Assembly (NCBI GenBank): GCA_965205025.1
Contig: CBDBFU010000014.1
Location: 96,001 to 160,000 of the forward strand
DNA: 64,000 bases
Direction: 5' to 3'
Origin: Candidatus Poribacteria bacterium
GTDB lineage: Bacteria; Poribacteria; WGA-4E; WGA-3G
Part shown: positions 1 to 64,000 of the stretch, one piece after another
How positions within the stretch are numbered: position 1 is the first letter of the stretch
Layout: each line of letters starts with the position of its first letter
Notes under the pieces: model-generated
What the model was told of the DNA's origin: nothing
Database searches by the model: none
The model's input: the letters and a program-made list of their open reading frames with translations, nothing else
Program-made: the position numbers and the translations under genes

Positions 1-161
1 TCAGATACTTGTTGCTGCAATGCGAAAAGTTCACGATCAGACGCACCTGAGCGAAGACCTCTTTTCTTTTCAGAGTAGGATGTTCCCATCCAAACGCATC
101 CAAGCACGATGAATGCTATTGAACCACATACTATCATTACAATTACGACAAGTCCTTGCAT
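1..161 (-). CDS. Small membrane protein, partial (runs off the window start)
   Basis: Translated by hand: AGGAG RBS, then MQGLVVIVMIVCGSIAFIVLGCVWMGTSYSEKKRGLRSGASDRELFALQQQVS...; one TM helix followed by a coiled segment. Confidence 0.5.
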   Translation of the reverse strand, partial: MQGLVVIVMIVCGSIAFIVLGCVWMGTSYSEKKRGLRSGASDRELFALQQQVS

Positions 162-302
162 TTTTCTCTCCTAATGAATTAATTTCTGTCTAATAGAGTA
201 TTCTTAAATTAAAAGGATAGTTAAGATTTGATTAAGTGTAGATATCTACCTATAGAATTATTAGACATTGTCAGTTGTAATATGTTTATCATTTATATCT
301 AA

Positions 303-414
303 TACCATTTCCATAAATTATTGTCTCATTAGGCGGTTATTATGGCAGTCATTTTTCAGGTCACAAACTGAAAGTTTGTGGTACAAAAAGAGACATTTTC
401 AATTAGAAATAGTA
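303..414 (-). mobile_element. MITE family A (TACCATTTC...GAAATRGTA ends) carrying a CACAAAC..GTTTGTG hairpin
   Basis: Near-identical inverted copies at 25147-25259 and 46449-46707; terminal inverted repeats visible. Confidence 0.8.
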
Positions 415-644
415 TAAGTTCCATAGACTTCTCATTGATAATAATACCATTTCTAAATATGTTTATCCCATCAACAATTGTGATGCATGGCTTGAAATGC
501 TGTACAAACGGGTGTGTAAGGTTTTTGGCATTCAACATCATCCTGCAATTGTATCTGCATATCAATGTTTTTCCCAAGTATTGTTCATTTGCATACATGT
601 CAACTCCATTATGGCATTGAGACCTTCATCTGTCAATCTCATAA

Positions 645-801
645 TTATATTAGATGTATGGATATTGTGAATGGAAAAAGTGTTAATATTTATCGTTTTG
701 AGATGATGTCACTTTCACGGAAACCTTCACGGAGCAATTTTACGATCCCTTATTCTATAAGGGTTTATAATTTTATTTATACAATTCTCCGTGAATCACA
801 T
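645..801. repeat. About 160-bp dispersed non-coding repeat (inverted copy at 40249-40407)
   Basis: Aligns by eye to the reverse complement of 40249-40407. Confidence 0.75.
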
Positions 802-1629
802 ACGTTAATTAATTGTTAACAACTGCGTGTATGGAATGCATCTTTGGTTTTCATCTGATTATAAATCTTCTGGATAGTTTCCATATTTCCTATGAATATA
901 CCATTATCACCTAAAATGTTCCTATGTTGGCAATTCGAAGATTGGTGTGTAAAGTTGTTGTATTGGTCTTGAGGATACTCTTCAAAATCTGAAATTTATG
1001 ATTGTTAAAAAAGCATCAAACCAGATATTTAATCCTAATATACCGACAAAAAACAGTGTATAAAAACAGACATTTAATCCTAAATACTTAGACGGTAGAT
1101 CGTGTTGTTGCTGCATTTCTCTATGCATCGAAAACATGAAAAAAGTTACACTTTTTGTCACACGGTGTGACATTGAAATTGGTGTAATTTACCCGTATAA
1201 CCCCTGTCATAGACTGACTTTACTCCACTTTGAATTGACTTTATAAGAAAATCGAAAAAATGTGATTTTGTGTTTTTGTTGTCCTTCCTGATTTTGAGAT
1301 TCCCAACGGTTAAAAAGGTATACTTTTTTGACGTATATGAAACTTCGCAATTAGGATCGTTTTTATCGAGAGTCATTAGTTTATAGTTATTGGTTTTTAG
1401 TTGTGTTCTAACTCTTAATTTTATTTTCATTTTGATAAATATTATTAAAATGTATTTGTGTTTTTGTGATATATGTATGTTTGTTGCTATAGATGGGTGT
1501 TTTCTTCATTTTTTATTAAAAATGTATTATCTGTTTCATTTGATGCTTGTTAATGCCATATACTTTACACACCCGTTGTTATGTATGTCTTGAAGTCCTG
1601 CACAAACTGGAAGTTTATGCTACATTTTG

Positions 1630-1709
1630 TTTTCTATAGACATATCACACCGCTGGTGTGTGCGCTCTACGTGTATCGGTTTTCTATAGACATATCACAC
1701 CGCTGGTGT
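1630..1709. repeat. Two direct copies of a 30-bp REP-like unit TTTTCTATAGACATATCACACCGCTGGTGT
   Basis: Exact direct repeat; same family at 19174-19204, 38555-38630 and 40109-40180. Confidence 0.8.
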
Positions 1710-1723
1710 AACGACCAAGGTTA

Positions 1724-2167
1724 ACTTTTATCCGCTCTGGTAACAGCAGGAAATGTAGATGACAAGATACCTGTGCCACAGTTGTGTCAAGAGATCTTTG
1801 GCAAAGTTTGCTGATAAAGGATACATCTCAAAAGATCTTCGTGAGAAACTCCAAGAAGACGGTGTGTCCCTCATTTACAATGTGCGTAAAATTATGAAAC
1901 CTGAACCTATTTCTGATACCGACGCAGCACTTTAAAAAAAACGGATGTTCATTGAATCGGTGTGTAAAGAACTGAAAAGTCAAACAGAGATACAACACAC
2001 ACACGCCATAGAAGTTGTGCTAACTTTCAAGTGAATACGATTGCTGCCTTGATTGATTATACCGGTCTGAAGAAGAAACCTTCATTCAAACATAGAGAAC
2101 TACAGGAAGAAGACTTTCAGATGTCAAAAATATGTAACATCTAAAAACATTTATCAAACTCACGTTA
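1724..2167 (+). pseudogene. IS982-family transposase 3' remnant with its terminal repeat
   Basis: Broken frames read VTAGNVDDKIPVP...ADKGYISKDL...KRMFIESVCKELK...RHRSCANFQVN, typical of the IS982 C-terminal half; ends in TTATCAAACTCACGTT. Confidence 0.8.
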
Positions 2168-2292
2168 TATATAAGTTATAAACGACTAAAAAATCCTTAG
2201 AGAATCATAGAAAATAATAGACGTTATATAACTAAATAAATAATTTGATTAGAACTAAAAATTGACGTATAATAACTATATAATTAAATTAT

Positions 2293-2454
2293 AACGTGAG
2301 TTTGATTATTCAAATATTTATGTTCAGTGCGGTGAATCAAGGAATCAACGGTATGAATGCTATTTAGCATTCCCCGGGAAACCGCACCTACCGGGTCTAT
2401 AGGAGTGATATTTTTGGAAAATGAAGATTATTTATCTATTATCAAACTCACGTT
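2293..2454 (-). mobile_element. IS982-end MITE containing a GTAG-REP hairpin interrupted by a small insert
   Basis: TIRs AACGTGAGTTTGAT/ATCAAACTCACGTT; homologous to 18868, 41823 and 63058 copies. Confidence 0.8.
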
Positions 2455-2527
2455 ATACATAATGTACCCAGTGGTGTCAATAAAGTCTCCAATCAGATAG
2501 ATATTTATAAATCATATCTATCAGGAA

Positions 2528-2809
2528 CAATACCTTCGCTAATTATCTGAGATTTAGTTGAATGGTGTCATAGTGATATGACCAATTGCTCAGAGAAGTT
2601 CCGAGATTTCAGGAGTAAAATAACTTCAGGTTTTTTGCGTAAGTCATTTTTATTTCTGTATAGACCAAATTCCACACCAGTTGACTCTATAGGTGGACAC
2701 AGACTGAAAGTCTATCGGATAACACCGATCAGAATCGAAGGATTCCTACTGGACAAGTAGCAACTTAGGTTGACTTATGAAACATACGCCATTTTTGGCG
2801 AAGGTATAA
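2528..2809. mobile_element. About 280-bp non-autonomous element with the ends of the IS at 26905-28363
   Basis: CAATACCTTCG...TTGGCGAAGGTAT ends; second copy at 30088-30372. Confidence 0.75.
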
Positions 2810-2841
2810 ACTCTCCGATATATTATTGAAAGGAAAACCTC

Positions 2842-3627
2842 ATGTTGAAAAGACTTTTAGTAAACGTATGGGACATACTTGGAATATGGACATTTATTTT
2901 ACTAGGATTTTTCTGCTTGTTTGGGATATTTTGTATTACTTGGTATAATTATAGTATAAAAGAAAGCAAGAAAGAATCTCAGGAAATACAGGAACTACTA
3001 AGGCAAAATAGTGAAAGTAAATATATTACTAATTCTACTCAACAGGACTCGAATGAATCACGCTCAGTAGAACATAATACTATGAACACCGAGAATGCCA
3101 ATAAAAATTCAGGTGAAAATACTAAAAGAGTTGAGATTCAAACAGATAGACCTAATGACAATAAGAAAGGTTACCTACCTAAAGAGATACATGATGAAGA
3201 AATAGTTGAATCGTCTTTTGGATTTGGGAGGTATCCTACAATTCCACAAGGATTTCCGCTTGGAGTGAGTTGGCAGTTTACTAACCATTTTTTACCTGAA
3301 AAAATAAAATATCAGGGAGAGTTGGTAGATAGAGTATTAATTAAATTATTCAATGATGGAGATAGAGACTTTATTGCTGGTAAGTGGCATAAAGGTAAAG
3401 TTTATCCGCTGTATCCAAATACATTTTATGTAGATATTAATGAAAAGAAAATAGAAGGAATTGATATAATTTCTCAGACTATCAGGATTTTTGGACCTAG
3501 TGGAACAAGAGATATACAAAAGAGGTTAGAGAAAGCACTTGTTCTTGGTAAAACCATTCCGGGCATTAGAGTGCTTAACATAAATTCGCATGGAATTGAT
3601 CCATACGATTATCTACAAATAAAATAA
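2842..3627 (+). CDS. Membrane-anchored unknown protein, family X (GFGxYP / YPNTxYV / GIDPYxYL motifs)
   Basis: N-terminal TM helix, polar linker, C-terminal domain shared with 4699, 28677 and 30414. Confidence 0.8.
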   Translation: MLKRLLVNVWDILGIWTFILLGFFCLFGIFCITWYNYSIKESKKESQEIQELLRQNSESKYITNSTQQDSNESRSVEHNTMNTENANKNSGENTKRVEIQTDRPNDNKKGYLPKEIHDEEIVESSFGFGRYPTIPQGFPLGVSWQFTNHFLPEKIKYQGELVDRVLIKLFNDGDRDFIAGKWHKGKVYPLYPNTFYVDINEKKIEGIDIISQTIRIFGPSGTRDIQKRLEKALVLGKTIPGIRVLNINSHGIDPYDYLQIK

Positions 3628-3636
3628 GGGAGATAT

Positions 3637-4165
3637 ATGATGTTAAAATTATCGACTACTTTCACATTAGTATATTTATTGATATGCACTTCGGTATTTG
3701 TGATTGCAGATTGTGAGAAGCCATTTGTGGTGGGAAATGGGTACTACGGCGCACATGTAGAGTCGCTCTGTGATGCCTCTGTGAGCACATCCACTGAGTT
3801 ACTAGATGATGATGTTAAAGCCTTTGTGGTTTCTGCCAATGTAGATCACTATGCAAATACAAACTCAAGTTTACCTGAATATGGATTTTATTCTATAGCA
3901 GCTAATGCAATATATAGTGACATTATAAATATGGTGATAGTTAAGATTGAATCTGCAGACAGTGCATCTGAATATTACAATGGTGGGTGCTCAGAAAAGT
4001 GTTACAGGAAGGCATACTTACAGAAATCCTGACATTGCTGATCGTCTGTATGGGGAGGGAGAAGCAAATATTTGGGGAGGTCGTCAAAATTATCATTCAG
4101 AGAATATGAAGCGATATATCTACGATCATGACAAGGATATTCTTAGACATTTGTTATGGATATAA
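3637..4165 (+). CDS. Secreted unknown protein downstream of X (frameshift near 3990)
   Basis: GGGGAG RBS and signal peptide; ORFs 3637-4032 and 3947-4165 overlap in different frames. Confidence 0.55.
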
Positions 4166-4287
4166 TATATGCTGCAAATGTTATTTTTACGCGTTGTGTC
4201 AGTAAACACTTTGTATGTTAACATTTCACATGTTTGTCTTGTTTGAGTCTAAATTCAGCAACTTTTTCCATCCCGACAACCTCAAGT

Positions 4288-4345
4288 TAGGAGCGATCTC
4301 CGATTCACGACTACAAACGTGTCGCGATTCGGAGATCTCTCCTAC
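4288..4345. repeat. Inverted REP doublet (REPIN-like)
   Basis: TAGGAGCGATCTCCGATTCACGAC...GTCGCGATTCGGAGATCTCTCCTAC. Confidence 0.65.
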
Positions 4346-4698
4346 AGAATATAAACAGTTGTGAAAACAACAAGACTGTCAGGTAACTAGCACAAGTCGT
4401 AAATATGGTATAATGTTTCTTGTTGGTGTATTTATATCAAGCGTTGCTAAGTAATTATGATGTTAGTTCTCTATAATGAAGGCAACACCTTGACGCACAT
4501 ATATGGAGACACCGCAACTATAGGGCAAAGATATGGTTATACATAATGTACCCAGTGGTGTCAATAAAGTCTCCAATCAGATAGATATTTTAAATCATAT
4601 TTTATTAATTGTCTTAAAAGTGATATAACGCAAGACAATGCGATAATACTTGGTTTAGACGTCCAAAAGTGGTATGTCCTAACAAAAGGAGGTATCAG

Positions 4699-5465
4699 AT
4701 GCTACGCGATTATTTTATGAACAAATGGGTTCTTGGCGGTATCGGCTATCTGATAGTGTTCTCCGTTGCGTGTGTGTTGTGGTATCAGTACGATATAGCA
4801 GATGAGAGAAAAGCTGCAGTCGATACTGAAGAACTACTACGGCAATCGGGACTTTCTCATCAAGAAACAAAAGAAAGCGAGATGAGCAGCGTAGTGGGTC
4901 AAGCAATTGATATAACCATTGCAGAAAGCACACCACCAAACGCAAAGAAATCTATAACCGAAACAACTATTAAGACAGAATATTCCGGACTTAGTGATGC
5001 TCGCGAAAAACAGCCGGAACAGACACAGGAAACTACCGAAGTCGTACGGGTTTCACCATACGGGTTCGGACAATATCCAGAAGTGCCTTCTGATTATCCG
5101 ACTGACGTCATCTGGAATCAACCTGAAGCTAAAGAGAATCTTCCTGACCACGCGCTGAAAGGTATTGGAACTGTTAGATTCGGGTTCTTGTTAAGTTATG
5201 GATTGAAGGAGACAAAAACTTCCGGGGTGGATGTACTAATAATGGTAAAGTTTATCCTTACTACCATAATACTGTTTATGTTCGTTATGCACAACAGGAA
5301 ATGCCTGATGGGACAATTAGGAGGTACGTTACCAGTGCCAAGTCAGCTCCTAATGTTGAATACTCCGAAGAAGATCTTTTGTCCGCTACCTTTCCTGGTC
5401 ACCTTCGTATAATAGAATTAGATTCTACAGGAATTGATCCGTATCAATTCCTAAACTTACATTAA
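4699..5465 (+). CDS. Family X paralog, frameshifted near 5166-5181
   Basis: AGGAGG RBS; removing two extra bases restores ELLDRVLVKLW...KVYPYYHNTVYVRY...GIDPYQFLNLH*. Confidence 0.75.
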
Positions 5466-5569
5466 ATGAAGGAGCAAAAAATGCACAAATTCTATACGAA
5501 AAGAAACTGCTTTAGATTTTGTTATCTGACCTTTTTAATAATTTTTGTAGTCACAGTCTTTTCTACGCG

Positions 5570-5725
5570 ACGCGGTGAATCGTAGGACGGTTTCCCTGTC
5601 CGCATATCACCGAATGTAAAAATTAATCTTCATATGTCATTCATACCGTTGATTCCTTGATTCGCGGGACGAAAGGTGTATCCCTAAATTGACGCCTATG
5701 GTGCGGTTTGTAACCACCGGGAATG
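5570..5725. repeat. Nested cluster of MITE/REP fragments
   Basis: Contains TTAATCTTCAT, ATTCATACCGTTGATTCCTTGATTC and CCTAAATTGACGCCTATGG, all seen elsewhere; truncates the short ORF starting at 5481 and the pseudogene at 5726. Confidence 0.65.
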
Positions 5726-6123
5726 CTAAAATGCTAAGTAGCGTCCATCCGAAGACCACCGTCGTGCCCAGCCAACTCCGTCATCTGAACCAAGTTTATA
5801 AGTTTCCTTTGTTCTGATATTGGTAACCCAGACTGCACTACTATGATGTTCAACGAATGTTCCGGTCGGTAGATATATAGAGTATTCTGTGGTTTTTTCT
5901 TGGAACGATGACTTATGATGAGGATCTTGCACAACATAGGCAAGAAACTATCCATCGGGGAGAGCTGCAATCGTGAACAGGATGAAAACGACTTAATTTT
6001 AAGAATATCCGGAATCGTTAATGTTTTGTGAGTCATTTGTCCCTCTTTTGTGTCTTGTGTGAACGTGTCTTGGGAAATAATACACATCGCTAACCCAATC
6101 GCTAAAATCACTGTTTTTTGCAT
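5726..6123 (-). pseudogene. Truncated paralog of the S9 peptidase beta-propeller N-terminus, with a signal peptide
   Basis: DILKIKSFSSCSRLQLSP / VWVTNIRTKETYKLG / RWSSDGRYLAF match the cargo at 9634; frameshift, in-frame TAG and truncation by repeats. Confidence 0.75.
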
Positions 6124-6150
6124 GAGAGTTTTCCTTTTCTCCTTTACGAC

Positions 6151-7188
6151 TTAGAGACTTAAATCACTTAGGTAATTAGCAATCTGCTTTGGTAGTCCAT
6201 CAACGGTCGTTTCCATGGCGGCGATGACAAGCGCAAAACTTTTGATGTTATCCTCAACCCGTGTTTCAGAAGGTTTACCACCGTCAATCCAATTTAAGAA
6301 TTCATTGAATAAGTGGTGGTGATGCTCATAACGGACTGGTGGGGCTGTGTAAACTTCCGTTTCACCACCAACACGATGGATTACCATCTGGTTTCCACCT
6401 CCTATTTCGACTGTGCCCTTTTCAAACTCGGCGCGGTAGGACTCATGGTTCCAACAGTATTCAATGCCAGCCGCCGAACTGTTGCCTTCATAAGAGACGT
6501 GAACACCGTTGTCCATACGCATAAGATAAAAACCGCTGGAGTAGTGTCGGAAACTTGACCATTCAGGATTCCACCCAAATCCGATCAAGGTTTCGCAATC
6601 GCCGCCAGAGAGAAACCGAAGCATGTCTAAGTGATGAACGGCACCCTCAATGAGAAGTCCGAAATCCATATCGTGCCGCCAGGCTCCCCACTCAGAATAG
6701 CGGCGAAAGTCGCACCCATATCTACCGACAACGTATTGAAGTCCTCCCAATCTACCTTCATCACGGATCCGAATCAATTCTTGTTTATTATCCGCAAAGC
6801 GGTAGTTTTGGATAATAGTGCAAGGTAATCCTGTTTTCTGTGCGGTACGCACCATTGCTTTCGCGGCATCCCAGGTATCCGCGATCGGTTTCTCGCATAT
6901 AACGGGCATCCCGTTCTCCATAGCAGCAATTGCGGCAGGACAGTGAAATTTAGGCGGAGTAGCAATACCACAAAAGTCTGCTTTGACCTCCACACATGCC
7001 TCGTTAAAATCTGTAAAGCATTGCGAAGTGCTGAGTCCTAACGCTTTGCTTTGTGCTGCGAGAACCTCTGTATTCACGTCTGCTAAACCAACGATCTCGA
7101 CCCGATCACTGAAATTGTCGGTGAAGATTTGGATCCAGTTAGCTGCCATACCACCGCCACCGATCATCAAACATGTTTGTTTCGCCAT
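6151..7188 (-). CDS. Gfo/Idh/MocA family oxidoreductase
   Basis: GGGGMA Rossmann motif, CEKP, HHLD. Confidence 0.9.
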   Translation of the reverse strand: MAKQTCLMIGGGGMAANWIQIFTDNFSDRVEIVGLADVNTEVLAAQSKALGLSTSQCFTDFNEACVEVKADFCGIATPPKFHCPAAIAAMENGMPVICEKPIADTWDAAKAMVRTAQKTGLPCTIIQNYRFADNKQELIRIRDEGRLGGLQYVVGRYGCDFRRYSEWGAWRHDMDFGLLIEGAVHHLDMLRFLSGGDCETLIGFGWNPEWSSFRHYSSGFYLMRMDNGVHVSYEGNSSAAGIEYCWNHESYRAEFEKGTVEIGGGNQMVIHRVGGETEVYTAPPVRYEHHHHLFNEFLNWIDGGKPSETRVEDNIKSFALVIAAMETTVDGLPKQIANYLSDLSL

Positions 7189-7296
7189 ATTCTTTCCCTT
7201 TTTAGAATTTTATGTATATTGCATCAAGCGAACATGAAATTTTGCCATAATTGTTTTTGTTGAGAAAATGAAGATTTCGAGTGCTTTTAATACAAT

Positions 7297-7418
7297 CAGG
7301 ACTTACGCATTTCATCTTAAAGTCCCCCTGATAAGGGGGATTTAGGGGGTTAAAACACCGAAATGACGGATTTTTAAGTCAAATTTTACCTTTTTTTGCT
7401 TAAGTTGCGTAAGTCCTG
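7297..7418. mobile_element. MITE with CAGGACTTACGCA TIRs (IS4-like) and 5-bp TSD ACAAT, carrying CCCCCTGATAAGGGGGATTTAGGGGG
   Basis: Perfect 13-bp TIR; ACAAT on both flanks. Confidence 0.8.
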
Positions 7419-7440
7419 ACAATATAGATAGGCTCTTTCT

Positions 7441-10246
7441 TCAATTCAGATGCTTTTCAAACCAATCAATGATACGTTCCCAGCAATTCTGCGCGGTGTT
7501 CAGGTCGCCAATACCTCACGAGGTGTCCTTCACCACGATACCACGCAAATGTCGCTTCCTTCTTAAGCCTGCGTAATCCTGAGAAAAGCTCCCCAGATTG
7601 CGTGTAATCATCACCATTAAAGCCTTCACCACAATAGATTAGAACAGGGGTTTCTACCTTATCTAAGTGAAAAATCGGTGAACTGTCAATATATCGTTGG
7701 CGTTCTTCCCAGAGCGAACCACCTATATCCATACGATTCTTTCCTTCTATCCATTTAATACCAAAACTTCTTTCCAGTTTGGTAAGATTCCCGTAGATTC
7801 TGGTCAAATTATAGAAACCGCCACCGCAAACTGCGGCTTTGAAACGGTTGGTCTGTGTAATCAATCCGGCTGTGGAGTATCCACCGTGACCGTACCCCGT
7901 TATTCCCAAACGATTTGCGTCGGCGATCCCCATTTCAATGACTTTGTCTACCGCAGGCAGCACATATTCGGACAATTTTTCCAACGATTCGCTGGATCTT
8001 GATGGCACATCAACACCAAGCACGGCAAAACCACGGTGCAGCAAGGAGTTGAAAAGTTCATGACATATTTATCCAACCCAAAACTATAAATATACATTGA
8101 CAAGTGCCTGCCCGGATAGACCCATGTAACTAAAGGATACTTTTTGCCTTCCTCATAGTTAGCAGGTAGCATCAAAACACCACGCAAACGCTCGCCGTTC
8201 TCTCTTTGTAATTCGACGAAACGGACCTCACCAAATTGTAAGTCGCACAGATGCGGATTGAGATTGGTTACCTGCTTACATTTTTCAGAGTCTGTATCAA
8301 ACATCCAGACTTCCTCTGGATGTGTCGCATTCTGCGCTCTGTAGACAATCTGTGTGTCGTTACTGACTAACCCTTAAATCGTATTCGTCTGCGATTTGAC
8401 GGGTTATGCTAATTGGTTCTTCATACAAGCAAGTAGCACGTGCCTCAGCCGTATTTATCAAATAAAAACCATCTTTCTTTGTTTCTGGATCATGAGTCTG
8501 GACACAGATAGACTGTGCATCGCTTGACTGCCAAACGACGTGGGTATTTACTTTCGCGACAATACCCATGATGTGTTTCTTCAATTCTTCTGTCAGTTTC
8601 CGTGCGCTGCTACCGTCTGCTGCGAATTCCCATATATTCCAGTCGATGCCACAGAAAAACGACTCTCCTGATGGTCGCCATAACGGACGTGCGTAAAATC
8701 GCAGTTTCTCTGTAATGTCTGCAGTCAAGTTCTTCTGTTCACCATCTTGGACTGAAACAATAAACAATCCATCCGATTGCGCATATACCAGATACTTACT
8801 GTCTGGTGACCAACTCACGAATAGTGCTTTTTCGGTTATATTTGTAGCCAAACTTCGGGCTGGCGTTCCATCCAAAGGAACTAATAACAACTCATATAGG
8901 GTATCTTGAGATGTCAACTCCCTTCCTCGTATTATATTGAGTACAGCAACTGCAGTATTATCCGGAGAGAGTGTAATTTTTCTCGTAAACAAGCCTCGTG
9001 CGAGAACTTGCACATCACCCGTGTCAACGTTGAAGACACCTAAATCACCTTTGATCCACACAAATTGGTCTAAATCTTCATCTAAAGAAGACTCTTCATC
9101 CGTATCCGTATGCCAAACGTTTATCGCTTGTGGAATCGTTTTGTTTGAGATAATTGTGGAAATGTCCATATCTTCGGGACGTAACTTTGTGATGATATGT
9201 TTTCCATCCGAAGTCCACTGCGGGACTTCAACACCGTGTGTTGCAGTAATCGGTTTTTCGCTAACTTGCCGCAGTTCATTTTCAACCTTATCCCAAACCC
9301 AAAGATGAGGTGTTCCCATTCGGTCAGAAAAGAAGGCTAAGTAGTTTCCATCTGGAGACCAACGAGGTGCCCAGTCAACCCCCGTCCCTGCTCCAAGCTG
9401 ATATGTTTTCTTCGTTTTGATGTTGGTAACCCATACTTCCTGACTATGATTTTCTATCAATGCGCCTGTTAGTTGATGCAGTGAAAATTCATCGGTCTGT
9501 TGTTCGAACGATGAATTTCGGTCAGGGTCGACTACTACATAGGCAAGCCACTCTCCATCTGAGGAAAGTTGCATTCGTGATCGGTCTGATAAGGACTTAA
9601 TCTTGAGTATATCTGAACTCATTTTATCTGCCATGCTATTTTCTCCTTGTGAACTGTGTTCCTTTTCAATAGAACTATCTATTGTATCTTGGACAAATAA
9701 ATCGTATTGTTTTAACCTTTGTTTTGCGCGTCGCAGCCGACTCTTAATCGTATTTTGGGGGATGCCTAAATAGCGACTTATCTCAGCGGATGTCATCTCT
9801 TCGAAGTAGTGGAGTGTGATTAACTGTTGATCACTTTCCTTTAGCTTTGAAAGTAACTTTTGTACTAATTCGCGTTGTACTTCAACAGCATCCCGCTCGT
9901 TTTCCAAAGCTACATAACGTGAATATGAATCTGTCTCGGTTTTCAATGTATAACTTTCACGTAACAATTCGGACATGGATTGCTTTTTTCGGAACCACGC
10001 GAAACAGAGATAATTTGCAATCGAAAAAAGCCATGTTGAAAACTTGGTTGGATCTCTCAGCTTTTCGAGATTCTGATACACTTCGAAAAATATTTCTTGT
10101 GTAATGTCTTCAGCAATGTGGAAATCTCCAACTTTCCGATATGTATATGCGTGAACCTGCTCTTGGTATTTACTCACCAAACTCGCAAAGGCAGCATCAT
10201 CACCCGCAAGTGTGGATTGGATCAACACAACATCGCCTGTATTCAT
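7441..10246 (-). CDS. ECF sigma factor fused to an S9 (prolyl oligopeptidase-like) propeller plus hydrolase domain; three frameshifts
   Basis: Sigma region 2 (AEDITQEIF) and region 4 (TIKSRLRRAK); WSPDG repeats; GVLMLPANYEEGKKYPL; GEGH. Frames join near 8375, 8050 and 7487 and end CWERIIDWFEKHLN*. Confidence 0.75.
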
Positions 10247-10281
10247 CTGACATCTCCGGAAAGGTTTCATTATGTAAGAAT

Positions 10282-10371
10282 TATAGTATAATTTGTGAAT
10301 AAATGGATAGGACGTTTGTGGGTAGGATGCCTAATGGCACGAAGAAACGTCCGATTAACTATTTCACTATA
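10282..10371. mobile_element. TATAGT...ACTATA-ended MITE in the leader of the sigma-S9 gene
   Basis: Imperfect TIRs resembling those of 14579-14681. Confidence 0.5.
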
Positions 10372-10383
10372 TTATATATAGTC

Positions 10384-10417
10384 ATATAGTCGCGAATTGA
10401 ATGGAAAAGGGTGCATA
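10384..10417 (-). promoter_or_regulatory. Putative ECF promoter TATGCACC-N11-AATTCGCGAC
   Basis: Same motif and spacing upstream of the second sigma gene. Confidence 0.6.
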
Positions 10418-10588
10418 ATTCTATTAATCGGATACCGTTTCTGAATGATAACTTCTCATTTACAGTAAAATCTATATCTTTATACTACGGTATTGTGGCG
10501 AGATTTAGAACCTCGCCACAACATAGTAATAATTCGGCGGATGTTACCCCAGAAACAATACTAACACATCGTCAAAGTGTTCTACGAA

Positions 10589-11849
10589 TCACCTATCCTC
10601 TGGTCTGATATGACCAAGATGAACGATTGTCATACTGACAAAGTTTAGGAAAAAGGAAATCACATCGTTTTTTCGGAGTAATAAGATTATCTTCTGTGCG
10701 CGCCACTAATGTTGCGTCCATTAATGTCTGTACAGCTTTCTCTATCGCATCTTCTGATATGTCGCTCTCTTTTGCCAAATCCGCGACAGATTTGTCACCC
10801 TTTACCAACTGTCTTAAAACAGCGACTATAGTGGGATTTGTGAAGAGATGCGTAAAATTTACGATGTCCGCATCTGGTGCTTTATTTAGGAAAATATCAA
10901 TGCTATCCGACCAATATGCAATACGCGATTTACCTGCATTGGCAGCGGTCTTATATACACCAACATAACCCCAGGCCACGTGATTTTCGGCATCTTCGGG
11001 GAGTGTGCTTAATGTCTTAAATGCATCACTTCGTTGTGAGCGAGGATGATGCGGCATATCAAATTTATCACTTAGTTGATCCGAGAGAGAATGAATCTGT
11101 TCACGAAGTTCAGCTATGTCTTCTTGCAAATCAGGTGAAATTCTTACTTGCTTCCCCGTTAGGTTATGCAAGGTTTCCTCAGAATTTTCCTCAACTTTGG
11201 TTTCATCTTTCACTTCTTTTGCCATGATAATATCTCCTTTTAACTGGTGTTGGGAACGTTGTTCCTTTTCAACTGTAATGTCTAACGCCTCTTGAATCAT
11301 ATATTTATACTTCTTTACTCGTTGCCGCGCACGGCGGATCCGACTCTTCACCGTATTTTCGGACAGGCCTAAGTACGTTCCGATTTCCGAAGAGGTCATC
11401 TCTTCAAAGTAGTGGAGTGTAATAACTTCCCGATCACTCTCCTTCAACTTCGCAAGCAATTTCTTGACGAGGTTGTGTTGCGCCTCCGCAGTAGTTTTCG
11501 CTTGTTCTGCAGCAACATATTGGGAATACGCCTCTGTCTCAATTTCTGACATGTCGGTTTCTTCCAGGGACTCAGTTTTTATCCGATTTTTGCGAAACCA
11601 TGCGTTACAGAGATTATTCACAATCTTATAGAGCCATCTTGAAAACTGTGTCGAATCTTCCAAAGTTTCCAGCTTCTGATACACTTGTAGGAAGGCCTCT
11701 TGCGTAATATCCTCAGCGATATGGAAATCTCCTGTTTTCCGCCAGGAATGTGCATGAACCTGTTTACTGTACTTTCCAATCAAACATGCAAAGGCATCCT
11801 CATCACCTTCAAGGATACGTTGAATCAACGCAATATCTTCGTTTTTCAC
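10589..11849 (-). CDS. ECF sigma factor fused to a domain ending in an ArsR-like winged HTH
   Basis: Sigma regions 2 and 4; LFTNPTIVAVLRQLVKGDKSVADLAKE wHTH; probable extra A near 10670 shifts the last codons. Confidence 0.8.
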
Positions 11850-11887
11850 CAAAAGCCTCCAGGAAGTATATCTTTACTCACTCATAT

Positions 11888-11921
11888 ATAATGACGCGAA
11901 TTAGGAGAAAAAAGGTGCATA
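11888..11921 (-). promoter_or_regulatory. Putative ECF promoter TATGCACC-N11-AATTCGCGTC
   Basis: Matches 10384-10417. Confidence 0.6.
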
Positions 11922-12027
11922 TTTTTGGAATGGAATCAATGCCTCTGTTCAGAACACAAAACCACTTGACAATTCAGGTAAATTGATGCTAATATTGATT
12001 GTATAAAGATAAGGAGAAAAAAGCAAT

Positions 12028-13135
12028 ATGGCATCAAAAAGTGAATTAAAGTCGATGTTAAACGCACCTATAGGTTTAGCACCCAATACATACTTGCATT
12101 TTTATAACGGTGGTAAACTTCGGGCAGAATTTATGGGGGAATCTGATCCGAAAGATGACTACTATTCTGAGGAATGGATTTTCTCAACAAATCGCGCAAT
12201 TACACCCGGAAGAGAGAATCCACCTGACAAAGGCTTTAGTCGTATCACACTTCCTAATGGAGAAGAGGTCTTATTAAAGGAATTATTAGATGCATTTCCA
12301 GAAGAAACATTAGGTGACGCACACGTAGCAAAATACGGTACGGACCTCGGAGTTTTACTCAAGATTTTTGATGTAGGCGAAGGCGCACATATCCCAATAC
12401 ATTGGCATCCAAACCCAGATTTCGCACAAGAACATCTAAATTCACCATTCGGAAAAAATGAAGCATGGATATTAATCGGTACACGACCAGGCGCAAAAGC
12501 TTGGATCGGTTGGAAAGAAGCAATAGAGAAATCTGAATTCCGTCGTCTCATGGAAGCACAAGATATAGAAACTCTACGCAGTTTAATGCATGTCGTTGAA
12601 CCAAAGGTAGGAGAAGTATACTATTTACGGACACCAATCGTCCATTCTCTCGGTACAGGATTATGTGTACTTGAACCTCAAGAACCAACAGATTGGAACA
12701 TACTTGCGGAATGGGAAGGTTTTCCCTATGATAAAGAAGATGGACATTGTGGACTCGGTTGGGACTTAGCGGTTGAGGCAGCCGAATATGATAAACTTGA
12801 ACTGGATTATCTAAACAATTACATTAGACGAAAACCTGAACTCGTTAGAGCAGAAGGAGATAGCCGAGAAGATCGAATTGTTCCTGAAGAAGCCTCTAAA
12901 TATTTTGGTTGTTCACGCCTAACTGTCACTTCCACGCTAAGTATGCCTAAAGGTAAGGGGTTCTATGCGCTTGTCACTTTAGGGGGTGAAGGTGTACTAC
13001 GTGGTGATTTTGATGATGTCGAACTCAAACGTGGAAAATCTGTCTTTATCCCAAGAAGTTTACCAGGCTTATGACATTGTTAGCACAGGTAGTGAACCGA
13101 TGGAAGTAATTTGTTGTTATCCACCAAGTCTATAG
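12028..13135 (+). CDS. Mannose-6-phosphate isomerase class I-like cupin protein (frameshift near 13068)
   Basis: LLKIFD..IPIHWHP, GKNEAW, VHSLG motifs; C-terminus YDIVSTGSEPMEVICCYPPSL* is in another frame. Confidence 0.75.
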
Positions 13136-13275
13136 ATATTGATATTGTGCTGTATAATTTAGTATATATCCAAAGTTTCAATCAAATAGGAGAAACATAT
13201 CTGTTAAATACAACAAAGGACTTATAATTTCAGAGCATACAGAAACAGGGAGATATATACGAATTACCTGCTAAT

Positions 13276-14493
13276 ATGTTAGATTTCAAACCTCCTAAAC
13301 CGAATGAGATAGCAATTAAGGTTGTACAGTCTCTCACTGCGTTAGGGAATAGATTGTATCCAAAAGGGTTGACATTAGATATTGATGAGAACTCTATTTC
13401 ACGACTGAAATCAACATTCGGTCATCCTACCGTCATAGCCCCAAACCATGCAGCATCGGCTGATCAAACCGTTGTTTTCTTTTTATCAAAGAAGTTATCA
13501 CAGCCATTCTACTATATGGCAGCTCGTGAATCATTTGATAAAGGTAGGTTTTCCGGTGTTAGAAGCATGCTAATGCAACAAATGGGGGTTTATTCCGTCG
13601 TGCGCGGAACAGTTGACAGAAACGCATTTCGTACAACTCGGCAAATTCTATCGGAAGGGAAATGGCCACTGGTCGTATTTGGGGAAGGTGAAGTCTCTCG
13701 TCAAAACGACACTGTCATGCGGTTTGAAAGAGGTATAATACAACTCTGTTTTTGGGCATTAGACGACATCAAGAAAACCGGTGAAGACAAGCCACTTTAT
13801 GTAGTTCCTGTTGGAATAAAATATCGTTTTACTGAAGACATGTGGGATATTATTGATTTTGCATTAACAAAATTAGAGCAACATATACTTCCACCATCTA
13901 CCCGCACACCAGAAGAACGATACCAAAGACTTAGACGTATAGGTATGTCTGTTTTAAAAACGCTCGCTGATGAATATCAATATAAAGTGGATCAATCCGT
14001 TTCTCTAAATGAACATATTCAAGGACTTAAGGAACAGATACTATCACATGCAGAAAAAATCATGGGTATACAACCAAACGGAGATATTCTCACGCGGGTA
14101 CGGGTCTTAAGAAATCTTGTGGATACCGAAATCTACAAAGATGTTGAACAGATGACAGACTATGAACGAAAGATACATCAAGAACTTTTACAGAAATTTC
14201 AACAGTTTTACCCAGATTTAGATCGTTTAGTCAATTTCATTGCAATAACTGACGGTTATGTGGCTGAAGATGAATCTCCTGAACGTTACCTTGAAGTGAT
14301 CGCACGTTTAGAAAAGGAAGTTTTTGGGGATGCTAAGATGCGCGGTCCGCGTGTTGCGTCTATCAGGGCAGGTGAACCAAAGAATCTATTAGAAGAATAT
14401 GATGCATATAAGAATGATAAAAGAAATACTGTTGAAAATATTACCGCTGGACTGGAAAACGATGTACAAAATTTGATTACTGGATTCAATTAG
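13276..14493 (+). CDS. PlsC-like 1-acyl-sn-glycerol-3-phosphate acyltransferase
   Basis: NHAASAD (HX4D), FGEGE, VPVGIKY. Confidence 0.85.
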   Translation: MLDFKPPKPNEIAIKVVQSLTALGNRLYPKGLTLDIDENSISRLKSTFGHPTVIAPNHAASADQTVVFFLSKKLSQPFYYMAARESFDKGRFSGVRSMLMQQMGVYSVVRGTVDRNAFRTTRQILSEGKWPLVVFGEGEVSRQNDTVMRFERGIIQLCFWALDDIKKTGEDKPLYVVPVGIKYRFTEDMWDIIDFALTKLEQHILPPSTRTPEERYQRLRRIGMSVLKTLADEYQYKVDQSVSLNEHIQGLKEQILSHAEKIMGIQPNGDILTRVRVLRNLVDTEIYKDVEQMTDYERKIHQELLQKFQQFYPDLDRLVNFIAITDGYVAEDESPERYLEVIARLEKEVFGDAKMRGPRVASIRAGEPKNLLEEYDAYKNDKRNTVENITAGLENDVQNLITGFN

Positions 14494-14578
14494 ACATAGT
14501 TGTTTTTCAAAAAGGTTTTAGAATTATTGTCTATGATTATGTAAACGTATCTTTTTGAGACATTAATAAATAATATAT

Positions 14579-14681
14579 TATAGTAGAGTTTAGAATTAAT
14601 AGGACACTCTGTGCCGGTTCGGTTAGGAAACCGAACCTACCAGGGGTAAAAGTGTCTATTTATTTTTTTAGTTTAACTATA
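14579..14681. mobile_element. TATAGT...ACTATA-ended MITE wrapping a GTAG-REP hairpin
   Basis: Imperfect TIRs of about 29 bp; internal GGTTCGGTTAGGAAACCGAACCTAC. Confidence 0.7.
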
Positions 14682-14716
14682 TAAAGATGATATAAAGATG
14701 CCTATAGGAGGAATAT

Positions 14717-15634
14717 ATGGCAAAGAAATTGTCTATTGGAAGTTGGGCTTACGCTTTCGGACCTTATGAAGATAACCCTGTACCCTTTGATGATGTTGTC
14801 AAACGTCTCGGAGAACTGGAATTTGATGGTATCGAAATCGGGGCATTTAAACCACATATCGATATCAACGACTACCCTATGAAGAGTGATCGGGATGCGG
14901 TTAAAGGTTTGATTAGTTATTACGGGTTAGAAGTATCTGGATTAGCAGCAGATTTCTGGTCTCATCCCGGACCGGGAACCGACGAAGCGCAAGAGGACGA
15001 CGCATATTTCAAACTCTTCAGACGTAACCTTCAACTTGCACTTGATCTCGGTTCACCATCAATACGTGTTGACACAGTAATCAGTTATCCTGAGAAAGAA
15101 ATTGAAGGAGTTGAACGTCAAGAAGCGTGGGATAGGATTGCATCCCTATGGAGACGTTGTGCGCAAGTGGCTGAAGACTATGGTGTACTGATGTTATGGG
15201 AATTTGAACCAGGCTTTATGTTCAATAAACCCAGTGACATCATAAACTTGCCTAAGGCTGTAGATCACCCCAATTTTAAGGTTATGTTTGATACATGTCA
15301 TGCACAGATGTGTGCAACAGTTGGCTCAAGACAGGTCGGTGAAAAGGAGACACTGGGTGATAATGGGGTTATTGCGCTTGCCCGTCAACTCAAAGGTGAA
15401 ATCGGACACTTCCACCTTATCGATTCTGACAATACGTTACACGGAGACGAAACAAGTACTCACGCTCCATTTGGAGATGGTGTGCTGGATTTTGATGCTA
15501 TTATACCTGTCATCATGGATGAAACAGGATATGACGGGGAATGGTTCTCTATTGATCTCTGTTTCTGGCCAGAAGCATGGGATGTAACGGAAAATGCAAA
15601 GAAATTCCTAACCCCTTATTTAGAAAGATATTAG
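14717..15634 (+). CDS. Sugar phosphate isomerase/epimerase (xylose isomerase-like TIM barrel)
   Basis: FDGIEI, WEFEP, FDTCH, HFHLID metal-binding motifs. Confidence 0.85.
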   Translation: MAKKLSIGSWAYAFGPYEDNPVPFDDVVKRLGELEFDGIEIGAFKPHIDINDYPMKSDRDAVKGLISYYGLEVSGLAADFWSHPGPGTDEAQEDDAYFKLFRRNLQLALDLGSPSIRVDTVISYPEKEIEGVERQEAWDRIASLWRRCAQVAEDYGVLMLWEFEPGFMFNKPSDIINLPKAVDHPNFKVMFDTCHAQMCATVGSRQVGEKETLGDNGVIALARQLKGEIGHFHLIDSDNTLHGDETSTHAPFGDGVLDFDAIIPVIMDETGYDGEWFSIDLCFWPEAWDVTENAKKFLTPYLERY

Positions 15635-15739
15635 TTCTAAAGTTATCCGTGGGGAGAGGATAGAAATGTCTTTATTCGGATAGTTCTTTCCCTGCGGATT
15701 TTTCTATGATCTGATGTTACCTTTGTATTCCAAGCGAAC

Positions 15740-16579
15740 ATGTTAAATAATACTACACTTAACGCTTTGCTTGATCTTGCATTATCTGAGGATATAGGTA
15801 TTGGTGATATTACAACCGAAGCAACTATACCGCCTTCCCAAAATGCAATCGGTATACTCACCGCGAAAAGTGAAGGTGTAGTTGCTGGATTACCTGTAGC
15901 AGAAAAAACATTCGCAAAAGTGGATACTTCACTTGATTTACGCTCTATCGTAAAAGAGGGTGATGCTGTCTCCGTGGGAACATCCATCGCTGAGGTTGAA
16001 GGAAGTGCTAAGTCAATCTTGATCGGTGAGAGGACAGCGTTAAACTTTCTTCAACGATTATCAGGTGTGGCAACCTTGACATCCTTATTTGTAGATGCAG
16101 TTCGTGACTATGATGTAAAGATAGTTGATACCCGTAAGACAACACCAGGATTACGTGCACTTCAAAAATATGCAGTGCGTGTTGGGGGTGGCAATAATCA
16201 CCGTTATGGTCTTTATGATGGTATACTCATAAAAGACAATCATATCATTGCAGCTGGTGGTATTCACAACGCAGTGGAACGTACAAAATTCACCGCCCCA
16301 CATACTGCGAAAATAGAGGTAGAAGTTGAAACTCTTGAACAGGTACAAGAAGCGTTAGAAGCAAAGGCTGATATTCTACTACTTGATAATATGTCGATTG
16401 AAATGATGAAAACAGTTGTTAAACTTGTCGGCAACAGAGCAATGACTGAGGCGTCCGGGGGAATCACATTGGAACGGGTGCAGGCTGTTGCGTCTACAGG
16501 TGTTAATCTAATATCTATTGGTGCATTGACACATTCAGCAATGCCAATGGACATTAGTTTGAACCTAAAACTATCGTGA
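15740..16579 (+). CDS. nadC: Nicotinate-nucleotide diphosphorylase (carboxylating)
   Basis: DTRKTTPG, KDNH, EVEVE, LLDNM, EASGG, ISIGALTHS. Confidence 0.95.
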   Translation: MLNNTTLNALLDLALSEDIGIGDITTEATIPPSQNAIGILTAKSEGVVAGLPVAEKTFAKVDTSLDLRSIVKEGDAVSVGTSIAEVEGSAKSILIGERTALNFLQRLSGVATLTSLFVDAVRDYDVKIVDTRKTTPGLRALQKYAVRVGGGNNHRYGLYDGILIKDNHIIAAGGIHNAVERTKFTAPHTAKIEVEVETLEQVQEALEAKADILLLDNMSIEMMKTVVKLVGNRAMTEASGGITLERVQAVASTGVNLISIGALTHSAMPMDISLNLKLS

Positions 16580-16609
16580 GTTTGATGAAGGAAGAGGAAA
16601 TATAATAGC

Positions 16610-17758
16610 ATGCAGGCACCACTGAGCCGCGAGAATATGATTCGCGGTGTTCTTTTGTTTACGCTGTTTACGGTAGTTGGGTTAGTACTCAGCTTTTTAT
16701 GGACTCATGGATCACAGGACCTTAGGGAAGGTGCAGAGGAATTACGTCAAGTACTCCTGCACATGCGGTATGAATTCCTCCTCGGTGCTACTTTATTTAT
16801 GTTTGTGGATTGGTTGTGTGCTGGTTTACGATACCATGTTTTTATTCGAATTGTCGCACCAACTATCAAATTTAGGAATAGTTTCCGAGCAATTTTAGCT
16901 ACAATTTGTGTTTCTGCAATTACACCCTTTCAAACTGGTGGTGTTGGACACCTTTATATATATGCACGGTCTGGTGTCCCTTTTTCTGGTGCATTAACAG
17001 CAGGTATTGCCTCTTTTTTATCTACCTTAGTAATTCTTATTTGTGCCGCTGGTGGAATACTATTATTTATGCCAGCAACTATACCTGAAGGAACGACTTG
17101 GATCAGTCTATTTAGTTTTCTCATATTCGGTTTAGTCTTTATCACTTTTCTACTCTTACTTTTCAAACCTGAAATTGTCACACGCATCTTTTACTGGTTA
17201 TCTGATCTGGTTGGACGTAGATTTAAACCGATTGCTCCAATCTTAGAACGAGTAAAATCAAAAGTAGAACAAATTTCTGTAGAACATAAAACATTTGCAA
17301 GATCACTTATTAGAGACCATAAATGGACATGCTTACTTAGTTTACTACTTACCTGTGCCTTCCTCTTTGCACGGATTGTAGGTGGATACTACGTCTTACG
17401 TGCATTTAACACTAAGGTCGGCTTATGGGATCTTTGTATAGTAGAAATGTTATATAACTTTGTTGTGCTTTTTGCCCCAACACCGGGAGCAAGTGGATTT
17501 GCTGAAGGGACGAAGAGTTTGTTAATGAAGACACTTGTAGTTGAGAGAGTTATTACACCTTTCGTACTATTAACAAGATTTTTTGCTGTTTATTGCGGCG
17601 TAATTTTGGGGGGTATTGTCATATCTCTACAATTAGCAAAGGATCTAAGAACTAATAAGAAGGTTATATCTAAGGATGTTACCTCTCAACCACTTATTAA
17701 CCCGTTAGAACAACTTGAAGATAAGAAAAATATCCCAGAAAAAGATTACAGTCGGTAA
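16610..17758 (+). CDS. Lysylphosphatidylglycerol synthase TM / flippase-like membrane protein (UPF0104)
   Basis: Multiple TM helices; ITPFQTGG; PTPGASGFAEG. Confidence 0.8.
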   Translation: MQAPLSRENMIRGVLLFTLFTVVGLVLSFLWTHGSQDLREGAEELRQVLLHMRYEFLLGATLFMFVDWLCAGLRYHVFIRIVAPTIKFRNSFRAILATICVSAITPFQTGGVGHLYIYARSGVPFSGALTAGIASFLSTLVILICAAGGILLFMPATIPEGTTWISLFSFLIFGLVFITFLLLLFKPEIVTRIFYWLSDLVGRRFKPIAPILERVKSKVEQISVEHKTFARSLIRDHKWTCLLSLLLTCAFLFARIVGGYYVLRAFNTKVGLWDLCIVEMLYNFVVLFAPTPGASGFAEGTKSLLMKTLVVERVITPFVLLTRFFAVYCGVILGGIVISLQLAKDLRTNKKVISKDVTSQPLINPLEQLEDKKNIPEKDYSR

Positions 17759-17862
17759 ATAGGTAATAATATTAGATCAATTCCTGACAAATTAAAATCG
17801 TAGCACTACAGCGGAGTGCTATGTATTGAATTATTCATACAAGTATGGATAAAAGGAGAATC

Positions 17863-18787
17863 ATGGAAAACACTATTAAAAACATTGAACCATCAACAAC
17901 TAAACTCGGTTGGGTTGGCACAGGGGTTATGGGACGTTGGATGTGTCAACACCTTATGGATCTTGGATACGAGATGACAGTATACAATCGTACGAAATCC
18001 AAGTCGCAACCTTTGATAGATGCAGGAGCAACATGGGCAGATTCACCGAGTAATGTTGCTGCTGCTTCCGATATCATCTTTACCATCGTAGGTTTCCCAC
18101 CAGATGTCCGAGAGGTATATCTTGGAGATAACGGTATATTAAAAGGTGCAAAATCTGGTAGTATCATTGTCGATATGACAACAACTGAACCCTCACTGGC
18201 ACAAGAAATATACACTGAAGCTAAAGCTCAGAATGTATCATCTGTAGATGCTCCTGTATCGGGGGGTGATGTAGGGGCACGCGAAGCACGGCTTTCTATT
18301 ATGGTTGGTGGAGACGAAGATGCCGTTCAAGCAGTTATGCCACTTTTCTCTGCAATGGGTAAAAATATCGTTCATCAAGGAGAAGCAGGGGGCAGGACAG
18401 CACACCAAAATGTGCAACCAAATTACTATATCCGGCACAATGATCGGTGTCTGTGAAGGCTTAATATATGGACACAAAGCGGGTTTGGATTTGGAAACAA
18501 TGCTATCTTCTATCAGTGGTGGTGCAGCCGCATGCTGGTCATTGGACAATTTAGCACCACGTGTATTAAAACGTGACTTTGATCCAGGTTTTTTTGTGGA
18601 ACACTTCATAAAAGACATGAGCATCGCCTTAGACGAAGCCAGAAAAATGAATCTTAGCCTTCCCGGTCTCGCCTTAGTACATCAACTCTATACTGCAGTA
18701 CAAGCACAAGGTCATGGTCGGTTAGGGACACAAGCACTGCTATTGGCTTTAGAGCAAATGTCTGGTACAGAAGTTAAAGGAAAGTAA
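17863..18787 (+). CDS. 3-hydroxyisobutyrate dehydrogenase-family NAD(P) oxidoreductase (frameshift in G-run near 18390)
   Basis: [26 protein letters not shown] split across two ORFs. Confidence 0.85.
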
Positions 18788-18867
18788 TGCCATTACATAT
18801 TTACTATCTGTAGATGGATCAAAGCAAATTTGATTACTATCTGTTATGATACCAATTTTACTTAATT

Positions 18868-18987
18868 AACGTGAGTTTGATTATAGGCGTATGAACTTCA
18901 TCTATCCAAAAATATTACCCTATAGACCGGTAGGTACGGTTTCCTAACCGTACCGAATTCAAGATTCTGTGTTATCAAACTCACGTT
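18868..18987 (+). mobile_element. IS982-end MITE with REP hairpin, 5-bp TSD TAATT
   Basis: TIRs and TSD read directly from the sequence. Confidence 0.85.
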
Positions 18988-19010
18988 TAATTAGCTTATA
19001 TTAATAGCAA

Positions 19011-19245
19011 CTATAGTTTGGACAATTTTTAGATATAGCACTCCGCTGGAGTGCGGGATTGCTATGCTTCACTGCTATAGACATATTGCTCCGCTGGAGC
19101 AAGACCCACAACTTATCCGGATGTTAGACGCAATCAATACACAACTTAACGATACCGTCATTACGATGTCTCCTCACACCAGCGGTGTGATATGTCTATA
19201 GAAATAAGAGGTAGAAAGCCCCGCACTCCAGCGGAGTTCTATGTA
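19011..19245. repeat. Cluster of GCACTCC-AGC-GGAGTGC-type hairpin repeats
   Basis: Four related hairpins in both orientations. Confidence 0.7.
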
Positions 19246-19249
19246 AAGA

Positions 19250-19350
19250 TGTTCGCTTTGGACATAAACGCGCTCCCAGTCGTCTACCTCATGCTGCCCC
19301 ATTATGTGTCCTCTCACTTGCAGATGGGTATGTGCGTCATAAAGGATACC
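19250..19350 (-). pseudogene. Orphan C-terminal fragment of a Y-family secreted protein
   Basis: YDAHTHLQVRGHIMGQHEVDDWE versus YDAHTHLQVRGQIRGQHEEDDWE in 22607-23428. Confidence 0.7.
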
Positions 19351-19367
19351 TGCCTGTGAGATAAGTT

Positions 19368-20417
19368 TCAATCTAATTGCTTAAGGCTGCCCCATTGTGT
19401 TGTCAGTTTATCTTGCGGAGATACAGCATGGAAACCCTCTATCCAGTGTGGTTGATAGTCGTTACTTGGGTGATTTGTTAGGTTTGTGAGTCTTTTACTT
19501 GCCAAATTGTATTTATAGATTTCATAATCGGATTCAGGATCAGCCCCATGTGCTCTCATAGACAGTAGTACATTCAGATCATCTCCCATCCAGCATCCAG
19601 TTGTGATTACCGTGACTTTTGGGAAATCGTGAATATGACGAAATCCTGTATAAACATTATGAACTATCAATTGCGAAGCAATAGGATGTAATTTCCGATC
19701 CGCATCCACTCTGAATAGGTGGTCATCATACATAATGTATCTACCAGATGGTGACCAAACGGGAGCTCCTCTATTCAGATATATACCTTTACCTGGGTTG
19801 CGAGTGAGTCTTCTCTTTCTTTTCCCATCTGCATCCATGATCCAGATATTCCAAGTACTATCATCTTCACCATCATGTTGATAGGCAATCTGTTTGCCAT
19901 CTGGAGACCAGTCCATTCTATGCGACCATGCTGATGGAAAGTCATTGTCTGTAAGTTGCTTCAGATTTCCTGTTTCTAAGTTCAAAGTATAGATATCCCA
20001 ATTCCCTGATCGGTTACTCCTAAATGCAATTTTCTTTCCATTCGGTGATATGACTGGTTTTCTATCAGTAGGGTGATTTATCATAAACCGATGTTCATTT
20101 AATCCTGTCTCATCAATAATCAAGAATTGATTATTGTCTGTCCGTCCCGTTCCAGGATTATGGTCTCTTACAAATAGTATACGTTTGCCATCTGGAAACC
20201 ATCTTGGGGTTCGATTCCAAGTTCCTGCAGGTGTTATTCTTCTGAGATTACTACCATTATCTTCCATCACATAGATATGATATGCCGTTTCACCTTCTCG
20301 TTTGGTTGTGAAGGCAATCTTGGCATGACAACATAAAGTGAATTCTATAAACAACAGAGATATGAGCATAAGACACCAACAATTATACCAGTTTCGGATT
20401 GAAAGATTAAATCTCAT
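19368..20417 (-). CDS. Secreted TolB-like (PD40) beta-propeller, family Z
   Basis: Signal peptide, W(S/F)PDG repeats, C-terminal KLTTQWGSLKQ. Confidence 0.85.
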   Translation of the reverse strand: MRFNLSIRNWYNCWCLMLISLLFIEFTLCCHAKIAFTTKREGETAYHIYVMEDNGSNLRRITPAGTWNRTPRWFPDGKRILFVRDHNPGTGRTDNNQFLIIDETGLNEHRFMINHPTDRKPVISPNGKKIAFRSNRSGNWDIYTLNLETGNLKQLTDNDFPSAWSHRMDWSPDGKQIAYQHDGEDDSTWNIWIMDADGKRKRRLTRNPGKGIYLNRGAPVWSPSGRYIMYDDHLFRVDADRKLHPIASQLIVHNVYTGFRHIHDFPKVTVITTGCWMGDDLNVLLSMRAHGADPESDYEIYKYNLASKRLTNLTNHPSNDYQPHWIEGFHAVSPQDKLTTQWGSLKQLD

Positions 20418-20436
20418 TATGTTCTCCTAATTAGAG

Positions 20437-20475
20437 TAGATCCTCAAAGACTCTTCACGAACCTTTGAGGATCTA
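20437..20475 (-). terminator. 13-bp stem hairpin between Y and Z
   Basis: TAGATCCTCAAAG...CTTTGAGGATCTA. Confidence 0.6.
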
Positions 20476-20485
20476 TAATCACTAT

Positions 20486-21333
20486 TTATTCTTCAACATT
20501 CCATGTACTACTCATTGAAGCAAACCATCTATCTGTATTATCCTCATCTTGTTCCTGTCCACTAATCCATGCTGCAATACTCATTGATGCTTGTACACCA
20601 AAGGAATCTCCTTGTCCGAAAAAAGTAACCTCAAAGGAATCTGAAAACGAAGGGAAAGACACAGATTGTGATTCATCGTTTGCATTAATTGAACCGTGTA
20701 AAATCTGTATTCCATCAGGTTGGTCGAATAGATTATTTTCATCAAGGTTCCCATCCGCTTGTAACTTGCCAACTGCATAGAAAAGATTCATTACATAACT
20801 AATGTCATGTATACCATTATTTGTAATAGAACCGGAGATTGTTGCTTCAGCTGTAGAACCATTCCATCCCGCATTGGCAGAAGCATCTCCTTGTGCTCCT
20901 GTGTGAAACCCCTGTCTCTTATCAACATCTGGAGTGGTATAGACGTACGCTGTGTAGGAATCGGTGTCTTGGTCGATATTGCCATTTTCATCCATAAACG
21001 ATTGAACGACAGCCTTTACCTCATAACTTGTACCGAAAGGGGATCCGGGATAGTAGAAACTACCGGCAGAGAAACAGGCTGTTGTTTGTGGATTGTTAAT
21101 ATCACCATTGCTTGTACCTACATGAACATCGTTAATATACCACCATACATCTGAAAACGGTTCATCCGTTTCTACACAAGCAGAGGGGTAGAGGTATCCA
21201 GCATAGTTGTAGTATTGACCATTACTGGGGTACAACGACGTAATTTCTATTGCTTCACTGTTATTTACCAGTGTGAACAAGAATACAGAACAGATGATCG
21301 TTATTGCGAGGGCCACATTGTGTGTTTCAACAT
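20486..21333 (-). CDS. Secreted acidic unknown protein, family Y (2-bp insertion after codon 4, or GTG start at 21316)
   Basis: Signal peptide and leader are near-identical to those of 22607-23428; mature part diverged. Confidence 0.75.
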
Positions 21334-21442
21334 TTTTTCATCTCCTATGAAAAGTTGACATGCTTTGTAGCATATCGTTGTGTTTATCGGATAACCTATG
21401 AGGAGCATTTGCACCTACAGCTGGAAGTATTTCGTAACATGT

Positions 21443-22534
21443 TTACTGCTTTAGTGCTCCCCATATTGCTTCTTTTTTCTCTACTGCGGACACTGACAGT
21501 ACATCATCACTTATCCAATCTAATGTTCCATCCGTACCCGGATGGTTAGTTAGCCGCGTAATCTCACCTGTATGGATATGATACTTGTAGATATTGCTCG
21601 TTGGATACACAAAATCGCGTGGTAATGGTTTGTTCAAAGGTATGCCGACACGTGCACCGAAAACGATTGATTTACCGTCATCCATCCAGTCATTGCCATA
21701 CCCTTCCCAGTCCTTCGGTATTCTGAGTTGTTTGATATTCTCTCCTTTCCGATCACATATTATATACCGAAACGCCCTGTAGGTAATCACGTTTCCGCGA
21801 TTCGGTACAAACACAAACTTATACTCTCTTTGTTGAAACAACACCTGTTTACCATCGGGTGACCATCGCGGTCTGGAGCGGTAAATGGCGAATTCACCTA
21901 CACCCGGATCTGGAACAAGTGGACGAGGATTATGACCATCGGCACCCATAATCCAAATCGTGCTATTGGAACCACCACCGATCCCCCAGGGCATGGCATA
22001 CACATATTGCTTGCCATCAGAGGACCAATCGCCATTGATACCATCAATATCTGCTATTTCTTTGAGTTTCCCTGTTTCAATATTCAACTCGTAGATGCCA
22101 GTTTGCCGCTTTTCGTCTATCCGAATGCTCTTATTAAAAATAATAGAAGTGCCGTCAGGTGAAAATGAACCACGATTGAGAAGACTCCCATCGTTTTCGG
22201 TGAGTTGCCGCCTGTTTGTGCCGTCCGCATCCATTAAGAAAAATACATAACCGTGAACCTTGTCAATGCCTCCGTCCCTATCCACAAGCTTGCTTTGATA
22301 TTGCTTAATCAAAATCTGTTTACCGTCAGGTGACCAACTATCGGGGTATGGTTTTCTGAAATCGTCTTCTATGAGAAGTGTCAAGTTGCTGCCATCATCG
22401 TCCATTAAGTAGACACCCTTCGTTCCCAAGCGAGTTGAACTAAATACGATTTTAGCATTAACTGCTGTTGCTAAAAATAGAAGAAGCAGACAGAGCAAAA
22501 CAACTTTCTGACACCGCTTTTCTTGTAAACGCAT
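21443..22534 (-). CDS. Secreted TolB-like (PD40) beta-propeller, family Z
   Basis: Signal peptide, WSPDG repeats, C-terminal KKEAIWGALKQ. Confidence 0.85.
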   Translation of the reverse strand: MRLQEKRCQKVVLLCLLLLFLATAVNAKIVFSSTRLGTKGVYLMDDDGSNLTLLIEDDFRKPYPDSWSPDGKQILIKQYQSKLVDRDGGIDKVHGYVFFLMDADGTNRRQLTENDGSLLNRGSFSPDGTSIIFNKSIRIDEKRQTGIYELNIETGKLKEIADIDGINGDWSSDGKQYVYAMPWGIGGGSNSTIWIMGADGHNPRPLVPDPGVGEFAIYRSRPRWSPDGKQVLFQQREYKFVFVPNRGNVITYRAFRYIICDRKGENIKQLRIPKDWEGYGNDWMDDGKSIVFGARVGIPLNKPLPRDFVYPTSNIYKYHIHTGEITRLTNHPGTDGTLDWISDDVLSVSAVEKKEAIWGALKQ

Positions 22535-22552
22535 GATGATACTCCTTTCATG

Positions 22553-22579
22553 AACGGCAGGGATACAATCCCTGCCGTT
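22553..22579 (-). terminator. 12-bp stem hairpin between Y and Z
   Basis: AACGGCAGGGAT-ACA-ATCCCTGCCGTT. Confidence 0.6.
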
Positions 22580-22606
22580 ACATTCGAATTATAGATTGTT
22601 GTTATA

Positions 22607-23428
22607 TCAATCTGGATTATCTTTATCAGTAAACTCCTGAACTTCAGAATCCGTCTCCCAGTCGTCTTCTTCATGCTGTCCCCTAATTTGTCCCCTTACT
22701 TGCAGATGGGTATGTGCATCATAAAATAACTTCTCGCCATCGCCAATCAGTCTGCCAACCCAAAATTCGGTCAATATAGATTCGACAGAATCAGAAAACG
22801 TTGTGCCGGATAGTAAATCTACGAAAACAAGTGGTTGGTTTAAAGGGGGATCTCGTTTAGTATCATCCACCGCTCCAGCCTCGTTCCCGACTGTTTCAAA
22901 CTTCTGCTGTCGGAACCAGGCTGTGACCTCCAAATCTTCATCCGTGCCGTTATTAGCATTGGCATATCCAGACATTGTGACAGTGATACCGTTGAAGGAG
23001 AGGGATGAGACTTCTGCGTATCCGTAGACACCAGTATCAGGACCGGTTTCACCTTTAAATGCCGGTTTATAGACCCTAACCGTGTCGGATGCATCTTCAT
23101 CAGAGGAGTCCACAAATGAGACGACTGCCCTGATACGATACTTCATACCTTTTATGTTCCCATATAACGTTCCAAGGTAAATATTGACAGATCTGATATC
23201 GTCACCGTGTATACTCGTGAATTTATAAACATCGTCTACATGCCAGTCTATAAAGGCAATGTCTTCATCCGCTGTCAGAGAAGCAGAGGGAATTGTACCT
23301 GATCCCCAATCATCACTTACATAGACTGAAAATGACGTTATTGAACCTGCGTCACTATTATTGATAAAGCCTAAGAGGAATAGGGAACAGATGATCGTTA
23401 TTGCGAGGATCACTTTGTGTTTCAACAT
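22607..23428 (-). CDS. Secreted acidic unknown protein, family Y
   Basis: Signal peptide (SDA cleavage), beta-rich composition, AGGAG RBS. Confidence 0.8.
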   Translation of the reverse strand: MLKHKVILAITIICSLFLLGFINNSDAGSITSFSVYVSDDWGSGTIPSASLTADEDIAFIDWHVDDVYKFTSIHGDDIRSVNIYLGTLYGNIKGMKYRIRAVVSFVDSSDEDASDTVRVYKPAFKGETGPDTGVYGYAEVSSLSFNGITVTMSGYANANNGTDEDLEVTAWFRQQKFETVGNEAGAVDDTKRDPPLNQPLVFVDLLSGTTFSDSVESILTEFWVGRLIGDGEKLFYDAHTHLQVRGQIRGQHEEDDWETDSEVQEFTDKDNPD

Positions 23429-23533
23429 CTTTTCATCTCCTATGAGAATTTGACATGCTTTGTAGCATATCGTTGTGATTATCGGATAACCTATATTTAT
23501 GACATAGGTTGTGAAAGTGTCTTTGTTAATATA

Positions 23534-23636
23534 TATATACAGTTAGGTTGAAATTGTTTAGGTATTTTTTTTCAATAGCCGTTTAGTAATGACTTTTTCA
23601 AAATAATCCTAAACTTTTTCCATTTAAACGTATATA
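23534..23636. promoter_or_regulatory. Divergent twin promoters CCTAAAC-N14-YGTATATA
   Basis: Minus strand 23562-23534 and plus strand 23608-23636 have the same boxes and spacing. Confidence 0.6.
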
Positions 23637-23656
23637 ATTAATTAGGAGGTGTTTTT

Positions 23657-24031
23657 ATGACACACCAAAAGGGACCACATAATAGAGGTAATTGTCCTTT
23701 CCATGTTGATCAGGATGATCCGATCTCTGCTGAAAAGTCCATCGATAAGTGCATTTCTTGTGTGATAGCACATAACGCACAGATGGAACGTTATACTGAT
23801 GATCTACGCCAAATTGCGTTTTTAACGATCATTGAAGAGACACCGAAATATGACACTAATCACCCAAGCAATGCCAGTTATACCACGTTTATTAAAGCAC
23901 GCGTATGCACACGGCTTTGGACAGAAAGAAGAAATGTACTAAAGTATGTGTCTTTTCCTATTGCGGAAACTTCTGGGGAGATGGATATTTTCGAACATAA
24001 CCCAACTCACGTTAATTGGATATTCTATTAA
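23657..24031 (+). pseudogene. Sigma-70 family factor, region 2 only, truncated by an IS982-type end
   Basis: AGGAGG RBS; DDLRQIAFLTIIEETPKYD...ASYTTFIKARV; AACTCACGTTA at 24004-24014. Confidence 0.65.
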
Positions 24032-24097
24032 GATAATCTTGAATATAATTTTCTATGGCAAAAGGTATTACCATTAGGTAGGAATCTGTTGTTATGT

Positions 24098-24442
24098 TTA
24101 AATTGTTTCAGATGTTTTAAGATTAGTTCTGATATCCGTAATAGGGCTAACCGATAACTGACACTCAAGAGCATTCAATATGGTTCGGAATAAATCTAAA
24201 CGTGGTGCTTCCTCCCCACATAAAGCATCCAAAAGTTCCTGTGATTCAATTCCAGTTCGTTTAGCAAGAATAGAAATACCCCCCTGCGATTCTACAAATG
24301 TACGTAGACCCTTTAAAAAGAAAGGAAGATCACCATCAGTCTGGTATTCCGTCAATGTCAATTGTAGATAATCAATCGCTGCTTCACGATCATTTGTAAG
24401 GCTTTCAATAAAATATTCACGCCAATTTCCCATTTCGCGCAT
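24098..24442 (-). CDS. Addiction module antidote protein (HTH antitoxin, HI1420-like)
   Basis: GGISILAKRTGI...PRLDLFRTILNAL; start overlaps the toxin stop (TGATG). Confidence 0.85.
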   Translation of the reverse strand: MREMGNWREYFIESLTNDREAAIDYLQLTLTEYQTDGDLPFFLKGLRTFVESQGGISILAKRTGIESQELLDALCGEEAPRLDLFRTILNALECQLSVSPITDIRTNLKTSETI

Positions 24443-24822
24443 CAGTGGGTCTCCTTATATTCTACCCAATATGTCTTGGCAAGTTCGATGTCCCGTATTT
24501 GTGATGTTTTGTCTCCACCCCATAATAGAAGAATTACTGTGTTATCAATCCTTCCAAAATAGATACGATATCCTGGACCGAAGTGGAAACGCAATTCAAA
24601 AACACCTCCACCAACTGGTTGGCAATCACCAAAATTACCACTTTCAATCCGCTCAAGACGTTTGGCAATTCTGTTTTTTGTCTTTTTATCTCGTAAAGAT
24701 TCAAACCATTCAATAAAAGGTTGTTTATATTTGGGAGATCGGTAGTATTGAATTTCTATCAGTTGCTTGTTTTCCAATGATATATTCTTAAATCTGATAT
24801 GAAGATAACTAACCCATTTCAA
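24442..24822 (-). CDS. RelE/HigB-like addiction module toxin (true start probably near 24777)
   Basis: GNFGDCQPVGGGVFELRFHFGPGYRIYF...GGDKTSQ. Confidence 0.9.
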   Translation of the reverse strand: MKWVSYLHIRFKNISLENKQLIEIQYYRSPKYKQPFIEWFESLRDKKTKNRIAKRLERIESGNFGDCQPVGGGVFELRFHFGPGYRIYFGRIDNTVILLLWGGDKTSQIRDIELAKTYWVEYKETH

Positions 24823-25146
24823 TTATACTTTGATTCTTAATTAATATGCAACGAATTTTAATGTGATTAAAATATTTCCAATTTACAACAAAATAAGAGA
24901 ACAATACTTTCCTTTTGACATCACAAATTTTCAAAAAATATAAGTAATGAAAGAAAATTCACAAATTTAACTGAAGAAAATACCAACATATTACAACTAT
25001 GTTACAAATAAAATCACATTTTTCTTGAATTTAAATAAAAACAATGTTATACTTACAATTACATGTAGTAATTGGCTGGCTGGTTGCCGTTATCTTGCTG
25101 AAGAATTATTGAGAATTATTACATTAAACTAACAACTATAATCTAA

Positions 25147-25259
25147 TACCATTTCTAATTGAAAATGTCTCTTTTTTGTACCACAAACTTTCAGTTTGTG
25201 ACCTGAAAAATGACTAACATAATAACCGCCTAATGAGACAATAATTTATAGAAATGGTA
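25147..25259 (+). mobile_element. MITE family A
   Basis: Inverted copy of 303-414. Confidence 0.8.
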
Positions 25260-25280
25260 TAACAACTATAAACGAGGTAT

Positions 25281-25940
25281 ATGATGCAACTTAAAGCACA
25301 CCACAAAGAATTCATAGTCGAGTGTTACGCAAAATTTATGAAACGCGCTGACATAGTTGAGACTTTCGTTGAGATGTTCCCTGATTATATTGAGGAACTA
25401 TGTGTCGAACGTTATAAAACAAGGGATGACTATATACAGAGTACGTTAGAAACCAATCATGAAATAAGATATTCAAAGGAGAAACGAATCGAACTCTTTC
25501 ATGATGAATATGATAGCAATATAGAACATATCATAGTACACCTCAAACGGAAACTCTCAACTCAGATACGCAGGTTTCATATTGACCACCCACAATTCCC
25601 AAAGCAATATATAGATCTGTTTCACAATGCACGCCAGGAACATCTAAATAAGAATACTGAAATTAGTTTACACGATATGCAATCCTCACTTTCAGAATTA
25701 GAAGATCTATACAACAACGTCAAAAGAATGATATATATTGAAAATCAAATCTCTCTATTACCATTAGCACATAATATCCTTAGGACAATCATCGCATGCC
25801 AACTTACAGATGAAACACAGAATATTCTTGATATTACACCGAAACAATCTAAAAAGATTGAAAATAATTCGGTTAATGCCAATGAATTTCCTGAGCAAGA
25901 TATGGAAAAACACCATCAGAACCAAAATACTCAGAATTGA
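25281..25940 (+). CDS. Unknown helical protein, DUF2280-like, paralog 1
   Basis: LKAHHKEFIVECYAKF...FPKQYIDLFHNARQEHL; paralog of 26088. Confidence 0.6.
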   Translation: MMQLKAHHKEFIVECYAKFMKRADIVETFVEMFPDYIEELCVERYKTRDDYIQSTLETNHEIRYSKEKRIELFHDEYDSNIEHIIVHLKRKLSTQIRRFHIDHPQFPKQYIDLFHNARQEHLNKNTEISLHDMQSSLSELEDLYNNVKRMIYIENQISLLPLAHNILRTIIACQLTDETQNILDITPKQSKKIENNSVNANEFPEQDMEKHHQNQNTQN

Positions 25941-26087
25941 GAAGAATTAAGCAAATTTTGAATTTTTTGTTTTTAAGTTTTAAATCACTATAAACCCAGT
26001 ATACATAAGGGTTTAAAGCTATAATTTACACAGATTTCAAAGTTACACCATGTAACGAAAAGTGTAACTTTTTAAGGAGAATTACAA

Positions 26088-26717
26088 ATGCAATTACAGG
26101 ACCATCATATCAAATTTGTTATCAAGAGATACGCACAATTCATGAATCGTTCAGAGATAATAGAAGAATTCATTCATACATTTTCAGATGATATCGAAGA
26201 TCTCTGTGGTATACCATATACGGATGAAGCGAAATACCTTGATGGATATGTTAAACGACTTCGGAAAAAGGAAGCGAACGGTGAACATGAATGGATCCTC
26301 GACTATGATGAACACCTTACCAATGGAGAAGAACTTTTTTCCAAGAAAAAAGAACCAAAAAACGAAAAAATACATGACATACTTTCAGCTCGGTTCCGTA
26401 GGTTAAATATCAATCATATACAGTTTCCGAAGAAATATCGTAAACTATTTCAAGATGAACGGAAGGCATACTTACAGGATTTACAAACAAACTGTCTGGA
26501 TAACCCTTATGAAACTATTGAAGAATTAGAATCACTATACCAAATGGCAAAAAAGCAGATAGTTGAAGAAAACGACATAAAGCAAATACCACTTGCACAT
26601 CAGATCCTAAAATCAATTATCACTACGAAGAGATTGCTTAAAGAAAAAGAGGCTATTGAAGCAAGAGAAGCGGAGCAAAAAGCACTGCCAGATTCTGAGG
26701 AAGAAATTCCAGGATAA
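26088..26717 (+). CDS. Unknown helical protein, DUF2280-like, paralog 2
   Basis: AAGGAG RBS; LQDHHIKFVIKRYAQF...FPKKYRKLFQDERKAYL. Confidence 0.6.
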   Translation: MQLQDHHIKFVIKRYAQFMNRSEIIEEFIHTFSDDIEDLCGIPYTDEAKYLDGYVKRLRKKEANGEHEWILDYDEHLTNGEELFSKKKEPKNEKIHDILSARFRRLNINHIQFPKKYRKLFQDERKAYLQDLQTNCLDNPYETIEELESLYQMAKKQIVEENDIKQIPLAHQILKSIITTKRLLKEKEAIEAREAEQKALPDSEEEIPG

Positions 26718-26788
26718 TTCGAAAGAATTTCAATGATCCATAGGTGTCAATTTAAGCAATAGACTCTTCTGTAGGCGGGGAATGCCTA

Positions 26789-26902
26789 ATGAAGATTAAT
26801 TTTTTAAATCGGTAATTCTAATTCCCTCAAACCCGGTAGGTGCGGTTTCTAACCGCACTGGACTACGTCAATAAATTTCCTAATTAATATTTTAACCTTC
26901 AT
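26789..26902 (+). mobile_element. MITE family B (ATGAAGATTAA...TTAAYCTTCAT) wrapping a GTAG-REP hairpin
   Basis: TIRs flanked by TA; relatives at 29585-29966 and 46493-46639. Confidence 0.75.
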
Positions 26903-26904
26903 TA

Positions 26905-28363
26905 CAATACCTTCGCCAATTATCCTGTGCTTAGTTCTAACTGTGTGTGATGAATAGCACCGATAGAACTAAGGTGCTGTGTGATTTGCTCAATAACAAT
27001 AGGTTCAGGTTTTTGCGGAAGTATTTTTAATGTTTCCTCTAAATACTTCATAGCTCGGTATTTTGCTTTCAAATCTAATACGCTACACGCCGTGTTATTA
27101 GACCGAAATGTGTTTGCCATTTTCGCACTCACATTTACCATAAACAAGGATAAGTTTGCTGCATTGTTCACAGGTGTTTTTTTGACATTCATAAAATCTT
27201 CCAACCCCCAATACTGTTTTGCGTCTCTGAAGTTAAACTCTATTTGAAAACGAAGGGAGTAATAATCAATCATCTTTAGAGCACTCAGTTTTAGGTCAGA
27301 ACTAAACAATAACACGTGTGATTTTTGTCCTGTCAGCAGATGCGTCTTGAGAAGACAAACAATATTGAGAGGATCCGCAAACTGCTTATGACGCAAGTGT
27401 ACTTGATACACTTCGGTTCTGATGTTATCGGTTGTTTCAACAGAGACACGCCATTTGTTATCCATTTGTTGTGGATTGAAACGATCCCCATAGAGGGCGC
27501 GGCGTCCACGACCTTTATACGGTGTCGTTGGTGGATAATAGAGCGCAGCATCTGTGCGAAGTTTTGAAATGAGATGGAGACCACATTGTGATACCATTTG
27601 TAGCGCATTATTGTGTCCGAAATATCCATCAAGCACAAAATAACGGAGTTTGATACAATCTCCCATCTGTTTGAGAAATGATTTCACCATAGTTTGAAGT
27701 TGTTTCAAAGTATTGCTGAACACAACATCCTTTTTGTTTCGATTCAGGCTCCCTTTGGGGCGACCACGCCCTCGTTTTGTTATGGCTTTCTGTGTATTCT
27801 CCTGATCTTCGATTGCAGACACATCCATATTGGCTGATGCGTTGCTACGCACGATTTGTTCCATCATCATTGGGTAAGAACACCTGTCTTTGACGCTTAC
27901 TAAGGACACCGCTAAAAATGACAAACCGGAAATCGGTTTTCCATGTAATGAGGAGAAGAAGCGATCTATACCATAAGTTTTTTTCCCAGTTTTTGACACC
28001 GTGACTTCATCTGCTACAAGGATATACAAACTTTTAGGATCAAACAGATATTTTTTGAAAAAGAGCCAACACATCTTTGGCCAAGGGAGATCTGTGCTAA
28101 AGAAGCGTTGTATCGTACGATAACTCCCTCCTTTTGATGTCCAACGGGAGATATTTAACATTGTGACCTGACCTGTCATCGCAAGCAGGGCAAATACAAC
28201 TTGACATAACTGGCGGATCATAGTAGTGGATAAACATAGATTAAATACAGTAAATAATGCTATAATTTCTGGCATGGGTGTGTGTCCTTTCTAAGTTAAA
28301 ATGATATTTTAAAACTTTAGGACAAACACCCTTTTTATTCAAGTGTTTTTGGCGAAGGTATTG
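26905..28363 (-). mobile_element. Intact insertion sequence (IS701-like DDE), 15-bp TIR, 6-bp TSD TCATTA
   Basis: CAATACCTTCGCCAA / TTGGCGAAGGTATTG; TCATTA at 26899-26904 and 28364-28369. Confidence 0.9.
26920..28275 (-). CDS. DDE transposase (IS701-like / IS4 superfamily)
   Basis: VADEVTVSK, VLDGYFG, YSLRFQIEFNFRDAKQYWGL (YREK-like). Confidence 0.9.
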   Translation of the reverse strand: MPEIIALFTVFNLCLSTTMIRQLCQVVFALLAMTGQVTMLNISRWTSKGGSYRTIQRFFSTDLPWPKMCWLFFKKYLFDPKSLYILVADEVTVSKTGKKTYGIDRFFSSLHGKPISGLSFLAVSLVSVKDRCSYPMMMEQIVRSNASANMDVSAIEDQENTQKAITKRGRGRPKGSLNRNKKDVVFSNTLKQLQTMVKSFLKQMGDCIKLRYFVLDGYFGHNNALQMVSQCGLHLISKLRTDAALYYPPTTPYKGRGRRALYGDRFNPQQMDNKWRVSVETTDNIRTEVYQVHLRHKQFADPLNIVCLLKTHLLTGQKSHVLLFSSDLKLSALKMIDYYSLRFQIEFNFRDAKQYWGLEDFMNVKKTPVNNAANLSLFMVNVSAKMANTFRSNNTACSVLDLKAKYRAMKYLEETLKILPQKPEPIVIEQITQHLSSIGAIHHTQLELSTG

Positions 28364-28676
28364 TCATTAGGGACGATATGTTTATAGTAGCCCGTGCTAT
28401 CCCTACACTCTTAGTCCCGTAGGGACGATATGTTTTCGCAGCACATTGGTGGTTGATATGTCGTTCCTACGGAACTCAAGAGGTTGAGACACTCGGTAAA
28501 CCTTAATTCAAATTAAATCATTATAATGTCTATTGTTAATTACAGAAAACAACTACATTAAAAAAGACGCGCATGGTGCGCGTCCTCCATTGACGAGTGG
28601 AAACCCAAGGTGCAACAAAAACTCTCATAACAGAACATGCCGTTGTGGCGTGTCACACAACAAACGGAGGTTATAG

Positions 28677-29405
28677 ATGACTCGAGACATCACCCCAATA
28701 AAATGGATTATTGGTGCAATAGCCTTCCTTATAATCATTGCCGGTGCGTGTTATTTATGGTACCAACACGACACGGCACCATACAGGCAAGAGGCAGCCG
28801 AAGTCGATAAGTTACTCCGCCAATGGGAAGCAACCCAAAAAGCAGGGACCGAAGATAAGCAAACGGCAGCCGATGTTTCTGTGGAAGGCAGTATGCCAAC
28901 CACAGAGAAAACCAGAACTGAAGTGACCAACGCAGTGTTGAGGACAGATATCAACACTGACGTTGTACCTGAAGACGCTTCTGCACCCACGCAGGAAATG
29001 GATAACACTGAAACTGTCCGTGTTTCGCCCCACGGTTTTGGACCATATCCTGAAATTCCAGAAGGTGCACCGATTGGCGAATTTCATGAATCGTACGACG
29101 TAGAGATGGAGCTTCTCCTTCGCGTCGCTGTCAAAGCCTGGAATGAAGGTGAGCGTTTCTTAGGTGCAAGCATCGATATGGATAACGAAAAAGTGTATCT
29201 CCATTATCCAAATACCGTATATGTTCGATACAGAACCGTAATAAACTGGGATGGAACCTTCAGAAAACGGATTACTCAAGCGAAAAGCGGAAATGTTTCC
29301 CTTTCTCAACAGCAGATGAGAGATGGACAAGTCCCACCTGGAATTCGTGTATTAGAACTTGATAAGGAAGGTATAAATCCTTATGAATATTTAGACTTAC
29401 CTTAA
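28677..29405 (+). CDS. Family X membrane-anchored unknown protein
   Basis: GGAGG RBS; VSPHGFGPYPEIP, YPNTVYVRY, GINPYEYL. Confidence 0.8.
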   Translation: MTRDITPIKWIIGAIAFLIIIAGACYLWYQHDTAPYRQEAAEVDKLLRQWEATQKAGTEDKQTAADVSVEGSMPTTEKTRTEVTNAVLRTDINTDVVPEDASAPTQEMDNTETVRVSPHGFGPYPEIPEGAPIGEFHESYDVEMELLLRVAVKAWNEGERFLGASIDMDNEKVYLHYPNTVYVRYRTVINWDGTFRKRITQAKSGNVSLSQQQMRDGQVPPGIRVLELDKEGINPYEYLDLP

Positions 29406-29584
29406 ATCCTCAACACAACTTTGCACGCAGCATCAATGACCAAGTTATTCTTGATAGTGTGTTGTTTCTTTTTACCACTATAATAAGCCTTTTGAACTTG
29501 TGGATCTGTTGGACGCTGTATCGGGAGTTCTGTGCTATCATGAAAAAAATATGTTTGAAACTTCATTGTCAGACGAGGTATCTG

Positions 29585-29966
29585 ATGATGATTAAGTTTT
29601 AAATTCGGTAATCCCCATTTTCATAAACCCGGTAGGTTCGGTTTCCTAACCGAACCGTTTTTCTCTACCACGATTGGCACAAATCTGGTGGGGTTGGGAA
29701 ATCTGCCACGATTGGTACAAATTCGGTGCGGTTGGGAAACCGCACCTACCAGGGGTTGGGAAATCTGCCACCATTGGTAGGTTTGGTGCGGTGAATCAAG
29801 GAATCAACGGTATGAATGACATATGATAATTAAGTTTTAAATTCGGCAATTCCCATTTTCCCAAACTTGGTAGGTTCGGTTTCCTAACCACGGGGAATGC
29901 TAAATAGCATTCATACCGTTGAACCGTATTTCTATCACATTACCGAATTATTATTTTAATCTTCAT
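29585..29966. repeat. Compound array of family B MITEs, REP hairpins and degenerate tandem units of about 38 bp
   Basis: Several GTAGGTKCGGTTTCCYAACC hairpins and two family B left ends. Confidence 0.7.
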
Positions 29967-30087
29967 TTAAGATATTAACATAGACCAATGACAAATTACA
30001 ATTAAATCGCTATAATGTCTAATGTACCCAATGGTGTCAATGAAGTCTCCAATCAGATAGATATAGTAAAATCATGTCTATCAGGAA

Positions 30088-30372
30088 CAATACCTTCGTG
30101 AATTATCTGAGTTTTAGTTGAATGGTGCCGTGGTGAGTAAGACCGATTGCTCAGAGAAACTTCGAAATTTCAGGATTAAAATAACTTCAGGTTTGTAGAA
30201 GTCATTCTTATTCCTGTATAGACCAAATTCCACACCAGTTGATTTTATGTATGGGTGGACATAGACTAACAGTCTATGGGACAACATTGATCATAATCGA
30301 AGGACCCCTATTGGACAAGTAGCAACATAGGTTGGCTTTATGGAACATCAGCCATTTTTGGCGAAGGTATTG
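30088..30372. mobile_element. Non-autonomous element with the ends of IS 26905-28363 (copy of 2528-2809)
   Basis: Same ends; internally similar to the 2528 copy. Confidence 0.75.
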
Positions 30373-30413
30373 AACAACGTCTATTAGTTTTTATTATTGG
30401 CGAAGGTATTGAT

Positions 30414-31163
30414 ATGTATCGCAACCTTTTTAACAAATGGATACTCGGCGGTATCGTCTTTCTCGTTATCTTTGCGGGATTGTGTTATCTCTATTACCAC
30501 CACACGACAGCTCCATATAGAGAAAACACAGCCGAACTTGATCGGATTAGACGTCAATCTGAAAAGCAACGCATTGCACCGACTGCCAAATCGACAGAAC
30601 AGGCAGCTGATGTCCCTGCGGATAGCACAACGCCAACCGCAGAGAAACCCCTAACAGAAACACACGTGACCGAAGACACAGAAATGGAAGCCCCCGCACA
30701 TACTGTGAAAGCAGAAAAAGGTATAAAAACGCCACAAGAGGAATCGCAAGACATCCCTGTTTCACCGCACGGGTTTGGCGCGTTCCCCGATGTTCCGCAA
30801 GGATTCCCCGCAAATATCAGGATACCCTGGCAATGGCAAGAGATTCCTTATGATGCTCCAAAAGAACTCGCAGTCCGTGTACTCATAAAATTGTGGGAAC
30901 AAGGGGATACACGTTTTACCGGCGCACAGTATACAGATGATTATAAAATATATCCGTATTATCCGAATACGGCTTATGTGAGATATAGGAACACAATAGA
31001 TGAAGATGGAACACCTGTCAGATATATCAGCGGTATTAGAGGCGGACCTGATCTTCCTGAGATTACTTCTGAGATGTTGGATTCAGGGGTCATTCCTGGT
31101 GTTCAGTTGATTAGTGAAGAACAGGGCGGAATTGATGCTCTGCAATTTCTAAATTTAGAATAG
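30414..31163 (+). CDS. Family X membrane-anchored unknown protein
   Basis: NKWILGGI TM segment; VSPHGFGAFPDVP, YPNTAYVRY, GIDALQFL. Confidence 0.8.
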   Translation: MYRNLFNKWILGGIVFLVIFAGLCYLYYHHTTAPYRENTAELDRIRRQSEKQRIAPTAKSTEQAADVPADSTTPTAEKPLTETHVTEDTEMEAPAHTVKAEKGIKTPQEESQDIPVSPHGFGAFPDVPQGFPANIRIPWQWQEIPYDAPKELAVRVLIKLWEQGDTRFTGAQYTDDYKIYPYYPNTAYVRYRNTIDEDGTPVRYISGIRGGPDLPEITSEMLDSGVIPGVQLISEEQGGIDALQFLNLE

Positions 31164-31203
31164 GAGATAATTTATGTTTAAGAAGTTGTTCTTTGGAATT
31201 ACT

Positions 31204-31465
31204 TGAAGTGCCCCCGTTTATTCAGACCACAAATTAGCATAGTTAAGACAAGTTTTTTCGTTGAAATTCTATAGGTGTCAAATACCCTAACGCCGAATGT
31301 GGTCGTTTTTGGTGATACACCTGAGTGATAAAATGTCCAATACGTTCTTGAACTTCGTGAATGTCCTCATAGTCGTTGAGATGAACTTCTTCTTCCTTGA
31401 GGGTGCGGATAAGTCTTTCAGCATATCCGTTCTCCCAAGGACACCCTCTATGAGCGTCGGTATTA
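31204..31465 (-). pseudogene. IS3-family remnant (right end)
   Basis: TGAAGTGCCCCCG terminal repeat; minus frame YHQKRPHSALGYLTPIEF is the IS3 OrfB C-terminus; truncates an ORF starting at 31174. Confidence 0.75.
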
Positions 31466-31572
31466 GAAGGTGCGTATAATTTTTTAAAATAATTGTCATA
31501 AGATCCCGTATATGCTACAATAATCTATTGAAACACCTTACAGAAAACGGAGCACACGGCAATAATTCAGAT

Positions 31573-34500
31573 ATGACCTTTCAAGAAATAATATTAGCTT
31601 TAGAGAAATTTTGGGCAGACCAAGGATGCATCATTCAACAACCATGCGATATAGAAGTCGGAGCAGGAACATTTAACCCAGCAACATTCCTACGATGTCT
31701 CGGTCCAGAACCATGGAAAGTCGCTTATGTCGAACCTGTCCGAAGACCAACCGACGGTAGATATGCTGAAAACCCTTTCCGACTCGGGGCATACTACCAA
31801 TATCAAGTCATCTTAAAACCAGCCCCCGAAAATGTACTACCCCTTTACTTGGAGAGTCTTTATCATCTCGGTATTTCTCCGCGGAAAAACGACATTCGCT
31901 TTGTAGAAGACGACTGGGAATCACCTACCCTCGGGGCTTCTGGTCTCGGATGGGAAGTTTGGTGGAACGGTGCTGAGGTCACACAATTCACATATTTTCA
32001 ACAGATGGGTAGCATAGAACTCAATCCAATTTCCGCTGAAATTACTTACGGATTAGAACGCATTGCACTCTACTTACAGGATGTCGATACATTCTTTGAC
32101 ATCCGTTGGAACGAACACATTAACTATGGGGATGTCTACCACCAAGCGGAAGTCGAGTACTCAACCTACAATTTTGAACACGCCAACGTCAATATGCTGT
32201 TTGACCAGTTTAGCACTTATGAGAAAGAAACCTATGCATGTTTAGACGCCGGTTTAGTTCTTCCCGCAACCGACCATGTGCTGAAATGTTCACACACCTT
32301 CAACATGCTCGATGCACGCGGTGTTATCAGTGTAACTGAACGAGTCAGTTATATTGAACGTGTTCGAAGACTTGCACAGAGAATTGCACGCGCTTATGTA
32401 GAACAACGCGAAGAGATGGAACATCCACTCCTCAACAGTTTCAAAACAGAATCGTCTCCAATTGAAGTCAGAGAATCTGCTTACCACAATACCAATCAAG
32501 AACAGGATAATGCAGACCTCCTCTTTGAAATCGGAACAGAAGAGATACCAGCAAGTTATATCCCTCCAGTATTAAATCAACTTAAAGAAATCGCATCCGA
32601 TTCACTCTCTACACACAGAATACAAATTGGTGAGATCCAAACATTCGGCACTCCACGTCGCATTACACTTGCAATTAAGGATATTAAAACACATCAGGAA
32701 AGCCAAGAAACAGAAGTTGTAGGACCACCAAAACAGATTGCCTTTGATGATAACGGTGAACCCACAAAAGCTGCCATCGGTTTCGCCAAAACACAAGGTG
32801 TAGATATTGCTGATCTCCACATTGTTGAAACCGAACGTGGTGAGTATATTGCTGCGTCTAAAAAGGAAATTGGTCTACCAACACAAGAATTACTCCAATC
32901 CTTTATACCAGAATGGATTGAAGCACTTCGTTTTCCAAAAACAATGCAATGGGAAAATGTAGACAATGCAACACAAGCACGACCTCGCTTTGCACGTCCC
33001 ATTCGATGGATTGTCGCTTTACTCGGTGAAAAAATCATCGACTGTTCCTATGGTGCTGCACAAGCAGGACGACAAACTTATGGTCATCGTTCACTATATC
33101 CAGATCCAATTACATTAGATTCAGCGGATGTGGATTCCTATATTAAAACATTACTCGATGCAGGTGTTAATGTCTGTCCCATAAAACGCAGAGAAATTAT
33201 CAAAGAAAAAGTACGAAATACATTTGAATCCGAAGGGTGTTTAATCAAAATAGATGAAGAGCTTTTAGATACAGTTAACTACCTTGTTGAAAATCCACAA
33301 CCTATAGTTGGAAATTATAGTGAATCACATTTGGAAATTCCGCCTGAAGTATTGATAACTGCAATGAAAAAACACCAACGTTATTTCCCTATGTGGAAAA
33401 CTGAAACTGAACTTGTACCGAAATTCATTACGATTTCAAATGGAACAGATGGAAATATGGATGGCGTACAACACGGAAACGAACGGGTTCTGAATGCTCG
33501 GTTAAATGATGCTGAATTCTTTTATAGAGAAGATCAAAAAACTTCTCTCGCGGAAAAAGTAGATAGATTGGATACTGTTATATTCCATGCAAAACTGGGT
33601 TCTCTATTGAACAAGGCAGAACGTCTAAAAGTATTGGTTAGATTCATTAGTACAGAATTAAAAATTACTGAAACAACAATACATCAAGTTGAACAGGCGG
33701 CCTGGTTGTGTAAAGCTGACCTTACCACATATATGGTAATCGAATTCCCATCATTACAAGGTGTTACAGGACAATATTATGCAAGAAATTCTGGTGAGTC
33801 AGAGCAAGTTGCCACAGCAATCGCAGAACATTACCAACCATTGGGAGCAGACACACCTTTGCCTGAATCAGAAGTTGGTGCCATACTCGCTATAGCAGAC
33901 AAGATAGACACTATCGTCGGATACTTCGGTATTGAAGAACGGCCAACGGGTTCACAAGATCCATATTCATTACGTAGACATGCCCTCGGAACAATTCGTA
34001 TTCTTCAAGACCGTCAATTACCCCTTTCATTAGATGCAGTTGTGGAAAAAGCAATCTCACTTTATGATGTTAATTTAGCTGATGATACACAATCAAGTGT
34101 TCTAAGTTTTATTAAGGAACGTCTCCGCGTTATCCTACAAACGCATGAATACACCCCTGACCTTGCAGATGCAGTGTTAGCAGTCGGTGATGTTGACATT
34201 ATAGATATACTCAACCGTGCGAATGCTCTGGCTGAATTTCGCTTGACTCCTAATTTCGAGGATATATATAATGCACTCAATCGTGTATTGAGAATATTAC
34301 CCGATGATACATCAGAAAATGTGGATTATTCGCTACTAAGTGATGATGCGGAAAAACAACTCTATAAGCATCTTACAGATGCAGAACCCAACCTTGAAGG
34401 CTCTGTTCAAAAGAGATTATATTCACAACTACTAAAACAGTTAGCCAATTTACAACCTTCAATAGATCAGTTCTTTGATGATGTTTTAGTAATGGCAAAA

Positions 34501-34602
34501 GAATCTGATATACGGGAAAACCGTCTGGCATTACTCAATCGAATTGCAAGACGCATCTATGCTGTAGCCGACCTAACAAGACTGGTTATTGCTGGAGAAT
34601 AA
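31573..34602 (+). CDS. glyQS: Glycine-tRNA ligase, fused alpha and beta subunits
   Basis: MTFQEII...[10 protein letters not shown]...EITYGLERI (alpha) continuous with [11 protein letters not shown]...HQRYFP...PTGSQDPY (beta). Confidence 0.95.
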
Positions 34603-34675
34603 GCAAGTAGTTTACAGTTTTGTTGCAATTTAATATGACTGTCAACAGAAACATAACTATAAATGAATAAAACCT

Positions 34676-37600
34676 ATGAAACAATATTCTATATTTCTTG
34701 TTATACTTATATTATGTGGGACATTTATCATCGGTTGTGCTGATAAAGAAGACAAAGCACTTCTCTCTGCCAGACAAGCAATCGTTGACGGAAACTATCC
34801 AGCGGCACAAACAGCAGTTGATAAATCTCGACAAAACAACCCTGACAATCAGGAAGCAGTATTCCTAAGTCGTCTTCTACAGTTACGTACCAGTACAGAT
34901 ACAAACGGTTGGCATCAGGTTATCGCACAGATATTAGATCATTTGAAATCAGTTAATTCAGATATCAGAGCAATAACAATACTTGATGATCCCGATTCCG
35001 ATGAATTAAACAGACAAGAAAGACTTATAAGGTCACGGAATTCTATATCCGGTCTACTGGTTTCCGCACTTGCAATAGCGGTTGAAAAACAACCCGAACT
35101 TCTATCCAATTTAGCAAATAGATCGGATGCAGTCATTGTAACCGCTCTATTAGAAGCTCAAAAATGTTATCAACCGAATGTTCATACCACTATTGAGAAT
35201 CTATTCCAACAAATCAACACAACAACAGAAAACACAGTCGCAAATCTCACAGACATCCTAAATAATCCGAATCAGACAGATCCACAGATTAGGGAATCCG
35301 CCATTCGTGAATTATATACTCTCCAATCCTCTGACCAGATTCCAATATACCAATCAATCCTGTCCAAGACTGATGAAGCCCCAGAAGTGTCTTATAGTGC
35401 AATTGTCGCAGTAGAAGGACTCTGTCAACCCGATTCACCACTGAATGAACAAGTTATTCCCCTCCTTCAATTAGCAACAAGAAACAATAATGCACAAGTA
35501 CGTATGCACGCCGCCAAACTTATCGGTAAACTACAAACTGCCTCTGCTGTTGATGATCTCATCAAACTCCTATCTGATTCAAACGCATACGTTAGAACAA
35601 CAGCAATAGCAGCTCTTGACAGAATTGGACAACCATCGGTTCTACCGTTATTAGATGTTCTTGAGACCGGTGCAACAAATATAATCCCTGATGAAGATAA
35701 CGGTTTTTCTGATCAATACAAGTATATAGCAAGTGCATATATTGACGATTCTTGGATGAAAAAATATAGATTGAGAGCACAGACTGCTGCAATTGAAACC
35801 CTTGCTACACTCCGATCCGAAAAAGCAGTTCTCCCTATAATTCAACTCTTAGACAATGAAGATCTAAAAGGTGCAGCACATATTGCATTAATTACAATGC
35901 GTGGCACAGCAGTACCAGCACTAATACTCGCCCTACAAACTGGAGAACAAGTAATTCAGTTAGAGTCAGCAAAAGTATTAAGTTCTATTGGGGACCGACG
36001 AGCAATTGCACCCTTTATTGATATATTAATGGTTGATGTTGATAAAGAGGTGAAAGCAATTGCTGCACAAGGTCTGGGAAACATGAGAGCACGCGGTCCT
36101 GAAAACAGTGCCGTTATGGCTCTTTCAGAGGCACTGAAATTAGATGACACTACTGTTACCCAAGCAGCAGAAGCATTAGGAAAGATTAATGTCGATATTG
36201 AAGACACAACCCGTAAATTGATTGCAATTTCACTAGATAAACTCCGACGGGAAACTGTACGGACGGCAGCATTAAATGCATTATGGCAACTAAAACCTGC
36301 ATCCGCCACTCAACCCATGTTATTACTCATGCTAAATGATGAATCAAGTCCTGTTATTCGAGCGAATGCAGTGAAAGTTCTCAGCCGAATTCAGGATACT
36401 GAAACCCTTAATGCTCTGTTTTGGGTCTTATCAACACAATTTGATGAGATATCAGATTTTCAACGGCATATGAAACGTAAATTCAAAACGCTGGATGCAT
36501 TAAGATCTCATCTTGATTCTCTCAATATCATGTGGACAGCTGATTACCCACGTCCATATTACCGTATCTGGGGAGAACTTAAACCGATCCCAAGCCTTGT
36601 AAGGAGTGAAGTCGCAAGAGCACTCGGTATTTTTAAAGGTGAAATTGTCGTTGAACCGTTAGTGAATGCACTTACCGATGATCAACGCGCTACTGTCAGA
36701 CGGAATGCTGCATGGGCACTCGGGAGAGTTAGTGGGGATCAGGCAATTGATGCCCTTATTACCGCGTTAAAAAAGGATAAGCAAGGTGTCGTTAGACAAG
36801 AAGCTGCCATTGCATTAGGTACAATTAAATCAACTAAAAGTGTCGACGCGCTTTTGGATATCATAAAGACGGACAAATACGAAACTGCCCGTCTCGAAGC
36901 AACCAAAGCACTCCGAGAAATAAATCCAACACTGGCGGATAAAGGACTTGTTGATATTATCAAGAAAGGGCGAGGAAGTTTTGAAGACGGGTTTGAAGTA
37001 CAATCTGTACAGAACGAAGTAATCGGTGCCTTATTACATAATGGCAATGCCGTTACTACTGAACACCTACTAAATGCACTTAATTCTGCTGATGACGAAT
37101 GGACACACTGGGCAATAGTATATATGTTGGGTGTAATACACCATAAGTCATCCTTAGATGCTGTACTGTCTCGTATCGATCACGATAGTTATATAATTCG
37201 TAAAGAGGCAGTAACCCGATTAGGGGGATATAAAAACCGTGATACCGTTGAACCATTGATTGCTATCGTTCAAAATAAAACCGAATCGAAATCAATCCGT
37301 GCTGCTGCAATTGGATCCTTAAATGCACTACGCGATGAACGCTCTGCACCTATACTCCGGGAAGCCCTTAACGATGAAAATAGTGCAGTCCGTTGGTATG
37401 CTGTCGCTGGGTTAGGAGGCATAAAAGATGCGAAAGCAGTTGAAAAATTACGCCAAATGGTTGAAAATACTTTAGAAAATGATGCTATACGAGCTGCTGC
37501 AGTATCCGCAATCGGAAATATAGGTGATCAATCCTCAGAAGAGCTCCTTATTCGGGCACTTAGCAACCGAATTGGGAATATATCTAATAATGCCATCGCT

Positions 37601-38530
37601 GCTCTGGGTAATATGGAAATCATATCTGCTGTTCCCCATCTAATTAGAATTATGGAAGATGTGAGTATTCCATTGAATGCAGGTACAGCCTTATTAGCAA
37701 ATGCCTCACCACGCAGTAAAGCAACAGTTGCTCTCGGTAAAATTGGTGGACAAGATGCAATTACTGCATTAGCAAACCGCCTTATTGATGATACTGAATA
37801 TATTATTGCACTGGAAGATGAGGCAAATAGACGAAATTTAGCTTTAGATGATAGAAAACGGAATTGGAGCTGGGAACCTATTGTTGGTGCTGCGAAAAAG
37901 CATAAATTACCTGAATTCATAGCTGAAAAGATGCAGACACGCGTGGATGATGAATGGGAAAGTCCTCCTATCAGAAACGCTGCTTCTGTTGCTTTAGGAC
38001 GCACACGTTCACTTGATCCTACAAAACTACGAGAAACTCTCGCAGATCCAGTAGTGGATACACGGAAAGATACCGCACGCACAATCGGAGAATCTGGAAC
38101 AGTTGCTCTCATAGATGATCTCATCCTGGTAGCAAATGGTGAAAAGGAAGACAATAAAGATGTTCGGCGATTAGCAACACAAGCTTTAGGTGCACTCGCT
38201 CAGGCTTCCACTACAGACGCATTGATTGAAATAATGAATAAGGATGAAAATCATATTGAAATACGAAGAGATGCTGCACGTGCCCTTGGGAAAATAGCTT
38301 CAGATGGTGCAGTAGCTGCACTTGTGGATAAATTCACGAAACTATATGCCGATAAAACTGAGCGCGCACTACAATTAGATATCATTCGAGCAATGGGTGA
38401 TGCAAAAGACAAGAGTACAACACAAATTTTAGAAACGGTCTTAGAAGATACAGATGCAGATATACATTTCCTTGCGGCATCCGTCCTTTTTGATATAACA
38501 GGAAATGGATACGGATATAACCGACTGTAA
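34676..38530 (+). CDS. Large HEAT/PBS-lyase repeat lipoprotein
   Basis: Lipobox IIGC; many VRxxAAxALG repeats. Confidence 0.85.
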   Translation: MKQYSIFLVILILCGTFIIGCADKEDKALLSARQAIVDGNYPAAQTAVDKSRQNNPDNQEAVFLSRLLQLRTSTDTNGWHQVIAQILDHLKSVNSDIRAITILDDPDSDELNRQERLIRSRNSISGLLVSALAIAVEKQPELLSNLANRSDAVIVTALLEAQKCYQPNVHTTIENLFQQINTTTENTVANLTDILNNPNQTDPQIRESAIRELYTLQSSDQIPIYQSILSKTDEAPEVSYSAIVAVEGLCQPDSPLNEQVIPLLQLATRNNNAQVRMHAAKLIGKLQTASAVDDLIKLLSDSNAYVRTTAIAALDRIGQPSVLPLLDVLETGATNIIPDEDNGFSDQYKYIASAYIDDSWMKKYRLRAQTAAIETLATLRSEKAVLPIIQLLDNEDLKGAAHIALITMRGTAVPALILALQTGEQVIQLESAKVLSSIGDRRAIAPFIDILMVDVDKEVKAIAAQGLGNMRARGPENSAVMALSEALKLDDTTVTQAAEALGKINVDIEDTTRKLIAISLDKLRRETVRTAALNALWQLKPASATQPMLLLMLNDESSPVIRANAVKVLSRIQDTETLNALFWVLSTQFDEISDFQRHMKRKFKTLDALRSHLDSLNIMWTADYPRPYYRIWGELKPIPSLVRSEVARALGIFKGEIVVEPLVNALTDDQRATVRRNAAWALGRVSGDQAIDALITALKKDKQGVVRQEAAIALGTIKSTKSVDALLDIIKTDKYETARLEATKALREINPTLADKGLVDIIKKGRGSFEDGFEVQSVQNEVIGALLHNGNAVTTEHLLNALNSADDEWTHWAIVYMLGVIHHKSSLDAVLSRIDHDSYIIRKEAVTRLGGYKNRDTVEPLIAIVQNKTESKSIRAAAIGSLNALRDERSAPILREALNDENSAVRWYAVAGLGGIKDAKAVEKLRQMVENTLENDAIRAAAVSAIGNIGDQSSEELLIRALSNRIGNISNNAIAALGNMEIISAVPHLIRIMEDVSIPLNAGTALLANASPRSKATVALGKIGGQDAITALANRLIDDTEYIIALEDEANRRNLALDDRKRNWSWEPIVGAAKKHKLPEFIAEKMQTRVDDEWESPPIRNAASVALGRTRSLDPTKLRETLADPVVDTRKDTARTIGESGTVALIDDLILVANGEKEDNKDVRRLATQALGALAQASTTDALIEIMNKDENHIEIRRDAARALGKIASDGAVAALVDKFTKLYADKTERALQLDIIRAMGDAKDKSTTQILETVLEDTDADIHFLAASVLFDITGNGYGYNRL

Positions 38531-38554
38531 CGATAATCAGATCAATTAAGATCA

Positions 38555-38630
38555 TTACCCCAGAGGGGTAATATGTCTATAGAAAATGGTGTATTCACCC
38601 CTTGCACTCCAGCGGAGTGCTATGTCTATA
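38555..38630 (+). repeat. Pair of hairpin repeats (…TATGTCTATAGAAA family)
   Basis: TTACCCC-AGA-GGGGTAA and GCACTCC-AGC-GGAGTGC, each followed by TATGTCTATA. Confidence 0.7.
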
Positions 38631-38689
38631 AATAAGTGGCAACTTAAGATAAAATAACAACCATTAACCAATAACTGATAGGAGTTTAT

Positions 38690-39013
38690 ATGGCATTTTT
38701 TGAATTAAGGCAATACCGCACACAACCCGGACAACGCGACAACTGGGTAAAATATATGGAAGAAACAGTTATACCATTTCAGATTTCAAAAGGAATGGTA
38801 GTTATCGGAAGTTTCATCGGTGAGGAAGAAGATGACCTTTACGTCTGGATACGACGGTTTGAAAGTGAAGAACAGCGGGAACAACTTTACGCTGCTGTTT
38901 ATGAAGATGACCGATGGGTAAATGAGATTTCACCAAAAGTTGGAGAACTCATTGATAGATCCAAGATTGAGGTTACACGTATGGAACCCACTTCACGCTC
39001 ACCACATCAATAG
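38690..39013 (+). CDS. NIPSNAP family protein
   Basis: FFELRQYRTQPG...YVWIRRFES. Confidence 0.85.
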   Translation: MAFFELRQYRTQPGQRDNWVKYMEETVIPFQISKGMVVIGSFIGEEEDDLYVWIRRFESEEQREQLYAAVYEDDRWVNEISPKVGELIDRSKIEVTRMEPTSRSPHQ

Positions 39014-39030
39014 AATTACGGAGATACCGT

Positions 39031-39777
39031 ATGAATACTGAAGAAAAATATCTGTTCGATCTATGGGGATATGTCAATATTGAAGGTGTGTTGGGTGAAG
39101 AAGATTTGACAGAACTCAATGCATTAATTGATTCACAAAACTATCCTGATCCCAAGGACGATGATATCCATTCACAACGTTTCGGTGGTTTCTTAAGCTG
39201 GGAAAATGACGCGTTTCGGAGACTTCTAAACCATCCACGTATCATGCCGTGTTTAGCTGAGATTGTGGGACCTAAATTTAGACTTGATCATGTCTACGGT
39301 ATCTTGATGATAGATGGTAATCCAGGGGGTACACTTCACGGTGGCGGAACACCTTACGACCCATCACAATATTATGTCTTCAGAAATGACCGGATGTATA
39401 ACGGTCTAACTGTAGTATCATGGGCATTAACAGATATGCTTCCTGAACACGGTGGTTTCTGTTGTATCCCCGGAAGTCATAAAAGCAACTATCCCTGTCC
39501 TCCACAGTTCCGTCCCGTGGTAGACAACAAGACCTGTATGGCACCCGTTCATCAAAAGGCAGGAGATGTCGTTATTTTTACAGAGGCATTGACACATGGA
39601 ACGCTGCCCTGGACTGCAACACATGAACGTCGCTCAATTCTATTCAAATATTCTCCAGGACATGCATCCTGGGGACAAGGTAGATATGACGATGACCTAC
39701 GGGAACTCATGACCGAAGAAGATCAGAAATTAATGCTTGAACCACCTTACGTCGCACATCGAAAAACAGTGGTGTAA
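39031..39777 (+). CDS. Phytanoyl-CoA dioxygenase (PhyH) family protein
   Basis: GGFCCIPGSHK, AGDVVIFTEALTHG; first metal motif reads LHGG. Confidence 0.85.
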   Translation: MNTEEKYLFDLWGYVNIEGVLGEEDLTELNALIDSQNYPDPKDDDIHSQRFGGFLSWENDAFRRLLNHPRIMPCLAEIVGPKFRLDHVYGILMIDGNPGGTLHGGGTPYDPSQYYVFRNDRMYNGLTVVSWALTDMLPEHGGFCCIPGSHKSNYPCPPQFRPVVDNKTCMAPVHQKAGDVVIFTEALTHGTLPWTATHERRSILFKYSPGHASWGQGRYDDDLRELMTEEDQKLMLEPPYVAHRKTVV

Positions 39778-39933
39778 TACGGTGTGTAAAAGATTTTCAT
39801 TTTACCTAACACCAATGAAATCTCAATTCCAATTCATCCTGTCTGAATTTCGAGATTGACAGTTTATTCTTCACTACTATAGTTTGGACAATTCTAATTT
39901 AGGGAAACTGAGTATCTAATAATAAGTCTATTT

Positions 39934-40180
39934 TAACGCCAGCTTGATAATAAGAAATGTCAGTTCTATAAACAGTATTTTGTCCTGAGGACAATCTTTG
40001 TAGCACAAACTTTCCAGTTTGTGCAATCGGGTGTTAGTTAAAAGTTCGGGTTACAATGTGTCTTATCAAACTCACTTTATTTTAGGAGTTTTCTATATCA
40101 AAAATACCGTACTCCAGCGGAGTACTATGTCTATAGAAAACAATATCCTAACAGACTGGCACTCCAGCGGAGTGCTATGT
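39934..40180. repeat. Diverged IS982-end MITE with a GTAGCACAAAC hairpin, followed by a hairpin-repeat pair
   Basis: TAACGCCAGCTTGATAA...TTATCAAACTCACTTTA; GTACTCCAGCGGAGTAC and GCACTCCAGCGGAGTGC. Confidence 0.6.
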
Positions 40181-40248
40181 GTCAATACACTTCGTATGAA
40201 AAACATATAAGTACTTAACACATATTCAAGTAATATATGAATTAACAA

Positions 40249-40407
40249 ATGTGATTCACGGAGAAATGGTCTACTTTAAAATATAAACCCTTATAGAATA
40301 AGGCTTCGTAGAATTGCTCCGTGAAGGTTTCCGTGAAAGTACAATCATCTCGGAACGATAAATATTAACACCTTTCTCCATTTACATAATCCATACATCT
40401 AACATAA
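40249..40407. repeat. Inverted copy of 645-801
   Basis: Aligned by eye. Confidence 0.75.
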
Positions 40408-40502
40408 TACGGAACTGTGTGTCTATGGTTCTATGCATTAAATTTACACTGACAACTGACTATCGTTGACTGAGAGCCAATAGTTGACGGCTGATAGTTA
40501 AT

Positions 40503-41654
40503 CTACCAATCCGCGACACTACCATCTGATTCATAATAGTACTCACCACCGAGTTCTTCAGAATAAGTGTCAAGAATTTGCTCTGCCTCCTTCTCATCTA
40601 TCTCAAATCCTAATCCAGGCTTTGTGGGTAATTCAATATGACCATCAATAACCTGCCACTCATCTATAAATAACCCCGCCCCTAATCCATTATCAATTTG
40701 TTCCTGAATGAGAAAATTAGGTACAACAGCATCAACATGAAGGGAGGCAGAGAAAGCAACAGGTCCGATTGCACAGTGTGGGGCAATATGGATATAGTAT
40801 ACCTCTGCCATGTTAGCGATTTTCTTCAATTCTGTTATCCCACCTGCATGAGATGTATCCGGTTGCAAGTATGCTACAGCCTGCTTTTCAATCACATCAC
40901 GAAATTCCCATCGAGAAAGAAGACGTTCACCCGTAGCAATTGGATATGGCACATGGTCAGATACCAATTTTAATGCATCTACATTCTCTTGCGGAACTGG
41001 TTCTTCAACAAACATCGGACGCATCCCTTTTATCTCATTACATACCTCAATTGCAAGGGCAGGTGTCATTTTACCATGAAAATCAAATGCAAGTTCTATA
41101 TCAGGACCAACCATTTCCCGCATAGCATAGGCACGTTCGACAAAAGCATCAATCACAGTAGGAGGTTCATGACCACGCCATTTACCACCAGGTCCACTCT
41201 TGAACGCAGAATAATTACCCTTACTCTGCAGGAAATCAAGACGTTCTTTTGCAGCACCTAACCCCTCATCAGTCATGCTACCGATACCCCAATGAGCATA
41301 CACACGGATACGATCACGTACTGCACCCCCTAACAGTTTGTATGAAGGTACATCATAATATTTTCCAGCGATATCCCACAATGCCTGATCAATACCAGAC
41401 AATGCAGACATTAGGACATTGCCTCCTCTAAAGAATGCGGACCGATATACATGTTGCCAATGATGTTCAATGCGTAGTGGATCTTTACCGATATAATACT
41501 CAGTTAATTCTTCTACTGCAGCCCACGTGCTCTTAGGTTTACCTTCCAGTGTGGTCTCACCCCAACCAACGATACCGGTATCCGTCGTAATCTTTACAAG
41601 ACGCATACGATGACGAGGATAAAATTGTTCAATCTTTGCAATTTTCATTACCAT
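40503..41654 (-). CDS. dgoD: Galactonate dehydratase-like, mandelate racemase/enolase family
   Basis: DFHG, FVEEP, ATGERL, QPD, SVADW C-terminus. Confidence 0.75.
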   Translation of the reverse strand: MVMKIAKIEQFYPRHRMRLVKITTDTGIVGWGETTLEGKPKSTWAAVEELTEYYIGKDPLRIEHHWQHVYRSAFFRGGNVLMSALSGIDQALWDIAGKYYDVPSYKLLGGAVRDRIRVYAHWGIGSMTDEGLGAAKERLDFLQSKGNYSAFKSGPGGKWRGHEPPTVIDAFVERAYAMREMVGPDIELAFDFHGKMTPALAIEVCNEIKGMRPMFVEEPVPQENVDALKLVSDHVPYPIATGERLLSRWEFRDVIEKQAVAYLQPDTSHAGGITELKKIANMAEVYYIHIAPHCAIGPVAFSASLHVDAVVPNFLIQEQIDNGLGAGLFIDEWQVIDGHIELPTKPGLGFEIDEKEAEQILDTYSEELGGEYYYESDGSVADW

Positions 41655-41822
41655 TTCCTCTCATATATAGACTATTTTAACTATATTTGCTATTTTAATA
41701 GGAACACTGATAATTCACAACACATAATACCATCTGATTTCATGTATAAATCTTAGCTCAACAATATATCGTTTACAATAAACTATATTCTTGACATTAC
41801 CAACAACTAAGTCCTATTAACT

Positions 41823-41944
41823 AACGTGAGTTTGATAGTAGGCAAATAAGCTTCATTTTTCAAAAAATATTACTCTTATATGCCCGGTAGGTGCGGTTTC
41901 CTAACCGCACCGAACATAAAAATATGATTTATCAAACTCACGTT
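41823..41944 (+). mobile_element. IS982-end MITE with REP hairpin, 5-bp TSD TAACT
   Basis: TIRs and TSD; near-identical to 63058-63179. Confidence 0.85.
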
Positions 41945-41986
41945 TAACTAACAACTTACAACTATTAACTATTCCAAGGAGAACTA

Positions 41987-43327
41987 ATGCCTTCACAACC
42001 AAATGTATTATTTATGATCGCGGATGACCATAGGTGGGATGCCATCGCAGGAATGGGTGATCCGACTGTAAAAACCCCAACAATGGATTCACTCATGGCA
42101 CGAGGGACAACCTTCCGACAAACACACATCATGGGATCACTCGTTGGTGCTGTCTGTGTACCCAGTCGAGCAGCTGTACTCACCAGTGCTAACCTATTCA
42201 GAAGCGGTGGAAACCAGATAAACCCAGATTTAGCTGTGTGGCCACAAACTATGCGCGAATCTGGGTACCATACTTTCTTCAGTGGGAAATGGCACAATGA
42301 CAGAAACACCTTTTACAATAGCTTTGATGATGGTGCAAAGATATTCTTCGGTGGTATGGGTAATCAGTATAAAGTTCCTGTTTTCGATTTTGATGCCACA
42401 GGAAAATATCCAAATGAAAACAAGTATATTGGTGATAAGTTCTCTACAGAACTGTTTACGGAATCAGCTGTCCAATTCCTACAGAACTATGACCAAACGG
42501 ATCCGTTCTTTGTATATCTCTCCTTTACCTCTCCACACGATCCAAGGACACCTCCAGGAGAATACGCAACAATGTACTCTCCTGAAGACATTCCTATACC
42601 AGAGAATTTCTATCCTGAACATCCGTTCGATAATGGAGAAATGAGGATACGAGACGAAGAATTAGCTCCGTTCCCCCGAACTCCAGAAATCGTACAACAG
42701 CACATCGCAGATTACTACGGAATGATTTCAAGTCAAGACGCTGAAATGGGACGGATGATACAAACTCTGGAAGATATCGGTCAATTAGAGAACACAATTG
42801 TTATCTATACCGCTGATCATGGACTGGCAGTGGGACAGCACGGATTATTCGGTAAGCAAAATCTATATAACCACAGCATACGTGTCCCCTCAATTTTCGC
42901 TGGTCCAGGAATTCCTGAAGGACAAATGGTTGACGCACTAACCTATTTATACGACCTATTCCCAACCGTATGCGACCTGACAGATGTAGAATGTCCAAAT
43001 ACTGTTGAAGGAAGTAGTTTGGTACCATTAATGGAGGGGTGTGTTGATACAATTCGTGATTCTGTCTTTGCAGCCTACAAAGACATACATCGCACAGTGA
43101 GTGATGGACGTTGGAAACTGATCCGAAACTATGTCTCTAAGGATAATGGGAAAGGAACAGATATAATCCAACTTTTCGACCTGGAAAATGATCCTTGGGA
43201 AATAAACAACCTCGCTGATCAGTCAGAACATGCTGAACGGATTAAAACGTTAGCTGCTGAAATGAAAAGATGGCAGAACGAAACCGACGATTTCATGAAG
43301 GATGTACCTGTCTTATTGAATGGTTAA
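41987..43327 (+). CDS. Sulfatase (Cys-type, formylglycine-dependent)
   Basis: ADDH, CVPSR, GKWH, PHDP, ADHG. Confidence 0.9.
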   Translation: MPSQPNVLFMIADDHRWDAIAGMGDPTVKTPTMDSLMARGTTFRQTHIMGSLVGAVCVPSRAAVLTSANLFRSGGNQINPDLAVWPQTMRESGYHTFFSGKWHNDRNTFYNSFDDGAKIFFGGMGNQYKVPVFDFDATGKYPNENKYIGDKFSTELFTESAVQFLQNYDQTDPFFVYLSFTSPHDPRTPPGEYATMYSPEDIPIPENFYPEHPFDNGEMRIRDEELAPFPRTPEIVQQHIADYYGMISSQDAEMGRMIQTLEDIGQLENTIVIYTADHGLAVGQHGLFGKQNLYNHSIRVPSIFAGPGIPEGQMVDALTYLYDLFPTVCDLTDVECPNTVEGSSLVPLMEGCVDTIRDSVFAAYKDIHRTVSDGRWKLIRNYVSKDNGKGTDIIQLFDLENDPWEINNLADQSEHAERIKTLAAEMKRWQNETDDFMKDVPVLLNG

Positions 43328-43370
43328 AGGATGTACCTGTCTTATTGAATGGTTAATTGTCTAAAATTAT

Positions 43371-43410
43371 AGGGCAAAGTCGACCTCATCAAATGAGATG
43401 GCTTTGCCCT
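43371..43410. terminator. Hairpin between convergent genes
   Basis: AGGGCAAAGTC...GGCTTTGCCCT. Confidence 0.6.
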
Positions 43411-43434
43411 AATATTCTCAGATTATTCTATCGG

Positions 43435-43728
43435 TTATTGACGAACACTTACTGATCTGCTACTCACTGTAACAGAACCTGCAACTGCCCCTATAAGAAT
43501 ATCAATTACAGAAAGAGAGGTGGTGATTTCATAGTCACTCGCCCCACCTGCCATGGCGTTTGTATCTACTTCGTTGATTGGTACGAGCCCCCATAAGATA
43601 TACCATTGACGCGCTTCTGTAGTGTCATTTCCTTGTGCACCATTACCTACTTTGTGGACATGAGTAGCACAGCCAATAACTAACAACATACAAGCAATCA
43701 TTAGAATTGCAGAGTATCTTTTAAGCAT
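43435..43728 (-). CDS. Bor/Iss-like small lipoprotein
   Basis: Lipobox VIGC; QWYILWGLVP. Confidence 0.65.
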   Translation of the reverse strand: MLKRYSAILMIACMLLVIGCATHVHKVGNGAQGNDTTEARQWYILWGLVPINEVDTNAMAGGASDYEITTSLSVIDILIGAVAGSVTVSSRSVSVRQ

Positions 43729-43763
43729 GATGTTCTCCATCTATTTTTGTTTTTTAGTTATCA

Positions 43764-44390
43764 TTACTTATAACTATCTATAAAGTCAATTGACCCGATT
43801 GATGATTCAATGGCTGACAATTCAGATTTGTATACTTCAATCGGAACGCGATAATCCACCTCAAAAACTAAAGTTTCAGGGGAATCACATATCAGTTTGA
43901 TCAGTACAAAATCTGATGCAATAACCATTAACTGGTGGACACGAAACGCATCCTTCATAAATACCGCTTGCTTAACCTTAGCTTTCGGAAATTGGTTTTG
44001 GTAAGCAATGGTAAGATTCTGTAATAAAGTCTTATCAGGAACAATACCTGTCCAATCTACCTTTGACACAATGCAAACTGCTTTCGAATCCTCATTTAAG
44101 AAGATCCTTCGAGGAACAATTTCTAAACCTTCCATTGGTGACGTGTCTACCGCCTTCACAACTTCCGACACCATTGATTCCTCAACTTTTTTCCACCCTT
44201 TGGGTGATGCTAATCTAATCTTGAGTTCTGTATCTATTAATACAGGTTCAAGCTTTGATTCATCAACATTAAAAACAAGTGTCTCGTAGGTGTTTTTCTT
44301 TACATTAGGTTTATCGCACCCAACAAAACACATAATTGAAATAACGATGATACATTCAAAAAAAATGTATAATACTAATTGATTCTTCAA
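43764..44390 (-). CDS. Hypothetical lipoprotein
   Basis: Lipobox FVGC; 208-aa ORF. Confidence 0.65.
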   Translation of the reverse strand: MKNQLVLYIFFECIIVISIMCFVGCDKPNVKKNTYETLVFNVDESKLEPVLIDTELKIRLASPKGWKKVEESMVSEVVKAVDTSPMEGLEIVPRRIFLNEDSKAVCIVSKVDWTGIVPDKTLLQNLTIAYQNQFPKAKVKQAVFMKDAFRVHQLMVIASDFVLIKLICDSPETLVFEVDYRVPIEVYKSELSAIESSIGSIDFIDSYK

Positions 44391-44669
44391 TATGATAATC
44401 CTTGTTCAGACAATAACGTATAAAAATAATAAAAAGATTACGAGTAATGAAATAAAATTCATTACTCGTAATCTTTTAGGTTAACTACATTTGAGTTAAT
44501 GCAGGATTTTTATACTTACACTATCTCAATCGGTTAGATAAAAAGTCTGTTTCCTCGCCAAAATGACATATATTAATGTCTCACATCCCTCCAAATACCA
44601 TTGACTTTCAACCCTCTATTACGTTAATCTATATAACAAGGAAACCAGCATCTGTAAAGGAATTCACAA

Positions 44670-45197
44670 ATGAAACGATATCACGCAATCGTGAACCGGT
44701 CTACTCTATGGACTATTTCTATTCTTATTCTCAGTTTTGCAATAATTGCACCGGTACAGGCAGCATCACGTACACATACATTTGAAATAACTCTGTTTAT
44801 ATCTGGATTAGGTTTACAGGTCGGTAGCACACTTTTTAACACCTCTGCACAGGAACGGTACGAGGATTATCTTACCGCTACTATTCAAGAGGATATTCAA
44901 ACTAAGAAAGATGCAGCTGCTACTCACCAGAATACAAGTGTTATCATGCGACGGGTTGGATATGGCTGTATAGGTTTAGCTGTTATACTCTCTATTTTCA
45001 AACAGATAGATAATATAGAGACTAACACCGTACCTTCATCTCAGATTCAAGACCAGTTTAAAAAGGGATTATATCTTACAGATTACAAATATAAACCTAC
45101 TCGCTCTCTATTAGATGAATCACCACGATTTAGTTTCCGTCCACACTATGACTTTAAAACACAACGTGCTTCCTTAAGTTTATTTCACAAATTTTAA
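44670..45197 (+). CDS. Hypothetical exported/membrane protein
   Basis: Signal peptide, two hydrophobic segments, terminal Phe. Confidence 0.65.
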   Translation: MKRYHAIVNRSTLWTISILILSFAIIAPVQAASRTHTFEITLFISGLGLQVGSTLFNTSAQERYEDYLTATIQEDIQTKKDAAATHQNTSVIMRRVGYGCIGLAVILSIFKQIDNIETNTVPSSQIQDQFKKGLYLTDYKYKPTRSLLDESPRFSFRPHYDFKTQRASLSLFHKF

Positions 45198-45279
45198 GTT
45201 GTTCTATGACCAATTTCCTGTATGTTGCCTGTATGTTAACTTCCATATCTACTAATCGTTTTTTCACTAAAGGAGTATC

Positions 45280-46425
45280 TTGATGTCCTCGAATGTCAAT
45301 CTCTTTGATAAACACACCAGATATCTTCGGCTATCATACTTTTCTCTTATTAGTATTCCAATATATCTTATGATCCTATTTTATTCTGGATGTACAAATA
45401 CCGAAGATTATGCCAATCCTCTTGACGCAGATAATTTGCGAACTGCAGGATCACCTGACGACTTTAAGCTCTATGCTGGTGATAGACAGGTCCGAGTAAC
45501 TTGGGCAGAAACTGACTCAGAAGGAATCAAATCTTACAAAATATACCGACGTTCAAACAGTAATTCTGATGAACCCTTTGAGTTAGTCGGAACGGTAGAT
45601 GCACCAGCACACGAATTTGTAGATACACAAAATATTCAGAATGACCGGGTAGATTCTCTTGGTCGTATTCTTTCTTATGAATATCGTATATCTTATGTTG
45701 ATGTTAACGGTGTAGAGACACCGGATCCGGACAATCCCCCAAGTCCGACTGATGAACCATTTCGATTCTGGCAATCAGCAACAGTCACACCAAGTGTTCC
45801 ACCACCAGCACCGGTAGTTACAATTGGAACACCAAGTGACCTCACTGTGAAACTCTTTTGGGAAGGATATGAATTTCCAGATGATTTTTCGTTATTTCGA
45901 GTTTACATTGCGAGAGATGATGGGGACGGAAAAACTCCTGCTTTCAGAATTAGTCATGATATTAAACGCGATCAAAATTACTTCTTTGATTTGAGTTTCC
46001 GAAAGGACGGTGAAGCCAAGGTGTATCGTGTCGCTGGAGTTGATAAGTTCGGTGTAGAAGCAATTACTGCTATTAGTGCTACATCACCAAATTTTCCACC
46101 TGCAGCCCCACAAAACTTTAGGGTATTTTATGCAGCACGGTCATTTTTTAATAATAAGTATGATGCTATCATGTCATGGAAAGCAAATACAGAATATGAC
46201 CTTGCCGGTTACCAAATATATTCAAAGGATGTTGAAGGAAACTTAATTCCACGTAGAACATTAAATAAACGTGATAACGGTGTTACTATTTCAGGGGAAG
46301 ACCCACTTGTTATAAATCAACAAGCTGTACTTCGTACATATTTTATTACGGCATTTGATGATACACCGGGTCCTGATGGCAAAAGAGATGAAAGTGAATT
46401 AGTAGAAGCAATATCGCCTCAATAA
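45280..46425 (+). CDS. Fibronectin type III-like repeat lipoprotein
   Basis: YSGC lipobox, NPLD, VRVTW...YKIYR...YEYRI, LAGYQIY. Confidence 0.75.
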   Translation: MMSSNVNLFDKHTRYLRLSYFSLISIPIYLMILFYSGCTNTEDYANPLDADNLRTAGSPDDFKLYAGDRQVRVTWAETDSEGIKSYKIYRRSNSNSDEPFELVGTVDAPAHEFVDTQNIQNDRVDSLGRILSYEYRISYVDVNGVETPDPDNPPSPTDEPFRFWQSATVTPSVPPPAPVVTIGTPSDLTVKLFWEGYEFPDDFSLFRVYIARDDGDGKTPAFRISHDIKRDQNYFFDLSFRKDGEAKVYRVAGVDKFGVEAITAISATSPNFPPAAPQNFRVFYAARSFFNNKYDAIMSWKANTEYDLAGYQIYSKDVEGNLIPRRTLNKRDNGVTISGEDPLVINQQAVLRTYFITAFDDTPGPDGKRDESELVEAISPQ

Positions 46426-46448
46426 TAATTCCAGTCCTTTGAAACTTA

Positions 46449-46707
46449 TACCATTTCTAATTGAAAATGTCTCTTTTTGTACCACAAACTTTATGAGGAT
46501 TAAGAAAATATTTCGGTAATTCTAATTTTCCAAAATCCGGTAGGTGCGGTTTCCTAACCACGGGGAATGCCATAAGGCATTCATACCGTTGATTTGGATC
46601 TTATCTTTAATAATACCGAATTTAAAAATTAATCTTCATCAGTTTGGGACCTGAAAAATGACTACCATAATAACCGCCTAATGAGACAATAATTTATAGA
46701 AATAGTA
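46449..46707 (+). mobile_element. Family A MITE with nested family B MITE (46493-46639) and a nested mini-insert
   Basis: Removing 46493-46639 restores the family A sequence seen at 25147. Confidence 0.85.
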
Positions 46708-46775
46708 TTACCAACAATTTTGCACTCTTACATTAGATAGACAACCACTAACTAACTATCATTAAAGGAAGAAAA

Positions 46776-47723
46776 ATGTCTATTACATACCGAATTCTCT
46801 TTGGTATCCTTATAATATCATTAACTATAACGCCTCCAATTCTGGCTCAAGCACCACCAGCAACGCAACTCACAACAATACAGACTGCTGAACCTATTGG
46901 CAAAGGTGGCTCTACAACATCCTTCAGTTTTTTCCAATATTCTAAAAAAGATGGATTGGCACCAGACCATTCACAAAGTGTTGTAATTGGCGGTTTTGAA
47001 GAACCCCATGAAGTTAACCTTGATATCCAAACTTTCCTTGTACCTATAAGATTTATTTACGGATTAGGTGATAAACTTGACCTGCAACTTGGGGCAACTC
47101 TATCTACTGGTGGTGTACAAAAAGTAGTGAAAAATTTTTACAACGCAGAGGATTCTATTTTAGATGCGAAAGATCGAGTATACGAACAACATATCTATGA
47201 AGGCGTGATTGGTCTAAAATATAATATTAAACCTGAAAAGAATGACGGGTTTCCAAGTATTTCTGTCGGAGGTGATTTCTATTTCGGATTAACTGCTGAT
47301 GATAGACTGAATTCTAATGGGGATTTTCTTGACAGGACTCCAATTGATGGGTTTCCATTTATCGGAGCATACCCATATATTGTTGGCACACATAGGTTTG
47401 GTAGATATTTTAAGGTACATGCTGGGGCAGGAATCTCGCTATCCTCCAAAATGTTGAAAACGACAGATTTTTTTATTGCGAACTGGTTGGCTGGAGGAGA
47501 AGTCGCTGTCTCGGATGACCTGTGGATCGCAGCTGATTTTACTCGTGAACAACAATATGCTGGTATAAATGTCTCGAATATGTTAGGTCTCGCAATGCGG
47601 TATGCTGTTTCAGATAATTTAGCATTTCAAATAGGAATCAATTCACTCCCCGGGATCCACTTTAACCTAACATTAGGTGGTGCACAAGCAGAAGCAACAA
47701 AAGGAGATAAGTTATTATTCTAA
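46776..47723 (+). CDS. Exported protein, probable outer-membrane beta-barrel
   Basis: Signal peptide; alternating amphipathic strands. Confidence 0.6.
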
Positions 47724-47766
47724 CTGCTATCTGCATACAACTAATAACTATTATCCATTAACTATC

Positions 47767-48216
47767 ATGAGAGCAGTTATCCAACGCGTAAAATCTGCAA
47801 GTGTCACAGTTGACAATAAACTCGTTTCTGAAATAGGTCCAGGGTTGCTCATCTTTCTCGGTATATCACACAACGATACCAAAACAGATTTAGATTATAC
47901 TGCTAACAAAATTGCCAATCTTCGCATTTTTGAAGATGTAGAAGGTAAAATGAATTGTTCCCTTCTTGATACAGGTGGGGAAGCTTTAGTTGTGTCCCAA
48001 TTCACTCTCTATGGAGATTGCCGAAAAGGACGACGTCCCAGTTTTATTGATGCAGCACGTCCTGATGTAGCAAACGACCTATATGAACAGTTCATCACAA
48101 CATTAAAGCAGATAAACATCCCAACACAGGGCGGCACCTTTCAAGCAATGATGGATGTACAACTCATAAATGACGGTCCTGTAACCATCCTATTAGATAG
48201 TGATAAACAGTTTTGA
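47767..48216 (+). CDS. dtd: D-aminoacyl-tRNA deacylase
   Basis: [19 protein letters not shown]. Confidence 0.95.
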
Positions 48217-48603
48217 ATGATTGTGATTTATTAGGAATAGAAAACTGTGTTGAATTATCAACTCTTTCCACGTTCAATTGGAATAATAGACCAAATTCAT
48301 GATGTAATTACCTGTTTTGAAAAAACCTATAATGAAATAAGATCAAATGAACCCGTAACTAATTGTCATCGTTTTAATTGCTGAGAATCTCTAAACTATT
48401 AAATATAAACAGGGAAAAATAAAGATCTTGTTCCAACTAATCCACTTACCACTTCAAGCACTTCGGTGATTTAATATTAACCGATTAATATAGGATTAGA
48501 CTCCGTTCTGTTGTATAGTAAACAGATTATATTGATTGACTCGGTAATGTGAGAATTGACCGACATTATTGGTAAACAACATCTATAGAAGGATGAGAGA
48601 AAT

Positions 48604-49419
48604 ATGGAGAATCATGAATATATAGATACCGTCAAAATGGGTGATTGTATTGAATTGATGACGGATATGCCTAATGATTGGGTTGACCTTGTTATTACTG
48701 ATCCACCTTTTGCTATTGACTTTAAAGCAACTCGGGACAATTACAATCGTAATGGGGATGTTGTCCTTCAAGGTTACAATGAAATAGAGGGACGGGATTA
48801 TCTCACGTTTACACGTAATTGGCTTTCTGAAGCAACAAGGGTGTTAAAAGAATCTGGCAGCATGTACATTTTTTCTGGTTGGAATTACCTAAAAGACCTT
48901 TTAATCGCTATTGATGAATGTGGACTGACAACAGTGAATCACCTGATTTGGAAATATCAGTTTGGTGTTGTGACTAAGCGAAAATACGTAACATCACATT
49001 ATCACTGTTTATACTTGTGTAAGAATGATAAGAAAAGACGATTTTTCCCTTATAATCGTTTTGATAAGGATGCGAAAACTGAGACTGGTGGTTCAGCTCA
49101 TTACAGAGATAAAGAAGATGTATGGGAAATCAAGAGAGAATATTGGAAAGGTGCTATCAAGACACCAACCAAATTACCTGCTGAGCTTGTTGAGAAAATT
49201 CTTGATTATTCAAGTCAAAAAGGGGATATTGTCATGGATCCGTTCTTAGGATCTGGACAGGTTGCAGTAGTTAGTAAAATGAAAGAACGCCATTTCATTG
49301 GTTTTGAAATTGTACCAGAATACTATGAATTTGCTCGGGAACGTGTTGAATCGGGTAAATACTTAATTCATAATACGGACGAAGAACCTATATGGACATT
49401 GTTTAATGAGGATGGATAA
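48604..49419 (+). CDS. Site-specific DNA methyltransferase (N6A/N4C, beta class)
   Basis: DPPF catalytic motif precedes DPFLGSG SAM-binding motif. Confidence 0.9.
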   Translation: MENHEYIDTVKMGDCIELMTDMPNDWVDLVITDPPFAIDFKATRDNYNRNGDVVLQGYNEIEGRDYLTFTRNWLSEATRVLKESGSMYIFSGWNYLKDLLIAIDECGLTTVNHLIWKYQFGVVTKRKYVTSHYHCLYLCKNDKKRRFFPYNRFDKDAKTETGGSAHYRDKEDVWEIKREYWKGAIKTPTKLPAELVEKILDYSSQKGDIVMDPFLGSGQVAVVSKMKERHFIGFEIVPEYYEFARERVESGKYLIHNTDEEPIWTLFNEDG

Positions 49420-49425
49420 TACTTT

Positions 49426-50088
49426 ATGGTAAATAGTAGAATTATCAGTATAGTAGAAGAATTGAATATTTCCAGTAGTAATATTCCAAAAATTTGGGAT
49501 GGGAGAAATGCTATTCTTGAAATGAGAGAAGGAGGTTCTAATCAGTGGAGACAAATGGAATGGATGGGTTTTTATTTTGAATATCTGTGTGAAAAACATT
49601 TTGGACATTTATTAGAAATACCTGGAAAGAAATATGCAAACACGGAATTTGACGCATTTAATCAGGTCTGTTGGGATTTTAAAGCACATGCAGCTAATAC
49701 TACAAGACACGATGTGGTTACAAATGATGTGGAAGCAATAAAAAATGCACTTGAGGAATATGGTTATTATGGGATAATCCTTGCAATTGGTGAAGTAGAA
49801 TATAACGATGAAGAAAGGACATTTAAAAGATGGCATGATGAACTCAAAGAAGGAATTAGTAAATATGAAACAAATAGAATCAATAGAGGGGCAATGTCAA
49901 GACGTCGAAAGACTGAGTTTGTCTTATCAGAAATCCATTTTATTTGTTTAGATCTTGAGACTTTGAATCAGTGTAGCAGTTTATATCATCAAGGCAGAAA
50001 CTCTAATGGCAAGCCGAGACCACCTAAGTATAATGTAAATATCCAGAAAATTCCTGATACAGCATTAATCGCTACTAAAGAATATTAA
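49426..50088 (+). CDS. Putative type II restriction endonuclease
   Basis: Directly after the MTase; GFYFE...FD...WDFK resembles PD-(D/E)xK. Confidence 0.65.
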   Translation: MVNSRIISIVEELNISSSNIPKIWDGRNAILEMREGGSNQWRQMEWMGFYFEYLCEKHFGHLLEIPGKKYANTEFDAFNQVCWDFKAHAANTTRHDVVTNDVEAIKNALEEYGYYGIILAIGEVEYNDEERTFKRWHDELKEGISKYETNRINRGAMSRRRKTEFVLSEIHFICLDLETLNQCSSLYHQGRNSNGKPRPPKYNVNIQKIPDTALIATKEY

Positions 50089-50114
50089 GTACAATTATTC
50101 ATACTGAGCAAACC

Positions 50115-51755
50115 ATGCGTAACAGACCCCCAACTATAGGTGAATACCTACTCAATAAACTGGAAAGTTACAATATTGGACATATCTTCGGTATCCCTGG
50201 TGATTATGTACTTCGCTTCTATAAACTAATTGAAGAAAGTTCAATTCAACACATCGGTATGACACGAGAGGATGCAGCCGGATATGCCGCAGATGCCTAT
50301 GCACGCACAAAAGGTATGGGGGTCGTATGCATCACATACTGTGTCGGTGGATTATCTACTGTGAATGCTATCGCTGGGGCATACGCTGAAAAATCACCAG
50401 TTATAGTCATTAGTGGTGCTCCAGGAATCAATGAACGCGGAAAAGATGCTCTCTTACACCATAAAGTAAAAGATTTTCATACACAACAACGGATCTATGA
50501 TGAAATTACCGTCGCAACAGCACTTCTTGATGAACCCTTTACTGCATTCAATGAAATCGATAATGTCCTTGATGCTGTATTTCACTATAAACGACCAGGA
50601 TATATTGAACTCCCTCGAGATATGGTAGATGTGCGTGGCACACTCTATCGACGGGCATCAACAGGTGGACACATGAGCGACACGGAATCCCTAAACGCTG
50701 CTGTTAAAGATGCTGTAAATTTCATAAATCAAAGTAAGAATCCTGTTATTCTCGCAGGTGTCGAATTACATAGGTTCGGATATCAAGACAAATTACTCAA
50801 AATTGTAGAAGAAAAACAGATAGCGGTTGTTGCAACATTACTCGGTAAATCGGTCATGCCAGAGGCACATCCACTCTACTTAGGTATTTATGAAGGTGCA
50901 ATGGGCAGAAGTGAGATCACAGAATTCGTTGAGAAATCAGATTGTGTAATCATCCTTGGGGCATTTATGACCGATGTTAATCTCGGAATTTATACTGCAA
51001 ACCTTGATCGATCAAGGTCAATTTATGCAACTTCAGAAAAAATCTCTGTACAATACCATAGTTACGACGATGTGATGTTTGAGGATTTCATTGATCTGTT
51101 AAATTCAGACAAATTACGAAAACAGAAGAAACCTAATTTAGGTTGGATTCAACCTGAGTCAAAACCATTTGATGTTAAACCTAAAAAACCGATAACTGTC
51201 GAACGGTTTTTCCAGCATCTAAACACATTTATCACTGAGGAAATGACTGTGATAGCAGATGTGGGTGATAGCCTATTTGGTGCTGCAGAATTACGTATTC
51301 CACAACACACAAATTTCATCAGTCCAGCTTATTACACTTCGATGGGTTTTGCTGTCCCCGCATCCATAGGAGCCCAACTTAGCGTGCAAAATACACGACC
51401 CCTTGTAATCGTGGGAGATGGTGCATTTCAAATGACTGGAACTGAGTTATCTACTACGGTACGGTACGGATTGAATCCTATTGTGTTGATCTTGAATAAT
51501 CAAGGGTACGGTACAGAACGGCATTTACTTGAAGGCACATTTAACGACATAGGATGTTGGAACTATAGTTCATTGCCAACACTCTTTACCGCTGGACATG
51601 GTTTTCATGTTCGAACCGAAGGTGAATTTGATAATGCCATGAAGGCAGCATTGGATGAAACGGAACAATTTATCATTATTGAAGTAGAACTTGAAAAAAT
51701 GGATCGATCCCCTGCTCTGGCTCGATTAGCAGAACGGATGTCAGAGGAGATTTGA
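50115..51755 (+). CDS. ThDP-dependent alpha-keto acid decarboxylase (pyruvate/indolepyruvate decarboxylase family)
   Basis: FGIPGDY, LLHH, GDGAFQM...NNQGY. Confidence 0.9.
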   Translation: MRNRPPTIGEYLLNKLESYNIGHIFGIPGDYVLRFYKLIEESSIQHIGMTREDAAGYAADAYARTKGMGVVCITYCVGGLSTVNAIAGAYAEKSPVIVISGAPGINERGKDALLHHKVKDFHTQQRIYDEITVATALLDEPFTAFNEIDNVLDAVFHYKRPGYIELPRDMVDVRGTLYRRASTGGHMSDTESLNAAVKDAVNFINQSKNPVILAGVELHRFGYQDKLLKIVEEKQIAVVATLLGKSVMPEAHPLYLGIYEGAMGRSEITEFVEKSDCVIILGAFMTDVNLGIYTANLDRSRSIYATSEKISVQYHSYDDVMFEDFIDLLNSDKLRKQKKPNLGWIQPESKPFDVKPKKPITVERFFQHLNTFITEEMTVIADVGDSLFGAAELRIPQHTNFISPAYYTSMGFAVPASIGAQLSVQNTRPLVIVGDGAFQMTGTELSTTVRYGLNPIVLILNNQGYGTERHLLEGTFNDIGCWNYSSLPTLFTAGHGFHVRTEGEFDNAMKAALDETEQFIIIEVELEKMDRSPALARLAERMSEEI

Positions 51756-51976
51756 ATAATACCACCTCTATATCCAGGTTTATTACGTGTGTAAACGATT
51801 TGGAATTCCAGTCCTATAGACCAATTGATTAAACCTCCACTAAAAATACCTTCTATAAACAGTTTTCTATTGCATTATTTTGGTAAATTAGTTATCATTT
51901 ATCCACATAATTCAGATTAACTAATCTGATGAATTATCCCTGAAATAGACATTTTGCCAGTTGACAAGGTCACACA

Positions 51977-52834
51977 ATGGAAAACAATCATAACCAATCA
52001 ACTCCCCTCACCCCCGATCAGTTAGTTCAATGGGAGAACGACGGATACCTATTATTAAAAAATGTTGTGCCGGAATCTATGATAAATGGTGTTCGTGATA
52101 GGTTCGCAATCGTAGTAGACGGGATTATTAATGAATTGAAAGAACAGAATACGATTGATGATGTAGGGGAAAATTTACCTTTTGAAACTCGTTTCTTGGA
52201 TGTTGCAGGTGAACATGCCAATCGGTTTGGCCGTTCATGGCGTGGGCAAATTGCAACATCCGAAATATTCGACCTACACTATGCCAAACCTCTTATTGAT
52301 GCCATCGGTCAACTCACTGGAACTGATGTAATCGGACATCCCGTGTTTAACGCACGTCCAAAATTACCAAAACAACAATTAACAGTAGTTCCATGGCATC
52401 AAGATAGCGGTTATTTTGGTACAATAAGTGAAAACTCATTAATTCCAACTGCCTGGATTCCGCTGGTACCCGTAGACGAAACAAATGGATGTTTGCAGGT
52501 AGTCGCGGGTTCACACACGTTAGGTGTCGTTAGCCACCACACAGAAAATCGGGAAGGCAAGTTTCTTGAAGTGATGGATGAACTCATAGAAGAATCACAG
52601 ATAGTCACATGTTCCATGGATATTGGAGATGCATTGGTTTTCAACAACCTGACTCTACATCGATCCCTACCCCACACAACAAGCGAAATCATTCGTTGGG
52701 CAATCGATATTCGATACCTGCGTGACGGTGACCATCCTGGATCAATCTATTGGAAAGATCCAGACTTTAAGTGGGTTATAAAGAGTCAATCACAACCCCT
52801 TACTTCTCTATCCGAGTGGCTCGAAATGTGGTAA
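51977..52834 (+). CDS. PhyH family dioxygenase
   Basis: PWHQD, NGCLQVVAGSH, LHRS. Confidence 0.9.
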   Translation: MENNHNQSTPLTPDQLVQWENDGYLLLKNVVPESMINGVRDRFAIVVDGIINELKEQNTIDDVGENLPFETRFLDVAGEHANRFGRSWRGQIATSEIFDLHYAKPLIDAIGQLTGTDVIGHPVFNARPKLPKQQLTVVPWHQDSGYFGTISENSLIPTAWIPLVPVDETNGCLQVVAGSHTLGVVSHHTENREGKFLEVMDELIEESQIVTCSMDIGDALVFNNLTLHRSLPHTTSEIIRWAIDIRYLRDGDHPGSIYWKDPDFKWVIKSQSQPLTSLSEWLEMW

Positions 52835-53096
52835 TATAATACATCATGCAATACCATTTCTTTTAACCTATCAAACACCTACATACGTACTTTAATGAGT
52901 ATCGTAGGGAATGAAATGTCTGTAGAAACGACTGAACTTAGAATATCATTTCCACTGCTAATAATGTATTCAAATCAAATAGAATTGGTATTACACACAT
53001 CAATCTATCCTTAATCAAACCCTACCTCAAAAGTCACTTGCTTTCTTATTAGACATTAGGCATAATAATACCATCCACCAACAAAGGAATACATCT

Positions 53097-54113
53097 ATGC
53101 CAAGAGTGCCTTTTCAAACACTATATGATGAATTCTATCGCGTATTATCTGCAGTCGGTTTTACAGGGGACAGAGCAAAATTATGTGCAAAATTATTCGC
53201 AGAGAATCAAAGGGACGGAGTATATTCACACGGACTCAATCGATTCCCCGGATTTGTCTCAGGTTTGGAGAGTAAACAAATCAATTACCATGCACAACCA
53301 GAGAAAATAGAAAGTTTTGGAGCACTTGAAAGGTGGGATGGTAAGATGGGGGTAGGACTTGTAAATGCACACATCTGTATGCACCGTGCAATGGAAATCG
53401 CTGCCGACAATTCCATCGGATGCGTAGGACTTTCAAATACAAACCACTGGATGCGCGGAGGTGCTTATGCATTACAAGCTGCAGAAGCAGGATATATCGG
53501 TATGTGTTGGACAAACACCACAAAACTCATGCCTCCTTGGGGATCTGCAGATAAGAAGATCGGCAATAACCCATTAGCGATTTCAATCCCCCGTGATGAA
53601 GGGCACATACTCCTTGATATGGCAATGAGTCAATATTCCAACGGAAAATTAGAAGTACTCAAACTACAAGAAAAGGAACTACCATTACCCGGGGGTTATG
53701 ATACCCAAGGTAATCTCACTCTTGACCCTGGAGAAATCCTTACATCACAAAGGGCTGTACCAATAGGTTACTGGAAAGGTTCCGGTCTGGCTCTCGTCCT
53801 TGATACGATAGCTGCCGTTATTACTGGTGGACAAGCAACACATCAGATAGGAAGACAATCATCAGAATATGCTGTATCCCAAGTTTATATAGCAATAGAT
53901 GCAACTGGAATTGCAGGACAATCTATGTTAAACGACACTGTGGATGCAATAATAAATGACTTCCATACGGCTACACCTTTAGATGAATCTGAAGAAGTAC
54001 GACATCCTGGGGAAGGAATGTTACGAATACGAAAAGAAAGTACTGAAAAGGGTGTCCTTGTAGATAAAACACAGTGGGAAGCACTACAATCTATGATGAG
54101 AGATACCTCATAG
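53097..54113 (+). CDS. yiaK: 3-dehydro-L-gulonate 2-dehydrogenase (Ldh_2 family)
   Basis: GVYSHGLNRFP, NTNHWMRGG, DMAMSQYS, GYWKGSG. Confidence 0.85.
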   Translation: MPRVPFQTLYDEFYRVLSAVGFTGDRAKLCAKLFAENQRDGVYSHGLNRFPGFVSGLESKQINYHAQPEKIESFGALERWDGKMGVGLVNAHICMHRAMEIAADNSIGCVGLSNTNHWMRGGAYALQAAEAGYIGMCWTNTTKLMPPWGSADKKIGNNPLAISIPRDEGHILLDMAMSQYSNGKLEVLKLQEKELPLPGGYDTQGNLTLDPGEILTSQRAVPIGYWKGSGLALVLDTIAAVITGGQATHQIGRQSSEYAVSQVYIAIDATGIAGQSMLNDTVDAIINDFHTATPLDESEEVRHPGEGMLRIRKESTEKGVLVDKTQWEALQSMMRDTS

Positions 54114-54211
54114 TTAATACTATAGTATTACATTTCTTGTCAATTAATCTTATCTTCTTAACAGGTTATATCACTAAAGGGAACAGGTGTTACATAACCT
54201 TGGACATTAAC

Positions 54212-54290
54212 CATAGGCGTCAATTTAGGAGAAAAAATGTTGTATCCCAGTCCGGTAGGTGCGGTTTCTAACCGCACTGAATTTATGCCA
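54212..54290 (+). repeat. CATAGGCGTCAATTTAGG-ended element with a GTAG-REP hairpin
   Basis: Same end at 5682-5700 (inverted) and 26739. Confidence 0.6.
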
Positions 54291-54344
54291 AACCTTGGAT
54301 TGAAAGTTTTCTCGTATAATCCATAATTAAATTCTAAAATCAAT

Positions 54345-55469
54345 ATGACCCTACGTGCAGGAATCGTTGGATGCGGTGGAATCAGTCGAAGCCACGCAGC
54401 AGCATACGACGGTTTAGACAACATTCAACTCATTGCAGTATGCGACATTAACACGAATGCACTGAAGAACCGTGCTGATGAATTTAATGTTCAAAACCGG
54501 TATACAGACTACACCAAGATGTTTTCACAAGAAGACCTTGATATCGTTAGCGTCTGCACACATGCACCATTACATGCCCCAATCACAATAGCTGCAGCAG
54601 AAAACGGTGTTCATGTCTTATGCGAAAAGCCGTTGTCTGTTGATTTAGCAACTGCAGATCAAATGCTCAAAGCATGTAATAACGCGCAAGTCCATTTAGC
54701 GGTGAGTCACCAATTCCGATTTACACCATTGTTTCGACACGCGAAAAATCTCGTTGAATCAGGTAAAATTGGAGAGTTACGCTCCATACGAGAAGTCGGT
54801 AAAGGTAGAGAAGCAGGTTTTGAGTTAATGGAGATGGGAGTCCATTACTTTGACGAGATGGATTTCTTCATGAATGGTATCTCTTGGATTCAAGCACATA
54901 TCACTTATAATGGACAGGACGTTACAGAATCAGATATTATGCACAGTAGTCAATTATGCACTACAGACCGACGGGATAATGGTATGGTTGCTGGTGATAC
55001 CATGCTGATACATATTGGAGGATTAAGCGGAGCATACGGTATTATGGAACTCTATCAAAGAGAACAACGTCACGGGTGGATGATGGGACCACATCTACTC
55101 GGTTCCAACGGACAATTAATGATAAAACCGAACCCCGAAACTGGGATTGATGAATTGTGGTACTGTCCTTTTGATGTCTCCTTTGCCAAACATACTCCTG
55201 ACTGGGAACTGATAGAACTTGATACTTCCGAATTTATAATCTCTGGAAAAGCGTGGATGTCTCGCCACACAATCTGGAGTGCTAAAAACATACGAGACGC
55301 TATCCTGAATGGAACTCAACCCGAACTCGGTGGACAAAAGGCACTTACCTCCCTTGAGTGTGTTAGTGCAACATATACTTCACATTTTACTCATAAGAAA
55401 GTACAACTTCCTTTGGAAAAACGAAACCATCCACTTATAAAACGTCTTAATACAGGAGCACAAAACTGA
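54345..55469 (+). CDS. Gfo/Idh/MocA family oxidoreductase
   Basis: GCGGIS, CEKP, HYFD. Confidence 0.9.
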   Translation: MTLRAGIVGCGGISRSHAAAYDGLDNIQLIAVCDINTNALKNRADEFNVQNRYTDYTKMFSQEDLDIVSVCTHAPLHAPITIAAAENGVHVLCEKPLSVDLATADQMLKACNNAQVHLAVSHQFRFTPLFRHAKNLVESGKIGELRSIREVGKGREAGFELMEMGVHYFDEMDFFMNGISWIQAHITYNGQDVTESDIMHSSQLCTTDRRDNGMVAGDTMLIHIGGLSGAYGIMELYQREQRHGWMMGPHLLGSNGQLMIKPNPETGIDELWYCPFDVSFAKHTPDWELIELDTSEFIISGKAWMSRHTIWSAKNIRDAILNGTQPELGGQKALTSLECVSATYTSHFTHKKVQLPLEKRNHPLIKRLNTGAQN

Positions 55470-56324
55470 ATGAAACTTGCTTTTTTTGATGACTATAATC
55501 TTGGTGTTATTACTGGAGATACCATTGTTGACATTTCTGAAGCAGTCAGTGATATTTCATACCATACACCACAAGAACTTATTCAGATGGTAATTGAGAA
55601 ATTCAATGACTTGAAACCACTTATTGATGATACAGTTGAAAATAACACTGGTGTTCAGTTGGATACAGTTACGCTTAGACCACCACTTCCAAGACCCGGT
55701 CAACTGGTTTGTATGGCTGGGAATTACATTGAACCTGATAGTCCAACAAGACTGGAATTTAATGCATTTCTCAAATCTCCAAACAGCATAATCGCAACTC
55801 AAGATACTGTTGAACTCCCAACAGCGGATGTCGGTGTATTCCATTTTGAACCTGAGTTAGCACTTGTGATTGGTAGACAAGCAAAACATCTCACTGAAGA
55901 AAATGCACTGGATCATGTATTTGGATACACACAATTTATTGATGTATCTGCTCGCGGTTTACATGGTGGTTTCTTCTTAGGTAAAAGTTGGCACACCTTT
56001 GCACCTATGGGACCCGCACTCGTCACATCTGATGAAGTGTCCGATCCAAATAAACTTGACGTAAAACTCTGGATTAACGATCGTTTGCAACACGATTTCT
56101 CCACCAACTCAATGGCTCGATTCATCCCCGAATTATTGGTTGAAATAACAAACGTAATCGCATTAGAACCGGGAGATGTCGTTTCAACAGGAACACATCA
56201 TGAAGCACTTACCGATGTCGGTGATGGTGATACAGTTCGATTAGGAATAGAGAATTTCGGTCCTGAGTTGGATGTGAATGTACATGATCCGTTAAAGAGG
56301 ACAACATGGCGTGGAGAGGAATAA
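55470..56324 (+). CDS. Fumarylacetoacetate hydrolase family protein
   Basis: AGNY, HFEPELA, DVSAR, GKSWHTFAPMGP. Confidence 0.9.
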   Translation: MKLAFFDDYNLGVITGDTIVDISEAVSDISYHTPQELIQMVIEKFNDLKPLIDDTVENNTGVQLDTVTLRPPLPRPGQLVCMAGNYIEPDSPTRLEFNAFLKSPNSIIATQDTVELPTADVGVFHFEPELALVIGRQAKHLTEENALDHVFGYTQFIDVSARGLHGGFFLGKSWHTFAPMGPALVTSDEVSDPNKLDVKLWINDRLQHDFSTNSMARFIPELLVEITNVIALEPGDVVSTGTHHEALTDVGDGDTVRLGIENFGPELDVNVHDPLKRTTWRGEE

Positions 56325-56492
56325 AAAAGTTGACAATGCCATCAGTTTGCATGTATAATTTTAAAAAATTGGGATTTTGGACGTTGCTTACATGCCCTTA
56401 CTACAACTTGATTCGTGATGTCCTAAGGTTGGAAGAATTGATTTATTGTAATATGGAACAGACTTGTTCCTGATGATAAGGAGAAGCGATTA

Positions 56493-57419
56493 ATGAAAAA
56501 ACACAGAAATATAACCGTTTATGCTATCCTGGGAATTGTCTGTGTATGGATGCTTGGCTGCGGAGGGTGTAATCCAGAACCAGCACCAACTGGGATGACA
56601 CCGACTGAAGGATCTGAATCTGGTGGAACCCCTGTCAAGATTACTGGTGAAAATTTCGATACGAAAAACGGTGTAACTGTTACCTTTGGAAATATAAAAG
56701 GTCTAAGTGCTACTACTTCAAGTGCAACCTTAGTTACTGTCGTAACCCCTGAAGGAACTGCCGGAGAATCCGTAAATGTTGTTATTACAAATAATGGAAA
56801 ACCAGATGCACCTGTTACACTTAGTCAAAAGTTCACATATACTGATGCAACACCACCAATGGTAACAAGCACTGATCCGACAGATGGTACGGTTTTATCT
56901 GAATATGAAGACTCTCTAAACATTAGAGATAGTCTCACTGTCACATTTAGTGAACCTGTCGATGCAAATAGTGTTACCATTCAGGTTGCAGTCGCAAAAA
57001 CCGAAGAATCCTTAAGTGAACCTGCTGAAGAGATGCTTAGTGGAACAGTAAGTGGGAGTGGAGATTCTGTAACTTTTACCGCAGATATGCCAATGCGATG
57101 TGGTCGTATGTATAACGTAACTATTTCCGATGCTACCGATATGGCAGGGAACGCACTTGTAGATTCACACAGTTTCAGTTTTAGTACTACCAGCCCCGAA
57201 CTCGTAAGGAGTTATCATGTTAAAGAGGAAGATATTCAAGATGAAAATGGTGAGGCTGCTCTTAGACTGATTGCATCACGTCCTGAGATTTTTGATGATC
57301 CAGAGAAGTGGACGCGGTTAGTTGCTGGAAACCAAGACGACTATATCTTTGATAGGACAAGGCTGAGTGTTGGACAACATTTATGGATTAAACGTGGTCC
57401 GGCTTGGGGCGATAAATAG
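56493..57419 (+). CDS. Lipoprotein with IPT/TIG, Ig-like and LysM-like domains
   Basis: MLGC lipobox; GGTPVKITGENF; DATPPMVTSTDP...FSEPVD; C-terminal LysM-like pattern. Confidence 0.75.
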   Translation: MKKHRNITVYAILGIVCVWMLGCGGCNPEPAPTGMTPTEGSESGGTPVKITGENFDTKNGVTVTFGNIKGLSATTSSATLVTVVTPEGTAGESVNVVITNNGKPDAPVTLSQKFTYTDATPPMVTSTDPTDGTVLSEYEDSLNIRDSLTVTFSEPVDANSVTIQVAVAKTEESLSEPAEEMLSGTVSGSGDSVTFTADMPMRCGRMYNVTISDATDMAGNALVDSHSFSFSTTSPELVRSYHVKEEDIQDENGEAALRLIASRPEIFDDPEKWTRLVAGNQDDYIFDRTRLSVGQHLWIKRGPAWGDK

Positions 57420-57447
57420 ACTGATAAGAAACCATACATATAACTAT

Positions 57448-57474
57448 AAAGCCGTGTAAATATTACACGGCTTT
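57448..57474 (+). terminator. Intrinsic terminator
   Basis: AAAGCCGTGTAA-ATA-TTACACGGCTTT followed by T-rich tail. Confidence 0.75.
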
Positions 57475-57882
57475 ATTATTTTAACAAAATCGCATTGTAG
57501 TCCCAACAACCACTATTCCACCAATCCTTCTTTGTACCACGGTTAATCTTCGGGTATTTTATAACGGGGAACGTCTAAATGTAACACAAACTTCCAGTTT
57601 GTGTAGTGTTTCAAGCAAAAATATCACCTAATCATGGGAGAATCATTTATAGAAATGGTATTAGTAGGTTCGGTTCTAACCAAGGTCATTTCCATACACC
57701 GATACACTTATAATTACACTTCACTCGGTAGGTTCGGTTTCTAACCGAACCGGAATTTCAATCTAATAAGTTTACATTCTAACCAATTCCATAAGCTCTG
57801 TTTCTAGATTCAGATAAGTGTATACATTTCCTCTCTACCACAGTACGATTACAATCGCGTGTAAAATTTACAGATTAAAAGA

Positions 57883-57925
57883 AAAACGGATTGGCATTAA
57901 CTAAATCTAATTGCCAATCCGTTTT
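57883..57925 (-). terminator. Hairpin terminator downstream of the P460-family gene
   Basis: AAAACGGATTGGCA...TGCCAATCCGTTTT. Confidence 0.65.
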
Positions 57926-57944
57926 GATAATTTATATAGAAGTA

Positions 57945-58814
57945 TTAGGCACCGTTACCGTTTCCGTTGCCATTACCATTTCCATTTCCGTTACCATTTC
58001 CGTTGCCATTACCATTGCCGTTGCCATTACCATTTCCATTACCGTTACCATTTCCGTTGCCGTTACCGTTTTCACTATCATCCATCTTTGGATCATCCAT
58101 CTCTGAATCATCCTTGTCTGGGTCATCCATCTCTGAATCATCCTTGTCTGGGTCATCCATTTCTGAATCATCCATCTTTGGATCATCCATCTTTGGATCA
58201 TCCATCTTTGGATCATCCATCTTTGGATCATCCATCTTTGGATCATCCATCTTTGGATCATCCTTCATCAATGATACAAAGACATAATCATTACCTTCTC
58301 CAGCCTTTGAATGACACTGGTCACAATTATTAGTTCCTTCTTCATTGATAGGGATGTTGTTGCCATCAACTCCATACATCCATCCACCAAGATTAACATA
58401 CATCGGATCATCGGTTTTTGTCATTGTTGCGACATGTACGATTTGATCTGCCATTTCATCTACACCAAAAACTTCCTTGACAATCATAGATCCCACAGGA
58501 TACATCTTATCGCCTTCAGACATGTTTGCTGCTGCCGCGGCTTCGTTGAAATAGACAGTCCGAGGACCAGGTGTATGTGCCGCACCGGTTCCTGCCGGAT
58601 TCATTGCTGCTGCAGCTTCCGCAACAGTCATCATGGGTGCTTCAAGGTCAACACTCATCCATGACTTATGCGCCATCATATCCATATCTTCTTCAGGGTC
58701 CATTATCTCTGGATCCATCATAACCTCATCTAACATGTCTTGAGTACGCTCACAAGCCATGAAGGCTACCGAACAAATTAAAACTGTAATCAAGAGCACT
58801 TGATATCTTAGCAT
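57945..58814 (-). CDS. Cytochrome P460-family lipoprotein with MDDPK and (NG)20 tail
   Basis: Lipobox FMAC; RTVYFN, GSMIVKE, GGWMY, CDQCH, DYVF. Confidence 0.75.
   Translation of the reverse strand: MLRYQVLLITVLICSVAFMACERTQDMLDEVMMDPEIMDPEEDMDMMAHKSWMSVDLEAPMMTVAEAAAAMNPAGTGAAHTPGPRTVYFNEAAAAANMSEGDKMYPVGSMIVKEVFGVDEMADQIVHVATMTKTDDPMYVNLGGWMYGVDGNNIPINEEGTNNCDQCHSKAGEGNDYVFVSLMKDDPKMDDPKMDDPKMDDPKMDDPKMDDPKMDDSEMDDPDKDDSEMDDPDKDDSEMDDPKMDDSENGNGNGNGNGNGNGNGNGNGNGNGNGNGNGNGNGNGNGNGA
57951..58260. repeat. Coding tandem repeats: 6-bp x20 (NG) and 15-bp TCCATCTTTGGATCA x6 plus variants
   Basis: Read directly from the sequence. Confidence 0.9.
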
Positions 58815-59047
58815 TTTTAATGTTCCTTTTCTTTTCTATAGAAAAATAAATTTTAGAGTTACTAACCAACAGTTAATCAAAACTCTAATAGAATAAAGCA
58901 GTTCATGAGCTGCTCTATACACAGTTAATGTAATACACAACTTCATTTTAACAGATTATAGCATACTTCAATTTATAATTCAAAAAATATAATTCCGTCT
59001 TCATTTAACCAATTTAAAGATTCCTATTCTCAATAAAGCAACTATTT

Positions 59048-60652
59048 CTAATCCGGTTTAAGGATTTCTAAATAGATCTCCTGAATATAAGCATTCTTAG
59101 AATCTTGTGATTTGGCATCAGTAATTACCCTTCGCGCATCAGAAATCCTATTGAGTCGATAATAAACAAGGGCAAGCGTTGCCAAATGGGTGGGCCGGTT
59201 ATCAATTTTAACAGCATCATTCGCAAGAACAAGTGCCTCTTCCAACAATCTGCTTTCTCCAGCAAGAAGGGATGCTAAAGCATTCTTTGGAAAAGACACA
59301 TCGGGAGCAAGTTTAATCGCTTGCCGAAAATCAGTTTCCGCTTTTGCTGATTCTCCCAGTTGTTGTTGTACCTGTCCTCGCCAAAAATAACCTGGTGCCC
59401 ATGTTACCTCTTGGCGAATCCCCATTGTATACGCATCAATTACTCCCCCTAAATCCCCAAATGACCTCCGTAGATTCGCTAATTGAGAATAGGTATCCAA
59501 AAAATCAGGATCATTCTGAATCATAGTTAAGAAATGTCTTTCGGCATTATTATGATTACCCAACTTTGCTTCAATTATCCCTAAATGTAACAATGCCTGT
59601 CGTGAATTAGTTTCATAGCCAAGCACACGTTCGTAAGTCCTCTTGGCAGATTCCAGATTGTTTAGTTGCATCTGAACAAAAGCATAATCTTTCAAAGCAG
59701 GTATGTATGTCTCATCGGTTTCCAATGCCTTCTGCAATAGTTCTAATGCAGGGGGTCCCTGTTGTTTTTCTATAAAAACTCGCGCCTGTTTCCAGTATAT
59801 CTCTGCCAATGTTCTTTTGTACCGAGAACGTGCTGTGTTTGCTCGCTTAACTTCACCGAGTTCATCGAATAGGTCCGCAAGAGATTTGTAAAATAACGGT
59901 TCATTTGGATTCGTATCAATTGCCTTTTCATAAAAATGTTGTGCAACCTCATACATATCTCGTTCCCGCGCCGCCTCACCTCTGCCATAGATAGCACTTG
60001 TCAGTGTTACATCTAACGTATGTGCTTCCCTGAATACTGCATCGGCTTCATCATAACGGTTCAGCTTTAACAGGATATATCCAAGATTATTATAGGCTGC
60101 TGTTGATGCAGGATCTAATTGAACTCCTATGATATAGTAGCGGCGTGCTTGTTCCAAGTTTCCACGTTCTGTCTCTATTTGTCCTAAAGCAATATACCAA
60201 ATCACAGGAGCATTTTCACCTGCTCCCTTAACAGCTTTCTGAAAAAATTCATCTGCTTTATCCAATTGCTTATTCCGATGATATGCAGTCGCAAGTTTGG
60301 CTTGTACGGTAGGTTCAATCAAAATACGTTCAGTTTGTGGAAATTGTGAAATCAGATCTAAGGCACGTAGAAATGAAGTAATTGCGTCAACATAATTCCT
60401 AAGTTTTCCTGATGCATCACCTATTCCAATATGTGCTATAGGTAATTCAGGATGCTGTTTTACAATCGACTGATATATTTGAAGGGATTCATTCCATTTC
60501 TCTTCTTGAAATGTATTTTGACCATTCTCAAGTTGATTATGAACCTGTTCAGGAAAGGTAGTTAAATCCCAAGGGATGATTTCGGCAGATGAGGGCAAGG
60601 GGATTATAAACAATAGAAGACATAGGAGATGCCGGAAAAGACACAGATTCAT
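59048..60652 (-). CDS. Exported tetratricopeptide repeat protein
   Basis: Signal peptide; many AYNNLG-type TPR units. Confidence 0.85.
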   Translation of the reverse strand: MNLCLFRHLLCLLLFIIPLPSSAEIIPWDLTTFPEQVHNQLENGQNTFQEEKWNESLQIYQSIVKQHPELPIAHIGIGDASGKLRNYVDAITSFLRALDLISQFPQTERILIEPTVQAKLATAYHRNKQLDKADEFFQKAVKGAGENAPVIWYIALGQIETERGNLEQARRYYIIGVQLDPASTAAYNNLGYILLKLNRYDEADAVFREAHTLDVTLTSAIYGRGEAARERDMYEVAQHFYEKAIDTNPNEPLFYKSLADLFDELGEVKRANTARSRYKRTLAEIYWKQARVFIEKQQGPPALELLQKALETDETYIPALKDYAFVQMQLNNLESAKRTYERVLGYETNSRQALLHLGIIEAKLGNHNNAERHFLTMIQNDPDFLDTYSQLANLRRSFGDLGGVIDAYTMGIRQEVTWAPGYFWRGQVQQQLGESAKAETDFRQAIKLAPDVSFPKNALASLLAGESRLLEEALVLANDAVKIDNRPTHLATLALVYYRLNRISDARRVITDAKSQDSKNAYIQEIYLEILKPD

Positions 60653-60656
60653 ATAT

Positions 60657-61700
60657 TTACTTCACCGGTAGAGTCGTGATTTCGGTAACTCGATTCAAGG
60701 CTTCATCTAAAATATACCACGATATTTTCGATTTTTGTTTGATAAGCCATTTCTTATACTCAGTTTCCGCCTTCTGTTGACGAATCAATTTTACAATTTC
60801 ACCTTTAACTTCTGAATACTGTCTCTGCCTTGAAGGAGACTTCTTAATCTTTTTTACGATAATATGTCCCTTTGGTATAGATAGTGGACCTTTATATTCT
60901 AAAGGTTTCAATTCCGAGACAAGTGCTCCTAATGAGGTATTTGATGGAATTGTTTCCACACCTACACTAATGGTTGGGTTTGCTTGATAGTCCTTCTGAA
61001 TATTATTAAATGTTGCACCTTGTTTTAACCGAACCATAATTTCTTCAGCAAGATCCTTCGCTGTCGAATTATCATCTTCTTCTGGAACAGTAATTCTTAA
61101 GGAATTAACCGTAACCATTTCAGGCACAAAAAAATCTGCCCTATTTTGTTCAAAGTATTGTGGTGCTAAGTCATCAATCTCTTTTTTATCAACAGAGTTA
61201 ATAAATTCAAGTTTATAATACTCATCGAAAACAATACTATCACTTATCCACTGCTTAATTACTTCCATTTCTATTTCTTGGTTACTTAGAATAGTACTAA
61301 ATACATCTTTAGACGTATATGTCACTCCGAACGCAGCTAATTTTTCATCCACCTGTTTCTTACGATCAATTGTCGTGAGACCAATGTGTTTTGCTTCCTG
61401 TAAGACTAATTTACGATTAATAATTCGATTCAGATATTTTCGTTTCTCCACTTCAGTCGCCTTATTGGGGACAGTTTTGTTGATTATCCCTTCAATACGA
61501 AATTCATTCACAAGATCACTCTGCGTAATTGGCTGTGTATCAATAACCGCAATGATAGAGTCAATTAAAGTTTGTGGGTTTACATTCCCTAAAAATACAA
61601 ATAACAGAAGGGTAATAGTAGCTGTAGATGTATATGATTGATGGATTATTGATTTGTTCATTTCAGGTGATATCATATCGTAAATTCCTGTTGAATTCAA
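60657..61700 (-). CDS. SurA/PpiC-like periplasmic chaperone
   Basis: IDSIIAVIDTQPITQSD N-domain; degenerate rotamase domain. Confidence 0.7.
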   Translation of the reverse strand: MNSTGIYDMISPEMNKSIIHQSYTSTATITLLLFVFLGNVNPQTLIDSIIAVIDTQPITQSDLVNEFRIEGIINKTVPNKATEVEKRKYLNRIINRKLVLQEAKHIGLTTIDRKKQVDEKLAAFGVTYTSKDVFSTILSNQEIEMEVIKQWISDSIVFDEYYKLEFINSVDKKEIDDLAPQYFEQNRADFFVPEMVTVNSLRITVPEEDDNSTAKDLAEEIMVRLKQGATFNNIQKDYQANPTISVGVETIPSNTSLGALVSELKPLEYKGPLSIPKGHIIVKKIKKSPSRQRQYSEVKGEIVKLIRQQKAETEYKKWLIKQKSKISWYILDEALNRVTEITTLPVK

Positions 61701-61757
61701 GGTTTATTGCTGTGTATAGAACAACAAATACACCAACACTGATATGAACTTTAATGA

Positions 61758-62930
61758 CTATTCCACCAACCCAATTACCCCACAACCAATACGAGCTCCT
61801 GCCCCAGGTCTTACTCCTAACGCCTTTATAGTTGATATTATCCAGTCTTTAAACGCCAAATCATCTCCTTGGAAATAACCCAACACCCATGCAGTCGTAC
61901 GTTCATCCAGAAAATTTGTTAGTAAAAGATTATAGCCTATAGTGTCATTAGAGTTTTCTATATCTACACCAGATGTAATATAGAAATGTGTCAACCGATT
62001 TTTCATCTCCTGTTCAAAATCTTTTGGTAATCCTGATGGAAATATCTGCTTATATTGATTCGTAAAGAAATCGGAATCTACGGGTAAACCTTGATCCCTA
62101 AAGAAATCATAGTATGCTTCTAATGTCCTCGGTTGGATTTTCAAAAATGTTTGATATGTCGGTGTCCCTTCAAATGGAATTGAAATTAGTATTTTTGGGT
62201 CAACTAATTGTTCCGGTCTTAAAAAACAATTCAGCAACAACTCTAACAAGTTATGACTATGAGGACTGAGTTCTTGTCCGGGGAGATGGTGATTATCTGA
62301 TTCCAAGTCTATATGTTGAGCAAGCACAGCCAGAGTGCAGACATGTGTGTCTTGTGGAATTACATCAACCCTTTGCCCTTGTATATGGGTATGCATACCC
62401 GTGTTATCAACATGAGGATTGGTCTGAAATGTGTCTCCTGTTTCATGTATCAGTATCAATTTATTCAGAATATCCGTATTGGGATCACCACCGATTGACC
62501 AAAAAGGTGTTGTAAATTCTAATATACCACTACCATTTTCACTTACTTTGATGTTACCTATTTCTCCAACCCCAATTGGTGGTGTGTCAGGAGAAGCCTC
62601 CGCAACAGATATACCAGCAGTTCCAGCGGAGATTTCCAAAGGATGCCAATGCGGTCCAACATCACTACAATCTTTCCCTATATGGAGATGTGCTGCATGC
62701 AATCCGGGTGTAGCATTATGAATTTCAATTGTAACATGCACCACATCATCTATCTCCATAATATTAGTAGTCCCTTTCAGATTACTACCGTCTAATGCAG
62801 TGATATGAGCAAAGGCTACTTTATTGACGGGTGTAGTGGTAATAACCTCTATCGGTATCCTCTCACATCCGACACCAATTAAAACTTTCAATACGATCAA
62901 GATAAAACACCAATTATGTCTAAATGTCAT
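61758..62930 (-). CDS. SodC-like (Cu/Zn SOD fold) lipoprotein with an insertion of about 200 aa
   Basis: PGLHAAHLH, GPHW, GEIGNI, LIHETGD, AGARIGCGVI. Confidence 0.75.
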   Translation of the reverse strand: MTFRHNWCFILIVLKVLIGVGCERIPIEVITTTPVNKVAFAHITALDGSNLKGTTNIMEIDDVVHVTIEIHNATPGLHAAHLHIGKDCSDVGPHWHPLEISAGTAGISVAEASPDTPPIGVGEIGNIKVSENGSGILEFTTPFWSIGGDPNTDILNKLILIHETGDTFQTNPHVDNTGMHTHIQGQRVDVIPQDTHVCTLAVLAQHIDLESDNHHLPGQELSPHSHNLLELLLNCFLRPEQLVDPKILISIPFEGTPTYQTFLKIQPRTLEAYYDFFRDQGLPVDSDFFTNQYKQIFPSGLPKDFEQEMKNRLTHFYITSGVDIENSNDTIGYNLLLTNFLDERTTAWVLGYFQGDDLAFKDWIISTIKALGVRPGAGARIGCGVIGLVE

Positions 62931-63057
62931 ATAATTCCCTGAACCTTATATATAAAATTACAATATAATCCTCTATTTTACATACTAAGTATTGTAATGA
63001 ACAAACTGCCTGTGTCAAGTATTCTACAAAAGGTTAAGGCATGGAACAATATAGTAT

Positions 63058-63179
63058 AACGTGAGTTTGATAATAGGCAAATAAGCTTCATTTTTTAAAA
63101 AATATTACTCTTATATGCCCGGTAGGTGCGGTTTCCTAACCGCACTGAACATAAAAATATGGTTTATCAAACTCACGTT
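63058..63179 (+). mobile_element. IS982-end MITE with REP hairpin, 5-bp TSD AGTAT
   Basis: TIRs and TSD. Confidence 0.85.
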
Positions 63180-63270
63180 AGTATAGAATGACATGAATCA
63201 GTCTTACTCAGTTGACTTCAGAAACCGTTATGTCTATAATACACATAAATCACCCTATGAGAACATAGAA

Positions 63271-64000
63271 ATGTCAAAAAAACCTCCGAATATTCTCTGG
63301 ATATGTACCGACCAACAACGATATGATACATTAGGTTGTTACAGTAATCCATTTGTCCAAACACCCAATATAGATAAACTCGCACAAGAGGGTATAGTTT
63401 TCAATTATGCCTACTCTCAAAGTCCTGTTTGCACACCGAGTAGAGCAAGTTTCCTCACAGGTCGATACCCACGTACTACACGATGTAGACAGAATGGACA
63501 AGCAATACCACCAGATGAAGTTCTGGTAACAAAACTATTACAAGATGCTGGATATGTCTGTGGTTTAGCAGGTAAACTTCACCTTGCTCCATGTAATCCT
63601 CAAGTTTGTAAGGGAACAGAACAACGTATTGATGATGGCTATGATCAATTCTTCTGGTCACACGATCCTGCAGATGCATGGTCCACACACGATTATATTC
63701 AGTGGCTATCAGATAAAGGATTACGTAGAAATAGCACACCGTTCCCAGATTCAAAATATGTTCGTGTGATTCCATCAGAGGAACACAGTCAAACGACATG
63801 GAGTGTTGAATGTGCAATGTCCTTCATCGGAACTGCCTCAAGATTTAAGCAACCATGGCTTTTCTCTGTAAATATGTTTGATCCTCACCATGCATTCGAT
63901 CCACCAATAGCAGCACTGGAGCGTTATCGTGGAATTCTAAACGATATACCATTACCAAACTATGTTGACGGAGAACTAAACAACAAACCAATTTGGCAAC
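63271..64000 (+). CDS. Sulfatase, partial (runs off the window end)
   Basis: Translated by hand: MSKKPPNILWICTDQQRYD...SPVCTPSRASFLTGRYP...AGKLH...DPHH. Confidence 0.9.
   Translation, partial: MSKKPPNILWICTDQQRYDTLGCYSNPFVQTPNIDKLAQEGIVFNYAYSQSPVCTPSRASFLTGRYPRTTRCRQNGQAIPPDEVLVTKLLQDAGYVCGLAGKLHLAPCNPQVCKGTEQRIDDGYDQFFWSHDPADAWSTHDYIQWLSDKGLRRNSTPFPDSKYVRVIPSEEHSQTTWSVECAMSFIGTASRFKQPWLFSVNMFDPHHAFDPPIAALERYRGILNDIPLPNYVDGELNNKPIWQ

Follow-up and report, generated by a model that had tools for sequence, protein, structure and literature searches.

RbmA of Vibrio cholerae is an exported biofilm scaffold protein with two FnIII domains that works beside the propeller proteins Bap1 and RbmC. 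Fimbrial and pilin operons carry a stem-loop and a T-run after the major-subunit gene, with the minor factors encoded next. In phage tail fibers, the variable C-terminal domain of the tip is co-inherited with the next gene, that of a chaperone, and the N-terminal part, which recombines on its own, docks onto a conserved structure. In the CDI (CdiA-CT/CdiI) and Rhs (Rhs-CT/RhsI) systems, a C-terminal toxin part and the following immunity gene move as a module, the front recombines separately, and tandem arrays come with downstream orphan C-terminal fragments. Here we describe a locus of Candidatus Poribacteria, an array of two-gene cassettes denoted Y and Z, that can be compared with all of these. 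Like RbmA with Bap1/RbmC, it combines in one system an exported two-beta-sandwich protein of about 270 aa (Y) with an exported beta-propeller (Z); like the CDI and Rhs loci, it is a tandem array with a trailing C-terminal fragment.

The window, that is, the whole 64,000-nucleotide stretch analyzed (contig CBDBFU010000014.1, positions 96,001 to 160,000), contains two Y-Z cassettes and a Y fragment (Table 1). The order Y1-Z1-Y2-Z2-Y fragment on the minus strand, as given in the initial annotation, holds in the ORF list and in the alignments, and the strong divergence of the copies that it described is reflected in 34% identity between Y1 and Y2 over 194 columns (E 2e-14) and 30% between Z1 and Z2 (E 4e-38). 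The surroundings include repeats, a truncated sigma-factor gene, a toxin-antitoxin pair and a transposase. The reading that we favor, with somewhat better than even confidence, is that the array consists of two diverged tandem copies, and the dead stump of a third, of a multi-copy two-gene operon encoding an envelope or surface pair for binding or adhesion.

Table 1 Features of the Y-Z array (positions in the window)
Feature	Position	Strand	Description
Leader of cassette 1	23380..23494	minus	copy 1 of the repeated leader; repeat comparison
Y1	22607..23428	minus	273 aa; ORF list
Y1-Z1 intercistronic GC-rich stem-loop	22553..22579	minus	between the Y1 stop and the Z1 ribosome site
Z1	21443..22534	minus	363 aa; ORF list
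Leader of cassette 2	21283..21399	minus	second copy of the repeat
Y2	20486..21333	minus	281 codons once letters 21319-21320 are omitted
Y2-Z2 intercistronic stem-loop, 12-bp	20438..20474	minus	site as in Y1-Z1, sequence different
Z2	19368..20417	minus	349 aa; ORF list
Y1-like orphan stump, 25 codons	19273..19347	minus	piece of the Y tail domain, Y1 residues 234-258
Dispersed hairpin repeat cluster (REP/MITE-like)	18850..19275		abuts and truncates the stump

Both Y and Z start with a hydrophobic leader and an Ala-type cleavage motif, as read from the translations. In Y1, a Sec-type signal peptide, which appears as a helix at residues 2-22 in the Y structure model, is followed by an FN3-like head (residues ~28-122) and a long-stranded beta-sandwich tail (~123-267); Y2 carries another type of FN3 head and a very divergent tail. 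The structure models of Y are confident (pLDDT 89.5 and 96.6). In fold searches, the head matched FN3 domains (Z-scores of 8-9.4), and the tail most closely matched the MspA rim domain (Z-score 8.6, rmsd 3.3, 115 aligned), followed by RbmA (rmsd 2.7, 110 aligned) and also arrestin-like sandwiches, with Foldseek TM-scores of the tail below 0.5. At this middling level (Z-scores below 9.5, TM below 0.5), the matches to the models are silent on function. No family match was obtained in Pfam, NCBIfam or the PDB sequence search, and Y lacks the C-terminal tag of Poribacteria; Y represents an undescribed protein family, with 232 representative clusters among 1.84 billion. It was detected in 19 of 24 genomes of the same genus vs none of 16 from three other families of the order. 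A profile search across the phylum recovered Y from 30 of the 37 genomes sampled in the genus and from 3 of 57 in its sister genus, with 1-12 matches per genome; both sampled genomes of another genus (2/2) gave weak matches to the FN3 head alone, and the 19 remaining genera sampled gave none. Judging from these searches, Y hardly occurs outside a single genus of Candidatus Poribacteria, which are sponge symbionts. FN3 and PD40, the repeat type found in Z, are named in PMC9531527 among the 'eukaryote-like' domains enriched in sponge microbiomes.

Z1 consists of a signal peptide, a PD40 (TolB-like) beta-propeller and the C-terminal tag of the phylum; Z2 has the same layout, with four PD40 repeat matches. 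The repeats and the partial matches to the TolB propeller model recall TolB of the Tol-Pal system, an assignment that we rejected: Z1 and Z2 score 85.1 and 126.4 bits against TIGR02800, compared to a cut-off of 343.15, and the match stays within the propeller portion of the model, which it covers incompletely. At 349-363 aa including the signal peptide, the Z proteins would have little room for a TolB N-terminal domain as well. In the contexts listed, no tol or pal genes lie beside Y-Z, the neighbors being Y genes. Also unlike TolB, Z has about 20 paralogues per genome and carries the tag, a tail of ~17 residues whose final 15 include the core W-[GAS]-x-[LIVM]-K, in proteins with an export leader. 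Z1 and Z2 are among the 139 of 5736 ORFs (at least 100 aa) with this core at the very end, vs 1, 2 and 6 ORFs with the core at control positions, and 124 of the 139 have a leader-like N-terminus. We assign Z1 and Z2 to this Poribacteria tag class of putative exported proteins.

Mapping across genomes, as proposed in the initial annotation, shows a tight pairing. Z lies directly 3' of Y on the same strand at all five Y loci of this genome (two of them in the window) and at 57 of 59 loci in relatives (19/19, then 38/40); these loci are non-syntenic between genomes, and the adjacency was kept while Y diverged to 20-35% identity. Independent occurrence, which would have spoken against cognate pairs, is one-sided: Y is almost never found without Z, and of the 21 Z-like loci listed for this genome, 16 have the propeller without Y. 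The distance matrices of Y and Z correlate with r 0.72, a value reached in 0 of 5000 permutations, in line with the proposed co-phylogeny, and Y, with a mean pairwise identity of 33% vs 51% for Z, is indeed the faster-evolving, variable member.

The correlation is unevenly distributed along Y. In the identity matrices of 20 intact pairs, the tail correlates with Z at r 0.79, compared to 0.39 for head and tail and 0.42 for head and Z, and between the tail and the far third of Z, r is still 0.58-0.80. In AU tests of groups selected after the identity tables had been seen, the head data reject the tail+Z clade {Y1, G002a, G022a} (p-AU 0.0035) and the tail+Z data reject the head clade {C26, G002a} (p-AU 3e-28). 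These comparisons show that Y is a mosaic: its tail domain and all of Z pass on together as a single block, the FN3 head has a separate history, and the leader, signal peptide and head recombine independently of the block. The tail would then cooperate with, and probably bind, its own Z; linkage combined with a single recombination hot spot could produce the same co-inheritance without physical contact. Tail fibers and their chaperones present a similar pattern; unlike them, Y-Z has no phage context, bears Sec-type leaders and includes no fiber or chaperone fold.

The two cassettes of the window share a repeated leader. Over the two segments that the initial annotation described as nearly identical, leader and signal-peptide start included, 106 of 117 columns match (91%); the repeat comparison yields 84 nt of 93% identity (21316-21399 vs 23411-23494) flanked by a further 90 nt at 73%, and identity falls to 50-63% some 70 nt inside the coding part. 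The leader of cassette 1 contains a -10-like GATAAT (23478-23483), which is a promoter-like match, and a stem-loop (23452-23471); it also includes a ribosome site (GGAG) and the first part of the Y1 signal peptide. That of cassette 2 starts ~40 nt past the Z1 stop and has its stem-loop at 21357-21376. The leader stem-loop is present in 21 of 63 Y loci and varies by sense-strand G-U wobble and one compensatory pair; its 98.8% pairing is inflated because the sequences were chosen by a pattern requiring the inverted repeat. In a second tandem array, in the relative G022, stretches of 267 and 109 nt at 100% identity and of 91 nt at 91% precede both Y genes. The 5' segment is homogenized inside both of these independent arrays and, together with the discordance between the head and tail+Z, this bears out recombination of cassettes on the evolutionary scale. 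A duplicated or inserted cassette, recombining within its conserved 5' segment, might have given rise to the array.

The spacer between Y and Z holds another stem-loop, present in 19 of 20 pairs. Its consensus over 19 sequences has 8 pairs, 4 with compensatory double changes; a T-run often lies 3' of the GC-rich form, and the motif has two sites in the 5.66-Mb genome, both in Y-Z spacers. We infer from this arrangement that the stem-loop may render Y more abundant than Z. Four parts make up each cassette: the leader and its promoter-proximal 5' stem-loop, Y, the conserved GC-rich stem-loop, and Z.

The variant of the Y1 C-terminus that the initial annotation placed after Z2 is real in part. 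The stump matches Y1 in 20 of 25 residues (E 4e-14) and, at the DNA level, forms a 71-nt repeat (19273-19343 vs 22655-22725, 87% identity). The 65-aa ORF in which it lies (19174-19371) is Y-like over only ~75 nt, and its residues 35-65 are a translated dispersed repeat with tens of genome copies. Two cores of the adjacent repeat cluster, which contains inverted repeats, are covered by ~100-110 matching genome-wide pieces. The stump has no leader, ribosome site or Z of its own and may be a relic severed by the dispersed repeats. Other copies also decay: an internal stop occurs in 11 of the 146 Y match rows of the phylum search, several rows are fragmentary, and one copy in this genome (C1) is split across two frames. 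The Y-Z family evolves by birth and death, with copies arising, moving and decaying.

Y2 appears frameshifted at its start. In the ORF list it spans 20486-21316 (276 aa) and begins with a GTG, a start compelled by two extra letters at 21319-21320, and the 2-nt difference sits in an ACAC run at the start of the gene. Without these letters, an ATG at 21333 opens an unbroken frame. Since the two letters are missing at full depth from the contigs of 4/4 public runs, the frameshift is probably an assembly artifact rather than a population switch. Of the 24 strain differences listed for Y2, themselves a biased selection from 249, 19 are residue-changing and 5 silent, a ratio that decay would explain no less than diversifying selection.

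The 2-nt difference is one of the observations that could suggest programmed antigenic or phase variation, that is, switching of cassettes within a line at the repeated leader or on/off slippage in the signal-peptide region; others are the 91-93% identity of leader and signal-peptide start, the recurrence of this pattern in the second array and the mosaic divergence of strains along the array. We regard such variation as very improbable, and the shuffling inferred in the initial annotation is unsupported as an ongoing process. Both cassettes are complete with their own leader and ribosome site, and the only silent partial cassette is the one 75-nt stump. Contigs from two public runs of different studies bridge the array in the same order as in the window (X1, 3652 nt across 20959-23900; X3, 4159 nt across 19596-23756). 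No credible alternative joint was found in the public-run contigs, which drop rare variants such as low-frequency switching would yield; the sole cross-cassette joints have 20-23 letters on the shorter side, lie at PD40 repeat motifs and are probably paralogue cross-matches. The absence of the two letters from all four runs also speaks against a slippage switch.

Hardly more probable is a polymorphic toxin system, with the Y tail as an unrecognized toxin swapped together with its immunity protein Z and the stump as an orphan toxin tip, as in CDI and Rhs loci. The inheritance of the tail and the next gene as a module with an independently recombining front, the tandem arrays with an orphan C-terminal fragment, and the toxin-antitoxin pair and transposase in the neighborhood would all agree with it. 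The toxin/immunity reading, for which the initial annotation considered this layout typical, is unsupported: the sequence searches (Pfam, NCBIfam, PADLOC, PDB) yielded no toxin, nuclease, pore or delivery domain and the fold searches of the Y models no known toxin fold, in agreement with the annotation's own remark that no toxin domain was recognizable. There is no N-terminal domain for dedicated delivery (T5/T6/T7 secretion, Rhs, LXG etc.), the only leader of Y being Sec-type. Unlike the CDI and Rhs toxin tips, the variable part of Y is a structural beta-sandwich integral to the protein, with rim or scaffold domains as the best fold matches; the partner is a ~340-aa exported propeller that bears a sorting-like tag, changes more slowly than Y and comes from a family also used without Y, and the stump is partnerless. 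A stem-loop that reduces Z relative to Y would, moreover, be a danger for an immunity protein.

The most serious competitor, unlikely in our judgment, is that Y is a self-assembling matrix or fiber subunit similar to RbmA and that Z, instead of being a one-to-one binding partner, is a minor factor for assembly, anchoring or processing. RbmA is among the best matches for the whole of Y (Foldseek E 4.5e-5) and for the tail (Z-score 7.9), is of similar size and is exported as well, and the stem-loop with a T-run behind the first cistron is the usual layout of a major subunit followed by minor factors. However, the TM-scores are low (0.19-0.27; 0.22-0.26 for the whole Y at an rmsd of ~14.6), RbmA shows no sequence similarity to Y, the Z propeller is of the PD40 type, both polymerization of Y and polysaccharide binding by Y-Z are purely hypothetical, and the tight co-inheritance of the tail with Z suggests specificity, unlike a generic assembly factor. 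We consider it improbable that Y and Z have no joint function, being a decaying, selfishly duplicated lineage-specific pair that is adjacent by co-duplication, in an array heading for loss. The internal stops and fragments, the C1 copy in two frames, the prevalence of residue-changing differences in Y2, the lack of synteny, and the setting amid repeats, a truncated sigma-factor gene and a transposase could be so explained; the adjacency that outlasted the divergence of Y, the two RNA stem-loops maintained by compensatory or wobble changes, the confident models with conserved cores and the intact majority of copies speak against it.

The binding or adhesion pair that we favor would reside in the envelope or on the surface as a variable module directed toward host, matrix or phage. 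An extended version of this reading, which we deem doubtful, is modular surface diversification, whereby a Y tail and its cognate tagged propeller are recombined onto exchangeable export/FN3 heads, with one fixed joint in the leader/signal peptide and a second at the conserved V-Y-K-P junction of the two Y domains. If this were true, there would be many receptor-like or effector-like pairs facing host cells, matrix or phages, a bacterial counterpart of tail-fiber/chaperone or toxin/immunity swapping built from folds new to that use.

The mosaic structure of Y, the stem-loops in the Y-Z spacer and in the leader, and the probable artifact behind the Y2 frameshift are new findings of this analysis. 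The false frameshift matters when other 'broken' genes of the same genome are read, and the two conserved stem-loops offer handles on the expression of the operon. Y is an undescribed family that is bound to one propeller partner within a genus of uncultivated sponge symbionts. The block inheritance of its tail with Z yields a testable prediction of interacting surfaces, and the natural loci supply both cognate and non-cognate pairs with which to test it. Should the pairs be directed at the host or at phages, this family would illustrate the way in which such symbionts vary their surface.

The array consists of two minus-strand cassettes, each with a gene for an exported protein (Y, an FN3-like head followed by a beta-sandwich tail) and, directly behind it, a gene for an exported PD40 propeller (Z). 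The ORF list and the minus-strand sequence bear out the order Y1-Z1-Y2-Z2-(Y fragment) described in the initial annotation, as well as its near-identical leader ahead of both Y genes: the repeat comprises an 84-nt stretch that is 93% identical, flanked by a weaker one, and the two segments delimited there agree in 106 of 117 aligned columns. By about 70 nt past the start of the coding part, Y1-Y2 identity is down to 50-63%, and the strong divergence claimed for the proteins holds as well (34% identity for Y1/Y2 and 30% for Z1/Z2). The terminal Y1-like piece past Z2 (hereafter, the stump) is also real, matching Y1 residues 234-258 at 20 of 25 residues (71 nt at 87%). Of the 65-aa ORF found there, some 75 nt alone are Y-like, the remaining tail being a translated dispersed repeat.

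Features of the array and of the loci compared with it (window coordinates, except for the L031 segments, which belong to a relative's array)
Feature	Position	Strand	Length	Source
Y1	22607-23428	minus	273 aa	ORF list
Z1	21443-22534	minus	363 aa	ORF list
Y2	20486-21316 from GTG	minus	276 aa	ORF list
Z2	19368-20417	minus	349 aa	ORF list
Short ORF	19174-19371	minus	65 aa	ORF list
NAD_binding_2 part of split dehydrogenase-type gene	17845-18456	+		
NAD_binding_11 part of split dehydrogenase-type gene	18305-18787	+		
L031 repeated segments upstream of Y genes	7463-7926 and 9802-10265			

The coupling of Y and Z extends far beyond this array. The source genome (5.66 Mb, 33 contigs) encodes five Y copies, two in the window and the others on contigs C26, C13 and C1, the last of these (G000:C1:7138-7913, locus L055) split over two frames. 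Mapping of the pairs genome-wide, as the initial annotation had proposed, places a Z-type propeller behind 5/5 Y genes on the same strand; among relatives, Z follows Y at 19/19 loci and then at 38 of 40 further loci, the two exceptions being one truncated Y and one Y with a stop. At about 9 of these 40 loci (L064, L067, L068, L072, L074, L080, L084, L088 and L089), two propellers follow Y. Z without Y is common: just 5 of 21 listed Z-like loci in the source genome come after a Y. Synteny between the loci is lacking: 12 proteins flanking the window array have no match in five relatives' loci (L030-L034).

Y itself is narrowly distributed. Of 24 genomes of the genus, 19 were positive in a single-protein search, as against none of 16 from three other families of the order. 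A phylum-wide profile search found it in 30/37 genomes of the genus and 3/57 of a sister genus; a further genus gave, in two genomes, weak matches to the FN3 head only, and the other 19 genera sampled gave none. Genomes contain 1-12 matches each; 11 of 146 match rows include an internal stop, and several are fragments. Among 1.84 billion representatives, 232 proteins match the Y profile at E up to 0.001. A word-based search yielded 17 Y-like proteins, none of them named and none with a Pfam domain, and a narrower alignment scanned over genome contigs yielded 3 loci.

The main new result is that Z and the tail of Y are inherited together as a module. We compared 20 pairs with both ORFs intact, 4 from the source genome and 16 from relatives, leaving out those with a truncated or shifted Y or Z (L004, L013, L016, L026, L027, L029, L030 and L034). 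The identity matrices of Y and Z correlate at r 0.72, a value reached in 0 of 5000 permutations, with Y evolving faster (mean identity 33% vs 51% for Z). The signal is unevenly spread over Y: tail and Z correlate at r 0.79, compared to r 0.39 between head and tail and 0.42 between head and Z. With finer segments, each tail half correlates with each third of Z at r 0.58-0.80, including the far third about 1 kb off; the head directly abuts the tail, yet reaches only r 0.32-0.44 with every segment. Individual pairs illustrate this. Y1 and its counterpart in the relative's pair G022a are 21% identical in the head, 59% in the tail and 68% in Z, whereas the C26 copy and the pair G002a, from another relative, are 85% identical in the head, 41% in the tail and 58% in Z. 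The tail+Z clade {Y1, G002a, G022a} is rejected by the head alignment (p-AU 0.0035), and the head clade {C26, G002a} by the tail+Z alignment (p-AU 3e-28); these groups were picked after seeing the identity tables, and the p-values are generous. Together, the segment correlations and the AU rejections point to two inheritance units, one comprising the leader, signal peptide and FN3 head, and the other comprising the tail, spacer and Z, with the joint near the conserved V-Y-K-P junction. The cognate module is thus sharpened from the whole of Y to the Y tail plus Z. Concerted evolution of the heads within a genome was considered as well, given the 55-67% identity among three copies in the source genome, but the excess over 8 within-genome pairs (p 0.07) did not sustain it.

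Both units carry conserved elements at the RNA level. In 19 of the 20 pairs, the spacer holds a GC-rich stem-loop that comes after the Y stop and ahead of the Z ribosome site. RNAalifold, run on these 19 intercistronic sequences without the pair that lacks the element, gave 8 base pairs, 4 with compensatory double changes. The source genome as a whole has just two instances of the motif, both in Y-Z spacers, so the motif is not a dispersed repeat of this genome; the Y2-Z2 spacer has a differing 12-bp stem-loop in the same position. At many loci, a T-run follows the stem. By analogy, this element would raise Y above Z in abundance, acting as a leaky terminator or as a 3' stabiliser, a reading based on established knowledge of operons with such elements.

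The leader contains an 8-bp stem-loop about 10-25 nt ahead of the ribosome site. Of 63 Y loci, 21 contain it by pattern search, and there is hardly a further instance in the rest of the DNA retrieved. Its stem varies by wobble pairs of the sense strand (U-G or G-U) and by one compensatory C-G, a kind of variation that speaks more for an RNA hairpin than for a DNA operator, although the stem sequences were selected by the search pattern itself and a shuffle control is not discriminating. In Y1, a -10-like GATAAT stands 7 nt upstream of the leader hairpin, which may therefore lie at the 5' end of the transcript. Because the stem-loop is kept across genomes, part of the near-identity of the leaders is functional constraint common to those genomes, and what remains is additional similarity particular to the array.

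The Y family has no Pfam or NCBIfam entry. A PDB sequence search with the Y profile gave no match at E up to 1, and in a protein atlas the top feature of Y1 scored 0.80, under the level of a lead. The AlphaFold models are confident (pLDDT 89.5 for the whole of Y1 and 96.6 for the tail alone) and show an FN3-like sandwich at residues 28-122, with Z-scores against numerous FN3 and Ig-like domains reaching 9.4, and a long-stranded sandwich at residues 123-267. The best fold matches of the tail are the MspA rim domain (Z-score 8.6, rmsd 3.3, 115 aligned) and RbmA (7.9), and Foldseek returned arrestin-like sandwiches with TM under 0.5. The structural searches thus delivered folds, albeit only generic FN3/Ig and sandwich matches: since the scores fall in the range that the tool calls common, and 8.6 for the MspA rim is not clear of the lower rows, the modelled tail is read only as a beta-sandwich in which no fold of an enzyme or a toxin was seen. 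Nor was a pore-former retained as a reading, since the tail's long hairpins, judged from the sequence, are charged and not amphipathic. Prediction of a complex of Z1 (27-363) with Y1 (28-273) from their own alignments gave a score of 0.02 and a mark of 0.32, which weighs neither way on binding.

Z contains PD40 repeats, with partial TolB-propeller matches of 85 and 126 bits vs the family cut-off of 343. Z1 and Z2 end, at about 21443-21500 and about 19368-19425 respectively, in a tail common to many exported proteins of the source genome. This tag is about 17 residues long (consensus L-x-V-[ED]-P-x-G-K-L-T-T-T-W-G-x-[LI]-K), and its core, W-[GAS]-x-[LIVM]-K, falls within the final 15 residues in 139 of the 5736 ORFs with at least 100 aa (control positions, 1, 2 and 6). 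Most of the 139 encode exported proteins of the LamG type, about 250 aa long, and 124 have a leader-like N-terminus. The tag is not covered by any Pfam or NCBIfam model, the matches in four other tagged proteins end before the tail, and a literature search for the tag strings found none.

As assembled, the leader ATG (21333) and Y2 are in different frames, owing to two letters at 21319. In 4 of 4 public runs (Logan contigs compared with 18700-23900), this pair of letters is absent at full depth, and without it a 281-codon frame is open from 21333 to 20486; the assembly is thus the most likely source of the shift. The corrected Y2 has a signal peptide of the same kind as that of Y1. In the G022 array (L031), the second Y has an apparent shift by one letter where its signal peptide is encoded. 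Nearby in the window, a 3-hydroxyisobutyrate-dehydrogenase-type gene (17845-18787, +) is split across two overlapping frames; given the assembly-only letters in Y2, this split may be a similar error.

An ECF-type sigma factor gene immediately precedes the C1 Y and shares its strand, but a sigma factor as part of the system was rejected, being near only 2 of the 5 loci in the source genome, one of them truncated. The window copy (23657-24031, +) is a truncated sigma-70-family protein with the N-terminal ~100 of 217 residues and a Cys-rich N-terminus; this Cys-rich protein has 5 copies in the genome, and at least one of the two on C9 directly precedes a Z-like propeller gene without Y. Just upstream of the array are also a Gp49/HigB-like and HI1420-type antidote pair (24098-24822, minus), both just under the Pfam cut-offs, and a DDE transposase (26920-28275, minus).

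The relative G022 has a second tandem Y-Z-Y-Z array (L031, G022:C1:5066000-5080000), where 267 + 109 nt (376 nt) upstream of both Y genes are 100% identical and 91 nt are 91% identical; the Z 3' ends share 169 nt at 87%. A homogenised 5' segment is thus found in 2/2 arrays examined, which fits gene conversion or recombination there. The stump is a tail-domain piece without leader, ribosome site or Z that begins about 20 nt past the Z2 stop and then enters a repeat cluster, 18850-19275 being a pile of dispersed hairpin repeats with two short cores, each matched by about 100-110 pieces genome-wide. The short stretch between the Z2 stop and the stump, considered as a possible dispersed repeat, has short matches in other genomes and no further match in its own, and orphan Y pieces turned up in other genomes in the phylum-wide profile search. 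The simplest reading of the stump is a third cassette deleted on both sides; alternatively, it may be a by-product of cassette joining. An apparent recurrence of the Y-Z-stump layout in G022 (position 1682393) was ruled out, given that about 1.8 kb interrupts Y there and the C-terminal piece precedes Z.

The initial annotation envisaged shuffling of cognate pairs as in antigenic-variation or toxin/immunity arrays. No credible alternative cassette order emerged: contigs from two studies (runs X1, 20959-23900, and X3, 19596-23756) have the same order, and pieces from strains 2-6% diverged (X4 and X5) are consistent with it. Cross-cassette joints, with a shorter side of only 20-23 letters at PD40 motifs, were not counted. 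Relative to the window, X4 and X5 are near-identical in the 5' half of Z1 (0-0.6% divergence over 22072-22689) and differ by 4.5-6.2% in its 3' part (21365-21875) and by 3.6-4.0% in Y2. This uneven divergence suggests that Z1 is a mosaic between strains and hints at recombination between them. Reshaping of cognate pairs by recombination is supported on an evolutionary time scale, and programmed variation is not supported. Support is likewise lacking for the toxin/immunity reading, with no family, PADLOC or PDB sequence match for Y and no toxin fold seen; PADLOC gave no match for Y1, Y2 or Z1, and one weak match for Z2 (E 0.0088). The role we favour for Y-Z would be that of a binding module of the envelope or surface in which Y outnumbers its tagged propeller partner. 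Such a module fits the report (PMC9531527) that sponge microbiomes are enriched in 'eukaryote-like' domains, FN3 and PD40 among them.
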